Origin: Parcubacteria group bacterium
GTDB lineage: Bacteria; Patescibacteriota; Minisyncoccia; SW-4-49-11
DNA length: 64,000 nucleotides
Assembly (NCBI GenBank): GCA_943354045.1
Contig: CALRBF010000002.1
Location: 60,726-124,725, forward strand
Direction: 5' to 3'
Shown: piece after piece, positions 1-64,000 of the stretch
Layout: each line of letters starts with the position of its first letter
Numbering within the stretch: position 1 is the stretch's first letter
Made by a program: the position numbers and the translations under genes
Notes under the pieces: model-generated
What the model was told of the DNA's origin: nothing
The model's database searches: none
The model's input: only the letters and a program-made list of their open reading frames with translations

Positions 1-520
1 TGAGTGTCTCTAAAGTTATTGTTTGAGCTTTTTCTCTAATTGGGGATAAGACCTCCTCACCATCTAAGCGAATATCATTGAGAGAAATCTGTGCTAAAGA
101 TAAGGGAAGCTGATGTCCCTGAGAAGAAATATAAGACTCCTTATCAAATTGAACATATATATCATCTATAGTATTAATCCATTCTTTTGATTTAATATGT
201 TTTTGTGGATTCTCACGACGTATCTCAACAGTACGGTTTTTAATTTCTACTAATGGTCCTGACACTCCCAAAACCATACCTATTTTCTCCTCATCAGTAT
301 TGGTTTTAGCTTCAAGGAGAGCATTTTCTATAGCTTGTATTAATGGTGTCTCTTGATCAATAGTATTGGTATTAATTACACCAAAGGGTAATTGAGTTTG
401 TCCAATACCTTGAATCAAGGTATTGCCAGTCTTAATATCAACAGTATAATCAACTACCGTAACTCTATTCTCAGAAATATCTATGATGAGAGGTTCGGAT
501 GATACTTTTTTACCAAACAT
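1..520 (-). CDS. Actin-fold FtsA/PilM-like protein, N-terminal ~173 codons (ATG at 520-518; 3' end beyond window start)
   Basis: Translation MFGKKVSSEPLIIDISENRVTVVDYTVDIKTGNTLIQGIGQTQLPFGVINTNTIDQETPLIQAIENALLEAK... follows the FtsA/PilM N-terminal pattern: a beta-hairpin, then IxGxG, then a G..D.E helix. The phosphate-1 motif is divergent (DISEN instead of DIGTS). No upstream in-frame stop within the window. Confidence 0.4.
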   Translation of the reverse strand, partial: MFGKKVSSEPLIIDISENRVTVVDYTVDIKTGNTLIQGIGQTQLPFGVINTNTIDQETPLIQAIENALLEAKTNTDEEKIGMVLGVSGPLVEIKNRTVEIRRENPQKHIKSKEWINTIDDIYVQFDKESYISSQGHQLPLSLAQISLNDIRLDGEEVLSPIREKAQTITLETL

Positions 521-534
521 AGTATTTATTTTAT

Positions 535-1143
535 TTATTTTGGATAATATTGTAATATAAACCAAATTATTTGTCCAATAAATCCCACTCCTAAGGGAAT
601 TGCCAAATTATCATCTAGTCTAGAAGCAAATGTCTCAATAATCACTCCACTTAACGCTAATATTAGTGGAATAATACTAAATCCCCATAGACTACCTGCT
701 ATTACAAAATTAGCAATTAAGGCTAATAATATACCCTCCCAAGTTGTTTTATTTTCTATATTTGGGAATACCTTCATTGTACCATAAATTCCTCCAATCG
801 TAGAAAATGTATCCCCAATAATTGCAATTAATATTGCTGTGATTGAAACTATTGGCTCAAAAAGGGCTGTAGCTACAATAGCTGCCAAAACTAAATTTAA
901 TCCATCAACATTAGTATATTGCTCTTTTGGCTTTACAAGACTCGCAAATGGCACCCAAATACGCGTATCAAGTCGTAAATATTCATATACCAGAAATCCT
1001 ACCACAAATACAGCTAAAAACCCTCTCGCGTATATCGCTGCATTGGTAAAAGTTTGGGCTGATATATACCAATATACAACAAAAGGAAGTATAAGCCCTA
1101 GATGGAGAGATTTACGAAGTAATATATCTCTTTTTGTTTTCAT
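535..1143 (-). CDS. Short CTP-dependent transferase of the CdsA/CarS (CTP_transf_1) family, integral membrane protein
   Basis: 202 aa, polytopic. C-terminal signature GDTFSTIGGIYGTMKVFPNIENKTTWEG matches the CdsA motif [29 protein letters not shown]. Confidence 0.55.
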   Translation of the reverse strand: MKTKRDILLRKSLHLGLILPFVVYWYISAQTFTNAAIYARGFLAVFVVGFLVYEYLRLDTRIWVPFASLVKPKEQYTNVDGLNLVLAAIVATALFEPIVSITAILIAIIGDTFSTIGGIYGTMKVFPNIENKTTWEGILLALIANFVIAGSLWGFSIIPLILALSGVIIETFASRLDDNLAIPLGVGFIGQIIWFILQYYPK

Positions 1144-1144
1144 A

Positions 1145-2875
1145 TTATTCTATTATACCACGAATACGACGCACTCCTCGAGCAACAGCCTCTTCTTTTT
1201 TAATTTTAAATTTACCTATTTCTCGAGTATTGTGAATATGAGGGCCCCCACATAATTCTTTCGAGATATCTCCAAAACTATATATATCTACTTGTTCTGG
1301 ATAATTACGATTGATTAAATATAAAGCTCCTGATTTTTTTGCTGCCTCTAATGACATTGGGGTAATACGAACATCTACCCCAGCTTGAATATATTCATTT
1401 ACTTTATTTTCCACTATTTGTATTTCCTCAGGAGTTAATTTTCTCTCAAAACTAAAATCAAATCGTGTACGCTCAGCAGTAATATCTGAACCTTTTTGTT
1501 CTACTCCCTCTCCTAATATATCTCTTAAAGCCTTATTCAAAAGATGTGTTGCACTATGTAATCGAGTCACAATAGCTAATTCCTCTTCATTGGCAGCTTT
1601 TAATTCTCCATTATCAAGAATTAATCCATGTCCACCAAATTTTTTGGCAGCTCCAGCTCGGGAAATACTCTGATGTTCCATCTTATAATTCTCAAATTCT
1701 TGTTCATCAAAAGATAATCCTTGTAATCGAAGTACTTCTGGAGATAAACCATAGGTTGAGGCTAATAAAAAAGCTTCTTCTCCTGACATATAGGGAATTC
1801 GCTTTTTCTTTAATATTTTACTCGCATATCTCATACCACGAGACACTGATTCACTAAACAATGCATATTCCTCCTCAACACTATGTTTAATACTATCTTT
1901 TGCATTTATCAACTCAGGATATCTATCTTGATATACTTCAATAATATTTTCAATAGTATTAAATACTAATTCTAAAGGCTTATCATAAGATGAGATAAGA
2001 CTTAATACTTTTCTTAATAATCTCCTTAATATATATCCTTGTTCTTTATTGGAAGGTACTACTCCCTCAGCTAAAAGAAAAGTACTCGCTCGAATATGAT
2101 CAAATAATATACGATATATATCTAGTGATTGATTAGGAAATTGATTCTGTATATTATCAATAATTGAAGTAAATATTTTAGTATCATATACCGACTTTAC
2201 TCCTTCTATTTGAGTTATAATACGCTCCAAACCACCACCAGTATCTACCCCTTGTTGTTCTAATTCTTTTAGACTTCCATCTATTCCAGAATAATATTGA
2301 TTAAATACAATATTCCATACCTCTACTCCATTTACAAAAATCTCCGTAGTAGGGCCACAAGGTCCTTCAGCTCCCGTAGGACCCCAAAAATTATCCTCTC
2401 TTCCAAGTAGTTTTATCTCAAACTCTACTCCCTTATCCTTTTTTAATTGCTCCCATATGGCAAGAGCCTCCGTATCTTTTGGGCTTTTCTCATCCCCTTC
2501 AAAAATAGTTACATAATCAATTAACATTCCGAGTTCCTCGGCAATAAATTCATATCCTAATTTGATAGCCTCTTGTTTAAAATAACTTCCTTCTCCACTA
2601 GGATAATGAAAGGAGAAATTCCCTAACATTTCAAAAAAAGTATTATGAGTATCATCTCCTACTTCATCAATATCATCTACTCTCAAGCATTTTTGTATAC
2701 TAATAACTCTATTTCCATAAGGAGATATTCTACCCAAATAATAAGGCTTAAATTGTTGCATACCAGCTGTAGTAAATAATACAGAATTATCCCCTTCTGG
2801 TAATAATGATGATGATTTTACTCTTGTATGTCCTTTGGCCTCAAAATATTCAAAAAACTGCTGAATAATTTTCAT
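1145..2875 (-). CDS. alaS: Alanine--tRNA ligase, short form lacking the C-Ala/DHHA1 domain
   Basis: N-terminus MKIIQQFFEYFEAKGHTRVKSSSLLPEGDNSVLFTTAGMQQFK matches the AlaRS class II core. Editing-domain motifs are present (HSATHLL, CGGPHIHNTREIG). The protein ends at 576 aa. Confidence 0.9.
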   Translation of the reverse strand: MKIIQQFFEYFEAKGHTRVKSSSLLPEGDNSVLFTTAGMQQFKPYYLGRISPYGNRVISIQKCLRVDDIDEVGDDTHNTFFEMLGNFSFHYPSGEGSYFKQEAIKLGYEFIAEELGMLIDYVTIFEGDEKSPKDTEALAIWEQLKKDKGVEFEIKLLGREDNFWGPTGAEGPCGPTTEIFVNGVEVWNIVFNQYYSGIDGSLKELEQQGVDTGGGLERIITQIEGVKSVYDTKIFTSIIDNIQNQFPNQSLDIYRILFDHIRASTFLLAEGVVPSNKEQGYILRRLLRKVLSLISSYDKPLELVFNTIENIIEVYQDRYPELINAKDSIKHSVEEEYALFSESVSRGMRYASKILKKKRIPYMSGEEAFLLASTYGLSPEVLRLQGLSFDEQEFENYKMEHQSISRAGAAKKFGGHGLILDNGELKAANEEELAIVTRLHSATHLLNKALRDILGEGVEQKGSDITAERTRFDFSFERKLTPEEIQIVENKVNEYIQAGVDVRITPMSLEAAKKSGALYLINRNYPEQVDIYSFGDISKELCGGPHIHNTREIGKFKIKKEEAVARGVRRIRGIIE

Positions 2876-2943
2876 AGTGAATACTATATTTAATCTTAGA
2901 ATTAGAATATCATATTATTCCTTATCAATCAATATACTGTATA

Positions 2944-4485
2944 TTAACGAATCCTTTTATATAATGAATAGCCATTATGATTATCTATATCTTTCGGGAC
3001 TAAGACCCTCACACTATTAGGGGGCATATGTATAGTTAAAAATCCCGCATATCCACTTAATGGTTCAAATTCATCCGTTATTGGTAATAAATCTCTTAAC
3101 ATAGAAACTTCTATAACAGATCCATGTCGCCATTGTATATGCTCTGTCACTGATTTATCACTTGGATTAACCACAACTAATACTGTCTCAGCTACATAAT
3201 CAGTATATCTCTCAAAGGCAAATAATTGATGAGCTGTAGCTATACGAAAATCTCCTATACGTAAAGCTCGGTATTGTTTACGTAAGGCAATAAGTTGTGT
3301 CATCCAATTTAAATCAATATTATTTTGATCAACAAGACTCCAATCCATAGGACCGCGATTGGCTGGATCCCAACTACCAGTCATACCTAACTCAGAACCA
3401 TAATAGATATTAGGAGAACCCGGCAGAGTGAATTGTAATACTTGGGCAATTTTACGCTTAGATATATCTGGAATTCTTGTTGCAAGACGTTCTAAGTCAT
3501 GATTATCTAATAATAACCAGCTTTTGAACAATGATTCAATTCCAATATCTGCAACCATATGAGCTAACATAGAGGCTGCAGTAGAAGATTGAAGAGATCC
3601 CTCCACCAATAATATTATTAGACTACGTAAATGGTAATTCACAACACCATCCATTGCGGGTATCCATCCTGCTGGATATGTGATAATTTCGCCCACTATG
3701 AGAGATTCTGGGTTTTCTTTATGCGCAGCCTCAGTAAGTTCAGCGAGGAAATCATGTCCCAAGTCATAAGCAGTATCAAGTCGCCATCCATCAACTCCAT
3801 CACGTAAATAACTTCTTACTATCGAACTTTCTGATCTCCATAAATAGTCTCTTACTAAAGAATTTTCTAAATTTAATTCTGGTAAATTAAATTGCCCTCT
3901 CCAAATACGAGCCCCTCCAGGAATTTGAGTATCAAAAATAAACCAATCTCGCCATATACTCTCAGCATTCTGCTCAGCTTCCTGAAATTTACTTGCATTA
4001 CGCCCCATATGATTAAATACTCCATCGAGCACCAATTTCATATTTCGATTATGGAGAGTATTTGCCAATTCTTTGACATCTTCACGACTTCCAAGTTCGG
4101 GAGATATAGCCTCAAAATCTAGAGAATCATATTTATGATTCGTAAAACCAAGATGAATTGGATTAAGATATAATACTTCTACACCTAAATTCTGTATATA
4201 ATCAAGATTACTAATTAAACTAGTAATATCTCCTCCCCAAAAATCTAATTCCTGACTCCAAACTTTACAATTATCTATAAAATTTCCAGGTTGAGGCAGC
4301 TCATTCCAGCCACGCAATTGACGGGGTGAAGCATATAGTGATTTTTTAGCGTCAATATTAGCTGAAGGAGCAAAGCGGTCTACCAATACCTGATATACAA
4401 TAGCTCCATTACGCCAATCTACCTCTCTCTTGGTATAAATATCTATAAATTCACTCGTATCAATCTCAGCTGTATTTTGTTCCAT
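2944..4485 (-). CDS. GH13 alpha-amylase family glycoside hydrolase (neopullulanase/cyclomaltodextrinase-like)
   Basis: Conserved GH13 regions YLNPIHLG, GWRLDTAYDLGHDF, VGEII and LPGSPNIYYGSELGM. Confidence 0.8.
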   Translation of the reverse strand: MEQNTAEIDTSEFIDIYTKREVDWRNGAIVYQVLVDRFAPSANIDAKKSLYASPRQLRGWNELPQPGNFIDNCKVWSQELDFWGGDITSLISNLDYIQNLGVEVLYLNPIHLGFTNHKYDSLDFEAISPELGSREDVKELANTLHNRNMKLVLDGVFNHMGRNASKFQEAEQNAESIWRDWFIFDTQIPGGARIWRGQFNLPELNLENSLVRDYLWRSESSIVRSYLRDGVDGWRLDTAYDLGHDFLAELTEAAHKENPESLIVGEIITYPAGWIPAMDGVVNYHLRSLIILLVEGSLQSSTAASMLAHMVADIGIESLFKSWLLLDNHDLERLATRIPDISKRKIAQVLQFTLPGSPNIYYGSELGMTGSWDPANRGPMDWSLVDQNNIDLNWMTQLIALRKQYRALRIGDFRIATAHQLFAFERYTDYVAETVLVVVNPSDKSVTEHIQWRHGSVIEVSMLRDLLPITDEFEPLSGYAGFLTIHMPPNSVRVLVPKDIDNHNGYSLYKRIR

Positions 4486-4565
4486 TGATGGAAATAAAAT
4501 AATATATTGTATTTATTATAGCATATGTTATGATTTAGCAAATTAATTATGCTATACTAGTATAT

Positions 4566-6044
4566 ATGAAAACATCTCTTATTGTATATTGGGCTCGGCG
4601 AGATTTAAGACTAACCGATAATCCTGCATTATATCACTCTATTAATACCGCAAAAGAACGTAATATATCTTTTGCTCCTATTTTTATATTAGAAAATTAT
4701 ATGCTTGAGGCTAAACCTCAAGCTCAATTTGGCTATGCCCAAAGACATATATTAAGCCAAGCTTTACCCGAGTTTATACAGCAATTTCCTCAATTTCATT
4801 TAATTAAAGGCAAGGGTGCTCAGTCAATTATTGACCTGAGTAAATCTTATGACATTGAACTCTATGTCAATCATGATATATATCCCGATTTCACTAAGCA
4901 ATTGCAAAAAATTAAAGAAGCTGGTATCAATATACATATTTATGCAGATAGATTAAGTGTTAATACAGAAACTCGCAGTCAAAATGGAAATTTGTATTCT
5001 GTATTTACCCCTTTCAAAAAATCTATTTGGCAAGAATTCTTAAATACCGAAACTTATCCCAAACCGGACCTAAATTCTATATCATATCAAGATATTATCT
5101 CAGATTGGAATTATATACAGGCTAATACTGACGACATACAACAAGAATTTTCCTCCAATAGAGATGTATTAATTGGTGACACTATATATGATTTGACTCA
5201 ATATATTCCTCTTCCTGATTTATCTCTATGGTATTATTCCGAAGCTGAGGCTTTAGCATTATTCCAATATTTTCTTGACTCTGGTTTTCTTGATAATTAT
5301 CATCTTAATCGGGATTCCCTGGAACTTGACACTATAGATAATGGTAAAACTTCAAAAATGAGTTTAGCTCTTGCTTGGGGATTTGTCTCAAGTAGAACTC
5401 TTAGGCAAATGATACAAAAACATAGTAATAATACTCTTGAATCAGCTTTGATAGATAATCAATATTCTGGAGCTACTATATATATATCCGAGCTTATTTG
5501 GAGAGAATTTTATGCCTATTTATTATATCATCGACCTGAATTACTCAATATCGAATTTCAATTACAATTCCAAAATACTATTGATTGGACTTCAGGAGAA
5601 AAAGCCCATACAAGATTCCTTTCTTGGATTAAAGGAGAAACCGGTTACTCCATTGTAGACGCTGCTATGAGACAATTATCTCAAACTGGATGGATGCATA
5701 ATAGATCTCGTATGATTGTGGCGAGTATATTAACCAAACATCTTGGAATTGATTGGCGATGGGGGCAAGAATATTTCCGAGCTACTCTTGTAGATTTAGA
5801 TGAGCCCTCTAATAATGGAGGTTGGCAATGGGGTGCTTCTGTAGGAGCTGACCCTAAACCAATTCGTATATTTAACCCTTATCTTCAGGCGCAGAATTAT
5901 GATACAAAAGGGATATATCAGTCAAAATGGCTTGGGGGAAATTATATTCCCCCACTTACACCAATTATTGAACATAGTAAGGCTAGACAACAGGCAATAT
6001 TACGCTATAAGCAAGCTAAATATTTATATTCTCAACAAAAATAA
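4566..6044 (+). CDS. phr: Deoxyribodipyrimidine photolyase / cryptochrome-family FAD protein
   Basis: N-terminal LIVYWARRDLRLTDNPAL. FAD-binding domain motifs WREFYAYL, MHNRSRMIVASIL, DLDEPSNNGGWQWGASVGAD and RIFNPYLQAQNYD. Confidence 0.9.
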   Translation: MKTSLIVYWARRDLRLTDNPALYHSINTAKERNISFAPIFILENYMLEAKPQAQFGYAQRHILSQALPEFIQQFPQFHLIKGKGAQSIIDLSKSYDIELYVNHDIYPDFTKQLQKIKEAGINIHIYADRLSVNTETRSQNGNLYSVFTPFKKSIWQEFLNTETYPKPDLNSISYQDIISDWNYIQANTDDIQQEFSSNRDVLIGDTIYDLTQYIPLPDLSLWYYSEAEALALFQYFLDSGFLDNYHLNRDSLELDTIDNGKTSKMSLALAWGFVSSRTLRQMIQKHSNNTLESALIDNQYSGATIYISELIWREFYAYLLYHRPELLNIEFQLQFQNTIDWTSGEKAHTRFLSWIKGETGYSIVDAAMRQLSQTGWMHNRSRMIVASILTKHLGIDWRWGQEYFRATLVDLDEPSNNGGWQWGASVGADPKPIRIFNPYLQAQNYDTKGIYQSKWLGGNYIPPLTPIIEHSKARQQAILRYKQAKYLYSQQK

Positions 6045-6119
6045 AGAGGCCTACTTGAAATTCAAGAGACCTCCAAATGATTGACTTGTTTGTGTATTCG
6101 ATGGCATTGAAGAGAGTCC

Positions 6120-6413
6120 TCAAATGGAATACCTACTCCTGAGACTAGCAGCCACAAGGTAGGGGCCTGCAAACTTGTATAGCAGCAGGTAGGTGAAATA
6201 GAATCCTCCCATCCACAGAAAGAGACGAGCATCTTTCCGAAGCAAGAGAATTAAATTACGTACAACCATAGCATAAGCCCCAAGAAGAGCAGCTATGATT
6301 TCGAGTGCTGTTTTTACGAAGTTCACAAAGGGAGCAAGCGGATTGCTCCGGGTAACGCCGTTACCCATTGAAGAAGTTATAACTACACCCGTTGCTGTCA
6401 CATGGCCCTCCAA
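6120..6413 (-). CDS. Hypothetical small two-TM membrane protein (locally higher GC)
   Basis: ORF of 97 aa with two clear hydrophobic helices. GC content exceeds the flanks. No family recognised. Confidence 0.35.
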   Translation of the reverse strand: MEGHVTATGVVITSSMGNGVTRSNPLAPFVNFVKTALEIIAALLGAYAMVVRNLILLLRKDARLFLWMGGFYFTYLLLYKFAGPYLVAASLRSRYSI

Positions 6414-6487
6414 GATAAAATGTACTTATATAGTATATCAAAGACTTATTATATATTCTATATATTATATCAATAATAGTTATCCAC

Positions 6488-6516
6488 AAAAAAAGAGGGG
6501 CTCTGGGGAGCTCCTC
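6488..6516 (-). terminator. Intrinsic terminator (GC hairpin gaggggctc...gagctcctc followed by U7 on the minus strand)
   Basis: Plus-strand A-run at 6488-6494 directly abuts the hairpin at 6495-6516. It closes the dut/micro-ORF unit. Confidence 0.5.
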
Positions 6517-6539
6517 AATATAGTGCTTGAATAAATATA

Positions 6540-6659
6540 TCACTAAATTCCTTTTTGCAATAGTCTAAGAAAGATCAATAGCGATAGTCCAAATAGTAGG
6601 CCGAGGAGAAACCAAGCTACTTGATAATCACTAGACTGAGTGTTCTTTGTTTTGTCCAT
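6540..6659 (-). CDS. Candidate 39-aa single-TM micro-protein (MDKTKNTQSSDYQVAWFLLGLLFGLSLLIFLRLLQKGI)
   Basis: Manual translation; it is below the ORF-track size cut-off. Co-directional with and just downstream of dut. An intrinsic terminator lies immediately after it on the minus strand (6488-6516). Confidence 0.3.
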
Positions 6660-6723
6660 ACAAATCTCCACAGAGATGTATATATTTAGTATATATCAAA
6701 TAATTTATATTTGTCAAATTATA

Positions 6724-7155
6724 TCAAAATTTACCCGTACTTCCAAAACCACCTTCTCCACGAGACGAATCAATTAATATATCGGTAAATTCAATATCAC
6801 AATATTCCACTCTTTGTACTAACAATTGAGCACATTTTGCTCCTTTTTCTATTATTTGTACTTCATGAGATAAATTAATGAGGGATATTTTTATTTCTCC
6901 TATATACCCAGCATCAAAAACTCCACCTAGACTTTTCAGCCCCTTATTAAAACCAATACTTCCTTTATCCCAAACCAAAGCAGCATATCCTACTGGTAAA
7001 TTCATGGCTAGTCCCGTAGGAATAACTTTTTGCTCCCCTGGTTGAAATACTATTTCTTCAAGAGTATACAAATCCATACCAGCATCTGTGGAGTGTCCAT
7101 AGCTTGGTAATTTTGCATTAGGATGAAGTTGTTTGAATTGTAATTTCATATACAC
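6724..7155 (-). CDS. dut: dUTP diphosphatase
   Basis: LPSYGHSTDAGMDLY, GLAMNLPVGYAALVWDKGSIG, SSRGEGGFGSTG (dUTPase motifs I-V). Confidence 0.9.
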   Translation of the reverse strand: MYMKLQFKQLHPNAKLPSYGHSTDAGMDLYTLEEIVFQPGEQKVIPTGLAMNLPVGYAALVWDKGSIGFNKGLKSLGGVFDAGYIGEIKISLINLSHEVQIIEKGAKCAQLLVQRVEYCDIEFTDILIDSSRGEGGFGSTGKF

Positions 7156-7200
7156 CAGTATAACATATTATGATATACTATACAAAATAGATTTCCTTTT

Positions 7201-7626
7201 ATGCCTCAAATATTCCTCGCCAAAACCGAACCCTCAACTTTTTCTATTGATGATTTTGAAAAAGAACATATTACTCTTTGGGATGGGGTACATAATTATC
7301 AGGCTATTAATGTGATTAAAACTTGGCAAGTCGGAGATTATGTCTTAATTTATCATTCAGTCAAAGAACGCCGTATTGTTGGGATTGCTAAAGTAATAGA
7401 AGAGCCCTATCTAAATCTAGCCGATAGTCGCTTTAGTTGGGCTGCAAAATTAGAGTTTGTAACCAGATTCACCTCTGAGGAACAAATTAGCCTCGATACT
7501 ATCAAACAATCCCATCTTTTTGATGATTTTCTTTTAGTAAAGCATAGTCGCCTCTCCGTGATGCCTTGTCCAGATGATTTTGTTATTTGGCTACAAGAGC
7601 AAATACCTCGCATTATCCTCAACTAA
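7201..7626 (+). CDS. EVE (PUA-like) domain protein
   Basis: KTEPSTFSIDDFEKEHITLWDGVHNYQAINVIKTWQVGDYVLIYHS matches the EVE/thymocyte-nuclear-protein-like fold signature. Confidence 0.75.
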   Translation: MPQIFLAKTEPSTFSIDDFEKEHITLWDGVHNYQAINVIKTWQVGDYVLIYHSVKERRIVGIAKVIEEPYLNLADSRFSWAAKLEFVTRFTSEEQISLDTIKQSHLFDDFLLVKHSRLSVMPCPDDFVIWLQEQIPRIILN

Positions 7627-7627
7627 T

Positions 7628-8353
7628 ATGGATAATTTAATTCATGAAATAGTTCTCAAAAGTCAAGATTTGGAGCCAAAATTACAGGCTCAATTACTGA
7701 GTTTAGAGGCCTCCACTATATCCCTACCGAATAAGTCAAAAGACATATCTATATTAGATATGATTAATCAAATTCAGTATATTAACCCCAAGCTCACCAT
7801 TATCCCCTATTATTCCCTCAAATTTCATCAAAAGAAAACTCTTGATGAGACAGCGCAAGAATTTTTATCCTTATTAAAGCAATTAATACCTCTGCATATA
7901 TCTGAAATATTACTTATTAGTGGGGTACCAAAATCAAAATATACCACTCTTGATGTATTGTCATCTATACAAACCCATTATCAGGATACATATTCTCGTA
8001 TTGCTATTGCCTATAATCCATTCCTCTTAGATGAAGAATTAGAGCAAGAAAACAATCTCCTTACAAATAAAATTAAAACTGGACTTATATCTAGCGTATA
8101 TTTACAAATCGGTATAGATATACCGACTATACAAAAGGCTGTCGCATTCATACAATCCTTACAAGCAGATATTACGATATATATTAGCCTTATGAATCCT
8201 ACTCCCCTTCGCTTAGCTCAATTCAAATATCGCCCTTGGAAAGGGGTTATGGTATCTCAAGAATATTTAGCCTCTTCTCAAAGAGCACAAGAAATAAATC
8301 AAAATTTATATCAGCTAGCTAAAGAACTCAATATTGGAATTGTTCAAGGCTAA
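7628..8353 (+). CDS. Hypothetical protein (possible TIM-barrel; weak MetF-like pattern only)
   Basis: ORF-track start at 7574 overlaps the EVE gene; the ATG at 7628 (MDNLIHEIV...) is more plausible. No confident family assignment. Confidence 0.35.
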   Translation: MDNLIHEIVLKSQDLEPKLQAQLLSLEASTISLPNKSKDISILDMINQIQYINPKLTIIPYYSLKFHQKKTLDETAQEFLSLLKQLIPLHISEILLISGVPKSKYTTLDVLSSIQTHYQDTYSRIAIAYNPFLLDEELEQENNLLTNKIKTGLISSVYLQIGIDIPTIQKAVAFIQSLQADITIYISLMNPTPLRLAQFKYRPWKGVMVSQEYLASSQRAQEINQNLYQLAKELNIGIVQG

Positions 8354-8357
8354 TACC

Positions 8358-8783
8358 TTATACTTGATCCAAATATTCTCCATATCCTTCACGCTCCATA
8401 TCTTCTTTTGGGATAAAGCGTAGAGATGCTGAGTTGAGACAATATCTCTTGCCTCCTTTATCTTTTGGACCATCATCGAATACATGCCCGAGATGAGAAT
8501 TAGCTCCTTTGGATCTTACCTCAATTCTTGTTTGGAATAATTTAGTATCTTTTTTAGTAATAATTACATCATCTTTAATTGGTTTCGTATAAGATGGCCA
8601 GCCAGTACCTGAATCATATTTATCCCGAGAAGAGAATAAAGGCTCTCCAGAGACAATATCTACATAAATACCATCTCTTTTATTATTATAATATTCATTC
8701 TCAAATGGAGCTTCCGTCCCATCCTCTTGCGTAACCGTATATTGTATAGGGGTTAATTTTGCTTTCAAATCATCTGATGACAT
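8358..8783 (-). CDS. msrB: Peptide-methionine (R)-S-oxide reductase MsrB
   Basis: SelR signature [38 protein letters not shown] with CxxC...CxxC zinc site. Confidence 0.9.
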
Positions 8784-8931
8784 ATATTTTATTTATCTTT
8801 ATATATAGTATATAGGAGTACCCCTTATCATACAAGTTATATATTCATTTATACTTATCCTCAATTTAATATTTGAAAAAATACATAAAATTATTTATAA
8901 TAGATAAGTCCACCCTATCCCCCTCCTTCCA

Positions 8932-9252
8932 ATGTGCCGCCCCACAAAGGCCGAAGTAAAGGAGTTTTATGGTAACCGTTGTCAACACTGTTTTCAACAG
9001 TTTCCCCAAAAAAAGCTTCAAATTCATCATATCAAGCCCAGAAGAGAGATTAGGGATGAAAGTTTTGAAAATCGCATACCATTATGTGGTGGAAGTAACA
9101 CAGACTGGTGTCATTCAAAAGTAGAACAAAAATTCATATATAGCAATACTGAGGGAAAAATCATTTATGATTGTGAAGAAACACGGCGACGTAATAATAT
9201 TAAAATACTCTACCCTCGACTCGAGGAAAGAGTCTCTACATTAGCGGCTTGA
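8932..9252 (+). CDS. Stand-alone HNH endonuclease
   Basis: CQHCF...LQIHHIKPRRE...N..PLC...WCH, i.e. HNH with zinc-binding cysteines. An intrinsic terminator at 9263-9289 follows directly. Confidence 0.7.
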   Translation: MCRPTKAEVKEFYGNRCQHCFQQFPQKKLQIHHIKPRREIRDESFENRIPLCGGSNTDWCHSKVEQKFIYSNTEGKIIYDCEETRRRNNIKILYPRLEERVSTLAA

Positions 9253-9262
9253 AGCCAAATCC

Positions 9263-9289
9263 AAGAGGAGCCCCGTTCCTCTTTTTTCC
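9263..9289 (+). terminator. Intrinsic terminator after HNH gene
   Basis: aagagga-gccccgt-tcctctt stem followed by a T-run. Confidence 0.6.
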
Positions 9290-9315
9290 CCAATATATAT
9301 TATATTTGTTACAAA

Positions 9316-9344
9316 TTGACAAATATAATATATCCATATATACT
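9316..9344 (+). promoter_or_regulatory. Near-consensus sigma70-type promoter (TTGACA-17-TATACT) with no ORF downstream
   Basis: TTGACA at 9316-9321, 17-nt spacer, TATACT at 9339-9344. The nearest strong downstream signal is the terminator at 9453-9488. Confidence 0.45.
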
Positions 9345-9350
9345 AGACTT

Positions 9351-9488
9351 GATGAGACTGGGTTCATCAATCCCCACACGGAGTTATTATTAACTTCGCT
9401 ACAGCCTGAGAAATCAGGCAAGTTGATAAAACTCCCATCCCCAGACTTATGCCCCACTGTGTGATAGCAGTGGGTGCTTTTCTTTTTT
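9351..9488 (+). ncRNA. Candidate small RNA (~135 nt) of unknown family, bracketed by promoter and terminator
   Basis: Contains the internal GNRA hairpin CCUGA-GAAA-UCAGG. It ends in the cccactg-N8-cagtggg stem plus a U-run (9453-9488). Only a 13-codon ORF lies inside. Confidence 0.35.
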
Positions 9489-10104
9489 AAGACAAGATTT
9501 TTATTTCTTTTAAAATAATATCTACTCCGTCTTCAACGGTAAGAGTATCGGTATCAATTTCAATCGCATCATCAGCTTTTTTGAGAGGAGAATGTTCTCT
9601 CTCAATATCTTGACGGTCACGCTCAGCAATTGAGTATTTAATATGCTCCAAATCTGCCTCTATGCCGGCTTTTTGTAATTGGCTATATCTTCGCTGAGCG
9701 CGTATATCGAGAGAGGCTGTAAAATAAAATTTATAGTCTGCTTCGGGGAATACCACTGTTCCAATATCTCGCCCCTCCACTACAATATCTTTTCCCTTTG
9801 CAAATTCACGCTGAATATTTAAAACCTTATCTCTAATTTCTGGTATCTTTGCAATTGTAGCTACATTATCTGAGACATCTTGATTTTTTAGCACACTATA
9901 ATCAATAGTATTATAATCTAAATCTTCAGCTAATGTTATCAAAACATCTGAGTCTCTAAGATTTAGATGTTGATTTAGAGCATTATACGTAATCCATCGA
10001 TACAAAGAGCCAGAATTGAGATGATAATATCCTAATCGTTTTGCCAGTGACTGAGCGGTACTGGTCTTTCCTGTTCCTCCTGTCCCGTCGATTGTGATAA
10101 TCAT
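9487..10104 (-). CDS. cmk: Cytidylate kinase
   Basis: MIITIDGTGGTGKTSTAQSLAKRLGYYHLNSGSLYR P-loop and CMP-binding pattern. Confidence 0.9.
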   Translation of the reverse strand: MIITIDGTGGTGKTSTAQSLAKRLGYYHLNSGSLYRWITYNALNQHLNLRDSDVLITLAEDLDYNTIDYSVLKNQDVSDNVATIAKIPEIRDKVLNIQREFAKGKDIVVEGRDIGTVVFPEADYKFYFTASLDIRAQRRYSQLQKAGIEADLEHIKYSIAERDRQDIEREHSPLKKADDAIEIDTDTLTVEDGVDIILKEIKILS

Positions 10105-10182
10105 ACTATCTTCATATTAATTTTTAGACATTTTATATAAGATATCATAATATAGATGAATTGTCTAAAGTTTATCCCTCGC

Positions 10183-10896
10183 CTATAATGGAACTTCTAT
10201 TAATATAAACTCAGCATTTTGAATTGCCTTAATATGAATTCCAGTATCAATATCCCATATACCAATTGCATCTCTTGTATGTAATTCTTGATTATTTACC
10301 TTAATTACACCCGATATCACAAAAATATATATTCCATTTCCTGATTTTTTGAGAGTATATTCTAATTGTTTATACTCCTCTACATAAGCACGTTGAAACC
10401 AAGCATCCTGATACACTCCAATACCTTCTTCTCCCCTATCTATTGGGGATATAATTTGATGAAAAGCATTGGGCTTATCATATATATCAAAATATCTCTG
10501 CTCATAACGTGGCACTATATTCATTTTATTTGGGAGAACCCAAATTTGGAGTAAAGTTACAGCCTCATCACTATGAGCATTGAATTCACTATGGAATACT
10601 CCACTACCCGCACTCATAACCTGTATATCTCCAGGCTTTGATACGGCAATATTACCCATATTATCTTTATGCTCTAATCCCCCTGACAAAGGTATCGTAA
10701 TAATCTCCATATTATTATGGGGATGAGCTCCAAATCCCTTCCCTCCTGCTATACTATCATCATTGAGCACGCGCAAAGCCCCAAAACCCATACGATTTTC
10801 GTCGTAATATTCTGCAAAGCTAAAACTATAATGAGTTTTGAGCCAATCATAATCAGCTTTTCCCCGGGAATCAGATGTATATACTAGTGATTTCAT
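10183..10896 (-). CDS. Pirin-family cupin protein
   Basis: GFGAHPHNNMEIITIPLSGGLEHKD...GSGVFHSEFN. The start is chosen at MKSLVYTSDSRGKADYDW (10896), matching the pirin N-terminus, rather than the ORF-track 10941. Confidence 0.8.
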   Translation of the reverse strand: MKSLVYTSDSRGKADYDWLKTHYSFSFAEYYDENRMGFGALRVLNDDSIAGGKGFGAHPHNNMEIITIPLSGGLEHKDNMGNIAVSKPGDIQVMSAGSGVFHSEFNAHSDEAVTLLQIWVLPNKMNIVPRYEQRYFDIYDKPNAFHQIISPIDRGEEGIGVYQDAWFQRAYVEEYKQLEYTLKKSGNGIYIFVISGVIKVNNQELHTRDAIGIWDIDTGIHIKAIQNAEFILIEVPL

Positions 10897-10952
10897 ATAT
10901 ACTAAGTATATCATAAAAGAAAAAAGAGATGCCGTTGACATCTCCCTGTTGT

Positions 10953-11237
10953 CTAATTTTGGTATCCTGCCGCTATAAATATAGCTGAGGTGGTTATCAT
11001 CTGATAGGCATCATTGAAAGAAAGACTTCCTGGAGTGATCGTGCAAAAATTATCCCACAGACGACGGAATAGGTCAAAGTGATCTTGAATTCCCCCCACC
11101 ACATAGCCATATCCTGAAAAACGAGCCATCAGCGCGACAAAGACTGTCTCTTGACCTGCATTCCAATCATCCTGGCTTTCGACAATGGCTCTTGCCGTAG
11201 GAACAACTTGAGCTTTGTTGGTGATTTCAATAATCAT
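10953..11237 (-). CDS. Hypothetical protein (94 aa), higher-GC islet
   Basis: ORF only. GC about 44% against about 33% background. Confidence 0.35.
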   Translation of the reverse strand: MIIEITNKAQVVPTARAIVESQDDWNAGQETVFVALMARFSGYGYVVGGIQDHFDLFRRLWDNFCTITPGSLSFNDAYQMITTSAIFIAAGYQN

Positions 11238-11316
11238 TGTTTTTACAAGAACACCCTATAAAAATACGCTATTGTGACTATTTTGTCAATATGCATCAGC
11301 AAAGAAAAAGAGAGAC

Positions 11317-11712
11317 CTAGTTAGCCTCTCTGTCGACACTTGTTTCACATGGAGAAATTCCTTGTCTTTGTTGTAGTATTAACTTAGCATCACTTATATC
11401 TTCAGAACAATCACCCTTGAATCTACATTGCTTATACACATCTGCATGCTCTCGAGTAATTGGACCGTAACAATCTGTTTTCAATAAAGTGACAGCTTCA
11501 TCAAAAGAAAGACATCCAGGCTGGGCAATAGCAAGAATCTTATTGATACCTACATAAGTGCGCATTGTATCAATGACTTTATATCGTCGTGTTGGTTTTT
11601 CAACTGCAAATACAACTAAGCTAGCAAATGCTTGATGATGTGCTTCTGGACTATCAGGATAATTGAATTTTCCCCAAGCCAAAGCTGTTTCATGGTTTCC
11701 TGTTTCAGTCAT
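11317..11712 (-). CDS. Hypothetical protein (131 aa), higher-GC islet
   Basis: ORF only; no family recognised. Confidence 0.35.
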   Translation of the reverse strand: MTETGNHETALAWGKFNYPDSPEAHHQAFASLVVFAVEKPTRRYKVIDTMRTYVGINKILAIAQPGCLSFDEAVTLLKTDCYGPITREHADVYKQCRFKGDCSEDISDAKLILQQRQGISPCETSVDREAN

Positions 11713-11824
11713 TGATTTGAATGCAACAACTTTTTAAGAATATCCTAATACCAAATTGATGTCAATTCTATATTGATCAATCGCTCAATATTCTATATAC
11801 TAATACTATATTTATATTTCATTT

Positions 11825-12112
11825 ATGAATGCAAAAACAATAGCCCCAGGAGTAGTACATGATATCCCTGATGATTTGAGAGAATTATTGTTGAGTAATG
11901 ATGCCTTGCTTGAGAAATGGAATAATCTTACCGATCTTGCTCGTAATGAATGGATTTGTTATGTTGCCATAGTCAAAAAGCCAGAAACTCGAGACAATCA
12001 TCTTACCCGTCTATCTGAAGAATTACTTATGGGAGAAAAACGACCTTGTTGCTGGCCAGGTTGCCCACATCGCAGAGAAAGTGCTAAAAAGTGGTTTAAG
12101 AATTTGAAATAA
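11825..12112 (+). CDS. YdeI/OmpD-associated (OmdA) family protein
   Basis: IPDDLRELLLSNDALLEKWNNLTDLARNEWICYVAIVKKPETRDNHLTRLSEELLMG matches the OmdA pattern (P.DL...L......F..L....R.EY..W...AK..ETR..R). Confidence 0.55.
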   Translation: MNAKTIAPGVVHDIPDDLRELLLSNDALLEKWNNLTDLARNEWICYVAIVKKPETRDNHLTRLSEELLMGEKRPCCWPGCPHRRESAKKWFKNLK

Positions 12113-12135
12113 CTCTATAAGAAATATTCTATACT

Positions 12136-12420
12136 TTAGACATGAATACGATTATCTTCTAATATGTCTGTATCAATATATTCCTCATCATTATGTAAAT
12201 GCTCTTCTATATGTAATAATGTATGCTCTACATCAGGAATTATATCCTGTTCGAATACATTCTCATCTCTCATATCTTCGAGATCTTTAATTACATCACT
12301 CATCGCTACCTTAGCAGATACTGAGCTATGATGTAATATTGAAACTAGTGCAATTGCTATTAATACCGGAACTCTCAGTTGAGGTATGTTATTATCTATC
12401 CATTTCATAATATCTTCCAT
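12136..12420 (-). CDS. Hypothetical acidic protein with N-terminal TM segment
   Basis: ORF only. Confidence 0.3.
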   Translation of the reverse strand: MEDIMKWIDNNIPQLRVPVLIAIALVSILHHSSVSAKVAMSDVIKDLEDMRDENVFEQDIIPDVEHTLLHIEEHLHNDEEYIDTDILEDNRIHV

Positions 12421-12623
12421 TATCCTGTATAGAATACCAGTATATAGGTATACATATGAATTAAATGTGAATTATCAATATCAAGATTAGTCTCAATCAA
12501 ATTAATACTATTGGGAATAGCAAAAACATCAGAGAAATAGCAGATTTTATTCCAAAACTAATTTAATATGAGAATATATGTATCCAGAAAAATATGCCAA
12601 ACTCTTTTTTCATAGTATTATAA

Positions 12624-13091
12624 TTATCTATTCAAATAGGTTATACTCACTTGTAATATAGTTGCAAAGGAAACCCAGAGTAAATAAGGAATACTAATAT
12701 AAGTCACCCATCTCAGATACGGCCAAATAGCAATCATAGCCCAAATAAGTGTAATCAATATCAATATTATATCGATAGAGGCTAATAGATTATTCCTTAG
12801 CCCAAATTGCAAAGGAGAGAAAGCTGCATTGAATACCAAATTCAATACAAAAGGTAAAGCTACCATCCAAGGAATTCTCCCTATAGCCACCTGATAGAAA
12901 ACCGTACCGAAACTCGCAAATATAATCAGATACAATATAGACCATACCGATCCGAATAAATAGGAAGGAGGAGCCCAGGACGGTTTGATGAGATTTTCGT
13001 ACCAATTATATGTACCCATAGTAGAATAGTTACCTATTGAGTTTATTATACCACAAACAGAGAAATTATATCTTCTGTAAGAATAATTCAA
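12624..13091 (-). CDS. tspO: TspO/MBR family tryptophan-rich sensory protein
   Basis: WYENLIKPSWAPPSYLFGSVWSILYLII...five TM helices. The alternative start at 13019 would avoid a 26-nt overlap with gpx. Confidence 0.7.
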   Translation of the reverse strand: MNYSYRRYNFSVCGIINSIGNYSTMGTYNWYENLIKPSWAPPSYLFGSVWSILYLIIFASFGTVFYQVAIGRIPWMVALPFVLNLVFNAAFSPLQFGLRNNLLASIDIILILITLIWAMIAIWPYLRWVTYISIPYLLWVSFATILQVSITYLNR

Positions 13092-13551
13092 TATCTTTCT
13101 TTATATCCATTGGATTTGTCGTAGGAGCATAACGATTAATAGTAAGTCCATCGGCAGAAACTAAAAATTTAGTAAAATTCCACTTTATGGCATCGCCCAA
13201 AATACCTGAATTAGCATGCTCTTTTAGAAATATAAATACTGGATGAGTATTTTTACCATTTACATCAATTTTTTCTGAAAGTAAAAAAGTAACTCCATAA
13301 TTGATCTGACATACATTTACTACCGTTTCATTACTCTCAGGTTCTTGACCCGCAAATTGATTACAGGGAAAGCCAATAACGGTTAAGCCCTTATCTTTAT
13401 ACTCTTGATGCAATTTCTCCAGATCCACAAATTGCGGAGCTAGACCACATTTGGTTGCCGTATTGACAAGTAAAAGAACTCGATTCTGAAATTGTTGCAT
13501 AGGAATTATATTCCCCGCAGTATCGTTAAAAGAAAGATCATAGAGTGACAT
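13066..13551 (-). CDS. gpx: Glutathione peroxidase
   Basis: LLVNTATKCGLAPQF (catalytic Cys), GFPCNQFAGQEP, WNFTKFLV. Confidence 0.9.
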   Translation of the reverse strand: MSLYDLSFNDTAGNIIPMQQFQNRVLLLVNTATKCGLAPQFVDLEKLHQEYKDKGLTVIGFPCNQFAGQEPESNETVVNVCQINYGVTFLLSEKIDVNGKNTHPVFIFLKEHANSGILGDAIKWNFTKFLVSADGLTINRYAPTTNPMDIKKDIELFLQKI

Positions 13552-13673
13552 AGTATTGAGTTTAGATATTATATATTTGTATTATATCATAAAAAGGAAA
13601 ATGGCGGGGATTTGCTCCTATCCACCCTCACCCTACGGGTACTTCCTCCAAAGGGAGACAAAAAACAATATAC

Positions 13674-13798
13674 CCTTCCCGAGTTCGAATCTGATAACTC
13701 CTTAAGGATTTCATACATTAATATAAATAAGAGTAAGAGATTCGGTCACAGATAATTTACCTGACGGTAAATTAGTAAGAGATTGCGAACTCGTCGTA
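13674..13798 (+). repeat. Degenerate copies of the tRNA-Ser 3' region: R1a cccttcccgagttcgaat (13674-13691) and two tRNA 3'-end fragments (13735-13750, 13779-13798)
   Basis: The 18-mer R1 recurs exactly at 14687-14704. agagtaagagattcg and gtaagagatt(g)cgaactcg match the tRNA-Ser 3' end at 14762-14785. Confidence 0.6.
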
Positions 13799-13812
13799 TT
13801 CAACTATATAAC

Positions 13813-14595
13813 CTATTTGCTAGAATCCACCCAACCAAGTAAGTATGCTTCTCCTCGAGACGTCCAATCAACACTAGCTGCTGTTGTTAATTGTATTTGT
13901 CTCTGAAAAACACCTTTAGTCAAATAGGGTTTGTTTCCTATGTTATTTGTGTTCTTTGCTTTTACAAAACCTGAATCTAGTCTAGCCTCATCTGGAGAAA
14001 TAAGAGAATTAGAAATATAGAGTTTTTGAGCTTCTTCTAAAGAAAGTTTTGTATTTATCTTAGTTTTAGAATCATATAGATAAATCTCTACGTCTGATTC
14101 TGAAGAGTCAGATGCTAATTGATTATTATTTATTGAATATTTTTCATAATTACACACTGCTTTTTTTGCCTGAAAAAGATAGTCACCCCTAGATTTAGGA
14201 CATGACATATATACAAAATTATATTCGGTATTCACAAAAAAAGATAGTATACCTTGTGGGTACCCCCCAAACATAAGAAATATTAACCAATATCCAAAAA
14301 AACCCACTGATACTATGGTGATAGCAATAGATTGAAAGAGAACAGAAAGAGAATAAAATTTCAATAATAAATAACTACATATAACAACTATTGAAATAAT
14401 ACCTACTATAGTAGTTGCATATACTATATATGATATAGCTGATGCAACTACTAATATATGTAAAAGTATTATTACTAATACAATATTAATAAGAAATACT
14501 GATAAAGAATAAGGTTTCTTCTTTGATTTTTCTAACTGAGGAGCATATTCCCCTCCAAAATTATTTGTTTGGGCTATCTTATCTTGTTCTACCAT
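13813..14595 (-). CDS. Hypothetical membrane protein (4 TM N-terminal, soluble C-terminal half) inside the repeat-bracketed islet
   Basis: ORF of 260 aa; no family recognised. Confidence 0.45.
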   Translation of the reverse strand: MVEQDKIAQTNNFGGEYAPQLEKSKKKPYSLSVFLINIVLVIILLHILVVASAISYIVYATTIVGIISIVVICSYLLLKFYSLSVLFQSIAITIVSVGFFGYWLIFLMFGGYPQGILSFFVNTEYNFVYMSCPKSRGDYLFQAKKAVCNYEKYSINNNQLASDSSESDVEIYLYDSKTKINTKLSLEEAQKLYISNSLISPDEARLDSGFVKAKNTNNIGNKPYLTKGVFQRQIQLTTAASVDWTSRGEAYLLGWVDSSK

Positions 14596-14729
14596 AATTT
14601 TTATATTATATATAATTAAATTATATCATGTTAGCTCATAATAAGTAAGATATTACAACCTCATCGCAAATAGGATTTTCTCCCCTTCCCGAGTTCGAAT
14701 TTCTCTTTACTAACTCACGGAAATTAAAA

Positions 14730-14761
14730 ATGGAGGCAAATGCCCCCATTTTTAATTTTAG
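14730..14761 (-). terminator. Intrinsic terminator downstream of tRNA-Ser
   Basis: Minus-strand GGGGGC-AUUU-GCCUCC hairpin followed by AUUUUUAAUUU. Confidence 0.55.
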
Positions 14762-14847
14762 CGGAGAGTAAGAGATTCGAACTCTTGATACCTTTCGGTA
14801 TACACGCTTTCCAAGCGTGCGCACTAGACCAACTATGCGAACTCTCC
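14762..14847 (-). tRNA. tRNA-Ser (anticodon GGA), class II with long variable arm; CCA not encoded
   Basis: Manual fold. Acceptor GGAGAGT/ACTCTCC 7 bp, D-stem GCA/TGC. Anticodon stem CACGC/GCGTG with loop TTGGAAA. Variable arm ATACC-GAAA-GGTAT. T-arm AAGAG-TTCGAAT-CTCTT, discriminator G. Confidence 0.85.
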
Positions 14848-14931
14848 ATTATCTTGATTATTTTATCAGATATTTACTTTATTGACTAGAGTTATATATC
14901 AGTTTAATATAGATTTATACTAAATTATTTT

Positions 14932-15189
14932 ATGAATACACAAGATATTGTTATTACTATTGCCAGTATTATTATTTCTATCTCCCTAATCCCCCAAGTG
15001 ATATTAGGGTTTCAGACTAAAACTGGACCAGTAAGTTATTGGACTTCTATTCCCTATGCTCTATCGCTAACTGCTGTTGGTTTGTCTTTTGCGTCTCTGC
15101 AATTATGGTTATCTACTATTGTTACGGCTATTACGGTTATCTTGTGGTTTATTCTTGCTATTCAAAAATTTATTTATACAAAAAAATAA
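14932..15189 (+). CDS. SemiSWEET / PQ-loop sugar transporter (3-TM)
   Basis: 85 aa, three TM helices, PQ motif in TM1 (SLIPQVILGFQTK). Confidence 0.55.
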   Translation: MNTQDIVITIASIIISISLIPQVILGFQTKTGPVSYWTSIPYALSLTAVGLSFASLQLWLSTIVTAITVILWFILAIQKFIYTKK

Positions 15190-15306
15190 TATAGTAAAAA
15201 AAATCTCCTCTTTTTATTTAGCAATCTATTATTCTGTTTGCTAGAAACCTATATCTCGTATATACTGAGTACAGTAACTCTATTTAGTAATCAATTATCT
15301 ATCGAT

Positions 15307-18021
15307 ATGGATACATCCAATAAACCAGATGCATTAACAAAAATTGCCTTATTCTTCCTGAATAAATGGCGAATTACTGTTCTTTTATTAGTAGGTATTC
15401 TTGCAATTGGAACTGCGGCTTATACTACATTCCTCAAGCGTGAGGGTTTTCCCACTATTGAGATACCTGTTGCTCTTATTCAAACCCCCTATTTTGTCAA
15501 TGACAAGGGGCTTGTAGAGAAGGATATTACTCAGCCAATTGAATCAGCTATTGGAAGCATACAAGAGGTTAAAACGGTAACTTCTACTACTGCTGATAAT
15601 TTTTCTAATATTACGGTTGAATTTAAAGAAGGTACAACTTCTAAGGCTGGGGCAAAATTATTAGAAGATGCGGTGAATGGAATTAATTTACCAAAGGATA
15701 CAAAATCTTCTTTTGTCACTATTAATGCGGCTTCTTTTGATGGAGAGAATGATTTGGTATTTAGCTTAATTGGAAATGGGAAATCTACTCAAGAATTGCA
15801 AGATAAAGCAACTTTTGTTGCAAAGGAGATAGATGCAGTTAATTCAGTTACTCGAACAAATGTAATTGATTTACAAGAAGTTCAAACTAATCCTATTACC
15901 GGTGAATCTAATTTAGAGCAAATTAAATTTGGACGCTCAGCTCATCGTGCTGATGATAAATTAGTATTCTCTGATGCTATTCTGATTGGAGCTGTACGAG
16001 ATACTTCTACCGGAACTATTGAATTCTCACAGGCTATTCAAGACAAAGTTCAAAAGCTCAAAGATGCTGGAGACTTAGATGGATATGATGTGATATTTGG
16101 TGGTGGAGATGCTTCTAATTCACTAAAGGCTCAATTAACTCTGCTTCAAGAAAGTGCTATATCTGGGCTTATTGCAGTGATGATTATTTTGCTTCTGGTG
16201 GTCAATTGGAGAGCTTCTATTGTTATTGCGGTATTTATCCCTGTCTCTATTGCACTTACATCTCTTGGTTTATATTTGATTGGATATTCTCTTAATACTC
16301 TTACTTTATTTGGTCTTATTCTGGTTATTGGATTAATCGCAGATGATGCGATTCTGGTGATTGATGCTATTGATAATGCCCGTAAAGCGGGACACCGAGG
16401 TAAAAAGGCGGTAATTCATGCAATTAATACTGTTGGGCTGGCAGATATATCTGGAACTGTTACTACCATTCTTGCCTTCATTCCTATTGCTCTTGTATCT
16501 GGTACTTTAGGAGAATTCATTAAGCTTATTCCTATTACGGTTATTTTAACCTTGGCTTTATCTCTGATTGTCAGTCTTACTCTCATTCCTTTCTTTGCAA
16601 ACTTGGTATTACCTCATTATGAGGCTGAGACAGGAGTAAAAGTAAAGCGCAAAGGTATTAGTAAAGCATTGTATAATGTTCTCTATTTTGTTCCTGGTAT
16701 TATTGATTGGATTAATACTAAGGTATATCAGTATACTAATTGGTATCTTAATAATATATGGCGTAGTACTATAATATTTGTATTAACAATTGCTCTTATT
16801 GGTGGAGGACTATTCACTGCTAGCAAGCTCAAATTTGCTATTTTTGCCCCAGCTAAAGACACTAATGAGATTACTGTTACCTCTATATTAAAGGATAATC
16901 GTGATCTTCAGAAATCTATTGATACCACTAAGGAAATTGAGAAAATCATAAAGGATACCAATGCTGATTATATTGATGATATTACCTACTTTAATGCAGA
17001 TGCATCTGGTGTATTGATGTATATTACTCTTACACCTCTTGGGGAGCGAGAAAAAACTTCAGCTACTATTGTATCCGAGATTAATGATAAGATTGCCGAT
17101 AATGTAAAGCTCAAAGATTTGAAAGTCAAAGCAGGTATAGCTGGAGCTGGGCCTCCAACCGATGATTATCAGATTACTTTCCAAGTATTCTCCGACAATC
17201 AAAAAAATCTTGAGAACTCAACCAAAGAAATTAGAGACTTTATCAAAGATATCAAATTAGATGGTGGTGAAATCAAAGATGTCATTATCAATAATATTGA
17301 TACTATTACTCAAAAAGATGGACGACGCTATGCATCGGTACAGGTTGCTGTGTCTGACCCAGAGAATACCAATCTTGTATTAGAAGCACAAACCGCTATC
17401 AAGGATAAATTTGATACTGATGAATTCCGTTCTAAGTATAATTTAGCTAAAGATGGTGTTGCATTTGATTTAGGACAACAAGGAGAAAATCTTGACTCCT
17501 TCCAATCAGCGATATTTGCTCTTATTGCGGCTATTATCATTATGTATGTGCTCTTGGTATTACAATTCAATTCCTTGAGTCAACCTTTCCTCATCCTGAT
17601 GGCAGTACCATTCTCATTCCCTGGATTATTCTTTGGACTTTATTTGACCAATAATCCTTTGAGCTTCTTTGCCTTAATTGGTATTACGGGGCTAGTCGGT
17701 ATTGTAGTTAATAATACTATCCTCTTACTTGATTACTCAAATGCCGTCTTAGCAGAAACGGGATCTGTTCGGGAATCAATTTCTGGAGCAATCAAATATC
17801 GTTTCCGAGCTTTGATTACTACTTCTCTCTCAACTATTGTAGGAATACTTCCTCTCGCCTTTGCAGACCCATTCTGGGAAGGACTTGCCTATGCATTGGT
17901 ATTCGGACTTGCATCTAGTACCCTATTGGTAATATTTGCCTATCCGGTATTCTATGTTGCCTTGGCTCATACTCGACGATTTGTCTGGAGAAAAATATTC
18001 CGTAAAAAAGACTTTAATTAA
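15307..18021 (+). CDS. RND-superfamily efflux/exporter permease (AcrB/MMPL-like, 12 TM with two large periplasmic loops)
   Basis: TM5-6 region IADDAILVIDAIDNARKAGH...ADISGTVTTILAFIPIA matches the RND consensus. The ORF track uses TTG at 15238; the ATG at 15307 (MDTSNKPD...) is preferred. Confidence 0.8.
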   Translation: MDTSNKPDALTKIALFFLNKWRITVLLLVGILAIGTAAYTTFLKREGFPTIEIPVALIQTPYFVNDKGLVEKDITQPIESAIGSIQEVKTVTSTTADNFSNITVEFKEGTTSKAGAKLLEDAVNGINLPKDTKSSFVTINAASFDGENDLVFSLIGNGKSTQELQDKATFVAKEIDAVNSVTRTNVIDLQEVQTNPITGESNLEQIKFGRSAHRADDKLVFSDAILIGAVRDTSTGTIEFSQAIQDKVQKLKDAGDLDGYDVIFGGGDASNSLKAQLTLLQESAISGLIAVMIILLLVVNWRASIVIAVFIPVSIALTSLGLYLIGYSLNTLTLFGLILVIGLIADDAILVIDAIDNARKAGHRGKKAVIHAINTVGLADISGTVTTILAFIPIALVSGTLGEFIKLIPITVILTLALSLIVSLTLIPFFANLVLPHYEAETGVKVKRKGISKALYNVLYFVPGIIDWINTKVYQYTNWYLNNIWRSTIIFVLTIALIGGGLFTASKLKFAIFAPAKDTNEITVTSILKDNRDLQKSIDTTKEIEKIIKDTNADYIDDITYFNADASGVLMYITLTPLGEREKTSATIVSEINDKIADNVKLKDLKVKAGIAGAGPPTDDYQITFQVFSDNQKNLENSTKEIRDFIKDIKLDGGEIKDVIINNIDTITQKDGRRYASVQVAVSDPENTNLVLEAQTAIKDKFDTDEFRSKYNLAKDGVAFDLGQQGENLDSFQSAIFALIAAIIIMYVLLVLQFNSLSQPFLILMAVPFSFPGLFFGLYLTNNPLSFFALIGITGLVGIVVNNTILLLDYSNAVLAETGSVRESISGAIKYRFRALITTSLSTIVGILPLAFADPFWEGLAYALVFGLASSTLLVIFAYPVFYVALAHTRRFVWRKIFRKKDFN

Positions 18022-18288
18022 ATTGTAGGGGCGAACTTATAGTCGCCTACGTCCCTCCTCGAGAGGGAAATTTTCAAGCAATGTAACTCTAACATAAATA
18101 TATATATATTGTCCCTGCCTACCGGCAGGCAGGCCCCTTTCTACCTACGGCAGATAAATAAAGAGGGATGAGATATAAACTTGAACTCTATCCACCTCCG
18201 GCACTCCGTGCCACCCCCTCCTAAATAAATATAGGAGGGACTTAAAGCTCCTCCAAAGGAGGACGATATACCCATATACCCTTGTACC
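18022..18288. repeat. Cluster of short GC-rich hairpin repeats in AT-rich intergenic DNA
   Basis: gtaggggcgaac..gtcgcctac, ccctcctcgagaggg, cctgcctaccggcaggcagg, cctcctaaataaatataggagggac (close match to 31378-31405), ctcctccaaaggaggac. Confidence 0.5.
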
Positions 18289-18320
18289 AAAAAACCTGAG
18301 TTTTTATTCTCAGGCTTTTT
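18289..18320. terminator. Bidirectional intrinsic terminator between RND gene and fusA
   Basis: aaaaaa-cctgag-tttttatt-ctcagg-cttttt. Confidence 0.65.
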
Positions 18321-18339
18321 GGTTTATAGATTTACATTA

Positions 18340-20460
18340 TTATCTCGCTGTTCTCTTTGCAATAATATCTTGTTGTACATTATTAGGTACCGGCTGATAA
18401 TCATTGAATTCCATAACTGCATTTCCTCGTCCTTGTGTCATAGAACGAAGTGTAGTTACATATCCAAACATTGAAGATAGAGGTACTTTTGCTGATACCA
18501 CCTTGAGTCCACCAGTTCTATCATTCATTTCTTCAATAAGACCTCGTCGTGAGTTCAAATCTCCTACTACATCTCCCATATATTGTTCTGGGATAGTTAC
18601 TTCCACTGCCATAATTGGCTCTAGAATAATAGGATTTGCTTTTTTTACAGCTGCTGAAAGAGCCATAGAACCTGCAATTTTGAAAGCTGATTCAGAAGAG
18701 TCAACATCATGATATGATCCATCATATACCGTTGCCTTGATATTAATCAATGGATATCCAGCTATAACACCTCGGTCAATAGATTCCTTAATACCCTTTT
18801 CAATAGCAGGTACATATTCTGACGGAATAGATCCTCCCTTTAATTCATTTCCAAAAATATAATGTTGTGGTTTCTTTGGATCAATTTCAACTGTTTCAGG
18901 ATCGAATGATTCAACACGAAGATATACATCTCCATATTGTCCTTTTCCTCCTGATTGTTTGATATATTTTCCTTGTGCTTCAGCAGAACTTTGAATAGTT
19001 TCTTTATAGGCTACTTGTGGCTGTCCTACATTTACTTCCACACCAAATTCTCGCTTCATACGATCTACAATAATATCCAAATGAAGCTCTCCCATTCCGG
19101 CAATAAGAGTATCTCCAGTAACTTCATCAGAGCTTACTTTAAGAGTTGGATCCTCATCAGATAATTTATGAAGAGCTAAACTCATTTTTTCTTGATCAAC
19201 TTTAGTCTTTGGCTCAAGTTTAATCTGAATAACGGGTTCTGGGATTACAATTTTCTCCAAGATAATAGGATTTTTCTCATCACAAAGAGTATCTCCAGTA
19301 GTGGTATTCTTGAGTCCTACAATAGCTCCAATTTCTCCTGCAGATAATTCATCTACTTCTGTTCGAGAATTAGCATGCATCAAAACAAGTCGAGAAATTC
19401 GCTCTTTCTCACCCTTAGTTGAGTTATATACATAACTTCCACTCTTTAGAGTTCCCGAATAGACTCGGAAGAATACTAATTGTCCAATATAAGGATCAGT
19501 TGCAATTTTGAAAGCAAGTCCTGCAAATGGTTCATTTTTATCTGCCTTTCGCTCTAATTCTTTTTCTTCATCATCTACATCAGTTCCTTTGGCTGCATCA
19601 ATATCCAGTGGAGATGGAAGATAATCAATAACAGCATCCAGAAGCTTTCGCACAATAGCAGTTCGAGAATCTCCTCCGAGTACTGGGAAAATCTTTGATT
19701 CAAGAGTTCCTCTTCGAATAGCATATTTCATCTCTTCGGTTGAGAGAACACCATCATTCAAGAATAATTCAATTAATCTATCATCTACTTCTGAGACTTT
19801 CTCCATCAATACTTGTCGATATTCTTCTACTTGCTCAAGCATATCTACGGGGATTTCAGCCTCAACAATTTCAGTCATACCAGCATCATCAGCATAGACA
19901 TAGGCTTTATTCTCAACCAAATCTACAAGACCTCGTATACCTTGCTCAAATCCAATAGGAAGCGCAATCACCACAGCATCTTTGGATAATCGCTCCTGAA
20001 TAGATGCAAATGATTTATAAAAATCTCCTCCAGTTTGATTGATTTTATTCACAAAACAAATTCGAGGCACATTATATCTATCAGCTTGTCGCCAAACTGT
20101 CTCAGATTGTGGCTCTACTCCAGATTTTCCATCAAATACCGTAACCGCACCATCGAGTACACGAAGAGATCGCTCCACTTCCATAGTAAAATCAACATGG
20201 CCAGGAGTATCAATAATATTAATTCTATGATCTTTCCAAAAACAAGTAGTAGCAGCTGAGGTAATAGTAATTCCTCGCTCTCGCTCTTGTGCCATCCAAT
20301 CCATTTCAGCCGCACCATCATGCACCTCACCAATTTTATGCTTTAATCCAGTGAAATACAAAATTCGCTCCGTAGTAGTAGTTTTACCTGCATCAATATG
20401 CGCAATAATTCCAATATTACGAACATCATCAAGAGGAATATCTTTGTGATCTTTGGCCAT
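18340..20460 (-). CDS. fusA: Elongation factor G
   Basis: G-domain [24 protein letters not shown]-equivalent, full five-domain length (706 aa). Confidence 0.95.
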
Positions 20461-20549
20461 GGTATTTGATTATTAATTACTAATTATAGTACTTACCACT
20501 CAAATCCTGAACATGATATTCATAGACAGGATTCTTAGCAGTATTTCAA

Positions 20550-21017
20550 TTATCTCAAATGAGCAAAAGCTCGGTTTGCTTCCGCCATTCTCTGAGTATC
20601 ATCTTTTTTCTTGATAACAGAACCAGTTTTATTGAAAGCATCCATTAACTCTTCAGCTAATTTTTTATCAGTTGACTTACCTTTTTTCTTGCGTACAGCA
20701 TCTAGAATCCATCGAAATGCAAGAGAAGTTTTTCTTTCTGGTCGAACTTCTACCGGCACCTGATAATTAGCACCCCCAACTCTTCGAGATTTTACCTCAA
20801 CTGCAGGAGATACATTTTTTACCGCAGTATTGAATACATTCAAAGGATCTTGTGAATGATCTTTTTCAATAATATCCATAGCCCCATAAAATACATTTCG
20901 AGCTACTGATTTTTTACCATCCAACATAATATAGTTGATAAATTGAGAAACCAAAAGATTCTTGTATCGTGGATCAAGTTCGATTTCTCTGGTATAATTG
21001 CGCTTTCTTCTAGCCAT
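20550..21017 (-). CDS. rpsG: 30S ribosomal protein S7
   Basis: MARRKRNYTREIELDPRY...; conserved S7 length and motifs. Confidence 0.95.
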   Translation of the reverse strand: MARRKRNYTREIELDPRYKNLLVSQFINYIMLDGKKSVARNVFYGAMDIIEKDHSQDPLNVFNTAVKNVSPAVEVKSRRVGGANYQVPVEVRPERKTSLAFRWILDAVRKKKGKSTDKKLAEELMDAFNKTGSVIKKKDDTQRMAEANRAFAHLR

Positions 21018-21041
21018 AATATTACAATATCTTAATTAACC

Positions 21042-21455
21042 TTATTTCTTAGGTCTTTTTACCCCATATTTACTTCGCTCTTGAGATCGTCCATCTACTC
21101 CAGCAGTATCCAATACTCCTCGAACAATATGATATCGTACTCCAGGCAAATCTTTTACTCGCCCTCCTCTTAGCATTACTACTGAATGCTCTTGGAGATT
21201 ATGCCCCATTCCTGGAATATACGCAGTAACTTCTTGTCCATTAGATAATCGAACTCTTGCAATTTTACGCAAAGCTGAGTTGGGTTTTTTAGGAGTGGTA
21301 GTTGTAACTTTCACACATACTCCTCTTTTGAAAGGGGAATTACTCTCCATAGGCTTGTTTTTGAGAACATTAAAAGTTCTAGCCAATGCTGGAGACTTGG
21401 TTTTCTTTACTCCGGTCTTGCGACCTTTTCGTACTAATTGTTGTATAGTAGGCAT
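21042..21455 (-). CDS. rpsL: 30S ribosomal protein S12, with a ~14-16 aa insertion near the N-terminus
   Basis: [11 protein letters not shown]...[18 protein letters not shown]...GHNLQEHS...[14 protein letters not shown]. The extra segment [16 protein letters not shown] lies between ALA and KRGVC relative to E. coli S12. Confidence 0.95.
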
Positions 21456-21589
21456 AAATAATAATTATAATTAGCAGGGTGAGCATTTCATACACCTATG
21501 AACGCTCAAAAGCACACCTCTTTTGGGAACTTGTTCTATTGTAGTATATATATTGTTATTTGTCAATATAAGATTGGATTTTCATAGCG

Positions 21590-21640
21590 GAGGCTTTATC
21601 CCCCATTTATTTTTGTCTCCCTTTGGAGGAGGAAATTAAA
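21590..21640 (+). repeat. GC-rich repeat modules in the str-operon leader (GGAGGCTTTATCCCCCATTTATTTTT + GTCTCCCTTTGGAGGAGG)
   Basis: The 20-mer cctccaaagggagacaaaaa is identical at 13648-13667 (opposite orientation). Module 1 resembles the hairpin at 14741-14768. Confidence 0.55.
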
Positions 21641-21919
21641 TCTGTCCCTCGCTGGCGAGGGGGTACCGCTTTAGTGGTAGGTGTGGATGTTTTTTGAATT
21701 ATCCTCCTCCGTCGCAAATAAAATTTGCTCCTGTGAAACCTCTCGGTTTCCCAACCTTCCTCCACAGGAAAACTCCCGTTTTCCTGACACCTTTCCCCAC
21801 CTCCCCCAAGGGAGGACAGTACAAGTACTCATTGACCTGCGTCGGAATAATTTAATGTATAGTCACCTGTTATTGTAAATTGACAATATATACATATTGT
21901 GTTATGAATAAGGAGCTCT

Positions 21920-23068
21920 ATGCACATTCACAAACTCATGGCCACTCAAAATGTTCTAACAAGACTGAAGTCCATCTCTGGGCTGTCACTCCGAAGCATC
22001 TTGATATTCTGTTTCTTTGGCTCCACCGTATTCATCACTATCTTAATGGTCTTCTTGATCAAAAGCGTAGGTGGTAATTTCCTTGAAGTACTAATAACTT
22101 TTCTGGTCACACCCATTGCATGGATAGCACTATTAGCACGTAGATTCATAGGGCTGGACCAGACCAATGGTTCACAAGGTGCTATTCTAGAATTTCTTGG
22201 GAAACAACCAGATCCCGCAAAATATGAGTTAAGACTAATACCCATACCCAGTGGTAAATTCAGAAGAGAACTCCCTCTGGATGGTTTTTGGGAAGGATTA
22301 TTAAGGCCGCGTGTCGTACAAGGATGGTATATATACATAAAAGGATTACATACAAGAGCCTGTTTAATTGATATTACTCAAAGGACAATAGAGTATACAA
22401 CCCCCAAAGATGGTTTGATTGATATACCAGAGGAAAGAGGTGGGGGATCTATTGCGATAAAGAAAGCTATAATACCATATTGGGTAACAAATCCGGTCAA
22501 GGCATTCTACAATGTTCTTGCATCAGAAAGTGATAAAGATCCCAATAAAGCTGGAGAACCTGTAAATGGGTATATATTTGAGTTAGAAAATTACATTAGG
22601 ATATCAATTGCGAAAGCAGTCTCGCTGAGTGACCTCGAATTAGATGAGTTATTAACGAGGGCTCATGCACTTGGTCCAGACATAACAAAAATATTAAGGG
22701 AAAAATTGGAAGAAAATGATATTGGAGTAGGTATTGGAACAGTAGACTCTCCTGATGCAACCCCCTCTGATAAATATCTTGATGATAGGGAACTAACTGC
22801 AAGTAGAAGAAAAGAGGAAGAAGCTAGACTAGTTGAATATGAGGCCCTACAAAAAAGGATATTCCTCTTGATGGGATTAGATGAACATGGTCAGAGAGAT
22901 CCAAATAGAGTCCCTGATAATGCAACGATGACTCTAGATCAAATTCTACAAGATAGATATGTGATGCAGATAGCAGAAAAAGCAGGTCCCATCTCAATTA
23001 ATTCCCTAGGAGGAAATTTTAATGACATTGTAAAAGGAATAATGACTAATATCCCGCCACAAACATAA
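21920..23068 (+). CDS. Hypothetical membrane-anchored protein (382 aa), higher-GC islet
   Basis: N-terminal TM helices then a soluble domain. GC about 42%. No family recognised. Confidence 0.45.
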   Translation: MHIHKLMATQNVLTRLKSISGLSLRSILIFCFFGSTVFITILMVFLIKSVGGNFLEVLITFLVTPIAWIALLARRFIGLDQTNGSQGAILEFLGKQPDPAKYELRLIPIPSGKFRRELPLDGFWEGLLRPRVVQGWYIYIKGLHTRACLIDITQRTIEYTTPKDGLIDIPEERGGGSIAIKKAIIPYWVTNPVKAFYNVLASESDKDPNKAGEPVNGYIFELENYIRISIAKAVSLSDLELDELLTRAHALGPDITKILREKLEENDIGVGIGTVDSPDATPSDKYLDDRELTASRRKEEEARLVEYEALQKRIFLLMGLDEHGQRDPNRVPDNATMTLDQILQDRYVMQIAEKAGPISINSLGGNFNDIVKGIMTNIPPQT

Positions 23069-23088
23069 TTACCTCAGGCCTAACAAAG

Positions 23089-23119
23089 GTCATTCTCAAC
23101 CAGCTCTCCCAAGAGCTGG
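23089..23119 (+). terminator. Intrinsic terminator
   Basis: accagctct-ccca-agagctggt followed by T8. Confidence 0.7.
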
Positions 23120-23159
23120 TCTTTTTTTTGTCTATATCTATTGACTTTTTAATCTAAAT

Positions 23160-23957
23160 ATGCTAATGTCTGAGAGACCCTCATTGGAGAAATCCATGTC
23201 TTTAGCAAGTGTTATCATTTCTGCTCTGATCATTTTCATCGTCCTCATGGCATTTTCTTTCTCAAAGAATCTACCAGCGAATATCAGAAATTCATCAGGT
23301 GGAGCTTCCACCCCTCCAAGCCCTTCTTCGGCACCATCCTCCTCCCCTGCTCCGGCAAGTGGTGGGAGTGGATGGCATATCCCAAGTTGGCTAGGACCTC
23401 TATTCTTGACCATAGCTGGACTATGGTTGATTCTAAAAGTCTTAGCCTTCAAGGGTGCTCCTGACAATTTGGAAGCGGTTCTTGCTGTTATCATAGCATT
23501 AGCTGGAGCAATTCTGCTCAAAGATGGGAAGAGATTTGCTGGATTCTTTCTTTCAGGCCTCATTATTGTACTGGTACTATTCCCAGGGATAATGACCTGG
23601 CTTCAAGGAGTTCGCCAATCTCAGATTAACCCCCCAGGGGAAATGGCTCCCATCGTTATCAATCGCGATGGTGAGTACGATCTCCCAGCACGCCCCCTCA
23701 AGGTATGCTTTACACGAACCGGAGATACAGCTAATCTCCTGGTGAATAAGGTTGATATCGCAGGAGTTATCTATGAGCAAAGTGAAGAAGGTTGTAAAGA
23801 TATTTCAGCAAAAGGGAAAGTATTTATATCCCTTTTATCAGGAAAACCCTACTCGGAACAAGTTAAGTCTCAGATTGGGATGACGGATGTGGATAATAAT
23901 TATGAGTATTACAAAAAAATAGGTTTTGGAGACTATCCCATAATAAAAGCTCGTTGA
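23160..23957 (+). CDS. Hypothetical membrane protein with Ser/Pro-rich linker (265 aa), highest-GC segment of window (~47%)
   Basis: TM-SGGASTPPSPSSAPSSSPAPASGG-TM-TM topology. The antisense ORF 23138-23563 was judged spurious. Confidence 0.45.
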   Translation: MLMSERPSLEKSMSLASVIISALIIFIVLMAFSFSKNLPANIRNSSGGASTPPSPSSAPSSSPAPASGGSGWHIPSWLGPLFLTIAGLWLILKVLAFKGAPDNLEAVLAVIIALAGAILLKDGKRFAGFFLSGLIIVLVLFPGIMTWLQGVRQSQINPPGEMAPIVINRDGEYDLPARPLKVCFTRTGDTANLLVNKVDIAGVIYEQSEEGCKDISAKGKVFISLLSGKPYSEQVKSQIGMTDVDNNYEYYKKIGFGDYPIIKAR

Positions 23958-23971
23958 GCTTTTACATACAG

Positions 23972-24008
23972 ACACCCTTTACGTGAGTATTGGGTGTTTT
24001 TCTTTATT
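23972..24008. terminator. Intrinsic terminator (acaccc-N14-gggtgt + T-run) between convergent genes
   Basis: Seen directly; a second small hairpin (agctc-gtt-gagct, tttt) overlaps the stop codon. Confidence 0.55.
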
Positions 24009-24017
24009 ATTAATATT

Positions 24018-24773
24018 TTATACTAAGGCTGAGATAATATATTGGGTTATTAGGAAAGCCCCCATAATTATCATAAGTCCCACAACTGCATTCCTAATTC
24101 CATCCAAGGCCTGACCTACTTCTCCTGGATTAGAACTTGTCATATATTTAAATCCTGACATAACTAGAATAGCCACAGTAATAGTTCCTAATATTCCTAA
24201 CAGAGCATTAATAATACCCGCTATAAGGTCTGGGATACTATTGAACTTAATAGGATTAGTGAATCCTACACTTTGTGGAGCTGATGCATCAGATGTGTTA
24301 CCCCCGGAACCATTTGGAACTGTAGCAGAACCATCAGGAGCTCCTCCTCCATTTGGAACTGTAGTAGATCCATCGGGTGCTGTAGCTACTCCAGGATTTC
24401 CTGGTGGTTTTTTACTAATGTCACATCTCATAGGGTTACCTGTACTACCCACACTACAAGTTCCTAATTGTCCTCCTGACTTACAGGCATCTCCTGATTT
24501 ATAACAATCCTCCCAACCATTTGCGGTAGTATTACAGTACAGGGTATCACCCCCTGTAGCTCCTCTTCTATCACAAAACCCATTTGCAGTAGATGTTTGT
24601 ACAGGCCCCCCTGGTGCTGTAGGGGTTTTTGACTGATAAGTACAGGTAGCTCCATTTGATTTACCAGAACAAGCCGTATTTTGTGCCGCTGTATTATCTA
24701 CGGTCTGAGCAAAGCTATTCTGAGGGATAATTATTCCTATACCTAATAAAAGTGAAAAGATAATATATTTCAT
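24018..24773 (-). CDS. Type IV secretion system pilin-like protein (VirB2/TrbC-like, PF18895 style) with Cys-rich N-terminal ectodomain
   Basis: Signal peptide. Eleven Cys in the mature N-terminal part, then a Gly/Pro-rich linker. C-terminal pilin module IPDLIAGIINALLGILGTITVAILVMSGFKYMTSSNPGEVGQ..AVVGLMIIMGAFLITQYI: hydrophobic helix, G.xYxTSxxNP, hydrophobic helix. Confidence 0.65.
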   Translation of the reverse strand: MKYIIFSLLLGIGIIIPQNSFAQTVDNTAAQNTACSGKSNGATCTYQSKTPTAPGGPVQTSTANGFCDRRGATGGDTLYCNTTANGWEDCYKSGDACKSGGQLGTCSVGSTGNPMRCDISKKPPGNPGVATAPDGSTTVPNGGGAPDGSATVPNGSGGNTSDASAPQSVGFTNPIKFNSIPDLIAGIINALLGILGTITVAILVMSGFKYMTSSNPGEVGQALDGIRNAVVGLMIIMGAFLITQYIISALV

Positions 24774-24774
24774 A

Positions 24775-25188
24775 CTAATTTACATTTAATGGGATATTAA
24801 TACTAGCGGTTTCATCTGGAGGGAATACAAATCCTAATACGGCATTGGATGCGACAAAGGCAAAGAATATAATAAGTAGACCTATGATTGCATTTACCAT
24901 TCTTTTTTGAGCTGATTCAGCCTGCTTCTCATCTCCTCCTGCGGTTGCATATTCAAATCCTGCATATAGGAATATAATAAATATCACAATTCCAATAAAT
25001 CCTAATATCCACCTGATAATAATCGATACTGTCTCTATGAGGCTTGGTCCCTCAGCTATTCCAGTATTAATTGGGATTGTCCCAGGATCAGGGAGAGTAG
25101 CATCAGGGGCTCTCTGAGCTAAGGAAATATTAGAGCCCAATAAAAATCCTCCCATTAATAAAGCTATTATAATCAATAAGACTCTCAT
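24775..25188 (-). CDS. T4SS pilin-like protein (short paralog)
   Basis: Signal peptide plus IIRWILGFIGIVIFIIFLYAGFEYATAGGDEKQAESAQKRMVNAIIGLLIIFFAFVASNAVLGFVF. Confidence 0.65.
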   Translation of the reverse strand: MRVLLIIIALLMGGFLLGSNISLAQRAPDATLPDPGTIPINTGIAEGPSLIETVSIIIRWILGFIGIVIFIIFLYAGFEYATAGGDEKQAESAQKRMVNAIIGLLIIFFAFVASNAVLGFVFPPDETASINIPLNVN

Positions 25189-25282
25189 ATCTATTTTACT
25201 ATTCTATATATTACAAGTATATCAAGTATTCTATTATCTGACAAGAATACTATATTATTTGAATATGTATTCTCTAAACAAT

Positions 25283-25305
25283 AAAAAGGGATATAATCCC
25301 TTTTT
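25283..25305. terminator. Perfect palindromic hairpin aaaaagggat-ata-atccctttttt inside the pilin gene array (bidirectional intrinsic terminator)
   Basis: 10-bp stem flanked by A5/T5+ runs. Sits in the 144-nt gap after the 25333-25716 pilin. Confidence 0.6.
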
Positions 25306-25332
25306 ATTGTTTCATAGTATCTATCAATTTGA

Positions 25333-25716
25333 TTAATTTCCTGGGAATACGAATGACAATATTGCATTTGAAGCTACAAAGGCAAAGAATATAATAATAA
25401 GTCCAATTACAGCGTTAATCATTCGAGACTGTGCAGTTTTTGCTTTTCCTTCATCTCCACCAGCTGTTGCATATTCAAATCCTGCAAATAAGAAAATAAT
25501 GAATATTACGATTCCGATAAATCCTAATGCCCATTGAATAACTACTTGTACTGTAGCCACAAGGTCAGTAGATTGATAAGTACCAGCTACTTGAGGTATT
25601 TCACCTATAACTCTAGTATCTTTTACGGGAGTTGCAGCTCCAGCTAAAGTAGGTGCTAATAATAATACTGGTAATAATACTCTTGTTACTATTGATTTTA
25701 TCTTGGAGGTATTCAT
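25333..25716 (-). CDS. T4SS pilin-like protein (short paralog; likely the major expressed copy given the downstream terminator)
   Basis: C-terminal module about 80% identical to 24775-25188; the N-terminal mature region is divergent. Start MNTSKIKSIVTRVLLPVLLLAPTLAGAA chosen at 25716 (ORF-track 25767 adds 17 implausible residues). Confidence 0.6.
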   Translation of the reverse strand: MNTSKIKSIVTRVLLPVLLLAPTLAGAATPVKDTRVIGEIPQVAGTYQSTDLVATVQVVIQWALGFIGIVIFIIFLFAGFEYATAGGDEGKAKTAQSRMINAVIGLIIIFFAFVASNAILSFVFPGN

Positions 25717-25815
25717 AAGAATATCTATAATTATTAAATAATATGTCCTATAAGTACATATTATCATATAATATATACTTATGCAAGTAATAGCATTGTG
25801 GATAAGTATATTATA

Positions 25816-26154
25816 TTATAAGCCAAAGACAAATCCCAAGACTGCATTAGATACCACAAAGGCCAATCCTACGATAAAAACCCCTATTACTGCTGCTGTA
25901 ATTCTACTTATAGCTTCTTCGGTTTTTTTAGGATCTCCTCCTGCTGTTGCATATTGAAATCCTGAAAAGAGTATGAGAATAAATAATATTACCCCTATTA
26001 ACCCTAGGCTCCATCTTACAATAGTAGATACAAAGGTAAATATATCCCCTTGTTCTGTCACCCCAGTACCAGTAGGAATACCTAAAACGGGTGGCACAGA
26101 TTCCTGAGCTTTTGCTGTTGCTATGATAAAATTAGCTATAAGTTTTTCTAACAT
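25816..26154 (-). CDS. T4SS pilin-like protein (short paralog)
   Basis: IVRWSLGLIGVILFILILFSGFQYATAGGDPKKTEEAISRITAAVIGVFIVGLAFVVSNAVLGFVF. Start at 26154 (MLEKLIANFIIATAKAQ) avoids a 77-nt overlap with the upstream gene. Confidence 0.6.
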   Translation of the reverse strand: MLEKLIANFIIATAKAQESVPPVLGIPTGTGVTEQGDIFTFVSTIVRWSLGLIGVILFILILFSGFQYATAGGDPKKTEEAISRITAAVIGVFIVGLAFVVSNAVLGFVFGL

Positions 26155-26164
26155 ATATACGATA

Positions 26165-26812
26165 TTAAGACCCTGCTGCGAGCAAACCACTTGTGACAAA
26201 ATTAGTGATAAGGAATGCGCCCATGATAATAAGTAATCCAATCACGGCATTGGTAATAGCTCCTGTAGCAGCGGCTGTTTGACTAGCATTTCCAGAGGAT
26301 ATCATATAGAGATACCCTTGTAAAACTATGATTATAAAAAATACTGTTCCTAAAATTCCTAGTATCCAGCGTATAATATTAGCCACATATCCAATAAGTG
26401 TTCCCCCCGTATTAAGTCCTGATCCAGCATTTTTGAATTGATTCAAACCCTGGGATAGTCCAGTTGATCCACCACTTGTAGATGTTTCAGTTGGAGAATT
26501 TGGTTTCGTTGGGGTTTGTTTAGTATCTGTTGCAGGCTGTAATGTATTGGCTTTAGGTGCACATACAATTTCTGTTGCTTGATTCTGAATACATGCTTGT
26601 CCAGAACCACACTTAATAGAAGCATCTCCTGTACAAATACCCTTACTATCTGCTTGATTTGTTAAACATTTTGTAGCACCATCTACTGTTACACATACTT
26701 TTCCCGAGGTACAATCTAGTCCAGATCCACAGGCTGCTAAAGCATTATAGGTATTCCCCATAAATCCTATTACAAACAGAATTACTAAACTTGTTGATAA
26801 AATACATTTCAT
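26165..26812 (-). CDS. T4SS pilin-like protein with Cys-rich N-terminal ectodomain
   Basis: Signal peptide. Fourteen Cys (CGSGLDCTSGKVCVTVDGATKC...). Thr/Pro linker. Pilin module IIRWILGILGTVFFIIIVLQGYLYMISSGNASQ...AVIGLLIIMGAFLITNFV. Confidence 0.65.
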   Translation of the reverse strand: MKCILSTSLVILFVIGFMGNTYNALAACGSGLDCTSGKVCVTVDGATKCLTNQADSKGICTGDASIKCGSGQACIQNQATEIVCAPKANTLQPATDTKQTPTKPNSPTETSTSGGSTGLSQGLNQFKNAGSGLNTGGTLIGYVANIIRWILGILGTVFFIIIVLQGYLYMISSGNASQTAAATGAITNAVIGLLIIMGAFLITNFVTSGLLAAGS

Positions 26813-26842
26813 AATATCTATATTTAATTATTTTTAATTATA

Positions 26843-27949
26843 TCATCTTTTTCTTAATTTCCAAATAAATAATCCTAGTCCCCCAGCAAGAAATAGTATT
26901 CCTCCTATCAAAATAGCTATATTTCCGAATGTTTTAGATTTTGCTGGCTGTGTAGTTGTATTCGTATCAGGGGTAGGAGTATTGGTGGAGAGTAACACTG
27001 TTCCCTGCTCTTTTTTTGATAAATTATAAGTGGAGATTTGATTATTTTGATTAATCAATAGTTCATTTCCAGATTGTCCAATCGAATATATATCAGTAAC
27101 TATTGGATTTAATGATATATTTGATTGCTCCTGCCCTTGCAAATTATATTGTATCAAATTACCATTTGTAGTTAATACAGCTATCGTATCATTATTCAGT
27201 AATACAGCTTTCCTGTTACTCATATTAATACTACTTCCTACTTGATTACTACTCCAATCGAAAACTTTTATCTGACTATTATTATATTCCAAAAAATAAT
27301 TTAATTTTGGACTGGTTGAAATTTGATAATTACTACTTTTTTGGTATACAAAGTTTTTCTTATTACCAACAAGATACCCATCAACTAATGGGATTATTTG
27401 ATGGTCTTCATTTGCTATAATTTGTTTATTAATATCCACATTAGATGGTATATTAGAGTATAGAATATTAAATTTAGACAGATCATTGGTGGGAGCAACT
27501 GTGATATCTTTATTATTAAATACATATATAATTTCATTATCAGAATACCAGCCAACTAAATTAGTTTTATCATTTAGTTGTATTTTATTTTTTGTATTAA
27601 AATCATATACCCACCATTGATTATCGGGAGATTTTCTTGAACTATCAAAAAATGGTGCTTGATATTTTGGAAATGATATATTGGGAGGATAAAGTAACAT
27701 TTTAGATTGTTCAGGAGAAATTGATACTAAGTTAGTAGCAGAAGGTATTAAATCAAATATCTCTGACTTATCACCAGTAATAACATTTTGTTTCACAATA
27801 GCCCCTGCATATTGATCAAAATATAAAATTTCATTATTTACAGCAAAACTTGGATATAGGAAACTTGAGTATATACTGGTATCCGCATATACTGGAGAAA
27901 TAGAATAGAAAGATGCTATTAGTAAAAATAGACTTAAGATTTTATTCAT
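26843..27949 (-). CDS. Secreted N/Q/S-rich beta-propeller-like surface protein with C-terminal Thr/Pro stalk, TM anchor and KLRKR tail
   Basis: Signal peptide MNKILSLFLLIASFYSISPVYA (start 27949 preferred over 28042). Repeated aromatic-rich beta-strand segments. C-terminus TPTPDTNTTTQPAKSKTFGNIAILIGGILFLAGGLGLFIWKLRKR resembles a tripartite sorting signal but lacks LPXTG. Confidence 0.5.
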   Translation of the reverse strand: MNKILSLFLLIASFYSISPVYADTSIYSSFLYPSFAVNNEILYFDQYAGAIVKQNVITGDKSEIFDLIPSATNLVSISPEQSKMLLYPPNISFPKYQAPFFDSSRKSPDNQWWVYDFNTKNKIQLNDKTNLVGWYSDNEIIYVFNNKDITVAPTNDLSKFNILYSNIPSNVDINKQIIANEDHQIIPLVDGYLVGNKKNFVYQKSSNYQISTSPKLNYFLEYNNSQIKVFDWSSNQVGSSINMSNRKAVLLNNDTIAVLTTNGNLIQYNLQGQEQSNISLNPIVTDIYSIGQSGNELLINQNNQISTYNLSKKEQGTVLLSTNTPTPDTNTTTQPAKSKTFGNIAILIGGILFLAGGLGLFIWKLRKR

Positions 27950-27953
27950 ATTG

Positions 27954-29357
27954 TTATTTACATGTTTTAAATTTTTGATAGTTACTCCACACTCCATCAC
28001 AATAATTTCCTCCACAAGCTGATGAACCTGAACATGCCCCACAATAATCTCCTGCTACACAATCAGAACAAGCTCTGGACGAAAAATCTGAATATCCATT
28101 ACATTGACTAGAACATTTATTATATCGTTTTAAATGTTTCCCCATACATACAAGGGCATCTCTTCGATTTGTTCTACTTCCACTACATCCCAGCTCATTC
28201 CAGCTCGTTTGTAAAAATTGACCTGCTCCAGCTGCTCCAGATCCATTTTCATTTGGACAAGCATTAGGATTATTAAATGCTGCAGGACATTCTCTTTGCA
28301 TAATTCCAGCTAATAGTTCAGAAGGAACACCAGTCTGTAAACTAGCATTATTTAGATCAGCCTTAACCGAATCATTTAAACTTGCACAACTTATAGTTGA
28401 GGAGTTACTCCCTCCATTACCGAGCACACCTGATCCACCTCCATTTCCCCCATTATCATTAAAAGTGCTTGCAGTGTCACATTTTACCTCGAATACTTTA
28501 CCGGGTTGAAAAGTAAGTACCGCTGAGAAATTTTGTTCTTGGAAGCCAAGTCCTACTAATAAGAAACTGAATAGGAGAAAACTTGCCATTACGAGCAATA
28601 ATCCAATCACTGCATTGGTAATAATGCCATACCCCGTACTCACTCCCCCGGGATTACCAGCTGAAGTAAGTATATATACTCCACCAATTACAATACTTAA
28701 TACTGCTAGTGAAGCTAGTAGGCCCAAAGCAAAATTAAAGATGTCTCGAATTAAGATAAATATATCACAAATAGTACAATCTCTACTGGTACCACATTTA
28801 ACAAGTCCTGTTTCTGAATTGGTTGAGCTTCCGTTAGTTGTTCCAGCACCAGCATCACCTTCTCCAGGAATATTAGAACCAGTTGCACCCCCAGAGGTCC
28901 CAGCTTGGCTGCCTCCACCAGCATTAGATCCAGATGGTGAATTAGTGGTACCACCAATAGTTGCATTTTCTTTTATACATTTAAAATCACTACATTTAAG
29001 ACCTGCTACACATTCATTTCCATTCCCAGAACAAGATTGCCCCTCTGTTTTATTGCCTCTTGGACTGGAACAAACCTGATTAATACAGGCTAATCCATTT
29101 TGACAAGTATCACCTGAGCAGGATGATCCTAAGCTAGTACGACAAGTTAATCCTAAACCTGGATTATTTTTATCTTTCACTTGGCATTTTCCATTTAAAC
29201 GAGAAATCCCATTTTGAAATGTACAATTTTGCTCTAATGCTGTTGCCCCAGCACTACAGGATCCATCAGCTGTCTGAGCATAAGTAGATTTAATACTAAA
29301 AAATGAAGCTATTAGGAAGATTATACTAAAGACTATACCAAACTTTATATATTTCAT
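27954..29357 (-). CDS. Composite protein: Cys-rich ectodomain + T4SS pilin module + lytic transglycosylase (SLT/VirB1-like) domain + Cys-rich tail
   Basis: Signal peptide. Cys-rich EGF-like N-terminal region. Pilin module ICDIFILIRDIFNFALGLLASLAVLSIVIGGVYILTSAGNPGG...AVIGLLLVMASFLLFSFLL. Then ELLAGIMQRECPAAF...GAAGAGQFLQTSW, which resembles SLT-family E..S / GLMQ / AxGxMQ motifs. The C-terminal 80 aa hold about 14 Cys. Confidence 0.55.
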   Translation of the reverse strand: MKYIKFGIVFSIIFLIASFFSIKSTYAQTADGSCSAGATALEQNCTFQNGISRLNGKCQVKDKNNPGLGLTCRTSLGSSCSGDTCQNGLACINQVCSSPRGNKTEGQSCSGNGNECVAGLKCSDFKCIKENATIGGTTNSPSGSNAGGGSQAGTSGGATGSNIPGEGDAGAGTTNGSSTNSETGLVKCGTSRDCTICDIFILIRDIFNFALGLLASLAVLSIVIGGVYILTSAGNPGGVSTGYGIITNAVIGLLLVMASFLLFSFLLVGLGFQEQNFSAVLTFQPGKVFEVKCDTASTFNDNGGNGGGSGVLGNGGSNSSTISCASLNDSVKADLNNASLQTGVPSELLAGIMQRECPAAFNNPNACPNENGSGAAGAGQFLQTSWNELGCSGSRTNRRDALVCMGKHLKRYNKCSSQCNGYSDFSSRACSDCVAGDYCGACSGSSACGGNYCDGVWSNYQKFKTCK

Positions 29358-30700
29358 TTTTTTACATTATCAGCTAATGTTTGTATTTCTGATTCAGCCT
29401 GAGTGATAGCCTTACTATAGTCCAGTAGTCCTGAATTAACTGCATTAATAGCCTCAATAAATATTTTATCTACTGAATTATTATCTGGTTGTCTCCAAGT
29501 TTTGGCTTGTAAAATTTGTTTTACAAATACGCCATAATCACTATCTTGAGATTGAGTTTCTACCAAATCTCTTCTAGCTGTTGGGCGCTTGGTTTTCAAG
29601 AAATACTCTTGAGCATTTTCTTTTTCAGTAGCTGATTTGAGGAATGCAAAAGATTCTTTAGGATATTTGGATTGACCGCTGACTCCATATCCCCAATAAT
29701 TTGCATAGTTAGCAAGTCCAGAATCTAGTGATACTTGAGGAAGAGGTGCTACCGCAAAATTAAGTCTTGGAGCTTTTGCTTTAATTGCTTCTATTTGATA
29801 AGAATATCCAAATATCATAGCTACTTCCCTCTCATAAAAAGCATCTATTGAATTATTGAGAGTTGAATTCCATGTATATACTGATTTTCGAGGATTAGCA
29901 AAATCAGTATAATAGGTTAAAGCTAATGTTCCTGGAGAGATATTTTGTCCATTGATATTTTTTCCTTGTGAGAATGTAATTCTACTAGAATCTTTTGGAT
30001 CAGTAAATTGAGCACCTGTTTGTAACATTAATGACATTAATATATCAGGGGAACGATTTATATTATCCCCAGTACCAAGTGCAACCCCTGCCTGTTTAAT
30101 ATTACCAAATTGATCAATTTTAGTTAATTCTGGGACAATTTTTTGTAATTCTTCCCAAGTTGCTGGTGGATTTGCAATTCCGGCATCATTAAATGCATCT
30201 TTATTATATAATAATGCTAAGGTATCGGTATATAGGGGAAATCCATATATTTTACCCCCGTCAATAAAGTCTTGATTGACCACATCTACAAAACGATCTT
30301 GATAATCTTTAAGCGTCATAATTTCTTCTGGCATTGAAGCTAATTTATTCTTATGCTTCCCGAGCCAAGTATGTTCTATTGCAAATATATCTGGTCCTCG
30401 TCCCTCAGCTAAAGCATTCACTAATTCTGTTTCATAATCTTGTGGCTTGAATTTACGATATTCTATACTTACATTAGGATATGTTTTACGAAAATCACTT
30501 CCTAATTTTGTCATTGTCTCACTTTCATCCCATACGCCCCATACTACCAGATTAGCTTTTTGTACTTGTTTTCTACCTCCAGCTTGGAACCCAAGAGCAT
30601 TCCCTAACATCAAAATAACAATGGCCAATATAGCCACTCCAGCAATAATAATTAATTTACGATTTTTGGTAAATGAATCAAGAGAATTATTCCCTGCCAT
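29354..30700 (-). CDS. ABC-type extracellular solute-binding protein (family 1, sugar-type), membrane-anchored, with no cognate permease/ATPase genes nearby
   Basis: N-terminal TM anchor then an SBP_bac_1-like fold (GPDIFAIEHTWLG, GFPLYTDTLALLYNKDAF, ATWEEL). The stop overlaps the start of the pilin-SLT gene by 4 nt. Confidence 0.7.
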   Translation of the reverse strand: MAGNNSLDSFTKNRKLIIIAGVAILAIVILMLGNALGFQAGGRKQVQKANLVVWGVWDESETMTKLGSDFRKTYPNVSIEYRKFKPQDYETELVNALAEGRGPDIFAIEHTWLGKHKNKLASMPEEIMTLKDYQDRFVDVVNQDFIDGGKIYGFPLYTDTLALLYNKDAFNDAGIANPPATWEELQKIVPELTKIDQFGNIKQAGVALGTGDNINRSPDILMSLMLQTGAQFTDPKDSSRITFSQGKNINGQNISPGTLALTYYTDFANPRKSVYTWNSTLNNSIDAFYEREVAMIFGYSYQIEAIKAKAPRLNFAVAPLPQVSLDSGLANYANYWGYGVSGQSKYPKESFAFLKSATEKENAQEYFLKTKRPTARRDLVETQSQDSDYGVFVKQILQAKTWRQPDNNSVDKIFIEAINAVNSGLLDYSKAITQAESEIQTLADNVKK

Positions 30701-30702
30701 AT

Positions 30703-31245
30703 TTATGATTTTTTAAATATATACCCATAATGATATTTACCTGCATCAATTTTATGATCAATTTCAAAACCATTATTTTGTATCAGAGAAACTAATTCTC
30801 TCTCTGGAATTCTTGATGATTTGAGAGGTCCTATTGGGCTTGCTATATCCCATTCTATTATGACCAATTTCCCTTTTTCTTTTAATATTTTATAAGCTTC
30901 TTTGAGCAAATGTTTTTTATCATTTACTTGAAAAAGGATATTATGTATCATAACTCTATCTACTGATTCTTTTGGTAAAGTAGAACCACTATCAGTCTCG
31001 AGATTAGTCAAAATCAATTCAATATTGGTAATACCTTGAATTTTGTATTTACTTCTGAGAGACTGATGTGCTGATTCCATTACATCAATTGCAAATACTT
31101 TCCCTGTTGGCTGAATATATTGAGCAATAGCAATAGAAAAGTCTCCAGCCCCCGATCCAAAATCAGCAATTTTCATTCCAATTTCTAAGTCAAATTGCTT
31201 TACTATTTCACGCGGTGATAGAAATCGAGTAGTGGTTTCTAACAT
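30703..31245 (-). CDS. Class I SAM-dependent methyltransferase
   Basis: Motif I IADFGSGAGDFSIAIAQ; acidic motif II FAIDVMES; motif III VDRVMIHNILFQV. First gene of the pilin operon. Confidence 0.8.
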   Translation of the reverse strand: MLETTTRFLSPREIVKQFDLEIGMKIADFGSGAGDFSIAIAQYIQPTGKVFAIDVMESAHQSLRSKYKIQGITNIELILTNLETDSGSTLPKESVDRVMIHNILFQVNDKKHLLKEAYKILKEKGKLVIIEWDIASPIGPLKSSRIPERELVSLIQNNGFEIDHKIDAGKYHYGYIFKKS

Positions 31246-31261
31246 AATGAGATTTTATTTT

Positions 31262-31302
31262 ATACCTATATCAAGTATATAGGTATTCCTTTAAATCGTC
31301 AA
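31262..31302 (-). promoter_or_regulatory. Minus-strand promoter (TTGACG-17-TATACT) overlapped by a perfect 10-bp inverted repeat ATACCTATAT-N5-ATATAGGTAT (candidate operator) upstream of the methyltransferase-pilin operon
   Basis: -35 = revcomp of 31297-31302; -10 = revcomp of 31274-31279; palindrome 31262-31286 spans the -10 and TSS; start codon at 31245. Confidence 0.45.
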
Positions 31303-31374
31303 CTATCTGTATGGGTTCAAGGATATTATCTCTCTTGGGGGGGATAGACTTCAAGTTCATATTTTATCCACCCC

Positions 31375-31430
31375 GTCTCCCGCCTAAACAAAGTATAGGA
31401 GGGAGACACCCCTCAAGAGGGGAATTTTTT
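31375..31430 (+). repeat. GC-rich double hairpin (GTCTCCC-N19-GGGAGAC, then CCCCT-caag-AGGGG + AATTTTTT) oriented as a plus-strand terminator in a minus-strand gene region
   Basis: The first hairpin loop ccgcctaaacaaagtataggaggga is nearly identical to 18198-18225. Member of the same repeat family. Confidence 0.5.
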
Positions 31431-31469
31431 GTACAGTACATTTTTATATATTCCCTTTCACTAATACTA

Positions 31470-33962
31470 TTATTCTATTCCTTCTTCTGGTTCATCTTCG
31501 GTAGTAACAGCGATTGAAGCAATAGTATCATCTTTATTAAGTCTCATAATTTTTACCCCTTGAGTATCCCGAGATAATGTCGGAATATCTTTTTGAATAT
31601 TAAGCTTAATAATATTCCCTCCAAGAGAAATAGCAATCAATTCTTTGCTATCTGGGGTAACTACTTGAGCCCCCATAACAAGACCAGTTTTAGTGGTGAT
31701 TTTAGAAACCTTTACTCCTCCCCCACCTCGTCGCTGTACTTTATAATGACTTAATTTACTTTTTTTACCATATCCTTGAGCGGTTGCAATCACAAGCCAT
31801 CCTTGCTCATCTCCAGAACGAATTGTTTGCATAGATAATACCGTATCATCAGGCTTTAAGGTGATTGCTTTTACTCCAGAAGCTGTTCTTCCCATTGGCC
31901 TTAATTCTTCTTGAGAGAATCGTATTGCTTTTCCTTGTGCGGTAAACAAAATTACATCATCATCGGTATGAGTAATAGTTGCTTGTATCAGAGTATCTTT
32001 ATCTTTGAGATTAATAGCAATAATTCCACCTTTTCGCACATTGGCATATACTGACATTGCACTCTTTTTGATAACACCCAATCTGGTGACAATAGAAACA
32101 AAACTATCTGATGCATCTTCAGTTGGTAGAATTGACTGGATTTGCTCATCTTTGGTAAGTTCCAAGAAATTAACTATAGATTGTCCTTTGGCAATACGAG
32201 ACCCTTGTGGGATTTCATAAGCCTTTAATTTCAATACTCTTCCATTATTAGTAAAGAATAATAATTTCGCATGAGTAATAGTATGAAGGAAAATTGATAC
32301 AGAGTCATCTTCCCGTGTCTTAACTCCAGAAATTCCCACTCCACCTCGTCTTTGAGAACGATATTCTTTAGGGTCTACTCGCTTAATATATCCATCTTTG
32401 GTCAAAATAATAATAGTATCTTCATTGGGAATAAAATCTGTCTCTCTAAAATCTCCCAATTCCTCTTGGAATACTCGAGTTTTTCGCTCATCGCCATATT
32501 GCTCGGATACTTGCTTCAAATCATCTTTGATAATCTGATAAATTCTCTCTTCTGATCCAAGAATTGACTCTAATTCTTTAATAAGAATTAATAATTCTGC
32601 TAATTCATCAAGAATTTTTTGTCGCTCTAATCCAGCAAGAGTTTGTAATCTCATATCGAGAATAGCCTGCACTTGTAAGGTGCTAAATTCAAAGCGCTTA
32701 ATCAAATTAACCTTGGCAAGTTCTTTACTCTCAGATCCTCGAATAATAGTAATAACTTCATCAATAAAGTCAAGAGCCTTTTTGAGTCCTTCCAAAATAT
32801 GTGCTCGGTCTTTAGCCTGTTGTAATTCGAATTCAGTTTTTCGGGTTACTACTTCTTTACGATGAATAATATAATATTGTAAAGCTTGTTTTAATGACAA
32901 AGTTTTTGGTTCAATACCATCACAAAGAGCCAACATATTCACATGATAGGTTTTTTGTAAATCTGTTAATTTATATAATTTATTGAGTACCTTTTGTGGA
33001 TAAGCATCAGATTTGAGTTCAATCACCACTCTTACTCCATCTCTATCAGATTCATCTCGAATATCTTTGATCCCATCAAGTTTTTTATCTCTGACCATAT
33101 TAGCCATTTTCTCAATCAAGGTAGATTTATTGGTCTGATATGTCATTTCAGATACAATAATATCAAAAGCATTTCCTTTTTTGGTTCTCTCTACAATTTC
33201 AGCTTTAGCTCGAGTTACCAGAGGCCCTCGCCCAGTAGCATATACTTGCCGAATATTTTCAATATTATATAATTCACCTCCAGTTGGGAAATCTGGTCCC
33301 TTGACAAAATGCAATAATTCTTCAATAGTAATTTCTGGATTTTCTATCAAAGCAATAGTTGCTCCTACAATTTCTTTCAAATTATGGGGAGGAATATTAG
33401 TTGCCATACCTACCGCAATTCCTGTTCCTCCATTAATAAGAAGATTAGGGACTCTAGCTGGTAATACGGTTGGTTCTTCTAAACTTCCATCATAATTAGG
33501 GATAAAATTAACGGTTTTTTTATCAATATCAACCAGCATTTCCCTCGCAATTTTATCCATTTTAGCCTCAGTATATCGCATAGCCGCAGCTGAGTCACCA
33601 TCCATAGATCCAAAGTTTCCCTGTCCTTTTACCAAGGTATATCTCAAAGAGAAATCTTGTGCCATACGCACCAAAGAGTCATACACAGCAGTATCTCCAT
33701 GGGGATGGTATTTTCCCAGCACTTCTCCAACTATGGTAGCAGATTTACGGAATTTTGCTTCTGGCCGTAGACCAAGTTCATGCATAGCATAGAGAATTCT
33801 TCTGTGAACGGGTTTTAATCCATCTCTTACATCAGGAAGAGCTCTATCTACAATGACACTCATTGAATAATCAATATAGGCCCGCTCCATCTCAGCTACA
33901 ATATCAGTCAGCTCAATATTTCCTATATTCTCAATTGTTGAAATTTTGGTATCGTCTGCCAT
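31470..33962 (-). CDS. gyrA: DNA gyrase subunit A
   Basis: [14 protein letters not shown], active-site region [10 protein letters not shown], GyrA-box QRRGGKG-like and C-terminal beta-pinwheel repeats. Confidence 0.95.
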
Positions 33963-33967
33963 AGTCT

Positions 33968-34558
33968 TTAAGATTTAATCTGCTGTATAAGGGGTTTGAT
34001 TTCGACAATATCGAATGGAAGCTCTGATTTTTTGATACTAAAATCATCTTGAGGCTCTTGTTTTATCCCATATTCACTCACTAATCCTTGTAATTGTGAA
34101 TCTTGAGTATATACCGGAATTACAATACGAGGCTCAATAGCATTAATAAGATGTAAAGATTTCTCAGACCCAAATGATTCGCTCAATGATAATACCAGAA
34201 TATCTGGACTTCCTATGAATTCCAAGTCTTCTGTAGTTAATTCTTTTGTGATACCAAATACTATTGCAACTAATATATTCTCTACCGAAAGAGAAATAAG
34301 ATTAATTTTATCTTCATCTTCAATTTGCCGAATTGCAGCAACCCGAACAGTAACTCCTTGATAAGAATATTCTCCTGCTCCATTAATATGAAATCCCTTT
34401 ATATCTGATATTTTGATAGGTTTAGTAGAAATAAGTAAATCATTTTCTTTTTGAGGAATAATGAATTTGGCTTCCTCAGCCTCAACAGGATTGATAATCA
34501 CGCGATAATCTTTTCCTTTGATTGTAATTGTCGTATTATTTTGCCATTGAATCTGCAT
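33968..34558 (-). CDS. Hypothetical protein (possibly a degenerate MBL-fold; His cluster absent)
   Basis: ORF only; weak pattern. Confidence 0.3.
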
Positions 34559-34564
34559 ATCTGA

Positions 34565-36052
34565 TTATTTATTCTGAGTAATAGTATCATGAAGAATTTG
34601 TTTTGCAATTTGTGGATTAGCGCTACCCTTAGAATACCGCATTACCTGCCCTATTAAGAATTGCAACACATTTTCATTCCCATTCTGATAGTCCAGCACT
34701 ACTTTAGGGTTTTCAGTAATGACTTGATCCACAATTCCTTGCAAAGCATTAGTATCACTTACCTGCTTTAATCCTTGTGATTCCACAATATCGCTAGGAT
34801 CTGATCCTGTCTCAATCATTTGCAATAATAAAGTCTGAGCTCCTGTAGATGATACTTCTCCACTAAATACAATTTTGATAAATTCAGCATAATTCTCGGG
34901 ACTAATGGGAGAATTATCAAAAGACAGTCCCTTTTCAGAATAATGCTTAATAAGCTCAGTAAGAATATAATTAGCGGACAATTTGATTAATTTGGTAGTC
35001 TCCTCAGGGGTAAATTCTTTATTATCAGCTTTTATCCAAGCTTTTAATTCGGATATTGTTTGTTCAAAATAATCTGCTAAAGCTTTATTTCGCACCAAAA
35101 TCTCAACCTGCTGTATAGCTAATTGATATTCATCAAGGAATCGCTTTCTCTTTGCAATAGGAAGCTCCGCCGTAATAGAGGCGGCATCAGTAATAATAGC
35201 AGATGTCTCAAAAGGGGGAATATCAGGTTCTACAAAGTAGCGATAATCATGAGCATTTTCTTTTTTACGCTGACTAAAAGTAATAGATTTAGAATCATCC
35301 CAACCTCTGGTTTCCTGTACTACCTCTCCCCCTTGTGATATAACTTCTGTTTGGCGAATAATTTCATATTCAATAGCCTGCTCTACTACACGAAATGAAT
35401 TCAAATTCTTAATTTCTACTTTAGTCCCAAAAGCTTCTGTACCCTTTTCTCGAAGAGAAATATTTACCTCACAGCGCATTTGTCCCTTATCCATATCTCC
35501 ATCGGATATATCAAGATAACGCAATATTAATTGTAATTCTTCACAAAATATTTTTGCTTCCTCGGCATTACGAATATCGGGCTCAGTCACAAGTTCCATC
35601 AAAGGAAGTCCTGCTCTATTATAATCTACAACGGTTTTACCATTAATATGAGATAATTTACCCGTATCCTCCTCCATATGAATTCGAGTAATACGAATAT
35701 ATTTTGGTCCCTTAGAAGTTAATATTTCAATATTTCCCTCATAACAAAGAGGTCTTTCATATTGAGTAATCTGATACCCTTTTGGCAAATCTGGGTAAAA
35801 ATAACTTTTACGTTCAAACCAAGTATAATCGGAAATTTGACAATTCAAAGCTTGTCCAAATCGAGTTATTTTGACTAAAGCCTCACGATTAGGTACTGGC
35901 AATGTCCCAGGATGCCCAGTACAAATAGGACAAATATTGATATTAGGCTGATCTTCGAGCCCCTTCCCATTTATACAGGAACAGAACATTTTAGAATTTG
36001 TTTTTGACTCGACATGCACTTCCATCCCGATCACTGCTTCGTATTCTTTCAT
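34565..36052 (-). CDS. gatB: Asp/Glu-tRNA amidotransferase subunit B
   Basis: MKEYEAVIGMEVHVE...FCSC..., GatB_N and GatB_Yqey domains. Confidence 0.95.
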   Translation of the reverse strand: MKEYEAVIGMEVHVESKTNSKMFCSCINGKGLEDQPNINICPICTGHPGTLPVPNREALVKITRFGQALNCQISDYTWFERKSYFYPDLPKGYQITQYERPLCYEGNIEILTSKGPKYIRITRIHMEEDTGKLSHINGKTVVDYNRAGLPLMELVTEPDIRNAEEAKIFCEELQLILRYLDISDGDMDKGQMRCEVNISLREKGTEAFGTKVEIKNLNSFRVVEQAIEYEIIRQTEVISQGGEVVQETRGWDDSKSITFSQRKKENAHDYRYFVEPDIPPFETSAIITDAASITAELPIAKRKRFLDEYQLAIQQVEILVRNKALADYFEQTISELKAWIKADNKEFTPEETTKLIKLSANYILTELIKHYSEKGLSFDNSPISPENYAEFIKIVFSGEVSSTGAQTLLLQMIETGSDPSDIVESQGLKQVSDTNALQGIVDQVITENPKVVLDYQNGNENVLQFLIGQVMRYSKGSANPQIAKQILHDTITQNK

Positions 36053-36118
36053 ATAAACACTGTATAGGTATTATTTTATACCTTATTATACCATATATTC
36101 TATAATTTTGCTAGAAGT

Positions 36119-37597
36119 CTATTTTTCTATGCGTGGGAATATGTGAATATTCTCTCCTGCAAGAAGTCTTTTCATCAAATTTGCGGTTGACGGCATTATT
36201 GGTTCAATTATCTCTGTAATTTGATGAAGAGACTCAAGCCAATTCTGCATAAGAGTATTCAATTCTTCAGTTTTCCCCTCTTTATACAATTCCCAGGGTT
36301 TATGAGACTCTATTTCTTGACCAATGATATTGATCTGCTCAAATATACTATGTATTGCACCATAAATATCATATTTTTGAAAAGCATTATGATAATCTTG
36401 AAAGACTGCACTTGATTCAGGCTGTACTTGCACGTCATATTTCTTCGCCATTCCAATTACACGACTAAAAGTATTACCAAATTTATTGACAAGTTCCGAT
36501 TCATAAATTCCAATAATCTTCTCTTTGGTAATATCTCCATCATTACCAATTCGCATTTCTCGGAGGATCACATAGCGGAGTATATCATTCCCAAGTCCAT
36601 CCGTTATCTCATCAAAATATGTAATAATATCTTGAGGAACTATTACATTTCCAATACTTTTACTCATTTTACGCCCATCAGAGAGGAAAAATCCTGTGAT
36701 GAGAATTGTCTTCGGTAAATTCTCTTCTGGTATTCCGAGGGCCAAAAGGAAGGCTGGCCAATATACTGCATGAAATTTGAGAATATCCTTACCCATTACT
36801 TGCAAATCTGGTGGCCAAATATCTCCAATTTTAGCTAAAATCTCTCCTATAGATAAATCCTTAATATCTATATTTTGACTCGCCAAAACACCCGACATAT
36901 AATTAAATAAAGCATCAATCCAAACATATAATGTTTGACTAGTATCAAATGGTACTGGAATACCCCAGCTTACTTTTTCTCGTGTTACTGAGAAATCTCC
37001 CACTTCTGGATTTTTCAAGAGCTCAATTGCCTCATTGCGTCGAGATTCTGGTATAATATTAATCTTACCATCCTCTATAAGCTGCAAAACTCTATCCTTA
37101 TACTTATTTAATCGAAAAAAATAATTCTTTTCTAATACAATTTGTGGCTTCTCATCATGATCAGGACATAATCCCCCCACTCTGAGTTCAGATTGAGTGA
37201 CAAAAGACTCCGCTCCCACACAATATAATGCCTCATATTCTTGCGGGTATATATCATTAGTTTCTAATAATTTTTGAATAACAACTTGGCATAAAACTTT
37301 ATGAGTCGGATTAGTAGTACGAATAAAATAATCATAACTAATATCCAAATCTTTCCAAACTCCCTCCCAAATAGCAGATAATTTATCGGTATATTCCTGA
37401 GGTGATAAATTGTCTTTTTTGGATGCATCAGCTACTTTTTGTCCATGCTCATCGGTTCCTGTCAAAAAGAAAGCTCCCGATCCAAATTTGCGATTATAGC
37501 GTGCTAATACATCAGCAATAGTGGTTGCATAATAATGCCCTAGATGAGGCTCCCCATTTAAATAATAAATAGGAGTTGTGACAAAGAATTTTTTCAT
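36119..37597 (-). CDS. metG: Methionine--tRNA ligase (short, no C-terminal tRNA-binding extension)
   Basis: TTPIYYLNGEPHLGHYY (HIGH) and KMSKSIGNV (KMSKS). Confidence 0.95.
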   Translation of the reverse strand: MKKFFVTTPIYYLNGEPHLGHYYATTIADVLARYNRKFGSGAFFLTGTDEHGQKVADASKKDNLSPQEYTDKLSAIWEGVWKDLDISYDYFIRTTNPTHKVLCQVVIQKLLETNDIYPQEYEALYCVGAESFVTQSELRVGGLCPDHDEKPQIVLEKNYFFRLNKYKDRVLQLIEDGKINIIPESRRNEAIELLKNPEVGDFSVTREKVSWGIPVPFDTSQTLYVWIDALFNYMSGVLASQNIDIKDLSIGEILAKIGDIWPPDLQVMGKDILKFHAVYWPAFLLALGIPEENLPKTILITGFFLSDGRKMSKSIGNVIVPQDIITYFDEITDGLGNDILRYVILREMRIGNDGDITKEKIIGIYESELVNKFGNTFSRVIGMAKKYDVQVQPESSAVFQDYHNAFQKYDIYGAIHSIFEQINIIGQEIESHKPWELYKEGKTEELNTLMQNWLESLHQITEIIEPIMPSTANLMKRLLAGENIHIFPRIEK

Positions 37598-37648
37598 ATA
37601 CTTATTTGCTATTAGATTGATATCATTTCTTCACCTAATATGTATACA

Positions 37649-38104
37649 TTACTTAATCTCCAAAATCACATATTTCTGAACACCAGATGGAGTCTCAACT
37701 TCAACTTGCTCTCCCACACTACGATGCATAAAAGCTTGTCCAAGAGGAGATTCATCTGAAATTTTTCTCTCAGCAGGATTAGCTTCAGTTGGACCTACAA
37801 TTAAAAATTCTCTTTCCCCAACACCATTAGCAACTTTAATTTGAGACCCCAAAGATACAAATTGAGAATTGGTAGGAGATTCGATTACTTCAGCATTACG
37901 AATCAAATCTTCTAATTCTAGAATTTTAGATTCATTAAAAGCCATATCATTTTTTGCCTCATGATATTCGGAGTTTTCTTTCAAATCTCCTTGCTCTTTA
38001 GCCAATTTAATTTTCTCAACAATATCCTTGCGTCGAATCAAAAGAGCCTCAAGTTCTACTTGCGCCTTTTCTAACCCTGACTTAGTCATATGATACTTCT
38101 TCAT
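37649..38104 (-). CDS. greA: Transcription elongation factor GreA
   Basis: N-terminal coiled-coil (LTKSGLEKAQVELE..) and C-terminal FKBP-like domain. Confidence 0.9.
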   Translation of the reverse strand: MKKYHMTKSGLEKAQVELEALLIRRKDIVEKIKLAKEQGDLKENSEYHEAKNDMAFNESKILELEDLIRNAEVIESPTNSQFVSLGSQIKVANGVGEREFLIVGPTEANPAERKISDESPLGQAFMHRSVGEQVEVETPSGVQKYVILEIK

Positions 38105-38218
38105 ATATTATGTAATTATATAGTGTTAACGAGTTAAAGGACGTATATATTTATATATATCTTTTATACATTCACTTTTTATTATAAATATCCTATTGTA
38201 TATTCACTTTTACTGTTA

Positions 38219-40174
38219 ATGGAGTATACTATATGTATGTATATTTTGCAAGTTGTCCCTCTCATCAAACTCCCTGGTCAAATAAGCCAAACTTTGACCT
38301 ATTATGCTTCCGAGAATATTCTCCCGGGAACTCTTATCTTAGTGGGAGTTCGTAATACAGATATTACCGCAATAGTTTATTTTTGTCAAGAGTTGACAAA
38401 TGCCAAACAAGATTTAAAGAAATTTGCAAACTTTAGCCCCAAACCGATTCATAAACGATTTTCTGAGAATAGCCTTTTGACAAGCCAACAATTAGAATTA
38501 GCCCAGTGGATGAGTAATTATTATGCCCATGCTCTTGGCAATATTATCAAATTATTTATACCCAAATTATCCAACAAAATTAAACGCTATCCCAATATAC
38601 TCAATGTAATATCTCCTCAAGTAGAATTAGGCCCTGATTATATACCAAAAGTATTCCTAGGAACTCTTACTAAACGTCTCAAACACTATCACACCATTCT
38701 CAAATCAAATATAGGTCAAATACTGATATTAGTACCCGATACTATTAGTCTTGAGAGTTTTGCTCTAGAATTTGCGGACTATAATCCCCTCCTTATAAGC
38801 TCACAACTGGGTATTACAGCCCAGAGAGCCGCTTGGTCTCAAGTCAAATCAGGTGAGGCTAAGATTATCATCGGCACAAGAGGTAATATATTCCTCCCCT
38901 TTCAGCATTTAACTCATATTATTATAGAAGATGAATCTTCTGAATCCTATTATTCTTTTGATACCAAACCTCATTATCATACGACCAGTATTGCAGTCGA
39001 GGTTGCTAAATTATATCAAGCCCATATCACTCTCGCCTCCACTATTCCGAGCATTAGCACTCTTGCTCTATTAGAATCGCATAATCTCAGTCTTCCATCA
39101 GAAGCATATCCTCATATGCCCAAATCCAAAATAAATTTGATTGAAATGCAGACAGAATTCTATAAGGGAAACCGAGATTTATTATCAATACCAGCCCAAA
39201 AAGCTATACAGAAGTCTCTACAAAACAATCAATCCGCCATTATATATGTCAATCGCCGAGGAGAATCGCTATATGTATCTTGCCGCGATTGTGGATATCA
39301 CTTGAGAGACCCCAAAACAGGAACTTTACTCACGGTACATCGTGTAGACACTTTACCAAAAGCTATACCTAATTATACCGAGAATCAAGTACTATTATCC
39401 CATAGCTCACATAAATGGTTTAAGATGATACATATTTGCCCCCAATGCAAATCCCTCAATTTACATCAAGGAGGAATTGGAATTGAGAAAATTGAAGATT
39501 TTAGTAAATCCTTATTCCCCAATACCCCCCATTTTGTACTTTCTAGTGACACCGCCAGCAACTTGGAATATCAACAAAGTATCGTAGATAATTTTAATCA
39601 GACTAAACCCGCAATTCTCCTCACTACGCGTATGATACACAAATTCCTGGATACTATTCCGAAAACTCTCACCATAATCCCCTCCGCTGAATCCCTGGTC
39701 AATTTCCCCGATTATACTATTCGAGAAAAGTCAATACAGGTTTTATCCGAGCTCATAATGCATAGTGATAAAACTCTAATACAGACATTTACCGCTTGGA
39801 ATCGTGATGAGGAAAGCCCCTCACATATTCATACTATTTTGAATCAGCCTATTGCTGAGTTATGGGAACAAGAATATGAGAATCGCAATCTCTATCATTA
39901 TCCCCCGCAATATGAGATTATCGCCATACATTCACAACATCATATCAGATCCAAATCCCTCGCCCAGGCTCTCCGCATCAAAGAGGCTTTATCCAGCATA
40001 CATATACGAGCTCTTGGACCTTTGGAAAAATATCTCGCCCGTGGTAAAGGTCTCTATCGCTTTACCCTCACCATACAAACCACTCCCAAACAAGCCACCT
40101 CTATCAAACGCAAATTAGTCCCCATATTAGAATATGGCCAAGAAATCGAAATCAATCCCCCTAATTTGGTGTAA
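38219..40174 (+). CDS. priA: Primosomal protein N' (PriA) homologue with degenerate helicase Walker A/B motifs
   Basis: N-terminal 3'BD-like domain. Cys4 zinc finger CRDCGY..C..C. At the motif I position the sequence is GTLTKRLKH rather than GxxGSGKT, and motif II is EDES rather than DEEH. The overall alignment with E. coli PriA core regions is otherwise good. Confidence 0.7.
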   Translation: MEYTICMYILQVVPLIKLPGQISQTLTYYASENILPGTLILVGVRNTDITAIVYFCQELTNAKQDLKKFANFSPKPIHKRFSENSLLTSQQLELAQWMSNYYAHALGNIIKLFIPKLSNKIKRYPNILNVISPQVELGPDYIPKVFLGTLTKRLKHYHTILKSNIGQILILVPDTISLESFALEFADYNPLLISSQLGITAQRAAWSQVKSGEAKIIIGTRGNIFLPFQHLTHIIIEDESSESYYSFDTKPHYHTTSIAVEVAKLYQAHITLASTIPSISTLALLESHNLSLPSEAYPHMPKSKINLIEMQTEFYKGNRDLLSIPAQKAIQKSLQNNQSAIIYVNRRGESLYVSCRDCGYHLRDPKTGTLLTVHRVDTLPKAIPNYTENQVLLSHSSHKWFKMIHICPQCKSLNLHQGGIGIEKIEDFSKSLFPNTPHFVLSSDTASNLEYQQSIVDNFNQTKPAILLTTRMIHKFLDTIPKTLTIIPSAESLVNFPDYTIREKSIQVLSELIMHSDKTLIQTFTAWNRDEESPSHIHTILNQPIAELWEQEYENRNLYHYPPQYEIIAIHSQHHIRSKSLAQALRIKEALSSIHIRALGPLEKYLARGKGLYRFTLTIQTTPKQATSIKRKLVPILEYGQEIEINPPNLV

Positions 40175-40233
40175 TACCTTGCTTTTTTGCCTCATTTATG
40201 CTATAATATAGTAACAAATTGTTATACTATTAT

Positions 40234-40752
40234 ATGATTCTTGATATTGAAACAGGGCTTAAAAATCCTATTCTCCGTACCAAATCTGAACCTATTGATT
40301 CTATTACTCGAGATATTCATAAATTAGCTCGAGATATGAAATCTAGTATTAGACCTCATCATGGGATGGGGCTTGCTGCTCCACAAGTCGGACATAATGT
40401 GCGATTGATTTTGATTAATGTCCCAGGAGAGCATTTTGAAGAGTCAGGATTTGAGGCTTGTGCTTTGGATCAACATTATGTAATTATTAATCCTGAATTA
40501 ACCGCTTTGAGTAAGGATACCGCTACTATGGAAGAGGGGTGTTTGTCTTTACCTGAATATTTTGCTGATGTGATTCGCCCTACCAGTATTGAATTTACGG
40601 GGCTTAATCTAAAAGGTGAGAAAATTGGTGGTAAGGCTTTTGGAATTTTTGCTCGAATTCTGCAACATGAAATTGATCATCTTGATGGCGTATTATTCGC
40701 GGATAAGGCTCTTCCTGTAAAGCTAAAACAAAGTGGGAAAGTGTATGTCTAA
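40234..40752 (+). CDS. def: Peptide deformylase
   Basis: GLAAPQVG, EGCLSLPEY, HEIDHLDGVLF. Confidence 0.9.
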   Translation: MILDIETGLKNPILRTKSEPIDSITRDIHKLARDMKSSIRPHHGMGLAAPQVGHNVRLILINVPGEHFEESGFEACALDQHYVIINPELTALSKDTATMEEGCLSLPEYFADVIRPTSIEFTGLNLKGEKIGGKAFGIFARILQHEIDHLDGVLFADKALPVKLKQSGKVYV

Positions 40753-41698
40753 ACCCCGTATTGTAGTTTGGGGTACTCCACAGCTTACGGTTGCTATTGC
40801 TGAGTCCCTACTCGATTGGGCCGATATTGTGGCCATTATTACTACTCCTGATACTCCGCAGGGGCGTAAAAGAATTTTAACTCCTAGTCCTCTCAAAGTA
40901 TTTGGGGAAAGTAATTCTATTGCCGTGTATAGCCCTCATTCTCTCAAAAATCCTGAGACTAGTGAATTATTGCGTACATTATCTGCTGATATTTGGCTAA
41001 TTATTGCCTATGGTAAAATTATTCCGCAGGCTATATTAGATATTATGCCTCATCGAGTGCTGAATATTCATCCTTCAAGACTACCTCAATATCGTGGACC
41101 ATCTCCTATACAGGCGAGTTTACGCAATGGGGATACTAGTACTGCTGTTAGCTTGATGGAGCTAGATCATCTTATGGATCATGGACCTATTATTGCTCAA
41201 GAGGAAATGAGTATATCCCCTACTGATACCTATATTGAACTTGAGGCAAAAGTTATCACTGTTGCGGCTGATATACTGAGACAAAATCTCATTCCTTTTA
41301 TGAATGGAGAAATCACCCCCTGGGTTCAAGATGATACTCAAGCTAGTATTGTGAAAATGGTACAGAAAATTGATGGGCTTATTGATTGGGAGAGTCAATC
41401 AGCCGAGTATATTATGAATGCCTATAGAGCTTATACTATTTGGCCTCAAGTATATACCTATCTCAATACGGACAAAAAGATTGTATTTGATAGATTAGAT
41501 CTTGAGCATATATCTGATATTAAGCTGAAGCCAGGATATTGGCAATTGGATTCTAGTAATCATACTCTGATTATTGGGACAAAAATAGGTAATATTGCGG
41601 TCAAAGAATTAACTGTAGAGGGGAAAAATACTATTACTGCTGATAGCTTTGCCAATGGATATGCTGGGGTATATTTTGTGAATAAAAAACAAGACTAA
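40745..41698 (+). CDS. fmt: Methionyl-tRNA formyltransferase
   Basis: NIHPSRLPQYRGPSPIQASL formyl-transferase core. Start MSKPRIVVWGTP overlaps the def stop by 8 nt. Confidence 0.9.
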   Translation: MSKPRIVVWGTPQLTVAIAESLLDWADIVAIITTPDTPQGRKRILTPSPLKVFGESNSIAVYSPHSLKNPETSELLRTLSADIWLIIAYGKIIPQAILDIMPHRVLNIHPSRLPQYRGPSPIQASLRNGDTSTAVSLMELDHLMDHGPIIAQEEMSISPTDTYIELEAKVITVAADILRQNLIPFMNGEITPWVQDDTQASIVKMVQKIDGLIDWESQSAEYIMNAYRAYTIWPQVYTYLNTDKKIVFDRLDLEHISDIKLKPGYWQLDSSNHTLIIGTKIGNIAVKELTVEGKNTITADSFANGYAGVYFVNKKQD

Positions 41699-41700
41699 CA

Positions 41701-41729
41701 TTGACAAAATTGCTATTTTATGCTATAGT
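41701..41729 (+). promoter_or_regulatory. Consensus sigma70 promoter TTGACA-17-TATAGT for the glycosyltransferase gene
   Basis: TTGACA 41701-41706, TATAGT 41724-41729. ATG at 41756. Confidence 0.5.
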
Positions 41730-41755
41730 TTTTGTCTGTAGAACTAATATCCCAT

Positions 41756-42862
41756 ATGGTCATAGCATTTGTTGGTACCAGAGGAATTCCCTATCAAAAT
41801 ACTCGAGATAGAAATGAGTATAACTGTGAAATTGTAGCGACTCAATTGGCAAGACGAGGGCATTCTGTATATGTACTCTCAGACCCTAATTACACACAAT
41901 TAACGGAATATAAGAATATTCTTATTATTCCCAGTCAACCTAAAGTCAAGTCCATTATTCGTGAGCTCCGGAAAATAGAAAATCTTGATATTGTACATAT
42001 TAGATCGCTAGAATATGCTTGGGTGGCTTTTTGGGTATCATTACAAATGCCTCAAGTAAGAGTTATTTTTGATTATCATCAATATACTTTTGTCAATAGC
42101 AAAAAGAATAGACGACGCTATATGCTACTCTCTTATATATCTGCTCAGTTTTCTGATTCTTTGATTATAGATAATCCAGAATTACAAACTCTATTTAACT
42201 CTTCTTTTAAATCAAAAGTATATAGTATACCAACAGGAATTGATACTGCTTCTATTGTAAATTCTCAAAATAATTTCAAAGATTTATACCCTCAAGAATA
42301 TATTCTGGTTCATAATGGGCAATATAGAGATTCTGAGAGTTTAGAATTATGGTTAAAGGCATATCGCAAACATAATCTGAATCTTCCTGTTATTGTACTG
42401 GGTAAAGTAAAGCCATCTATACGTGAGTCTTATCAAAGTGATATTATTCTTTTTGTGGGAGAATTAAGCGGGAATACCGAACAAGCTCTGATTCAAAATG
42501 CTCATATATTTGTAGAGATTTCTCCTAATAATGAAGATAAATATCCTCTATCCCTAGCTCTGATTGCTGGAATTCCCGTTCTTGCTTCAAAAGGAGAATA
42601 TAATCAAGAATTAATAAAAGCAAATGGAATATTCTTTACTCCTTATAATTATAGCTCTATTGTAACTGGTCTCAATATTATTGAGGATATGTATCCTATT
42701 CTCAAGCGCATAGCCTCAGAATATATGCCAATAATTCAAGATATATTATCTATTGAGGGTCAAGTACACAAATATCTGTATGCTTATCTCAATACATTTG
42801 AAGCAAAAAAAGCTCGTAAATATCTTGAAAAACCTCGCTTCTCTATACCCGTAATTGGTTAA
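41756..42862 (+). CDS. GT4-family (GT-B) glycosyltransferase
   Basis: MVIAFVGTRGIPYQNTRDRNEYNCEIVATQLARRGHSVYVL N-terminal domain pattern. C-terminal domain with E..G.PV.AS motif region. The ORF-track TTG start at 41732 lies inside the promoter. Confidence 0.65.
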   Translation: MVIAFVGTRGIPYQNTRDRNEYNCEIVATQLARRGHSVYVLSDPNYTQLTEYKNILIIPSQPKVKSIIRELRKIENLDIVHIRSLEYAWVAFWVSLQMPQVRVIFDYHQYTFVNSKKNRRRYMLLSYISAQFSDSLIIDNPELQTLFNSSFKSKVYSIPTGIDTASIVNSQNNFKDLYPQEYILVHNGQYRDSESLELWLKAYRKHNLNLPVIVLGKVKPSIRESYQSDIILFVGELSGNTEQALIQNAHIFVEISPNNEDKYPLSLALIAGIPVLASKGEYNQELIKANGIFFTPYNYSSIVTGLNIIEDMYPILKRIASEYMPIIQDILSIEGQVHKYLYAYLNTFEAKKARKYLEKPRFSIPVIG

Positions 42863-43270
42863 TTATTCTGTGGGATTTTCTTCTGCTGTTTCTACGTGAA
42901 TATGTTCTTCTCCATGATCATGGTTATGTCCATCATGATTATGCTCAAGTTCTAATTCTTGGGTCAAATTCTTGGTGATTTCCTCTTTATGCTGCACTAA
43001 TTCCGCTTTTAATACTTCTATTTGATTTGCAAATATATCGCTAAGAGTCGGAACATTTTCTTGAATATAGGTAGTGACGAGCTCCGGATCATTATCATTG
43101 AGTAAAGTGTCTAAATGCTGAGCTTGCTCTTCACTAAGGGTATCATAAGCCGCACTGAGTACACGAACTTCGAGAATTTGAGTTAATTCATCTACCAATT
43201 GAGCTCTATTCTCAAGAGGTAAATCTTCTAGCCCTAATAATGTGATGATATTGTCTTGTGCATTGTCCAT
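42863..43270 (-). CDS. Small acidic protein with His-rich C-terminal tail (HNHDGHNHDHGEEHIH), immediately downstream of the giant ORF
   Basis: ORF of 135 aa; a 14-nt gap separates it from the 1450-aa gene. Confidence 0.45.
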   Translation of the reverse strand: MDNAQDNIITLLGLEDLPLENRAQLVDELTQILEVRVLSAAYDTLSEEQAQHLDTLLNDNDPELVTTYIQENVPTLSDIFANQIEVLKAELVQHKEEITKNLTQELELEHNHDGHNHDHGEEHIHVETAEENPTE

Positions 43271-43284
43271 ATTATTGTAATTAA

Positions 43285-46200
43285 TTATTTGTTAAGTACT
43301 TGTCGCACAGCTTCTTTAATTCCTATCATTTTACTTGGCTGTAAGAATGTAGAAAGTGGCTGTAATCTAGTTCCACCATTTGGCAGTCTAATTTGATTCC
43401 AGAATCCAGATGTTGGAATATTCCTATTACCACTAAATTCCGCCCAGTTAAACTTTGATACAAATTCTTCTGGAGATTTGATATCCTTAAATCTTAGATA
43501 TTCTTTGAATAATTGAATATTCTGATTATTAATATCTGGATTATTTACAATTGCATCATAAAGCCACTGTTTACCTGCATCAGTTTGTACATAAGTATCT
43601 AATACCTGCTTACCTAAATTAGAGTCATAAGGCAAGTTCCCTAATTCATTAGCGATATATCTCTGTACTACACCTAAAGAGTTTGTTCCTTTAGTTAATT
43701 CCACCATATCTGGAGCATCTTCAAATCTAGCTAAAATAGTCTGATTCAAAACTTTTCTTAACTCATCAGAGTTTATGTTATTAACTACTTCAGACATTTG
43801 CTCTGGACTTAAGTTTGCAAATCCATTAGATAAAAATGTAGATCCTTCACCTGTATTGATTATAGAGTTATAGATTACTTCTCTTCCATAATCATCTGTA
43901 AAATATGATTGTATAATTTCTTTAGCTTGTAAATCTGTAAGATTTTGCTTACCTAATATTTCAGATAAATCTCTAGTAAATTCACTAGTTGCAACTGGTG
44001 GAACTTCTGGAGATGGAGTTGCTACTGGAGCTTCGGCTGCTGGTGGAACTATAGGCTCTGATCCTAAAGATTCAGTGCCTACTGGTGATGATGCTGGTGT
44101 TTCGGAATATACTGGATCAATAGTAGGAGCTTCTGCTGGAGATGGAGCAACATATTCTGCTGGTTGAAATGCCTCAAGATGATCTATGTTAAAATGACTA
44201 ATTCCCTCTAATTGACCTGGACCTAGATATCTTGAAACTTCATATAATTGCCCTTTTGAAAGGCTGGCCATTTCATTAGCATTATCTATTCCCCATTGAG
44301 CTAATAATCCTCTTCCCCCTTCGGTACCTTGCGCTAATTGAAACATCGTATTCTGACCTACTCCCGACTGCACATAATTTTCTAAGGCATGCTGTATTTG
44401 GTCTGGACTAGCATTTGGCCCTAATTGTTTAGCTATTTCTCCCCATAAAGTCTCACCTTTACTTAATTGAGATATATCTTGTAATTGTTCTGGGGATAGA
44501 TTTTGAGTAGCTGCTTTGGTAGCTTCAGTTGCAGCACCCGTACCTTCTGGAGTTGGAGAAATTGGTTCCACTTCAGGTTTTGAGGTAGCAGCAACTTGCT
44601 CTGGATTAAATACTCCTCCTGGTCGCATCATATCAACTGCTAATGAGGTCATAAGGCCTCCACCCACTGCTGTTCCTACTACATTGGCAATAGTTCTATT
44701 TCTTTGTTGCTTTTGTAATTCTGTAATACGTTTTTCTGATAAAGTAGTTAATAGTCTACTTGTATATTGTTGATTTTGTTCTGGAGAAGAGAATACAAAT
44801 TTCTCAGAAGCTCCTTGTATGGCGACTTCATTAGTAATATCTTCTGAGCTTATAATCTCATCTTTAGCTTTCAGGGTATTAGTTGAACTTGATTCTTGTT
44901 TTACTTGTTTTGCAATACTTTCACGCTGTACTCTACTACCCAACTCAGTTAATATAGCCTCATAAGCTGTTTGCTGTGATTCATTAGTAAATTTACCACC
45001 ATTAAGGCGATAATAGGCCTCAAGTGTACTAAGCTTTGTACTTAAATCAGCATCATTTGCATTATTAATATAATCATCTTTCAATGAATCTTCTACTAAT
45101 TTTGGTATAACTGCTTTAAATTTAATACCAAATCTGTTTATCTCTCCATCCTCCATCAGACCTACTAAAGTATTCCTTGAGCTAACTCCTGACATAACAC
45201 TTCCCAGAGATCTTCTTGTCATTTCTAAAGCTCCTGATACTGGTATCCCTGCTCCAGTCGAAGATAATAAAGCACCTGCAGCAAAAAGACCTATATTAGC
45301 TAACATCCATCGAGTTTTATTTTTAGTTGCCCAACCTAAGAACTTTTCTTTGGCACCATTAAACCTCTTCTCCCATTTACCTTGTAGCTCTTGGGACTGA
45401 TCTATCCTACTATCTCTCAAATTCTTAACCTCTTGTGTAAAGACTCTATGTATTTCTGACTCTAAACCTTGAGCTGCCATAATACCAATAACTTCCTCAA
45501 CTGTTTGATTATATTCTCCTCTTAGTCTTTCTAATTCTAATTTTGCACTCTCATCATTACGATTTCTATTATAAAATTCTTCAGCTCGGGCATAAGCTGT
45601 TCTCAAATCTGTGATATTAATTTTATATGATGAGTCTACATTTTTTTCAAAATCAGGTATTGATTTATATCCCACCGCCTCACTACCTGACAATGTAGAT
45701 AATGGGATGTTGGTATCATCTACAATAACTCCCTTTATAAATTCATTTTTACTAAGTGTACTGACAATAAAATCTGGAGTTTGTGGATTAAGTCCTGGCA
45801 ATACATAGCCTGTATAATGTAAGTCAGAATCTACTGCATCTAAATTAATATCTGTAAGTATATGAGCTGGTCGAGCTTTACCTATCAAATTTGCGACACT
45901 ATAAGTTCGATTTAATTCTATATTTTTACTATGATGTTTAATGGTAATAATATTTCCATTTTCATCAAATCCATATCCTTGTGCTTCTAGATAATCTTTT
46001 GTATTTTTTGCTTCTGGATGTGATAAATCTATATCTCTTTGTTGCGGAAGAGCAAAGATTTCTCCTCCCTTAATATGCGCAAGTTTATTCTGAGCTTCCC
46101 AAGCAGCTTGCTCAAATGCACGATATCTCTCATTTGTTGCCAGATCTCGAGTATGGAAAGGATGCTCTTGTGCAAATTGTTGATATGTAGCAATAGCTTG

Positions 46201-47637
46201 AAGAGATTCTTGTTTTAATTGTTCAATTTCTGCACTCTTATCAAGGGTTTCTAATTCTCCTTCACCGGGAGATATTTCACCCTCTATTCTAGCTAATGCA
46301 CCTCCCGTTTCTCGTTCAGCAATACTATTAGTTAAATCACCTAATTCTTGCGCTAATTCTTCTGCTCCAGGCAATCCATCAAGTAGTGTTTCTGTCTCTG
46401 GATCTAATCCGGAAGGATTTGTTTCAGTTGTTGACACGCTTTCATCTTGCCTAAGATCCTGTTCAGGTGGGACTTCAAGAGTTTTTCCTTCACCCCGAAT
46501 ATCAAACCCATCATCTGATCCCTGCTCATTCAATATTTCAGTAGAGACAGAATGTTCCTCCACAACTACTCCAGGGGTCAATTCTCCACTAGTACCACCA
46601 TATGCTGATAATCCATAGAGTGCTCTTGTTGCATTAATAAATTCTAAATATTCTCCAGATATATCTGCATTTTTTTGCTGTGCTTTTATTAATTCATAAT
46701 TAGGTAAATCTGTAAGCTTTGGCATTATACCAGTAGCTTGTATACCCCTTACCAAATTATCTCTTTCTAAATCATCAGCTATTAATAACCAGTCTGATAA
46801 ATAATTCCTAGCCCTTGTATAATCATCTGTAGTTGCTAATTTAGTGTGCTCTAGATATGGATAAGCTTGTATTCTAGCTTGTATTTCAGTGTCTATTACT
46901 TCTGTCTGTTCAGTTTGTTCTGCGCTTAGAGTTTCAAGACCAATTTGTTCTCTCCAAACAGCTCTATTCTCTGGAGTTAATTCACCCCACTGTAATTCCT
47001 CTGGGATATTTTTATCATTTGCTTCAATTGCTAATCTTAATTTATATTCTAACGCACCTTTATCATCCCCCTCAGGAATACCAAGTAGTCTACCAAAAGT
47101 TGGGATAATATATGTAGAAGGATCTCTACTACTTTCCTTATCTCCCTTTCCTAGAGTAAGTTCATTCTTAAATTCATTATTTGTTAATCTAATATGACCA
47201 GGTTTTTGTTTGGGATCAGACTCCCCACCATTTTCATTACGAGGTTTTTGCCATGTTATTTCATGGGGTGCAGATTCTCCTAACTCATTACCTTCTTCTG
47301 GGTCAGGAGATTCTACAGGAGGAACATATTCTGATAGTCCATACCATGTTCTTGCCTCACCTATATCATATGTAGCATCTCCCTCAAGGGCTTTAGGTAC
47401 TACACCCAATTGAAGAATTTGATCTTTTAGTGTCCCATATTCTGGATCACCTGATGTAATCTGAAGTTGCTTGGCTAGTGTTTTTAAAGCGGTTTTACGC
47501 TCTCTAATATCTAGTATAACTTGATACTCAAATGGAGGAACATTTCCTTGTAAATCAACATAATCTTTTGAAGTTGATATATCGCTCTCACTTCCTTCAT
47601 AAGGTTGTTCGAGATTAGATCCATACGACTTTCCCAT
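43285..47637 (-). CDS. Giant hypothetical protein (1450 aa) with two central TM segments and a Pro/Ala-rich low-complexity block
   Basis: Uninterrupted ORF. TM candidates WMLANIGLFAAGALLSSTGAGIPVSGAL and IANVVGTAVGGGLMTSLAVDMM. PAAEAPVATPSPEVPPVATS linker. No N-terminal signal peptide and no recognised catalytic motif. Confidence 0.55.
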   Translation of the reverse strand: MGKSYGSNLEQPYEGSESDISTSKDYVDLQGNVPPFEYQVILDIRERKTALKTLAKQLQITSGDPEYGTLKDQILQLGVVPKALEGDATYDIGEARTWYGLSEYVPPVESPDPEEGNELGESAPHEITWQKPRNENGGESDPKQKPGHIRLTNNEFKNELTLGKGDKESSRDPSTYIIPTFGRLLGIPEGDDKGALEYKLRLAIEANDKNIPEELQWGELTPENRAVWREQIGLETLSAEQTEQTEVIDTEIQARIQAYPYLEHTKLATTDDYTRARNYLSDWLLIADDLERDNLVRGIQATGIMPKLTDLPNYELIKAQQKNADISGEYLEFINATRALYGLSAYGGTSGELTPGVVVEEHSVSTEILNEQGSDDGFDIRGEGKTLEVPPEQDLRQDESVSTTETNPSGLDPETETLLDGLPGAEELAQELGDLTNSIAERETGGALARIEGEISPGEGELETLDKSAEIEQLKQESLQAIATYQQFAQEHPFHTRDLATNERYRAFEQAAWEAQNKLAHIKGGEIFALPQQRDIDLSHPEAKNTKDYLEAQGYGFDENGNIITIKHHSKNIELNRTYSVANLIGKARPAHILTDINLDAVDSDLHYTGYVLPGLNPQTPDFIVSTLSKNEFIKGVIVDDTNIPLSTLSGSEAVGYKSIPDFEKNVDSSYKINITDLRTAYARAEEFYNRNRNDESAKLELERLRGEYNQTVEEVIGIMAAQGLESEIHRVFTQEVKNLRDSRIDQSQELQGKWEKRFNGAKEKFLGWATKNKTRWMLANIGLFAAGALLSSTGAGIPVSGALEMTRRSLGSVMSGVSSRNTLVGLMEDGEINRFGIKFKAVIPKLVEDSLKDDYINNANDADLSTKLSTLEAYYRLNGGKFTNESQQTAYEAILTELGSRVQRESIAKQVKQESSSTNTLKAKDEIISSEDITNEVAIQGASEKFVFSSPEQNQQYTSRLLTTLSEKRITELQKQQRNRTIANVVGTAVGGGLMTSLAVDMMRPGGVFNPEQVAATSKPEVEPISPTPEGTGAATEATKAATQNLSPEQLQDISQLSKGETLWGEIAKQLGPNASPDQIQHALENYVQSGVGQNTMFQLAQGTEGGRGLLAQWGIDNANEMASLSKGQLYEVSRYLGPGQLEGISHFNIDHLEAFQPAEYVAPSPAEAPTIDPVYSETPASSPVGTESLGSEPIVPPAAEAPVATPSPEVPPVATSEFTRDLSEILGKQNLTDLQAKEIIQSYFTDDYGREVIYNSIINTGEGSTFLSNGFANLSPEQMSEVVNNINSDELRKVLNQTILARFEDAPDMVELTKGTNSLGVVQRYIANELGNLPYDSNLGKQVLDTYVQTDAGKQWLYDAIVNNPDINNQNIQLFKEYLRFKDIKSPEEFVSKFNWAEFSGNRNIPTSGFWNQIRLPNGGTRLQPLSTFLQPSKMIGIKEAVRQVLNK

Positions 47638-47700
47638 AATATTTATTTATTTTACATTATTTTTTAGTATATCATATTGATACACAATTTCCAAATTTTT

Positions 47701-49116
47701 TTAATCAGCTTTACGGGGAGCTATGATTGCCCATGGAGTTTTGAGTAATATGATAATATCTAACCATATGCTCCAATTCTCTATATAAAAGGTATCATAT
47801 AACACTTCTTCTTCAAAACTCAAGTCTGAGCGGCCATTAACTTGGGCCATACCAGTTATTCCCGGTTTGATTGTGAGTACTTTTTTATGATGCTGTTTAT
47901 ATTTTTCCACTTCTCGGGGTTGATGAGGTCGAGGACCTACAAGACTCATACTTCCTGCGAGCACATTAAAGAATTGGGGTAATTCGTCTATGCTGGTTTT
48001 GCGGATAAATTTACCTAATTTGGTAACACGAGGATCATCTTTAATCTTATTCACAGGACCTGCTTTTATACCTTTTTCGGCTAATAATTTTTGTTCTAAA
48101 GCAATAGATGCGGCATTATCTTCATCGGTACATAATTCTTCATACATACTACGGAATTTGTATACATCAAATGGTTTTTTGGCAACTCCTACTCTACGAC
48201 TTTTATATAAAATGGGTCCTGGTGAGTCGATTTTGATTGCAATTATAGTAATAATATATATTGGTAAAAGGATAATAATTGCTATGCTTGCAACAATAAT
48301 ATCGAATAATCTTTTCCAAATACTTCCCCATCCTTCTAGGGTTGTACGCTTTACGCGGAACAATAATACTCCCGAGAGATTTTTTACTTCTACTTGGGTA
48401 TACATATCGAATATATTAGGAATATATTGAAAATCAATTTTATATTCCTCACATAAATAATTAACTTTTATTAATTGGTCTTGTGGTAATTTAGTATCTG
48501 CTAATATGACTTCATCTATCTGTTTAGTAACTGCTAAATGTCTTAAATCTTTTAGATTTAATCCCTGTTGTACTTCTACTATATGATACCCTATACCTGC
48601 TTTGGTATTAAGCGCATCTAATACTAATTTACCTGCTATGTCCCCACCTGTAATAATAAGAACTCTATGTATTCCCCATTTATAATGTCTTATAATAGCA
48701 TCTTGTATGGTATGTATTAATAATCTTCCAATAAGTAAAAAGATAATAGCTAAAGCCCATAAGGAAATAATCAAAAATCTTGAGGAGAATAAGTCTCGAG
48801 AATAAAAGAAATAGTATAAAATAATAATTAAGATTGTAGTAGATACGGAGCTCAAAATACGATAAAATTCGCTCACAATTCCGCGAGTTTTGCGGGTATT
48901 ATACATTCCAGAAAATGCCAAAACAATTATGGTTACTATTGCAAATATAATAACAAAACTATTATACCAATCACTACTAAAATCATAGGGTATGGGACGA
49001 TATTCAATTGCAATGCTTGAAATACGTAATTGATAAGACAATATTCCTGCTAAAATAATGACCAAAAAGTCTATAGGTACTCGTATAGCACTAAATAATA
49101 ACTCAAATCTATTCAT
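47701..49116 (-). CDS. Polyprenyl-phosphate sugar phosphotransferase (WbaP/Bac_transf family)
   Basis: C-terminal catalytic domain LVGPRPHQPREVEKY...KPGITGMAQVNGRSDLSFEE. N-terminal TM region and central Rossmann-like domain. Confidence 0.85.
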   Translation of the reverse strand: MNRFELLFSAIRVPIDFLVIILAGILSYQLRISSIAIEYRPIPYDFSSDWYNSFVIIFAIVTIIVLAFSGMYNTRKTRGIVSEFYRILSSVSTTILIIILYYFFYSRDLFSSRFLIISLWALAIIFLLIGRLLIHTIQDAIIRHYKWGIHRVLIITGGDIAGKLVLDALNTKAGIGYHIVEVQQGLNLKDLRHLAVTKQIDEVILADTKLPQDQLIKVNYLCEEYKIDFQYIPNIFDMYTQVEVKNLSGVLLFRVKRTTLEGWGSIWKRLFDIIVASIAIIILLPIYIITIIAIKIDSPGPILYKSRRVGVAKKPFDVYKFRSMYEELCTDEDNAASIALEQKLLAEKGIKAGPVNKIKDDPRVTKLGKFIRKTSIDELPQFFNVLAGSMSLVGPRPHQPREVEKYKQHHKKVLTIKPGITGMAQVNGRSDLSFEEEVLYDTFYIENWSIWLDIIILLKTPWAIIAPRKAD

Positions 49117-49136
49117 ATATAGTAATTGTTTATAGA

Positions 49137-49468
49137 ATTATCCAAGAAGAATATAAGCTGGATTCTGTTAACTATAATTGCAAGCAAATATAGTTAGGCA
49201 ATCATTTATCTTGATATACTGTTACCAGTATATTCTTGGCGGCACTCTTTTCAATACAGAAAAGCACGGCCTTGCACCTGATAGGGTTTATCTCTTTTCA
49301 CCTTAGATGAGATATACTCAAATGTCTTGTTTCTGCGATACTATCCCGATTGAGCAAGCTCAATGATGGGTGTTACCCATTATCATTTATTACAAAGTAA
49401 TAGGTGTCCAGACTTTCCTCACTCACCATATTATGGATATGCGCGATTACCATTCTCCTTGGATACTC
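49137..49468 (-). ncRNA. rnpB: RNase P RNA (bacterial, reduced-size), ~330 nt
   Basis: Minus-strand sequence contains the P4 5' strand GUGAGGAAAGUCUGGAC (consensus GAGGAAAGUCCGGGCUC) and the P4 3' strand AACAGAAUCCAGCUUAU (consensus ACAGAAnCCGGCUUA). It also contains GGUGAAA and GGUGCAAGGCCGUGC elements. P1/P2 closes with 5' UAUCCAAGGAGAAU pairing 3' AUUCUUCUUGGAUA. Confidence 0.75.
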
Positions 49469-49507
49469 TTTATTATAAGGTTTTTTGACAAAAGAGCAAC
49501 TCTATTC

Positions 49508-51337
49508 TTACTTACTAGAAGCAATATCAATAATATGAAGTTGTAATTCTCGATTACCACCCCATTCATTGATTTCTAGACGGAATACAAGATCAATAAT
49601 ATCATTGCGATGTAATTGATCCAGAACATAAGCAAAATTAAATCCAATAGCAGAAATAGTTAGTGGTCTCCCTGACTGAGCCTCTGATATTAATTGTAAT
49701 TTGATATGATTTTGTTCTTTTCCAAGTGGTTTAATATCAGTAATTCTTAATTGGCGTGCCAAAAATATAGGATTTGGATTTTGCATTCCAAATGGAGCTA
49801 ATTTATAAAAAGTATCATACAAATCCCAATCTATAGCTTCAGCAGATAATTCTATATCTATTTTTTTATAAGGAGATAAGGTATTAACATCAACTTGTGC
49901 ACGAATTTGACTTCTTAATGAGTCTTTTACCGCATCAGTTTGATGTGTATCAAAGGATAATCCTGCTGCCTGGCTATGTCCTCCTCCTGAAATAATAATA
50001 TCTTGCATATTTTGTATCGCCTCTGCAATATTGAATTCCGGAATACTCCTGACTGAAGCCACATTATGATGAGATTGTTCTTGATACAAAATTACTGGCC
50101 TATAATATTTTTCCACTAATCTTGAAGCGACTATACCTAATACTCCAATTGACCAATTTTTATCTCCTTCAAAAATAACTGATAATTGTGAAATATCCTC
50201 ATATTGAGCTAATTTTGCTTCTACTTCTTTTAATACCGTATCAGTCAGGCTTTTTCTATGATCATTGAGCTTTTGTAATTCTTGAGCTAATTGTTCTGCC
50301 TCATCTTTGTCTTGAGTAGTAAAAAGTTTAAAGGCTTGATTGGCATGAGCAATTCTTCCAGCTGCATTAATACGAGGAGCTATTTGGAATCCTACAGAAT
50401 AAACACTAATATTCGCTGACTCCACTCCATCAATTTCATCAACTTCCGCAATAATACCAGTTTCTTCAATCAAGGCCTGTAGACCTATATTTCGGGTCTT
50501 AGCGAGCACATATAAACCATATCTTGCCAAAATTCTATTCTCTCCCACAAGTGGCACCATATCTGCAATAGTTCCAATAGCAGCTAAATCTAATAGCCAT
50601 TTTTCATACCCTATGGGAATACCATCATACCCTATTTTAGTTCTAGCTTCACTCAAAAGTGCAGTAATAACCTTAAAGGCTAGTCCTGCTCCACATAAAT
50701 CTTTAAAGGGATAAGGGTCTCCTTTTCGCTTTGGAACAATAATTCCAAATGCTGGGGGCATTTCTTCTGGTACGGAGTGATGGTCTATGACGATAACATC
50801 AATTCCTGATTCTTGTATGATTTCAATTTCTTTAGCGCTTCTCACTCCACAATCAACAGTGATTACTATATTAGGTTTTTGAGACAAAATATAAGCAACT
50901 CCTTCATCTTTTAGTCCATATCCTTCTTTATGCCTATCCGGAATATACACTTGAACATAGGTATCAAATTCTGTAGTATCTGTATCTCCTAATTGAAATT
51001 TACTTTTTTGATTCAAAGCAAAGTATACAGTCTTAAGTCCCTGATATAGAATAGTACTCCCTGTCACTCCATCGGCATCATAATCTCCAAAAATAATAAT
51101 TTTTTCTTTTTTTTGTAAAGCCTCAATAATTTTATTTATGCTTTTTTGCATATCTAATATTAAAAATGGGTTCAATAAATCTTGATAATCAGCATTGATA
51201 AAATTATCAATATCCTTAGTATCCTGAATATCTCTATTCCATAATAATTGTAAAATAATAGGATTTAATTCGGGATAACTATTAATAATATCCTTTGTAA
51301 TAGCTGGCTGTATATGCCATTGATATTTTGATTTCAT
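49508..51337 (-). CDS. recJ: Single-stranded-DNA-specific exonuclease RecJ
   Basis: DHH motifs (IIFGDYDADGVTGSTIL, DHH at VIDHHS) and DHHA1 with GGGHSQAAG. Confidence 0.9.
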   Translation of the reverse strand: MKSKYQWHIQPAITKDIINSYPELNPIILQLLWNRDIQDTKDIDNFINADYQDLLNPFLILDMQKSINKIIEALQKKEKIIIFGDYDADGVTGSTILYQGLKTVYFALNQKSKFQLGDTDTTEFDTYVQVYIPDRHKEGYGLKDEGVAYILSQKPNIVITVDCGVRSAKEIEIIQESGIDVIVIDHHSVPEEMPPAFGIIVPKRKGDPYPFKDLCGAGLAFKVITALLSEARTKIGYDGIPIGYEKWLLDLAAIGTIADMVPLVGENRILARYGLYVLAKTRNIGLQALIEETGIIAEVDEIDGVESANISVYSVGFQIAPRINAAGRIAHANQAFKLFTTQDKDEAEQLAQELQKLNDHRKSLTDTVLKEVEAKLAQYEDISQLSVIFEGDKNWSIGVLGIVASRLVEKYYRPVILYQEQSHHNVASVRSIPEFNIAEAIQNMQDIIISGGGHSQAAGLSFDTHQTDAVKDSLRSQIRAQVDVNTLSPYKKIDIELSAEAIDWDLYDTFYKLAPFGMQNPNPIFLARQLRITDIKPLGKEQNHIKLQLISEAQSGRPLTISAIGFNFAYVLDQLHRNDIIDLVFRLEINEWGGNRELQLHIIDIASSK

Positions 51338-51344
51338 ATAATAA

Positions 51345-52319
51345 CTATAATTCTGGATGTTTACAATTCAATTCGATACTGAATGTATATGGTTTTGATG
51401 TTTGTTGCAAGGTAATGGTAATGGCAGTTGTATCTATATCCTGACATTCTACACAGTCTGCCCCAAAAAATGATTCGATAAACTCTGTATAATCGGGAGA
51501 ATTTTTACTAATAATTAGATTATAACTTTTATCCTTTACCTCTAAAATATCTTGAATTTGACTTACAATATCATTAGGCGTAGTTTGCCCGCTTATAATA
51601 AAATGTTTAACCCCAAGATTTGCAGCATTTTTAATATCCTCTGACCGCCCTAAATGGCTGAATAATACTAGTGGTATACGCTTATATTTTTCCTCTTGCT
51701 GTAAAGATTGGAATAACTCAAACCCAGTCATATTTGGCATTTGAATTCCTGAGAATATCAAATCATATACATTTTGTTTGATTTTAGTTAATGCATCAGC
51801 TCCATCCACTGCAGAGTCCACAATAAAATTGGATTCCACCTGAAAGCGGTCAACATATGTTGCACGTATAATTGGATCATCTTCTACAACTAGTATATGT
51901 GCTCTTGTGATATGACTTATTTTTGACTCTTTACTTTCTATTAAAATATCTCGGATTTTTTGTGTTATATCATTGGGAGTAGAGTGTGATCTCATAATAA
52001 AATATTGTATACCTAAATTATGAGCTGTTTCAATATCTTCTTGCCTTCCCAAATGACTAAATATCACAAATGGTATTGTTATCCATTCTGCATTATTTTG
52101 TAATTTTTGGAATAACTCAAACCCAGTCATATTTGGCATTTGAATTCCCGAAAAGATTAAATCATACTTATTAGTTTTTATTTTATTCAATCCATCAGCT
52201 CCATCTACCGCAGTATCAACAGAAAAATTAGATTCTTGAGATAATCTATCCGAATAAATACTTCGGATTAATTTATCATCTTCAATAATGAGAATTTTAT
52301 ATATATTCTTTTCTATCAT
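51345..52319 (-). CDS. Tandem receiver (REC) domain protein without output domain; both phospho-acceptor Asp positions substituted (pseudo-receiver)
   Basis: Two CheY-like domains: KILIIEDD.../HILVVEDD... Each has YDLIFSGIQMPNMTGFELF where the canonical DLILLD(I/L)xMP acceptor Asp is Gly. The conserved Lys position reads R (FIMRS) in domain 1. Confidence 0.7.
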   Translation of the reverse strand: MIEKNIYKILIIEDDKLIRSIYSDRLSQESNFSVDTAVDGADGLNKIKTNKYDLIFSGIQMPNMTGFELFQKLQNNAEWITIPFVIFSHLGRQEDIETAHNLGIQYFIMRSHSTPNDITQKIRDILIESKESKISHITRAHILVVEDDPIIRATYVDRFQVESNFIVDSAVDGADALTKIKQNVYDLIFSGIQMPNMTGFELFQSLQQEEKYKRIPLVLFSHLGRSEDIKNAANLGVKHFIISGQTTPNDIVSQIQDILEVKDKSYNLIISKNSPDYTEFIESFFGADCVECQDIDTTAITITLQQTSKPYTFSIELNCKHPEL

Positions 52320-52330
52320 AATAATATGAA

Positions 52331-53572
52331 TTAATAGGATATCTCTAATAGTCGATTATATTTACTTACTCGCTCAGCTCTAGCTGGAGCTCCAGACTTC
52401 ATATATGCTGAGCGGCTCGCTACAGCTAAATCCGAGATAAAGGTATCGATGGTTTCACCACTACGATGTGATATCATGGTAGTAAATTGATTTTGATGGG
52501 CTAATTGAATAGCATCAATTACTTCAGTTAAAGTTCCAATTTGATTAGGCTTAATCAAAACAGAATTACATAACTGTTTATCAATGGCTTCTTGAATACG
52601 TCGTGTATTAGTAACTAACAAATCATCACCTACTAATCGAATTCCTGGAGTAATAGTTTGCTGGAATACTTGCCAAGCGGTATAATCATCTTCTGCAAAA
52701 GGATCCTCCAGGGAAATAATCGGATATTGTTGTATCCAATTCTGATAAATACCTGAGAGCTCTGAAGCAGTATACTGTTGTTTATCAAGAGTATAGAGAT
52801 TGGTTTCAACCGAGAAAAGCTCAGTAGCAGCAGCATCAAGAGCAATACTACAATCTTCTCCTGGAATATATCCAGCTTCTGTAATAGCTTGCACCAATAA
52901 TTTCAAGCCCTCTTCATTATTTTGTAAATGAGGAGCAAATCCTCCCTCATCACCAACAGCCGTCACTTGTCCTTGTTTTGCTAAAATCTTTTTTAGAGTA
53001 TGATAAATTTCAGAAGCAAGACGAATATTCTCGGCTATGGAATCTTTTTGAGGCATTATCATATATTCTTGTATATCTAGACCAGAATCTGCATGCTTAC
53101 CCCCATTTAATACATTAAATCCAATTTGAGGAAATACCTTATCTATACCCGTGTCATTACCGTATAATTCTCGAATATATTGATATAATTGTTTTTTTTG
53201 TGAAATAGCAGTAGCACGAGCAAGAGCTAAAGACACTGCCAATATAGCATTTGCTCCAAGTCTTGCTTTATTTGGAGTTCCATCTAATGCTATTAAGATA
53301 TTATCTAATTCTCTTTGTTTCGCACTATCTTTACCGATGAGAGCAGCTGCAATTTCTGTATTAATATTATGTACTGCTTGTAATACTCCCTGACCATGAT
53401 AACGCTTTTCATCTTTATCTCTCAGTTCAACAGCTTCATGAGCTCCAGTAGAAGCTCCCGAGGGAACATAGGCTCTTGCTTGTGTTCCATCCTCTAATTC
53501 TACCAAACTAGCAGTAGTAGGATTTCCTCTCGAATCTAATATTTCATAGCCAAAAACATTCTTGATTATCAT
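52331..53572 (-). CDS. eno: Enolase
   Basis: SGASTGAHEAVELRD, metal-binding region ALDAAATEL, catalytic SHRSGETID. Confidence 0.95.
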   Translation of the reverse strand: MIIKNVFGYEILDSRGNPTTASLVELEDGTQARAYVPSGASTGAHEAVELRDKDEKRYHGQGVLQAVHNINTEIAAALIGKDSAKQRELDNILIALDGTPNKARLGANAILAVSLALARATAISQKKQLYQYIRELYGNDTGIDKVFPQIGFNVLNGGKHADSGLDIQEYMIMPQKDSIAENIRLASEIYHTLKKILAKQGQVTAVGDEGGFAPHLQNNEEGLKLLVQAITEAGYIPGEDCSIALDAAATELFSVETNLYTLDKQQYTASELSGIYQNWIQQYPIISLEDPFAEDDYTAWQVFQQTITPGIRLVGDDLLVTNTRRIQEAIDKQLCNSVLIKPNQIGTLTEVIDAIQLAHQNQFTTMISHRSGETIDTFISDLAVASRSAYMKSGAPARAERVSKYNRLLEISY

Positions 53573-53577
53573 AGTAT

Positions 53578-54207
53578 TTATTGTTTATACACAATTTTTT
53601 GTGTTATTTTTAGTGGTTTATTATCTTTTGAAACTTGTAATTCTAATCGATTCTCTCCATCTCTTAGAGATAAGACTATTTCAAACTTTCCATCTTCTTT
53701 GAGTATAACCTTTTGTCCATTCAAAGTCAATTGTCCTGCTCTTGATATATTTCCTGTCAAAGTATATTGGCTAGTTTGATTAATTTCATAAGTATCTTTA
53801 TTATTGAGTGTTAATACAGGTGTATACCCTAATTGATATACTTGTACACCTAGATATATTGTAATAATCAATCCTATAGTAATACCTATGGACATTCGCA
53901 TCATAGTATGACTAATAATGAGTTTAGGCTTTGTTTTTTGTTGATCTAATTGATGTATATAACTGTCATATTCTTGATGATATAATTCAATCAGAATATT
54001 ATATTTCAGTCCAAATACATAGCTAAGTCTTTTTATAATAGGAAAAGGTTGATTTAATGAAGTAAATTCATAATAATCCCCCTTTTCAAGAGCAATGAGG
54101 TATTTTTCTTCAACAGATAATTTATCCGCTAATTGTTCTGTGGTCAAATTAGACTTTAGCCTATATTTTGTCAATACATATCCTAATGTAATTTTCTCTT
54201 TACTCAT
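53578..54207 (-). CDS. HTH (XRE-type) membrane protein, RodZ-like
   Basis: N-terminal HTH (LTTEQLADKLSVEEKYLIALEKGDY), single TM, C-terminal beta-rich domain. Start at 54207 (MSKEK) gives an 8-nt overlap with ftsK instead of 68. Confidence 0.55.
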   Translation of the reverse strand: MSKEKITLGYVLTKYRLKSNLTTEQLADKLSVEEKYLIALEKGDYYEFTSLNQPFPIIKRLSYVFGLKYNILIELYHQEYDSYIHQLDQQKTKPKLIISHTMMRMSIGITIGLIITIYLGVQVYQLGYTPVLTLNNKDTYEINQTSQYTLTGNISRAGQLTLNGQKVILKEDGKFEIVLSLRDGENRLELQVSKDNKPLKITQKIVYKQ

Positions 54208-56353
54208 TTTCTTCAATATATCCATCTGTAAATACCTCTCTTGGTTTTGAACCTTCAGCAGGACCAACTATTCCTGCCTCTTCTAATTCATCCAATAGTC
54301 TAGCTGCCCTGGCATATCCAACTTTTAATCTTCTTTGCAATAATGATGCTGAGCCCTTACCTGTCTGTAATACTAAATCTTTTGCTTGCTCAAATAATGC
54401 ATCTGTTCCCTCTCCATAATCCACTCCCCCATCATGATATATTTGCTTTGGAGTATCAGCTTCTGTAATAGCAAGATTATATTCATTTTCCCCCTGACTT
54501 TTGAGCCATTCTACAACTGCTTTCACTTCATGTTCGGGTACAAATGCTCCTTGTATACGCTGTGGTTTCCCAAGATCACCTCCAAGGAATAACATATCCC
54601 CCATTCCTAATAATTTTTCGGCTCCCATCATATCCAAAACTGTTCTTGAATCTATTTGAGAAGCTACTTGAAAACTTACACGAGATGGTAAATTAGCTTT
54701 AATAAGACCCGTGATAACATCCGTAGAAGGTCTTTGTGTAGCAAGAATAAGATGTATTCCTACTGCTCTTGCCATTTGTGCAATACGTACAATAGAACCC
54801 TCAACTTCTTTTTTATGACTACTCATCAAATCAGCAAGCTCATCAATTACCACTACAATAAATGGCATTATTTCATATTCCGGCTCATTTTCATCAATTT
54901 TGAGAGAACCAGAGGCAACTTTTTCATTATAGGTAAAAATATTACGAGAACCAAGACGAGCTAATACTTCATAACGTCTTTCCATTTCTGTTACACACCA
55001 ATTAAGAGCATTCATTGCCTTATCAGGGCTTACAATAGCTGGAGTTAAAAGATGAGGAATACCATTATAAGTGGACAATTCTACTCGTTTTGGATCAATA
55101 AAGATGAATTTGAGTTTAGATGGAGGGTTTTTGTATAACATACTCAATATCATAGCATTCAATCCCATAGATTTACCGGCTCCAGTTGCTCCTGCAATTA
55201 ATAAATGAGGCATTTTTTCTAGCGGAAATACAATAACTTTATTCATCACATCAAGTCCAAGTGCAAGTGGTAAATGGAAATCATTCTCATTAAATTCTTT
55301 TGATTCAAAAATATTTCGAATTCTCACGGTAGCTCTTTTGGCATTTGGAGTCTCTACCCCCACATATGACATCCCTGGAATAGGTGCCTCTATACGAATA
55401 GCCTGAGCTGCCATTGCAAGAGCCAAATCACTTTGTAATGATGTAATACGAGATAATTTAATACCATTAGAAGGTCTCAACATAAATCGAGTCACTGATG
55501 GGCCAACATCTATTTTTCCCATTTCTACCTCAATACCAAATGTGGATAAAGTACTTTTAATAATGTCTGAACTTTTTTTGGTATCTCCACTTTGGGCGAC
55601 ATCATCTGATTTACCTTTTTCTAGTAAATCCACTGTGGGAAGATTGAATTGGCTTTCGGTCATCCATTCTGGAGTTTTAGGAATTACAGCACTTTTATCA
55701 GTAACTTTTTTGGGACTTAATTCATCTTCATCCTCTGAATCTTGATTAAATATTCGAGTGTTTTCTGGCTTTACCTCTGTGGTATCATTAGGATTAATTG
55801 CAATTGTGTTTTCAGTAGTATCAGGAGCAAATATTTCTTTTATCCAATCAAGAATACCATCAAGATGAATAGCTTGATTCATAACAATAATACCCGCCGT
55901 AATAAACCCTGTTATTAAGGCAATAAGACCTCCCCAATAGCCAAATATATATTGTACTCCTATACTTACATAATACCCTATATATCCACCCCCGATACTT
56001 TTTTTTGCCGCGCTTAATGATTCTTTTACATCCTGAAATTGTATTAATTGTATGAGTCCCAATAATAATAATAGACCAATAATTAATACAAATAGTTTAA
56101 AATAATATAATCCCCTATCCTTTGGGCGAGCTAATAATGTAAGACCTATATAAAGTAAGGCAAATGGTAATATAAATTTACCTATACCAAAAAGAAATCC
56201 AATACCCCCATTGAGCCCCCTTCCAAAAATACCAGCCGATGAAAAAAATGATAAGAAACTTAATAAAGCAAATGCAATTAATATAACGCCAACTATAGAT
56301 CTTTTAGCTTCTGATTTGATTTTGGGTTTTGTGGCTGTTTGCTTTTTTGGCAT
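54200..56353 (-). CDS. ftsK: DNA translocase FtsK/SpoIIIE
   Basis: N-terminal TM domain. Walker A IAGATGAGKS, Walker B VVVIDELADL. C-terminal gamma winged-helix (SASLLQRRLKVGYARAARLLDELEE). Confidence 0.9.
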   Translation of the reverse strand: MPKKQTATKPKIKSEAKRSIVGVILIAFALLSFLSFFSSAGIFGRGLNGGIGFLFGIGKFILPFALLYIGLTLLARPKDRGLYYFKLFVLIIGLLLLLGLIQLIQFQDVKESLSAAKKSIGGGYIGYYVSIGVQYIFGYWGGLIALITGFITAGIIVMNQAIHLDGILDWIKEIFAPDTTENTIAINPNDTTEVKPENTRIFNQDSEDEDELSPKKVTDKSAVIPKTPEWMTESQFNLPTVDLLEKGKSDDVAQSGDTKKSSDIIKSTLSTFGIEVEMGKIDVGPSVTRFMLRPSNGIKLSRITSLQSDLALAMAAQAIRIEAPIPGMSYVGVETPNAKRATVRIRNIFESKEFNENDFHLPLALGLDVMNKVIVFPLEKMPHLLIAGATGAGKSMGLNAMILSMLYKNPPSKLKFIFIDPKRVELSTYNGIPHLLTPAIVSPDKAMNALNWCVTEMERRYEVLARLGSRNIFTYNEKVASGSLKIDENEPEYEIMPFIVVVIDELADLMSSHKKEVEGSIVRIAQMARAVGIHLILATQRPSTDVITGLIKANLPSRVSFQVASQIDSRTVLDMMGAEKLLGMGDMLFLGGDLGKPQRIQGAFVPEHEVKAVVEWLKSQGENEYNLAITEADTPKQIYHDGGVDYGEGTDALFEQAKDLVLQTGKGSASLLQRRLKVGYARAARLLDELEEAGIVGPAEGSKPREVFTDGYIEENE

Positions 56354-56354
56354 A

Positions 56355-56732
56355 TTATTGTTTAAATTCTTGTTGTAATTGCTGTATATCTGTTTCCTTG
56401 ATTTGAGATGAAGCCTCTAAATCTCCAGCCTGATTAATAGGGATGAGATGAATATGCACATGACTTACTTCTAATCCTTCTACTTTAATTCCTATTTTTT
56501 TGGCTCCTGTAATCTTTTGTAATCGAGTCGCTATCTTTTTTACATAATCCCATAATTCATGGTAAACTTCACTATCTAAATCAAAAATATAATCTATTTC
56601 TTGATAAGGAATAACCAGTAAATGTCCTAATTGAGCAGGATTATTGCTATGTATTACAAAAAACTTACCATTATCATCAAATATAATTCCTGGAATTTCT
56701 TTATTTCTTATTTTCGTAAATACACTTACCAT
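56355..56732 (-). CDS. HIT-family nucleotide hydrolase
   Basis: Histidine triad HVHIHLIP. PAQLGHLLVIP nucleotide-binding segment. Confidence 0.85.
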   Translation of the reverse strand: MVSVFTKIRNKEIPGIIFDDNGKFFVIHSNNPAQLGHLLVIPYQEIDYIFDLDSEVYHELWDYVKKIATRLQKITGAKKIGIKVEGLEVSHVHIHLIPINQAGDLEASSQIKETDIQQLQQEFKQ

Positions 56733-56782
56733 ATAGCATCTATTGAATAGATATAGTATATCATATTATTTATTACTTACAA

Positions 56783-57880
56783 TTATTTTATATTCATAAT
56801 CAAAGTATATTCACCTTGTTCTCCCTGACGAATAATACCTGATAATTCCATAATGGATAATATTGCCATCAAATCCATAATTTCTTGTGAGGTTTTCTCG
56901 GCTAATACTTCTATCACCATTGGCTCTTGTATCAAATACTGTATTATTACTTGTTGTTCTGGGCTAAATTCAGATAATGCAAAACTCGCTATAATTGCCT
57001 CAATATTAAATATATTCAAAATATCCTGAGTTTCAGTTACCAAATAAGCTCCCTGCTTAATAAGGGCATTTGTTCCTTCACTATTTTTCACATCAATATT
57101 ACCTGGTATAGCAAAAACATCTCTATTTTGCTCAAGAGCATATTGCACCGTTGTCATAGTACCACTTTTAATCGGAGCTTCTATTACTAATATTCCACGA
57201 GCGAGTCCACTCACAATACGATTGCGTAATATAAAATTCTCACGCCTTGGTTTACTCAAAGGAGGAAATTCACTAATCAAAGCACCTCCCCCAGCAATAA
57301 TAGCTTGAGCAAGTCTCTGATTTGATTGTGGATAAAGAGCCCTAGCGGATATACCTCCTCCCAATACCGCTATTGTTTTACTTTTACCATCAAGGCAGCC
57401 CCTATGAGCAATACTATCAATACCAAGGGCAAGTCCACTAATAATTGGGAGCCCCAGCTCCGACAATTCTTTACTCATTTTCTCTGCGATATGAGCTCCA
57501 TAATTGGTATATTTGCGAGTACCCACAATAGCAAGAGCATTATCTATACCTGTAATATCTCCCTTTATATATAATACTATTGGGGGTACAGCAATTTGAG
57601 ATAATCTCTCAGGGTAATCAGCATCTCCAAAAGCAATTACATGTATTCCTTCTGATTGTAAATATTTCTCTTCTTGTATAAGAAAATTATCTTTATCTAA
57701 TGATTCAAACTCAGTATACCAATCAAATTTTGTTCTTGGGGAAAAAATTTTCTTAAAATCTTCTAAGACACCTTCCCTCCATAATTTTTCTGCCCCTATC
57801 TTCTGAATAGCAGATAAAGCCTTTGGACCAATTTGAGGAAATGTATTAAAACAATGTAAACTCAAGGCTTTAATATTCAT
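56783..57880 (-). CDS. dprA: DNA processing protein DprA (Smf)
   Basis: Rossmann-fold DprA core (IVGTRKYTNYG, GLALGIDSIAHRG, GTMTTVQYALEQNRDVFAIPG). Confidence 0.85.
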   Translation of the reverse strand: MNIKALSLHCFNTFPQIGPKALSAIQKIGAEKLWREGVLEDFKKIFSPRTKFDWYTEFESLDKDNFLIQEEKYLQSEGIHVIAFGDADYPERLSQIAVPPIVLYIKGDITGIDNALAIVGTRKYTNYGAHIAEKMSKELSELGLPIISGLALGIDSIAHRGCLDGKSKTIAVLGGGISARALYPQSNQRLAQAIIAGGGALISEFPPLSKPRRENFILRNRIVSGLARGILVIEAPIKSGTMTTVQYALEQNRDVFAIPGNIDVKNSEGTNALIKQGAYLVTETQDILNIFNIEAIIASFALSEFSPEQQVIIQYLIQEPMVIEVLAEKTSQEIMDLMAILSIMELSGIIRQGEQGEYTLIMNIK

Positions 57881-57946
57881 ATTTTATTTTAGAATTGATA
57901 TTGATTATAATATATTGTATACTATTGCAACATATTATATCTCTAT

Positions 57947-58927
57947 ATGAATCATATCCTAAAGTCACAAGTACGGCAAGCGGTATCCATTATTAAAAAC
58001 GGGGGTATTATAGCTTTTCCTACTGAAACTGTATATGGACTTGGTGCTAATGTATTTGATAAAAAAGCAATACAAAAAATATTTGATGCTAAGAATCGTC
58101 CAGCAGATAATCCTCTCATTGTACATATTAGTTCACTTGAAATGCTCAATCAACTTGTTACGTATATTTCTCCAAAGAATAAAAAACTCATTGATGCTTT
58201 TTGGCCTGGGCCTTTGGGGATTGTATTTCCTAAATCTGAATTTGTACCTGATATTGTAACGGCTGGACTAGATACTGTTGTGATACGATTTCCCGATCAT
58301 CCCATTGCTCAATATTTTATATCTGAATGCAATATTCCTATTGCTGCCCCATCAGTCAATCCTTCAGGAAAACCAAGCTCAACTCATCACAATCATATTA
58401 TTGATTATTTTGGTAAAAATGTATTTGTCATTGAAGGAGATTTTAGTACTATTGGATTAGAATCTAGCGTTATTACTACTATTAATAAACCAACTATATT
58501 AAGGCAAGGTACCATATCTCAAGCTGATATACAAAATATATTAAAAGTACCGATATATATTGCTGAAAAAAACACATCTACCGTACAATCTCCTGGGATG
58601 AAATATAAACATTATGCCCCTAATGCTCCTATAAAACTAATCCCCCTTGAAGAAAATATTATATCTATAATTCAGGATTATATCAAAGACGAATATCGTA
58701 TTGGGGCACTTGTATCTTCTGAAAATTATACACAGCTTCCCCCTAATAGTATTGGATTTAATCTTGGTAGCCAAAATGATTATGCGGAGATATCTGCTCA
58801 TTTGTATGATGGATTGCATTTCTTTGATTCTCAAAATATCGATATTATTATTGCTGAGAGTTTTCAACCAATTGGAATAGGTGTTGCTATTATGGATAGG
58901 CTTTCAAGAGCCGCCTCCACTCATTAA
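57947..58927 (+). CDS. tsaC: L-threonylcarbamoyladenylate synthase, Sua5-type (YrdC domain + Sua5 C-terminal domain)
   Basis: IIAFPTETVYGLGAN, KNRPADNPLIVHI, SVNPSGKPS. About 120-aa Sua5 C-terminal extension. Confidence 0.9.
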   Translation: MNHILKSQVRQAVSIIKNGGIIAFPTETVYGLGANVFDKKAIQKIFDAKNRPADNPLIVHISSLEMLNQLVTYISPKNKKLIDAFWPGPLGIVFPKSEFVPDIVTAGLDTVVIRFPDHPIAQYFISECNIPIAAPSVNPSGKPSSTHHNHIIDYFGKNVFVIEGDFSTIGLESSVITTINKPTILRQGTISQADIQNILKVPIYIAEKNTSTVQSPGMKYKHYAPNAPIKLIPLEENIISIIQDYIKDEYRIGALVSSENYTQLPPNSIGFNLGSQNDYAEISAHLYDGLHFFDSQNIDIIIAESFQPIGIGVAIMDRLSRAASTH

Positions 58928-58972
58928 TAACAATATGATATAATAGTTTTATACTAAGATTAAATATATAAT

Positions 58973-59752
58973 ATGCTTCAAAAAATACCATTACCGCGAA
59001 GATGGAGTTTATTATTAAAAACATTACCCTTTATCTTTATCATTATTATCCTTAAGTATATTATTAATATATTAGGATATGAGTTTTTACAATTTAGTCC
59101 CTTTTTTACCGCTATTATATCAGCTAATATTTTTTTGATTAGTTTTTTAATTTCTGGAGTATTAGCAGATTATAAAGAAAGTGAAAAAATTCCTGCTGAT
59201 ATAGCTTCCTCCATAATTTCATTGGCTGATGAAGGAATGATTCTATTAAAAGGAGAGTATGCCGAGCAAGGAAAGGATTATATCAAGCATATACAAAAAT
59301 TAAATAAAACTTATATTGATTGGTTTCATCAGAAAACTACTACATTATATGTCATTTCTCAATTAAAAGATCTCAATATTTATTTTGAATTATTTCAATC
59401 TCATATACCCGCCCCCTTTTTGTCTCGATTAAAACAAGAGCAAAACATATTGCGTAAATATATCAATCGTGTCGATACAATTAGAGAAACATCTTTTTTA
59501 GGGACAGGATATGCTATCGTAGAAACAATTAGCTTTATACTTATTATTACTATGCTATTTATTCGTTTTGATATCATTTATGAAGGTGTTTTCTTTAATG
59601 CATTTGTAAGTTTAATATTGATTTATATGATATTTTTTATTAAAGATTTAGACAATCCTTTCGGATATGCTCAAGATGATATATTAACTGAAGAAGTATC
59701 TTTAAAACCTCTATTAGAAAATAATACTATATTAAAAACATATATATCCTAA
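58973..59752 (+). CDS. Bestrophin/UPF0187-like (or DUF4239-like) membrane protein
   Basis: Four TM helices and C-terminal IKDLDNPFGYAQDDILTEEVSLKPL, which resembles the bestrophin-family (I/L)ENPFG motif. Confidence 0.4.
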   Translation: MLQKIPLPRRWSLLLKTLPFIFIIIILKYIINILGYEFLQFSPFFTAIISANIFLISFLISGVLADYKESEKIPADIASSIISLADEGMILLKGEYAEQGKDYIKHIQKLNKTYIDWFHQKTTTLYVISQLKDLNIYFELFQSHIPAPFLSRLKQEQNILRKYINRVDTIRETSFLGTGYAIVETISFILIITMLFIRFDIIYEGVFFNAFVSLILIYMIFFIKDLDNPFGYAQDDILTEEVSLKPLLENNTILKTYIS

Positions 59753-59760
59753 TATATATG

Positions 59761-60408
59761 TTAGATTATAGATTTACAGAAACTTACTCGATGTATATCG
59801 GATAATGTATAATCTTTAATTGCCTGAATATGATGGACTGTACCATACCCTTTATGCTGATCAAAGCCATATTGGGGATATTGATTATGATATTCTTGCA
59901 TAATATTATCCCGAGTAACTTTTGCATAAATAGAAGCAAGGGCAATGCTGAGATGCTTATTATCTCCTTTGATAATAGGCATATGTGGGTATTCTATTCC
60001 TACTGGTGCAATATTACCATCAATCAAAATACCGATATGAGCATCTAGTGGTAATTGCAATAGACATTCGTCAAGAGCCTGTAGCCAAGCTAATTTGGTG
60101 GCTTCTAATATATTAATTTTATCAATAATTTGTGCAGATATAATACCAGTACCAATATGATACTTTCCCTGTATGGTATCATATATTGCCTGTCTCCTTT
60201 TGGCTGTTACTTTTTTTGAATCTTGAATATATTGTAAAGGGTCTTGATACCAAATGTCTTGGGATAATAGGTCAGGTGTTAAAGCAATAGCAGAGGCAAC
60301 AACTGGCCCCGCTAATGGCCCCCTTCCTGCCTCATCAATACCAATAATATAATTAATCCCCCATTTATCAATATATGTTGTATCTCCTTTTTGCAGGATA
60401 GATATCAT
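59761..60408 (-). CDS. rnhB: Ribonuclease HII
   Basis: GIDEAGRGPLAGPVVASA, DSKK. Confidence 0.9.
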   Translation of the reverse strand: MISILQKGDTTYIDKWGINYIIGIDEAGRGPLAGPVVASAIALTPDLLSQDIWYQDPLQYIQDSKKVTAKRRQAIYDTIQGKYHIGTGIISAQIIDKINILEATKLAWLQALDECLLQLPLDAHIGILIDGNIAPVGIEYPHMPIIKGDNKHLSIALASIYAKVTRDNIMQEYHNQYPQYGFDQHKGYGTVHHIQAIKDYTLSDIHRVSFCKSII

Positions 60409-60409
60409 A

Positions 60410-60910
60410 TTAGAGAACCTTTAATTCATTAAAAGCCTGTTTATAAATATCAATAGCTTGTTTTGTCTTGGTTTCAGTTAAAACAAATTCGGTAGTATGT
60501 ACAAGGTGATTGCGAAGTCTATGAGCTTGCCACACATTATCAATACTTGGTAATTGTGATACTGGTATTGCTTTTAATCGTTCTCCCATTGTTGCCCCCG
60601 GAATAGTTAATTTTTTAAGCACAGTATCAAGTAATTTATCTGCCTCTATTACCGCTAATTTATAATTTGCTTCATCTTTGGTCGCGAGTCTCTTGATGAT
60701 AGATTCCCACTCTTTATTCACAGTAAAGCTTTGACTTATATCACCAGCGGCTGGTAATTTTCTATACCCAATAAATATATTATAAATTTTCTTTTGCCAA
60801 AATTCAGTTTTGACTGCAAAATAAATAATAAATACAAACATTATCCAAGAAGCAACTCCTGCTATAAGTTTAATTACTAATAATAGAATATTAATTATTG
60901 TTTCTAGCAT
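60410..60910 (-). CDS. Hypothetical membrane-anchored protein (166 aa)
   Basis: ORF with N-terminal TM helix; no family recognised. 20-nt overlap with gatA. Confidence 0.4.
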   Translation of the reverse strand: MLETIINILLLVIKLIAGVASWIMFVFIIYFAVKTEFWQKKIYNIFIGYRKLPAAGDISQSFTVNKEWESIIKRLATKDEANYKLAVIEADKLLDTVLKKLTIPGATMGERLKAIPVSQLPSIDNVWQAHRLRNHLVHTTEFVLTETKTKQAIDIYKQAFNELKVL

Positions 60911-62342
60911 ATCTTATATTATCTATAGCATTCGCTAAGGTTAATAATGTTTGTTCCTGAAAATGATTTGTCATTAACTGAAACCCTATTGGTAATCCTG
61001 CATTCGATAAAGTTGGTACTGATATTCCTGGTATTCCTGCCAAATTGGTCGCAACAGTAAATATATCCTCCAAATACATTGATACTGGATTATTTACTTT
61101 TTCTCCAATTGCAAAAGCAGTATGGGGAGAAGTCGGGGTAATAATAGCATCAACTTGCTTGAATACATTAGTGAAATCTTGTCTTATCATAGCTTGCACT
61201 TGTTTTGCCTTTCCATAATATGATTCATAATATCCACTTGATAATACATAAGTTCCAAGCATAATACGCCGTAATGGTTCATTACCAAACCCTTTAGCTC
61301 GGCTAGCCTTATATACCTCTTGTAAATCTTGAGATTGTTCTAATTCAGATAATCCATAGCGTATCCCATCAAAACGAGCAAGATTAGTACTTACTTCAGC
61401 AGGCATAATAATATAATATGTTGGAACTGCATATTGAGTGTGTGGCAAATTCACTTCTACAAATTCAACTCCTAATTTTTTATATTCCTCAATTATCTCA
61501 TCAATTGCTGACTTTACTTCCGTATCTATTCCATCAATAAAGTATTCTTTTGGGATACCGACTTTCAATCCTTTTACATCTGCTTTTCTGATAGATTCAA
61601 TATCCAATAGTTGATTGGCAGCTAATTCTGCTGAAGTAGCATCCATACTATCTTTACCCTCAATAATATTTAATATATGAGCGGTATCCATAACATTATG
61701 AGCAAATGGCCCAATTTGATCTAGTGAAGACGCCATTGCAATTAGTCCAAATCTTGATACCCGTCCATATGTTGGTTTTAAGCCGACAGTTCCTGTAAGT
61801 GATGCTGGTTGCCTGATAGACCCACCTGTATCAGAACCGATTGAAATCATAGCCATATTAGCAGCTACACTCGCAGCAGAACCTCCAGAGGACCCTCCAG
61901 GAACTCTATTCGTATCAGTAGGATTACGGGTAGGACCAAAAGCTGAATTTTCAGTAGAGGCACCCATGGCAAATTCATCTAAATTTGTTTTTCCCATAAA
62001 AATAACTCCTTCCTTTTTAAGCTTTTGAATTACTGTAGCATCATAAGTAGCGGTATAATCTTCTAATATGCGAGAAGAGGCCGTAGCTTTATGTCCTTCA
62101 ATCAAAATCGCATCTTTAACCGAAATAGGTATTCCTTCTAATAATCCAATTGACTCTCCCTTAGCTAATTTAGCATCAAGCAATTCAGCTTGTTTTAAAG
62201 CCTCATCAGTAAATACTTCTGTATAGGCATTAATAGTCTTATCCTCTGCATCAATGGTTGCTATAATCTCTTTTACAGTCTCAGTCGCTGTAGTTTTAGA
62301 GTCTTTATATGATTTATGTAATTCTTCTATTGATATTGCCAT
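60891..62342 (-). CDS. gatA: Glutamyl-tRNA(Gln) amidotransferase subunit A
   Basis: Amidase signature GGSSGGSAASVAA with catalytic Ser. K...S-cis-S triad context. Confidence 0.95.
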   Translation of the reverse strand: MAISIEELHKSYKDSKTTATETVKEIIATIDAEDKTINAYTEVFTDEALKQAELLDAKLAKGESIGLLEGIPISVKDAILIEGHKATASSRILEDYTATYDATVIQKLKKEGVIFMGKTNLDEFAMGASTENSAFGPTRNPTDTNRVPGGSSGGSAASVAANMAMISIGSDTGGSIRQPASLTGTVGLKPTYGRVSRFGLIAMASSLDQIGPFAHNVMDTAHILNIIEGKDSMDATSAELAANQLLDIESIRKADVKGLKVGIPKEYFIDGIDTEVKSAIDEIIEEYKKLGVEFVEVNLPHTQYAVPTYYIIMPAEVSTNLARFDGIRYGLSELEQSQDLQEVYKASRAKGFGNEPLRRIMLGTYVLSSGYYESYYGKAKQVQAMIRQDFTNVFKQVDAIITPTSPHTAFAIGEKVNNPVSMYLEDIFTVATNLAGIPGISVPTLSNAGLPIGFQLMTNHFQEQTLLTLANAIDNIRYARNNN

Positions 62343-62343
62343 A

Positions 62344-62634
62344 TTATTTCTTCAATACTGATTTGACTACTAAATATCCTCCTTCTGTAAGTGGCATTTC
62401 TGCAATAATATTTTGCTTTACATTATCACTAAATCGAGGATTATCAGTAAAACCGATATCTTGTCTCAACGTTTGAGTATGATACTCCGGAATTGTCTCA
62501 GATTCAAGATTCAAATCAGATAAGGTATTCACATATTCTAGAATATTTCCAAAATCTTGTTGTAACATAGCATCTCTTTCATCTGAAAGATTAATATGAG
62601 CAAGATTTGCAATTGTTTTCACATTATAATCCAT
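62344..62634 (-). CDS. gatC: Glutamyl-tRNA(Gln) amidotransferase subunit C
   Basis: 96 aa; IANLAHINLSDE..., position immediately upstream of gatA. Confidence 0.85.
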   Translation of the reverse strand: MDYNVKTIANLAHINLSDERDAMLQQDFGNILEYVNTLSDLNLESETIPEYHTQTLRQDIGFTDNPRFSDNVKQNIIAEMPLTEGGYLVVKSVLKK

Positions 62635-62635
62635 A

Positions 62636-63652
62636 TTACTGTATTAATATTTTAAACTCTTCTACCATATCAACTGGAGTAGGATCAATACCATAAGCCA
62701 ATGCTAAATAATATGCCGTCCAATCTCCAATCAATGTCATAGCAACTAAATTAGCAAGGTGATTCCCAAAGTCAGGTACCATAATATCTTGTATAGCAAG
62801 GCCTCTGGATTCGAATAATTGTTGTAATTTTTGAAATCTCAAAATATTGCGAGACTTTTCAACTTCATTATGAATAAATACAAATTGAAAATTTGCCTGC
62901 GGATTCGTAAACCCTACCATTTCATTATGATTAAGTTCTGGTATATAATTCCAAAAAGCAGGAGTTTTTGCATTCTCATTAATTTTAATTTTCCAAAGAT
63001 GTGCTACTAATTTATATTCTTGAGTAGCATAAATAACTGGGGTTTTTCCTTTTATTGTGTCAGCCAAAGCTTTTCCCTGTTCCTCAAATACCTGAGGGTT
63101 AATAGCCTGTACATATTCAATACATTTTTGCCTTATATCAGCTGTTGTAATACCATATTGAATAAGTACTTCAATAATTGCTTTCAAAAGATAAAGCGTA
63201 GCATATCTTGGTTGAAACTGGGGGTCAGGATTTGGAATAATAATATAAGGTTTGTCGAGTTCCTGAGCTCGAGATATAAGAGCTCCTCCCGCTGCCAAAG
63301 CAATCACCGTATATCCCTTTTCTATTGCGGCATTATAGGCTGACAATGTCTCCTCGGTATTTCCTGAATAACTAATAGCTAATATAAGAGATGTCTCTTT
63401 GATATGACGAGATAATCCATAACCTCTATGTATAAAAATAGGATATTGAGTCTCATCTTCTACAAATTGAAATAGTGTCTCTGATAATAATTCAGCAGGT
63501 AAGGCAGATCCTCCCATCCCATTGATAACAATATTATCAAATTTTTTTGTAATATTTTCTGAATTAGCAATAGTATAACTATAATTCACCTGATTAATAG
63601 AGTCAAGAATTACCTGTCTTAAATTTGATATATCGAGATTAATGTTGCTCAT
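62636..63652 (-). CDS. SIS-domain bifunctional phosphoglucose/phosphomannose isomerase (archaeal-type PGI/PMI)
   Basis: IVINGMGGSALPAELL and ISYSGNTEETL SIS motifs. About 330 aa with a C-terminal PGI/PMI domain. Confidence 0.7.
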   Translation of the reverse strand: MSNINLDISNLRQVILDSINQVNYSYTIANSENITKKFDNIVINGMGGSALPAELLSETLFQFVEDETQYPIFIHRGYGLSRHIKETSLILAISYSGNTEETLSAYNAAIEKGYTVIALAAGGALISRAQELDKPYIIIPNPDPQFQPRYATLYLLKAIIEVLIQYGITTADIRQKCIEYVQAINPQVFEEQGKALADTIKGKTPVIYATQEYKLVAHLWKIKINENAKTPAFWNYIPELNHNEMVGFTNPQANFQFVFIHNEVEKSRNILRFQKLQQLFESRGLAIQDIMVPDFGNHLANLVAMTLIGDWTAYYLALAYGIDPTPVDMVEEFKILIQ

Positions 63653-63702
63653 AGTCTATTTCTATTTCTTATCTTATTATTCTTAGTATATCATTAAGAT
63701 TA

Positions 63703-64000
63703 TCAAAATACTACCTTGAATACATCTTCAAATCCTTCTACCAATACGAATTCTATTTCATCTCTTACACTTTGTGGAATTTCTTCTACATCAGCTTTAT
63801 TAGATTTTGGAATAATAATAGTCTTAATACCAGCTCTATGTGCTTCAAGTACTTTATTCTTAAGTCCACCGATTTTCAAAGCTTTTCCTCGTATATTAAT
63901 CTCCCCTGTCATAGCAACTATACGCTTGACTTTTTTCTTGGTCAATGCTGAGAGAATTGAAGTTGCAATAGCAAGTCCTGCAGAAGGACCATCTTTTTGT
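63703..64000 (-). CDS. lon: Lon protease, C-terminal proteolytic domain fragment (gene continues beyond window end)
   Basis: KDGPSAGLAIATSILSALTKKKV...AMTGEINIRGKALKIGGLKNKVLEAHRAGIKTIIIPKSN matches the Lon S16 catalytic Ser/Lys region. Confidence 0.85.
   Translation of the reverse strand, partial: QKDGPSAGLAIATSILSALTKKKVKRIVAMTGEINIRGKALKIGGLKNKVLEAHRAGIKTIIIPKSNKADVEEIPQSVRDEIEFVLVEGFEDVFKVVF

What the first reader, a model, noticed from the sequence alone, without database searches (positions are those of the whole stretch)
42863..47637. 1450-aa two-TM giant protein followed (14-nt gap) by a small acidic His-rich protein
The giant ORF has no signal peptide. It has about 770 aa before the first TM, about 190 aa between TMs, about 440 aa after, and a Pro/Ala-rich linker, with no catalytic motif I can recognise. 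The downstream 135-aa protein is highly acidic and ends in HNHDGHNHDHGEEHIH, a metal-binding or chaperone-like tail. Giant membrane proteins are a CPR hallmark and are implicated in host-cell contact. The pairing with a His-rich partner suggests a chaperone/cargo or metal-dependent pair. It is adjacent to a WbaP-like glycan-initiating transferase and a GT4 glycosyltransferase with a consensus promoter, which suggests an envelope or surface context.
Basis: inference. Interest (0 to 1): 0.5.

Follow-up and report, generated by a model that had tools for sequence, protein, structure and literature searches.

The report
Mosaic giant protein with DUF5663 partner
A very large, fast-changing membrane-associated protein of unknown family is always encoded next to a small, highly conserved acidic helper protein (DUF5663) across distant Patescibacteria, which points to an undescribed two-protein envelope module rather than a metal-binding pair.

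Summary
Both ORFs exist as described: 1450 aa at 43285-47637(-), 135 aa at 42863-43270(-), with a 14-nt gap. The small protein is Pfam DUF5663. The giant matches no Pfam, NCBIfam, PHROG, PADLOC or PDB family.

The pairing holds. All 23 distinct loci whose contigs extend far enough carry both genes, adjacent and on the same strand. This spans three Patescibacteria clades with DUF5663 down to about 30% identity, and the gene order is flipped in one clade.

Only a core of about 230 aa is shared by all the large partners: helices, a Gly-zipper hydrophobic hairpin, a helical domain and a second hydrophobic segment (hhalign 89.6%). Both hydrophobic segments are only marginally hydrophobic (about +3 to +4 kcal/mol).

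In genomes whose flanking genes are 92-98% identical, the giant is a patchwork of 30-50% and 90-100% identical blocks (omega 0.3-1.0, raised dS). DUF5663 evolves like a housekeeping gene (omega 0.04-0.17).

The His-rich tail occurs in only 22 of 72 close homologues and in no distant one, so a metal function is not core.

Best reading (0.4): DUF5663 is a cytoplasmic chaperone or assembly partner for the giant's hydrophobic core, within an envelope-glycan context. No function is demonstrated.

The parts
43285..47637 (-). Giant ORF, 1450 aa. It is acidic (pI 4.65), has no Cys and matches no known family. Its alleles are mosaic and hypervariable.
46318..47637 (-). aa 1-440: N-terminal region with presence/absence variation. 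It is acidic, has omega about 0.5-1.0 and many indels between alleles.
46198..46305 (-). aa 445-480: near-invariant acidic motif GGxLARIEGEIxPGEGELETLDxSxEIE, set inside otherwise divergent sequence. AF2 confidence here is low.
45811..46233 (-). aa 469-609: two helices plus a small beta-sheet domain (pLDDT 65-82). It is specific to clade A and exists in two divergent allele types (about 30% vs about 90% identity).
45310..45615 (-). aa 675-776: conserved helices ending in a basic juxtamembrane helix (KWEKRFNGAKEKFLGWATKNKTRW). This is the start of the core shared by all clades.
45226..45309 (-). aa 777-804: hydrophobic region 1 (HR1), a Gly-zipper with a central G-x-G-[IL]-P turn. Across the family the uncharged stretch is 27-46 residues. 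A conserved RR follows it. Read as a probable re-entrant hairpin.
44908..45225 (-). aa 805-910: helical domain after HR1, carrying the invariant LEAYYRLNGGKFT motif. It is among the most evenly conserved blocks of the giant and is shared with the distant clades.
44626..44694 (-). aa 982-1004: hydrophobic segment 2 (TM2), Gly-rich. Its N-flank is basic (KQQRNR) and its C-flank acidic.
43288..44625 (-). aa 1005-1450: a Pro/Ala/Ser/Thr-rich stalk, then helical repeats R1 (1046-1150), R2 (1213-1300) and R3/C-terminal (1301-1450) separated by a second P/A-rich linker (1150-1212). Proposed to be extracytoplasmic.
42863..43270 (-). Small ORF, 135 aa, Pfam DUF5663. It is all-alpha, acidic (pI 4.2), and has no signal peptide or TM segment.
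42956..43270 (-). aa 1-105 of the small protein: the conserved DUF5663 core, with the invariant NIIxLLGLExL motif. Omega is 0.04-0.17.
42866..42955 (-). aa 106-135 of the small protein: a lineage-specific disordered acidic tail. It contains the His-rich stretch (aa 110-125, window 42896-42943) and ends in NPTE.
47666..47694 (-). Promoter-like site TTGGAA-17-TATACT (TG-extended) in the 63-nt spacer upstream of the giant gene. It is a consensus match only, and the number of such matches in the region is not above chance.
47701..49116 (-). WbaP-type phosphoglycosyl transferase (Bac_transf plus CoA_binding_3), immediately upstream on the same strand. This position is syntenic throughout clade A.
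41732..42862 (+). GT4 glycosyltransferase, convergent with the pair. Its stop codon abuts the stop codon of the small ORF. This position is syntenic throughout clade A.

Best explanation
The two genes form a Patescibacteria-specific two-protein module that has not been characterised.

The large protein is a membrane-associated envelope protein. Only one part of it is conserved across all clades: a core of about 230-330 aa made of amphipathic/basic helices, a Gly-zipper hydrophobic hairpin (HR1), a conserved helical domain and a second Gly-rich hydrophobic segment (TM2).

The most likely topology is as follows. The N-terminal ~980 aa lie in the cytoplasm, with HR1 dipping into the membrane as a re-entrant hairpin. 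TM2 crosses the membrane once. The C-terminal ~445 aa (a Pro-rich stalk plus two to three helical repeats) lie outside the cell.

DUF5663 is a cytoplasmic, acidic, all-helical partner. I propose that it binds the giant's conserved, basic-flanked and only marginally hydrophobic core. It would act as a dedicated chaperone or assembly factor that keeps these segments soluble and hands them to the membrane.

Everything in the giant outside the core is lineage-specific. Within the window's lineage it is reshuffled by recombination of divergent allele blocks, as expected for a contested surface or envelope component acting alongside cell-wall glycan synthesis.

Shown: pairing, conservation contrast, mosaicism, shared core, marginal hydrophobicity, charge asymmetry.
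Inferred: physical binding, chaperone role, topology, envelope function.
For: 1. Adjacency. In all 23 distinct loci where the contig allows, the two genes are adjacent and co-directional. Gaps are 1-87 nt, or 209-240 nt where a 61-aa ORF intervenes. The gene order is reversed in clade C. The four loci lacking a partner are all cut by contig ends.
2. Shared core. The distant partners share only the core with the window protein: hhalign 89.6%, E 1.9e-6, aa 693-906. N- and C-terminal parts are not detectably homologous between clades. A universally conserved partner can therefore only recognise the core.
3. Marginal hydrophobicity. Insertion energies average +2.8 kcal/mol for HR1 and +3.8 for TM2 over 25 members, against -2 to -4.6 for true TM helices of five membrane proteins, one from this window and four from related loci. 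Such segments would plausibly need help to insert.
4. Flank charges over 25 members (K+R / D+E): HR1 N-flank 119/23, HR1 C-flank 55/54 with a conserved RR, TM2 N-flank 144/62, TM2 C-flank 27/61. This fits N-in, a re-entrant HR1 and C-out. It also gives basic surfaces for an acidic partner (pI 4.05 for the DUF5663 core).
5. HR1 shape. AF2 draws HR1 as helix-turn-helix with the break at the conserved GxG[IL]P, though at low pLDDT.
7. Selection. DUF5663 is under housekeeping-level constraint (omega 0.04-0.17; 85% identity where RecJ is 73-77% and GT4 60-66%). The giant has omega 0.3-1.05 and dS three to four times that of its flanks.
8. Mosaicism. The block and DNA-level patchwork is confined to the giant gene.
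9. Context. Envelope-glycan genes sit nearby in all three clades: WbaP plus GT4; a PMT_2 glycosyltransferase; RmlA-D plus a MurA-like gene, a PEGA protein and an S41 peptidase.
10. Stalk. Low-complexity linkers follow TM2 in clades A and C, Pro-rich in A and L023 and Gly-rich in L024; in clade B the post-TM2 stretch is acidic rather than clearly low-complexity.
Against: - There is no direct evidence that the two proteins bind. No fusion of the two families was found.
- Dedicated chaperones usually co-vary with their client rather than being far more conserved than it. An adaptor to some other conserved machine would fit that contrast equally well.
- Ltp-type domains (PF07553), which are typical of extracellular lipoproteins, are inserted N-terminal to HR1 in three of 25 scanned family members. 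This argues against a cytoplasmic N-terminus.
- The N-terminal 'cytoplasmic' parts are as variable as the proposed exposed C-terminus.
- With insertion energies of +3 to +4 kcal/mol, the segments might not be membrane-embedded at all in the resting state.
- The glycan context differs between clades and may only reflect general envelope gene neighbourhoods in small genomes.
Confidence: 0.4

Rival explanations
1. Exported, conditionally membrane-inserting protein with a secretion chaperone. The whole giant leaves the cell, and its weakly hydrophobic Gly-zipper hairpins insert into a target membrane (host or own envelope), as secreted translocators and alpha-pore-formers do. DUF5663 would be its small acidic export chaperone or adaptor, possibly coupled to one of the orphan VirD4-like coupling ATPases that are abundant in Patescibacteria.
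For: - The hydrophobicity of both segments is too low for autonomous Sec insertion. From my own knowledge, this is a property of TM-containing substrates of specialised secretion systems.
- In clade B the pair is followed directly by a 130-145-aa protein and a VirD4/TraG-like ATPase. In L002 and L025 a split homologue lies about 5 kb downstream.
- CPR genomes carry about two T4CP homologues each, mostly far from virB4 and with unknown function (bioRxiv 10.1101/2025.01.22.634366).
- The giant has no Cys in 1450 aa, and Cys is depleted across the family.
- An extracellular-type Ltp domain is inserted in the N-terminal part of some members.
- Variability affects the whole length of the giant.
- The partner is small, acidic and helical.
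Against: - No T4CP homologue lies in the 64-kb window or in most clade A and all clade C loci.
- The flank charges obey the positive-inside rule, as for a protein inserted into the producer's own membrane.
- Nineteen of 55 window genes also lack Cys, so Cys depletion is weak evidence.
- No secretion signal or system has been identified.
Confidence: 0.22
2. Classical two-pass topology: N-in, a 177-aa external loop, C-in. The protein would act as a scaffold or co-polymerase-like regulator of envelope glycan assembly (working like Wzz/PCP proteins) or as a transmembrane sensor, with DUF5663 as a cytoplasmic subunit.
For: - There are two hydrophobic segments separated by a conserved loop of about 180 aa.
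- The gene lies immediately downstream of WbaP, and glycan genes occur in all three clades.
- TM2 is Gly-rich, as in the second TM of PCP proteins (my own knowledge).
Against: - No Wzz or GNVR match appeared in any table returned at E <= 1: none for the window protein, and neither family among the 25 of 34 families listed for the 25 scanned members.
- The TM2 flank charges are the reverse of what an out-to-in pass predicts (N-flank 144/62, C-flank 27/61).
- The 'loop' is one of the most conserved blocks, rather than a variable exposed segment.
- The distance between the two hydrophobic segments ranges from about 100 to 350 aa between clades.
- The hydrophobicity is far below that of true TM helices.
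Confidence: 0.12
3. Metal-dependent pair. The His-rich tail of the small protein binds metal and acts as a metallochaperone or as a metal-regulated partner of the giant.
For: HNHDGHNHDHGEEHIH carries 7 His in 16 residues within an acidic tail.
Against: - The His cluster is present in only 22 of 72 clade-A homologues. In the others it is replaced by Ser/Thr/Asn/Glu-rich tails, and clades B and C have no tail at all.
- AF2 models the tail as disordered.
- The conserved function therefore sits in aa 1-105.
Confidence: 0.04
4. Phage- or mobile-element-derived protein, such as a tape-measure-like protein with its chaperone, or a polymorphic toxin with its immunity protein.
For: - The giant is long and helical, with Gly-rich hydrophobic segments and mosaic evolution.
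- Some members carry an Ltp domain (Ltp targets tape-measure proteins; my own knowledge).
- A small gene lies immediately downstream.
Against: - There are no PHROG hits and no PADLOC hits.
- DUF5663 is absent from 2.9 million viral contigs.
- The pair keeps a stable chromosomal position between housekeeping genes in every locus.
- The downstream small protein is the most conserved gene of the locus, the opposite of an immunity protein that co-varies with a toxin.
Confidence: 0.03

Closest known systems
Pfam DUF5663 (PF18908)
   Same: The small protein scores 30.0 bits against a gathering cut-off of 23.7, over 80 of the model's 84 positions. All 72 close homologues carry the precomputed PF18908 annotation.
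   Different: The family has no assigned function, and no paper in the searched library mentions it. The window protein adds a 30-aa acidic, His-rich tail that is absent from most members.
Flagellin-FliS, or secreted translocator with a small helical chaperone (functional analogy only)
   Same: In both cases a small, acidic, all-helical, well-conserved cytoplasmic protein is encoded beside a large client. The client has conserved binding segments and hypervariable remaining sequence, and it contains aggregation-prone or weakly hydrophobic segments.
   Different: There is no sequence or significant fold similarity. FliS appears only at Foldseek E > 6. No flagellar or T3SS genes are involved, and export of the giant is not shown.
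RbcX (Rubisco assembly chaperone)
SdhE/Sdh5 (CptB antitoxin), the name JGI gives to some homologues
   Same: There is a weak Pfam match over aa 38-74 (E 4.3e-4, 20.6 bits). Both are small helical acidic proteins.
Polysaccharide co-polymerases (Wzz/PCP; CpsC-type)
   Same: Both have two hydrophobic segments that bracket a helical region of about 180 aa and both are encoded in a glycan-synthesis neighbourhood next to an initiating phosphoglycosyl transferase. The second segment here is Gly-rich, a trait I recall for PCP proteins.
   Different: No Wzz or GNVR match appeared at E <= 1 (only 25 of 34 families were listed for the 25-member scan). The giant has about 780 aa N-terminal to the first segment. 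The flank charges contradict PCP topology. The hydrophobicity is far lower than for true TM helices.
Mosaic surface-protein genes such as pneumococcal PspA/CbpA-type loci (evolutionary analogy)
   Same: Block-wise allele exchange occurs inside one gene while the flanks stay 92-100% identical. Both dS and omega are elevated.
   Different: There is no homology. The protein has no signal peptide or wall-anchor motif, and the variability also covers the part predicted to be cytoplasmic.

Membership tests
Pfam DUF5663 (PF18908) - small protein | Score above the Pfam gathering threshold over most of the model | tested here: met
   30.0 bits against a cut-off of 23.7, covering aa 11-90 and model positions 4-83 of 84. 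PF18908 is precomputed on all 72 homologues.
SdhE/Sdh5 flavinylation factor (CptB) | Pfam PF03937 score above the gathering threshold, the conserved RGxxE motif, and the SdhE five-helix fold | tested here: not met
   The sequence has no [AG]xxxxGK[ST] motif. No SMC or MukB match appears at E <= 1 in the tables returned (the window protein in full; the 25 of 34 families listed for the 25 members).
Polysaccharide co-polymerase (Wzz, PF02706; GNVR, PF13807) | A Wzz or GNVR domain match and an N-in / periplasmic loop / C-in topology | tested here: not met
   There is no such Pfam hit at E <= 1 in the tables returned (25 of 34 families listed). The TM2 flank charges are opposite to the PCP topology. 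Actual topology cannot be tested with these tools.
LysM or other known wall-binding modules (for the C-terminal repeats) | A Pfam LysM, SLH, PG_binding or CW_binding match in aa 1046-1450 | tested here: not met
   The repeats contain a 'kGETLWGEIAKQLG' start that looks LysM-like by eye. No such family appears in the tables returned at E <= 1 (only 25 of 34 families listed). R1 and R2 are homologous to each other (hhalign 97.4%).
Phage tape-measure protein | A PHROG or Pfam tape-measure match and a location within a tail gene module | tested here: not met
   The giant has no PHROG hit at E <= 0.1. Its neighbours are housekeeping genes. DUF5663 does not occur in viral contigs.
Known anti-phage defence systems (PADLOC) | A match to any PADLOC model | tested here: not met
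   None of the six proteins tested, taken from the three clades, has a hit at E <= 0.1.
Type III/flagellar/T4SS secretion chaperones (FliS, class II TPR, VirE1, IcmS/W) | A sequence or fold match to one of these chaperone families, and a cognate secretion system in the genome | tested here: inconclusive
   There are no Pfam or NCBIfam matches. FliS appears only at Foldseek E 7.9-8.4. A VirD4-like ATPase is adjacent in clade B only. The complete genome was not available, so the presence of a secretion system could not be checked.
Proposed new family: large partner of DUF5663 (Gly-zipper hairpin core) | Pre-hairpin helix with the D-x-R...GKW-x-K motif; a 27-46-residue uncharged Gly-zipper with a central G/P turn followed by RR; the Y-x-R-x-x-L-x-G-x-K...Y helix; a second Gly-rich segment; and adjacency to DUF5663 | tested here: met
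   The features are visible in the manual alignment. hhalign of the A1 against the A3 alignment gives 89.6% and E 1.9e-6 over 192 columns. A core HMM hits exactly one ORF beside every DUF5663 gene.

The most novel reading that the evidence does not exclude
The pair could be the substrate-plus-adaptor half of a Patescibacteria-wide export route that has not been recognised. In this reading the giant is a conditionally membrane-inserting, translocator-like or pore-former-like protein. Its Gly-zipper hairpins are kept soluble by DUF5663. It is then handed to one of the orphan VirD4-like coupling ATPases, which are abundant in CPR genomes and have no known substrate. The protein ends up in the envelope or in a host membrane, where arms-race selection drives the cassette shuffling of its alleles.
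Probability: 0.12. Interest if true: 0.85.

Novelty: new variant of a known kind. Interest (0 to 1): 0.55.

Why it matters
Patescibacteria make up a large share of bacterial diversity, yet most of their envelope and host-interaction proteins have no assigned function.

This work turns an anonymous giant ORF into a defined, testable module with four parts:
- a family-wide conserved hydrophobic core;
- an obligate small partner (DUF5663), which gains its first functional context;
- a recurrent link to cell-wall glycan genes;
- a clear population-genetic signature, since the giant is the one gene in the locus that is reshuffled by recombination while its neighbours stay 92-98% identical.

Such hotspots usually mark molecules contested by phages, hosts or competitors. 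The locus would therefore be a good marker for strain-level dynamics in freshwater Paceibacteria. It is also a good candidate for experiments on how ultra-small bacteria build or expose surface structures.

If the export reading is right, it would also give a first candidate substrate to the many orphan VirD4-like ATPases of CPR bacteria.

Tried and rejected
**Family searches on the giant (all negative)**
- Pfam, NCBIfam, PHROGs and PADLOC gave no hit for the window protein.
- A Pfam scan of 25 diverse members at E <= 1 gave only weak DUF2024 matches (5 of 25) and Ltp inserts (3 of 25).
- PDB sequence profiles built from alignments A1, A2, A4 and A6 found nothing.

**Structure**
- The AF2 model of aa 440-1450 was too weak for fold assignment (pLDDT 53.8), and Foldseek against the PDB found nothing.

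**Homologue searches**
- The word-indexed searches were swamped by low-complexity candidates. They returned only 12 and 10 giants.
- The full phmmer scan found 27 cluster representatives, so the giant family looks narrow at the sequence level.

**Specific ideas tested and dropped**
- Link to a T4SS coupling protein: no homologue in the window, and neighbours only in L020, L022, L002 and L025. I kept this as a minority rival.
- Homology of N- and C-terminal domains between clades: none detected.
- Fusion proteins joining the two families: none found.
- Cys depletion as evidence of export: weakened, because 19 of 55 window genes also have no Cys.
- SdhE/antitoxin naming, tape-measure protein, toxin-immunity pair, SMC-like protein and metal-binding pair: each rejected for the reasons given under the rival explanations and membership tests.

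**Literature**
- Searches for DUF5663 and PF18908 returned no papers.


Full report
**1. Observation**

The ORF list shows a 1450-aa ORF at 43285..47637(-) and a 135-aa ORF at 42863..43270(-). They are separated by the 14 nt TTAATTACAATAAT.

The giant has no N-terminal hydrophobic stretch. It has exactly two hydrophobic segments, aa 777-804 and aa 982-1004. Two Pro/Ala-rich linkers are present. There is no P-loop and no HExxH motif.

The small protein has 32 D+E against 5 K+R and a pI of 4.2. It carries HNHDGHNHDHGEEHIH at aa 110-125.

The upstream neighbour is a WbaP-type Bac_transf protein. The convergent downstream neighbour is a GT4 glycosyltransferase preceded by a near-consensus promoter-like site.

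The window comes from a Patescibacteria (Paceibacteria/Parcubacteria-type) genome with GC of about 34%.

**2. What the two proteins are at the family level**

The small protein is a member of Pfam DUF5663: 30.0 bits against a cut-off of 23.7. It also has a sub-threshold Sdh5 match, which explains some JGI names.

The giant has no hit in Pfam, NCBIfam, PHROGs, PADLOC or PDB sequences. A Pfam scan of 25 diverse family members at E <= 1 shows nothing consistent.

A full phmmer scan of 1.84 billion cluster representatives with aa 440-1450 finds only 27 proteins. No paper in the searched library mentions DUF5663 or PF18908.

**3. The pairing is conserved far beyond this lineage**

In every close relative the gene order is response regulator, RecJ, WbaP, giant, DUF5663 and a convergent GT4.

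DUF5663 genes at only 30-37% identity (loci L020-L024 and L029-L032) also sit next to a large protein with exactly two Gly-rich hydrophobic segments. That partner is 691-781 aa and upstream in clade B. It is 1222-1565 aa and downstream in clade C, after a 61-aa ORF.

HMMs of DUF5663 and of the giant core were run over all ORFs of the window and 32 loci. They found one hit of each, adjacent and co-directional, in all 29 sequence sets with enough contig. These represent 23 distinct giants. The four exceptions are contig-end truncations.

No fusion of the two families was found, and DUF5663 is absent from viral contigs.

**4. What is shared between the large partners**

An HMM of the close family does not find the distant partners. 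A manual alignment does show common motifs:
- D-x-R...GKW-x-K before the first hydrophobic region;
- a Gly-zipper with a central G/P turn followed by RR;
- a Y-x-R-x-x-L-x-G-x-K...Y helix;
- a basic stretch before the second hydrophobic segment.

Profile-profile comparison gives 89.6% probability and E 1.9e-6 over 192 columns, covering window aa 693-906. The N- and C-terminal regions are not detectably related between clades.

The family is thus defined by a core of about 230-330 aa, with lineage-specific ends.

In the window's clade, the C-terminal part contains homologous helical repeats separated by Pro-rich linkers. R1 against R2 gives 97.4% and E 9e-12; R2 against R3 gives 80%.

**5. Are the hydrophobic segments transmembrane, and how?**

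Summed Hessa-scale insertion energies for the best 19-residue windows average +2.8 kcal/mol for HR1 and +3.8 for TM2 over 25 members. The window protein gives +3.8 and +4.2. True TM helices of WbaP, SecD, SecF, a PMT-type glycosyltransferase and a DUF7544 protein (one from this window, four from related loci) give -2 to -4.6. The segments are therefore only marginally hydrophobic.

HR1 is an uncharged stretch of 27-46 residues with a conserved central G-x-G-[IL]-P. AF2 draws it as helix-turn-helix, at low confidence.

Flank charges over 25 members:

| Flank | K+R | D+E |
|---|---|---|
| HR1 N-flank | 119 | 23 |
| HR1 C-flank (conserved RR) | 55 | 54 |
| TM2 N-flank | 144 | 62 |
| TM2 C-flank | 27 | 61 |

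This pattern fits an N-in protein with a re-entrant HR1 and a single N-in/C-out pass at TM2. It fits less well with the simple two-pass model. In clades A and C a low-complexity 'stalk' follows TM2.

Counter-evidence exists. Ltp-type domains (PF07553), usually extracellular, are inserted N-terminal to HR1 in three of the 25 scanned members. In addition, the low hydrophobicity leaves room for a protein that inserts only conditionally.

**6. Evolutionary behaviour**

Identity to the window's proteins (best tblastn HSP):

| Comparison | Flanking genes | DUF5663 | Giant aa 441-770 | Giant aa 771-1010 | Giant aa 1011-1450 |
|---|---|---|---|---|---|
| L001, L018 (close) | RecJ, WbaP and GT4 95-98%; enolase and Fmt 92%; response regulator 85% | 97-98% | 46-47% | 60-67% | 63-82% |
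| L002, L003, L005 (more distant) | RecJ 73-77%, WbaP 80-81%, GT4 60-66% | core 85% | 40-67% | 40-54% | 38-62% |

A block table shows identity flipping between 90-100% and 30-50% within single protein pairs. The combinations differ between homologues. P0001 is identical to the window protein except for aa 1066-1160 (65%) and 1161-1212 (87%).

At the DNA level, bins of 300 nt in the flanks are 86-100% identical, all but three of them at 90% or more. Inside the giant gene they range from 51% to 99%. The divergent patches differ between L018 and L001.

NG86 estimates give omega 0.04-0.21 for flanking genes and 0.04-0.17 for DUF5663. For the giant, omega is 0.31-1.05. Its dS is 0.6-0.8 where the flanks have about 0.2. 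This is the signature of recombinational import of old, divergent allele blocks combined with relaxed or diversifying selection, and it is confined to this one gene.

**7. The small protein**

The His-rich stretch occurs in 22 of 72 clade-A homologues. In the others the tail is Ser/Thr/Asn/Glu-rich, and clades B and C lack it altogether. The conserved function therefore lies in aa 1-105, which carries the invariant NIIxLLGLExL motif.

**8. Genomic context**

All three clades place the pair among envelope genes:
- Clade A: WbaP and GT4.
- Clade B: a divergent PMT_2 glycosyltransferase and a lamin-tail-domain protein upstream. Downstream lie a 130-145-aa acidic protein, a VirD4/TraG-like ATPase and a ClpB-like ATPase.
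- Clade C: RmlC, RmlB, an RmlD-RmlA fusion, a CDP-alcohol phosphatidyltransferase, a DUF7544 membrane protein and a divergent PEGA protein upstream. A MurA-like gene and an S41 peptidase lie downstream.

The VirD4-like gene is adjacent only in clade B. It lies about 5 kb away, split into two genes, in L002 and L025, and it is absent from the window. A recent preprint reports that CPR genomes carry many T4CP homologues far from virB4 and with unknown role (10.1101/2025.01.22.634366).

**9. Interpretation**

The most economical reading is a dedicated two-protein module. DUF5663, cytoplasmic and acidic, would recognise the only universally conserved part of its large neighbour: the basic-flanked, marginally hydrophobic hairpin core. 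It would act as a chaperone or assembly factor. The large protein would sit in the envelope, with lineage-specific and recombining outer parts, and would act in the neighbourhood of wall-glycan synthesis. I give this 0.4.

The main rival (0.22) is that the giant is exported and inserts only conditionally, with DUF5663 as its export chaperone, possibly coupled to a T4CP. A two-pass, PCP-like scaffold gets 0.12. The metal-pair idea (0.04) and a phage, toxin or other mobile-element origin (0.03) are poorly supported. The remaining probability goes to functions not considered here.

**10. Novelty and verdict**

DUF5663 is catalogued in Pfam but has no described function. The large family, the obligate pairing, the shared core and the mosaic hotspot appear to be undescribed. 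No function is demonstrated.

I rate this a new variant of a known kind: a hypervariable envelope protein with a small dedicated partner. Interest is 0.55. It rises to about 0.85 if the export/T4CP reading proves true (probability about 0.12).

Noticed in passing
window 49138-49462 (-): A bacterial class A RNase P RNA (142.5 bits, full length) lies between the WbaP gene and recJ. It accounts for the apparently empty spacer of about 390 nt.
   Followed up: no
window 41701-41756 (+): The -10 box of the near-consensus promoter ends at 41729, only 2 nt before the listed TTG start of the GT4 ORF (41732). The true start is probably the ATG at codon 9 (41756, MVIAFVGTRG...).
   Followed up: partly
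L020 7302-10141 and L022 7294-10270; L002 18140-20434; L025 14980-18066: In clade B the pair is followed directly by a 130-145-aa acidic protein and an 816-833-aa VirD4/TraG-like coupling ATPase with an N-terminal TM segment. In two clade-A relatives the same ATPase is split into two genes (427 aa, with a weak DUF8128 match in L002, and about 597 aa) about 5 kb downstream. No homologue lies in the window.
   Followed up: partly
P0011, P0012, P0092 (inserted between window-equivalent aa ~640 and 675): Some giants carry inserted Ltp-type domains (PF07553, best E 5.8e-14). This domain is known from a phage superinfection-exclusion lipoprotein. Its position N-terminal to the first hydrophobic region conflicts with a cytoplasmic N-terminus.
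   Followed up: partly
L023 7300-7488, L030 9315-9500, L031 3711-3896, L029 2218-2412: In clade C a conserved 61-64-aa helical ORF sits between DUF5663 and the large gene. It is basic (pI about 9-10) in three of the four loci and acidic (pI 5.0) in L029. It may be a third component, and it has no Pfam or PADLOC match.
   Followed up: partly
window 42866-42880 (-), the C-terminus of the small protein: The acidic tail of clade-A DUF5663 proteins is otherwise variable but mostly ends in a conserved (E/D)NNPTE-like motif. This may be a short linear motif.
   Followed up: no
window 27954-29357 (-): A 467-aa ORF has a borderline T4SS_pilin (PF18895) match: 26.0 bits against a cut-off of 26.6, E 9.9e-6. 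It overlaps the next ORF (26843-28042) by 89 nt. This hints that T4SS-type components exist in this genome.
   Followed up: no
window, whole: Nineteen of the 55 non-overlapping ORFs of at least 100 aa contain no cysteine, including a 927-aa AcrB/RND-like transporter (15238-18021). The background Cys frequency is only 0.70%.
   Followed up: partly
window 46096-46258 (-), giant aa 460-506 vs aa 659 onwards: The core HMM's pre-hairpin helix (HMM positions about 23-69) matches a second time upstream in many clade-A giants. This suggests an internal duplication of that helical element.
   Followed up: no
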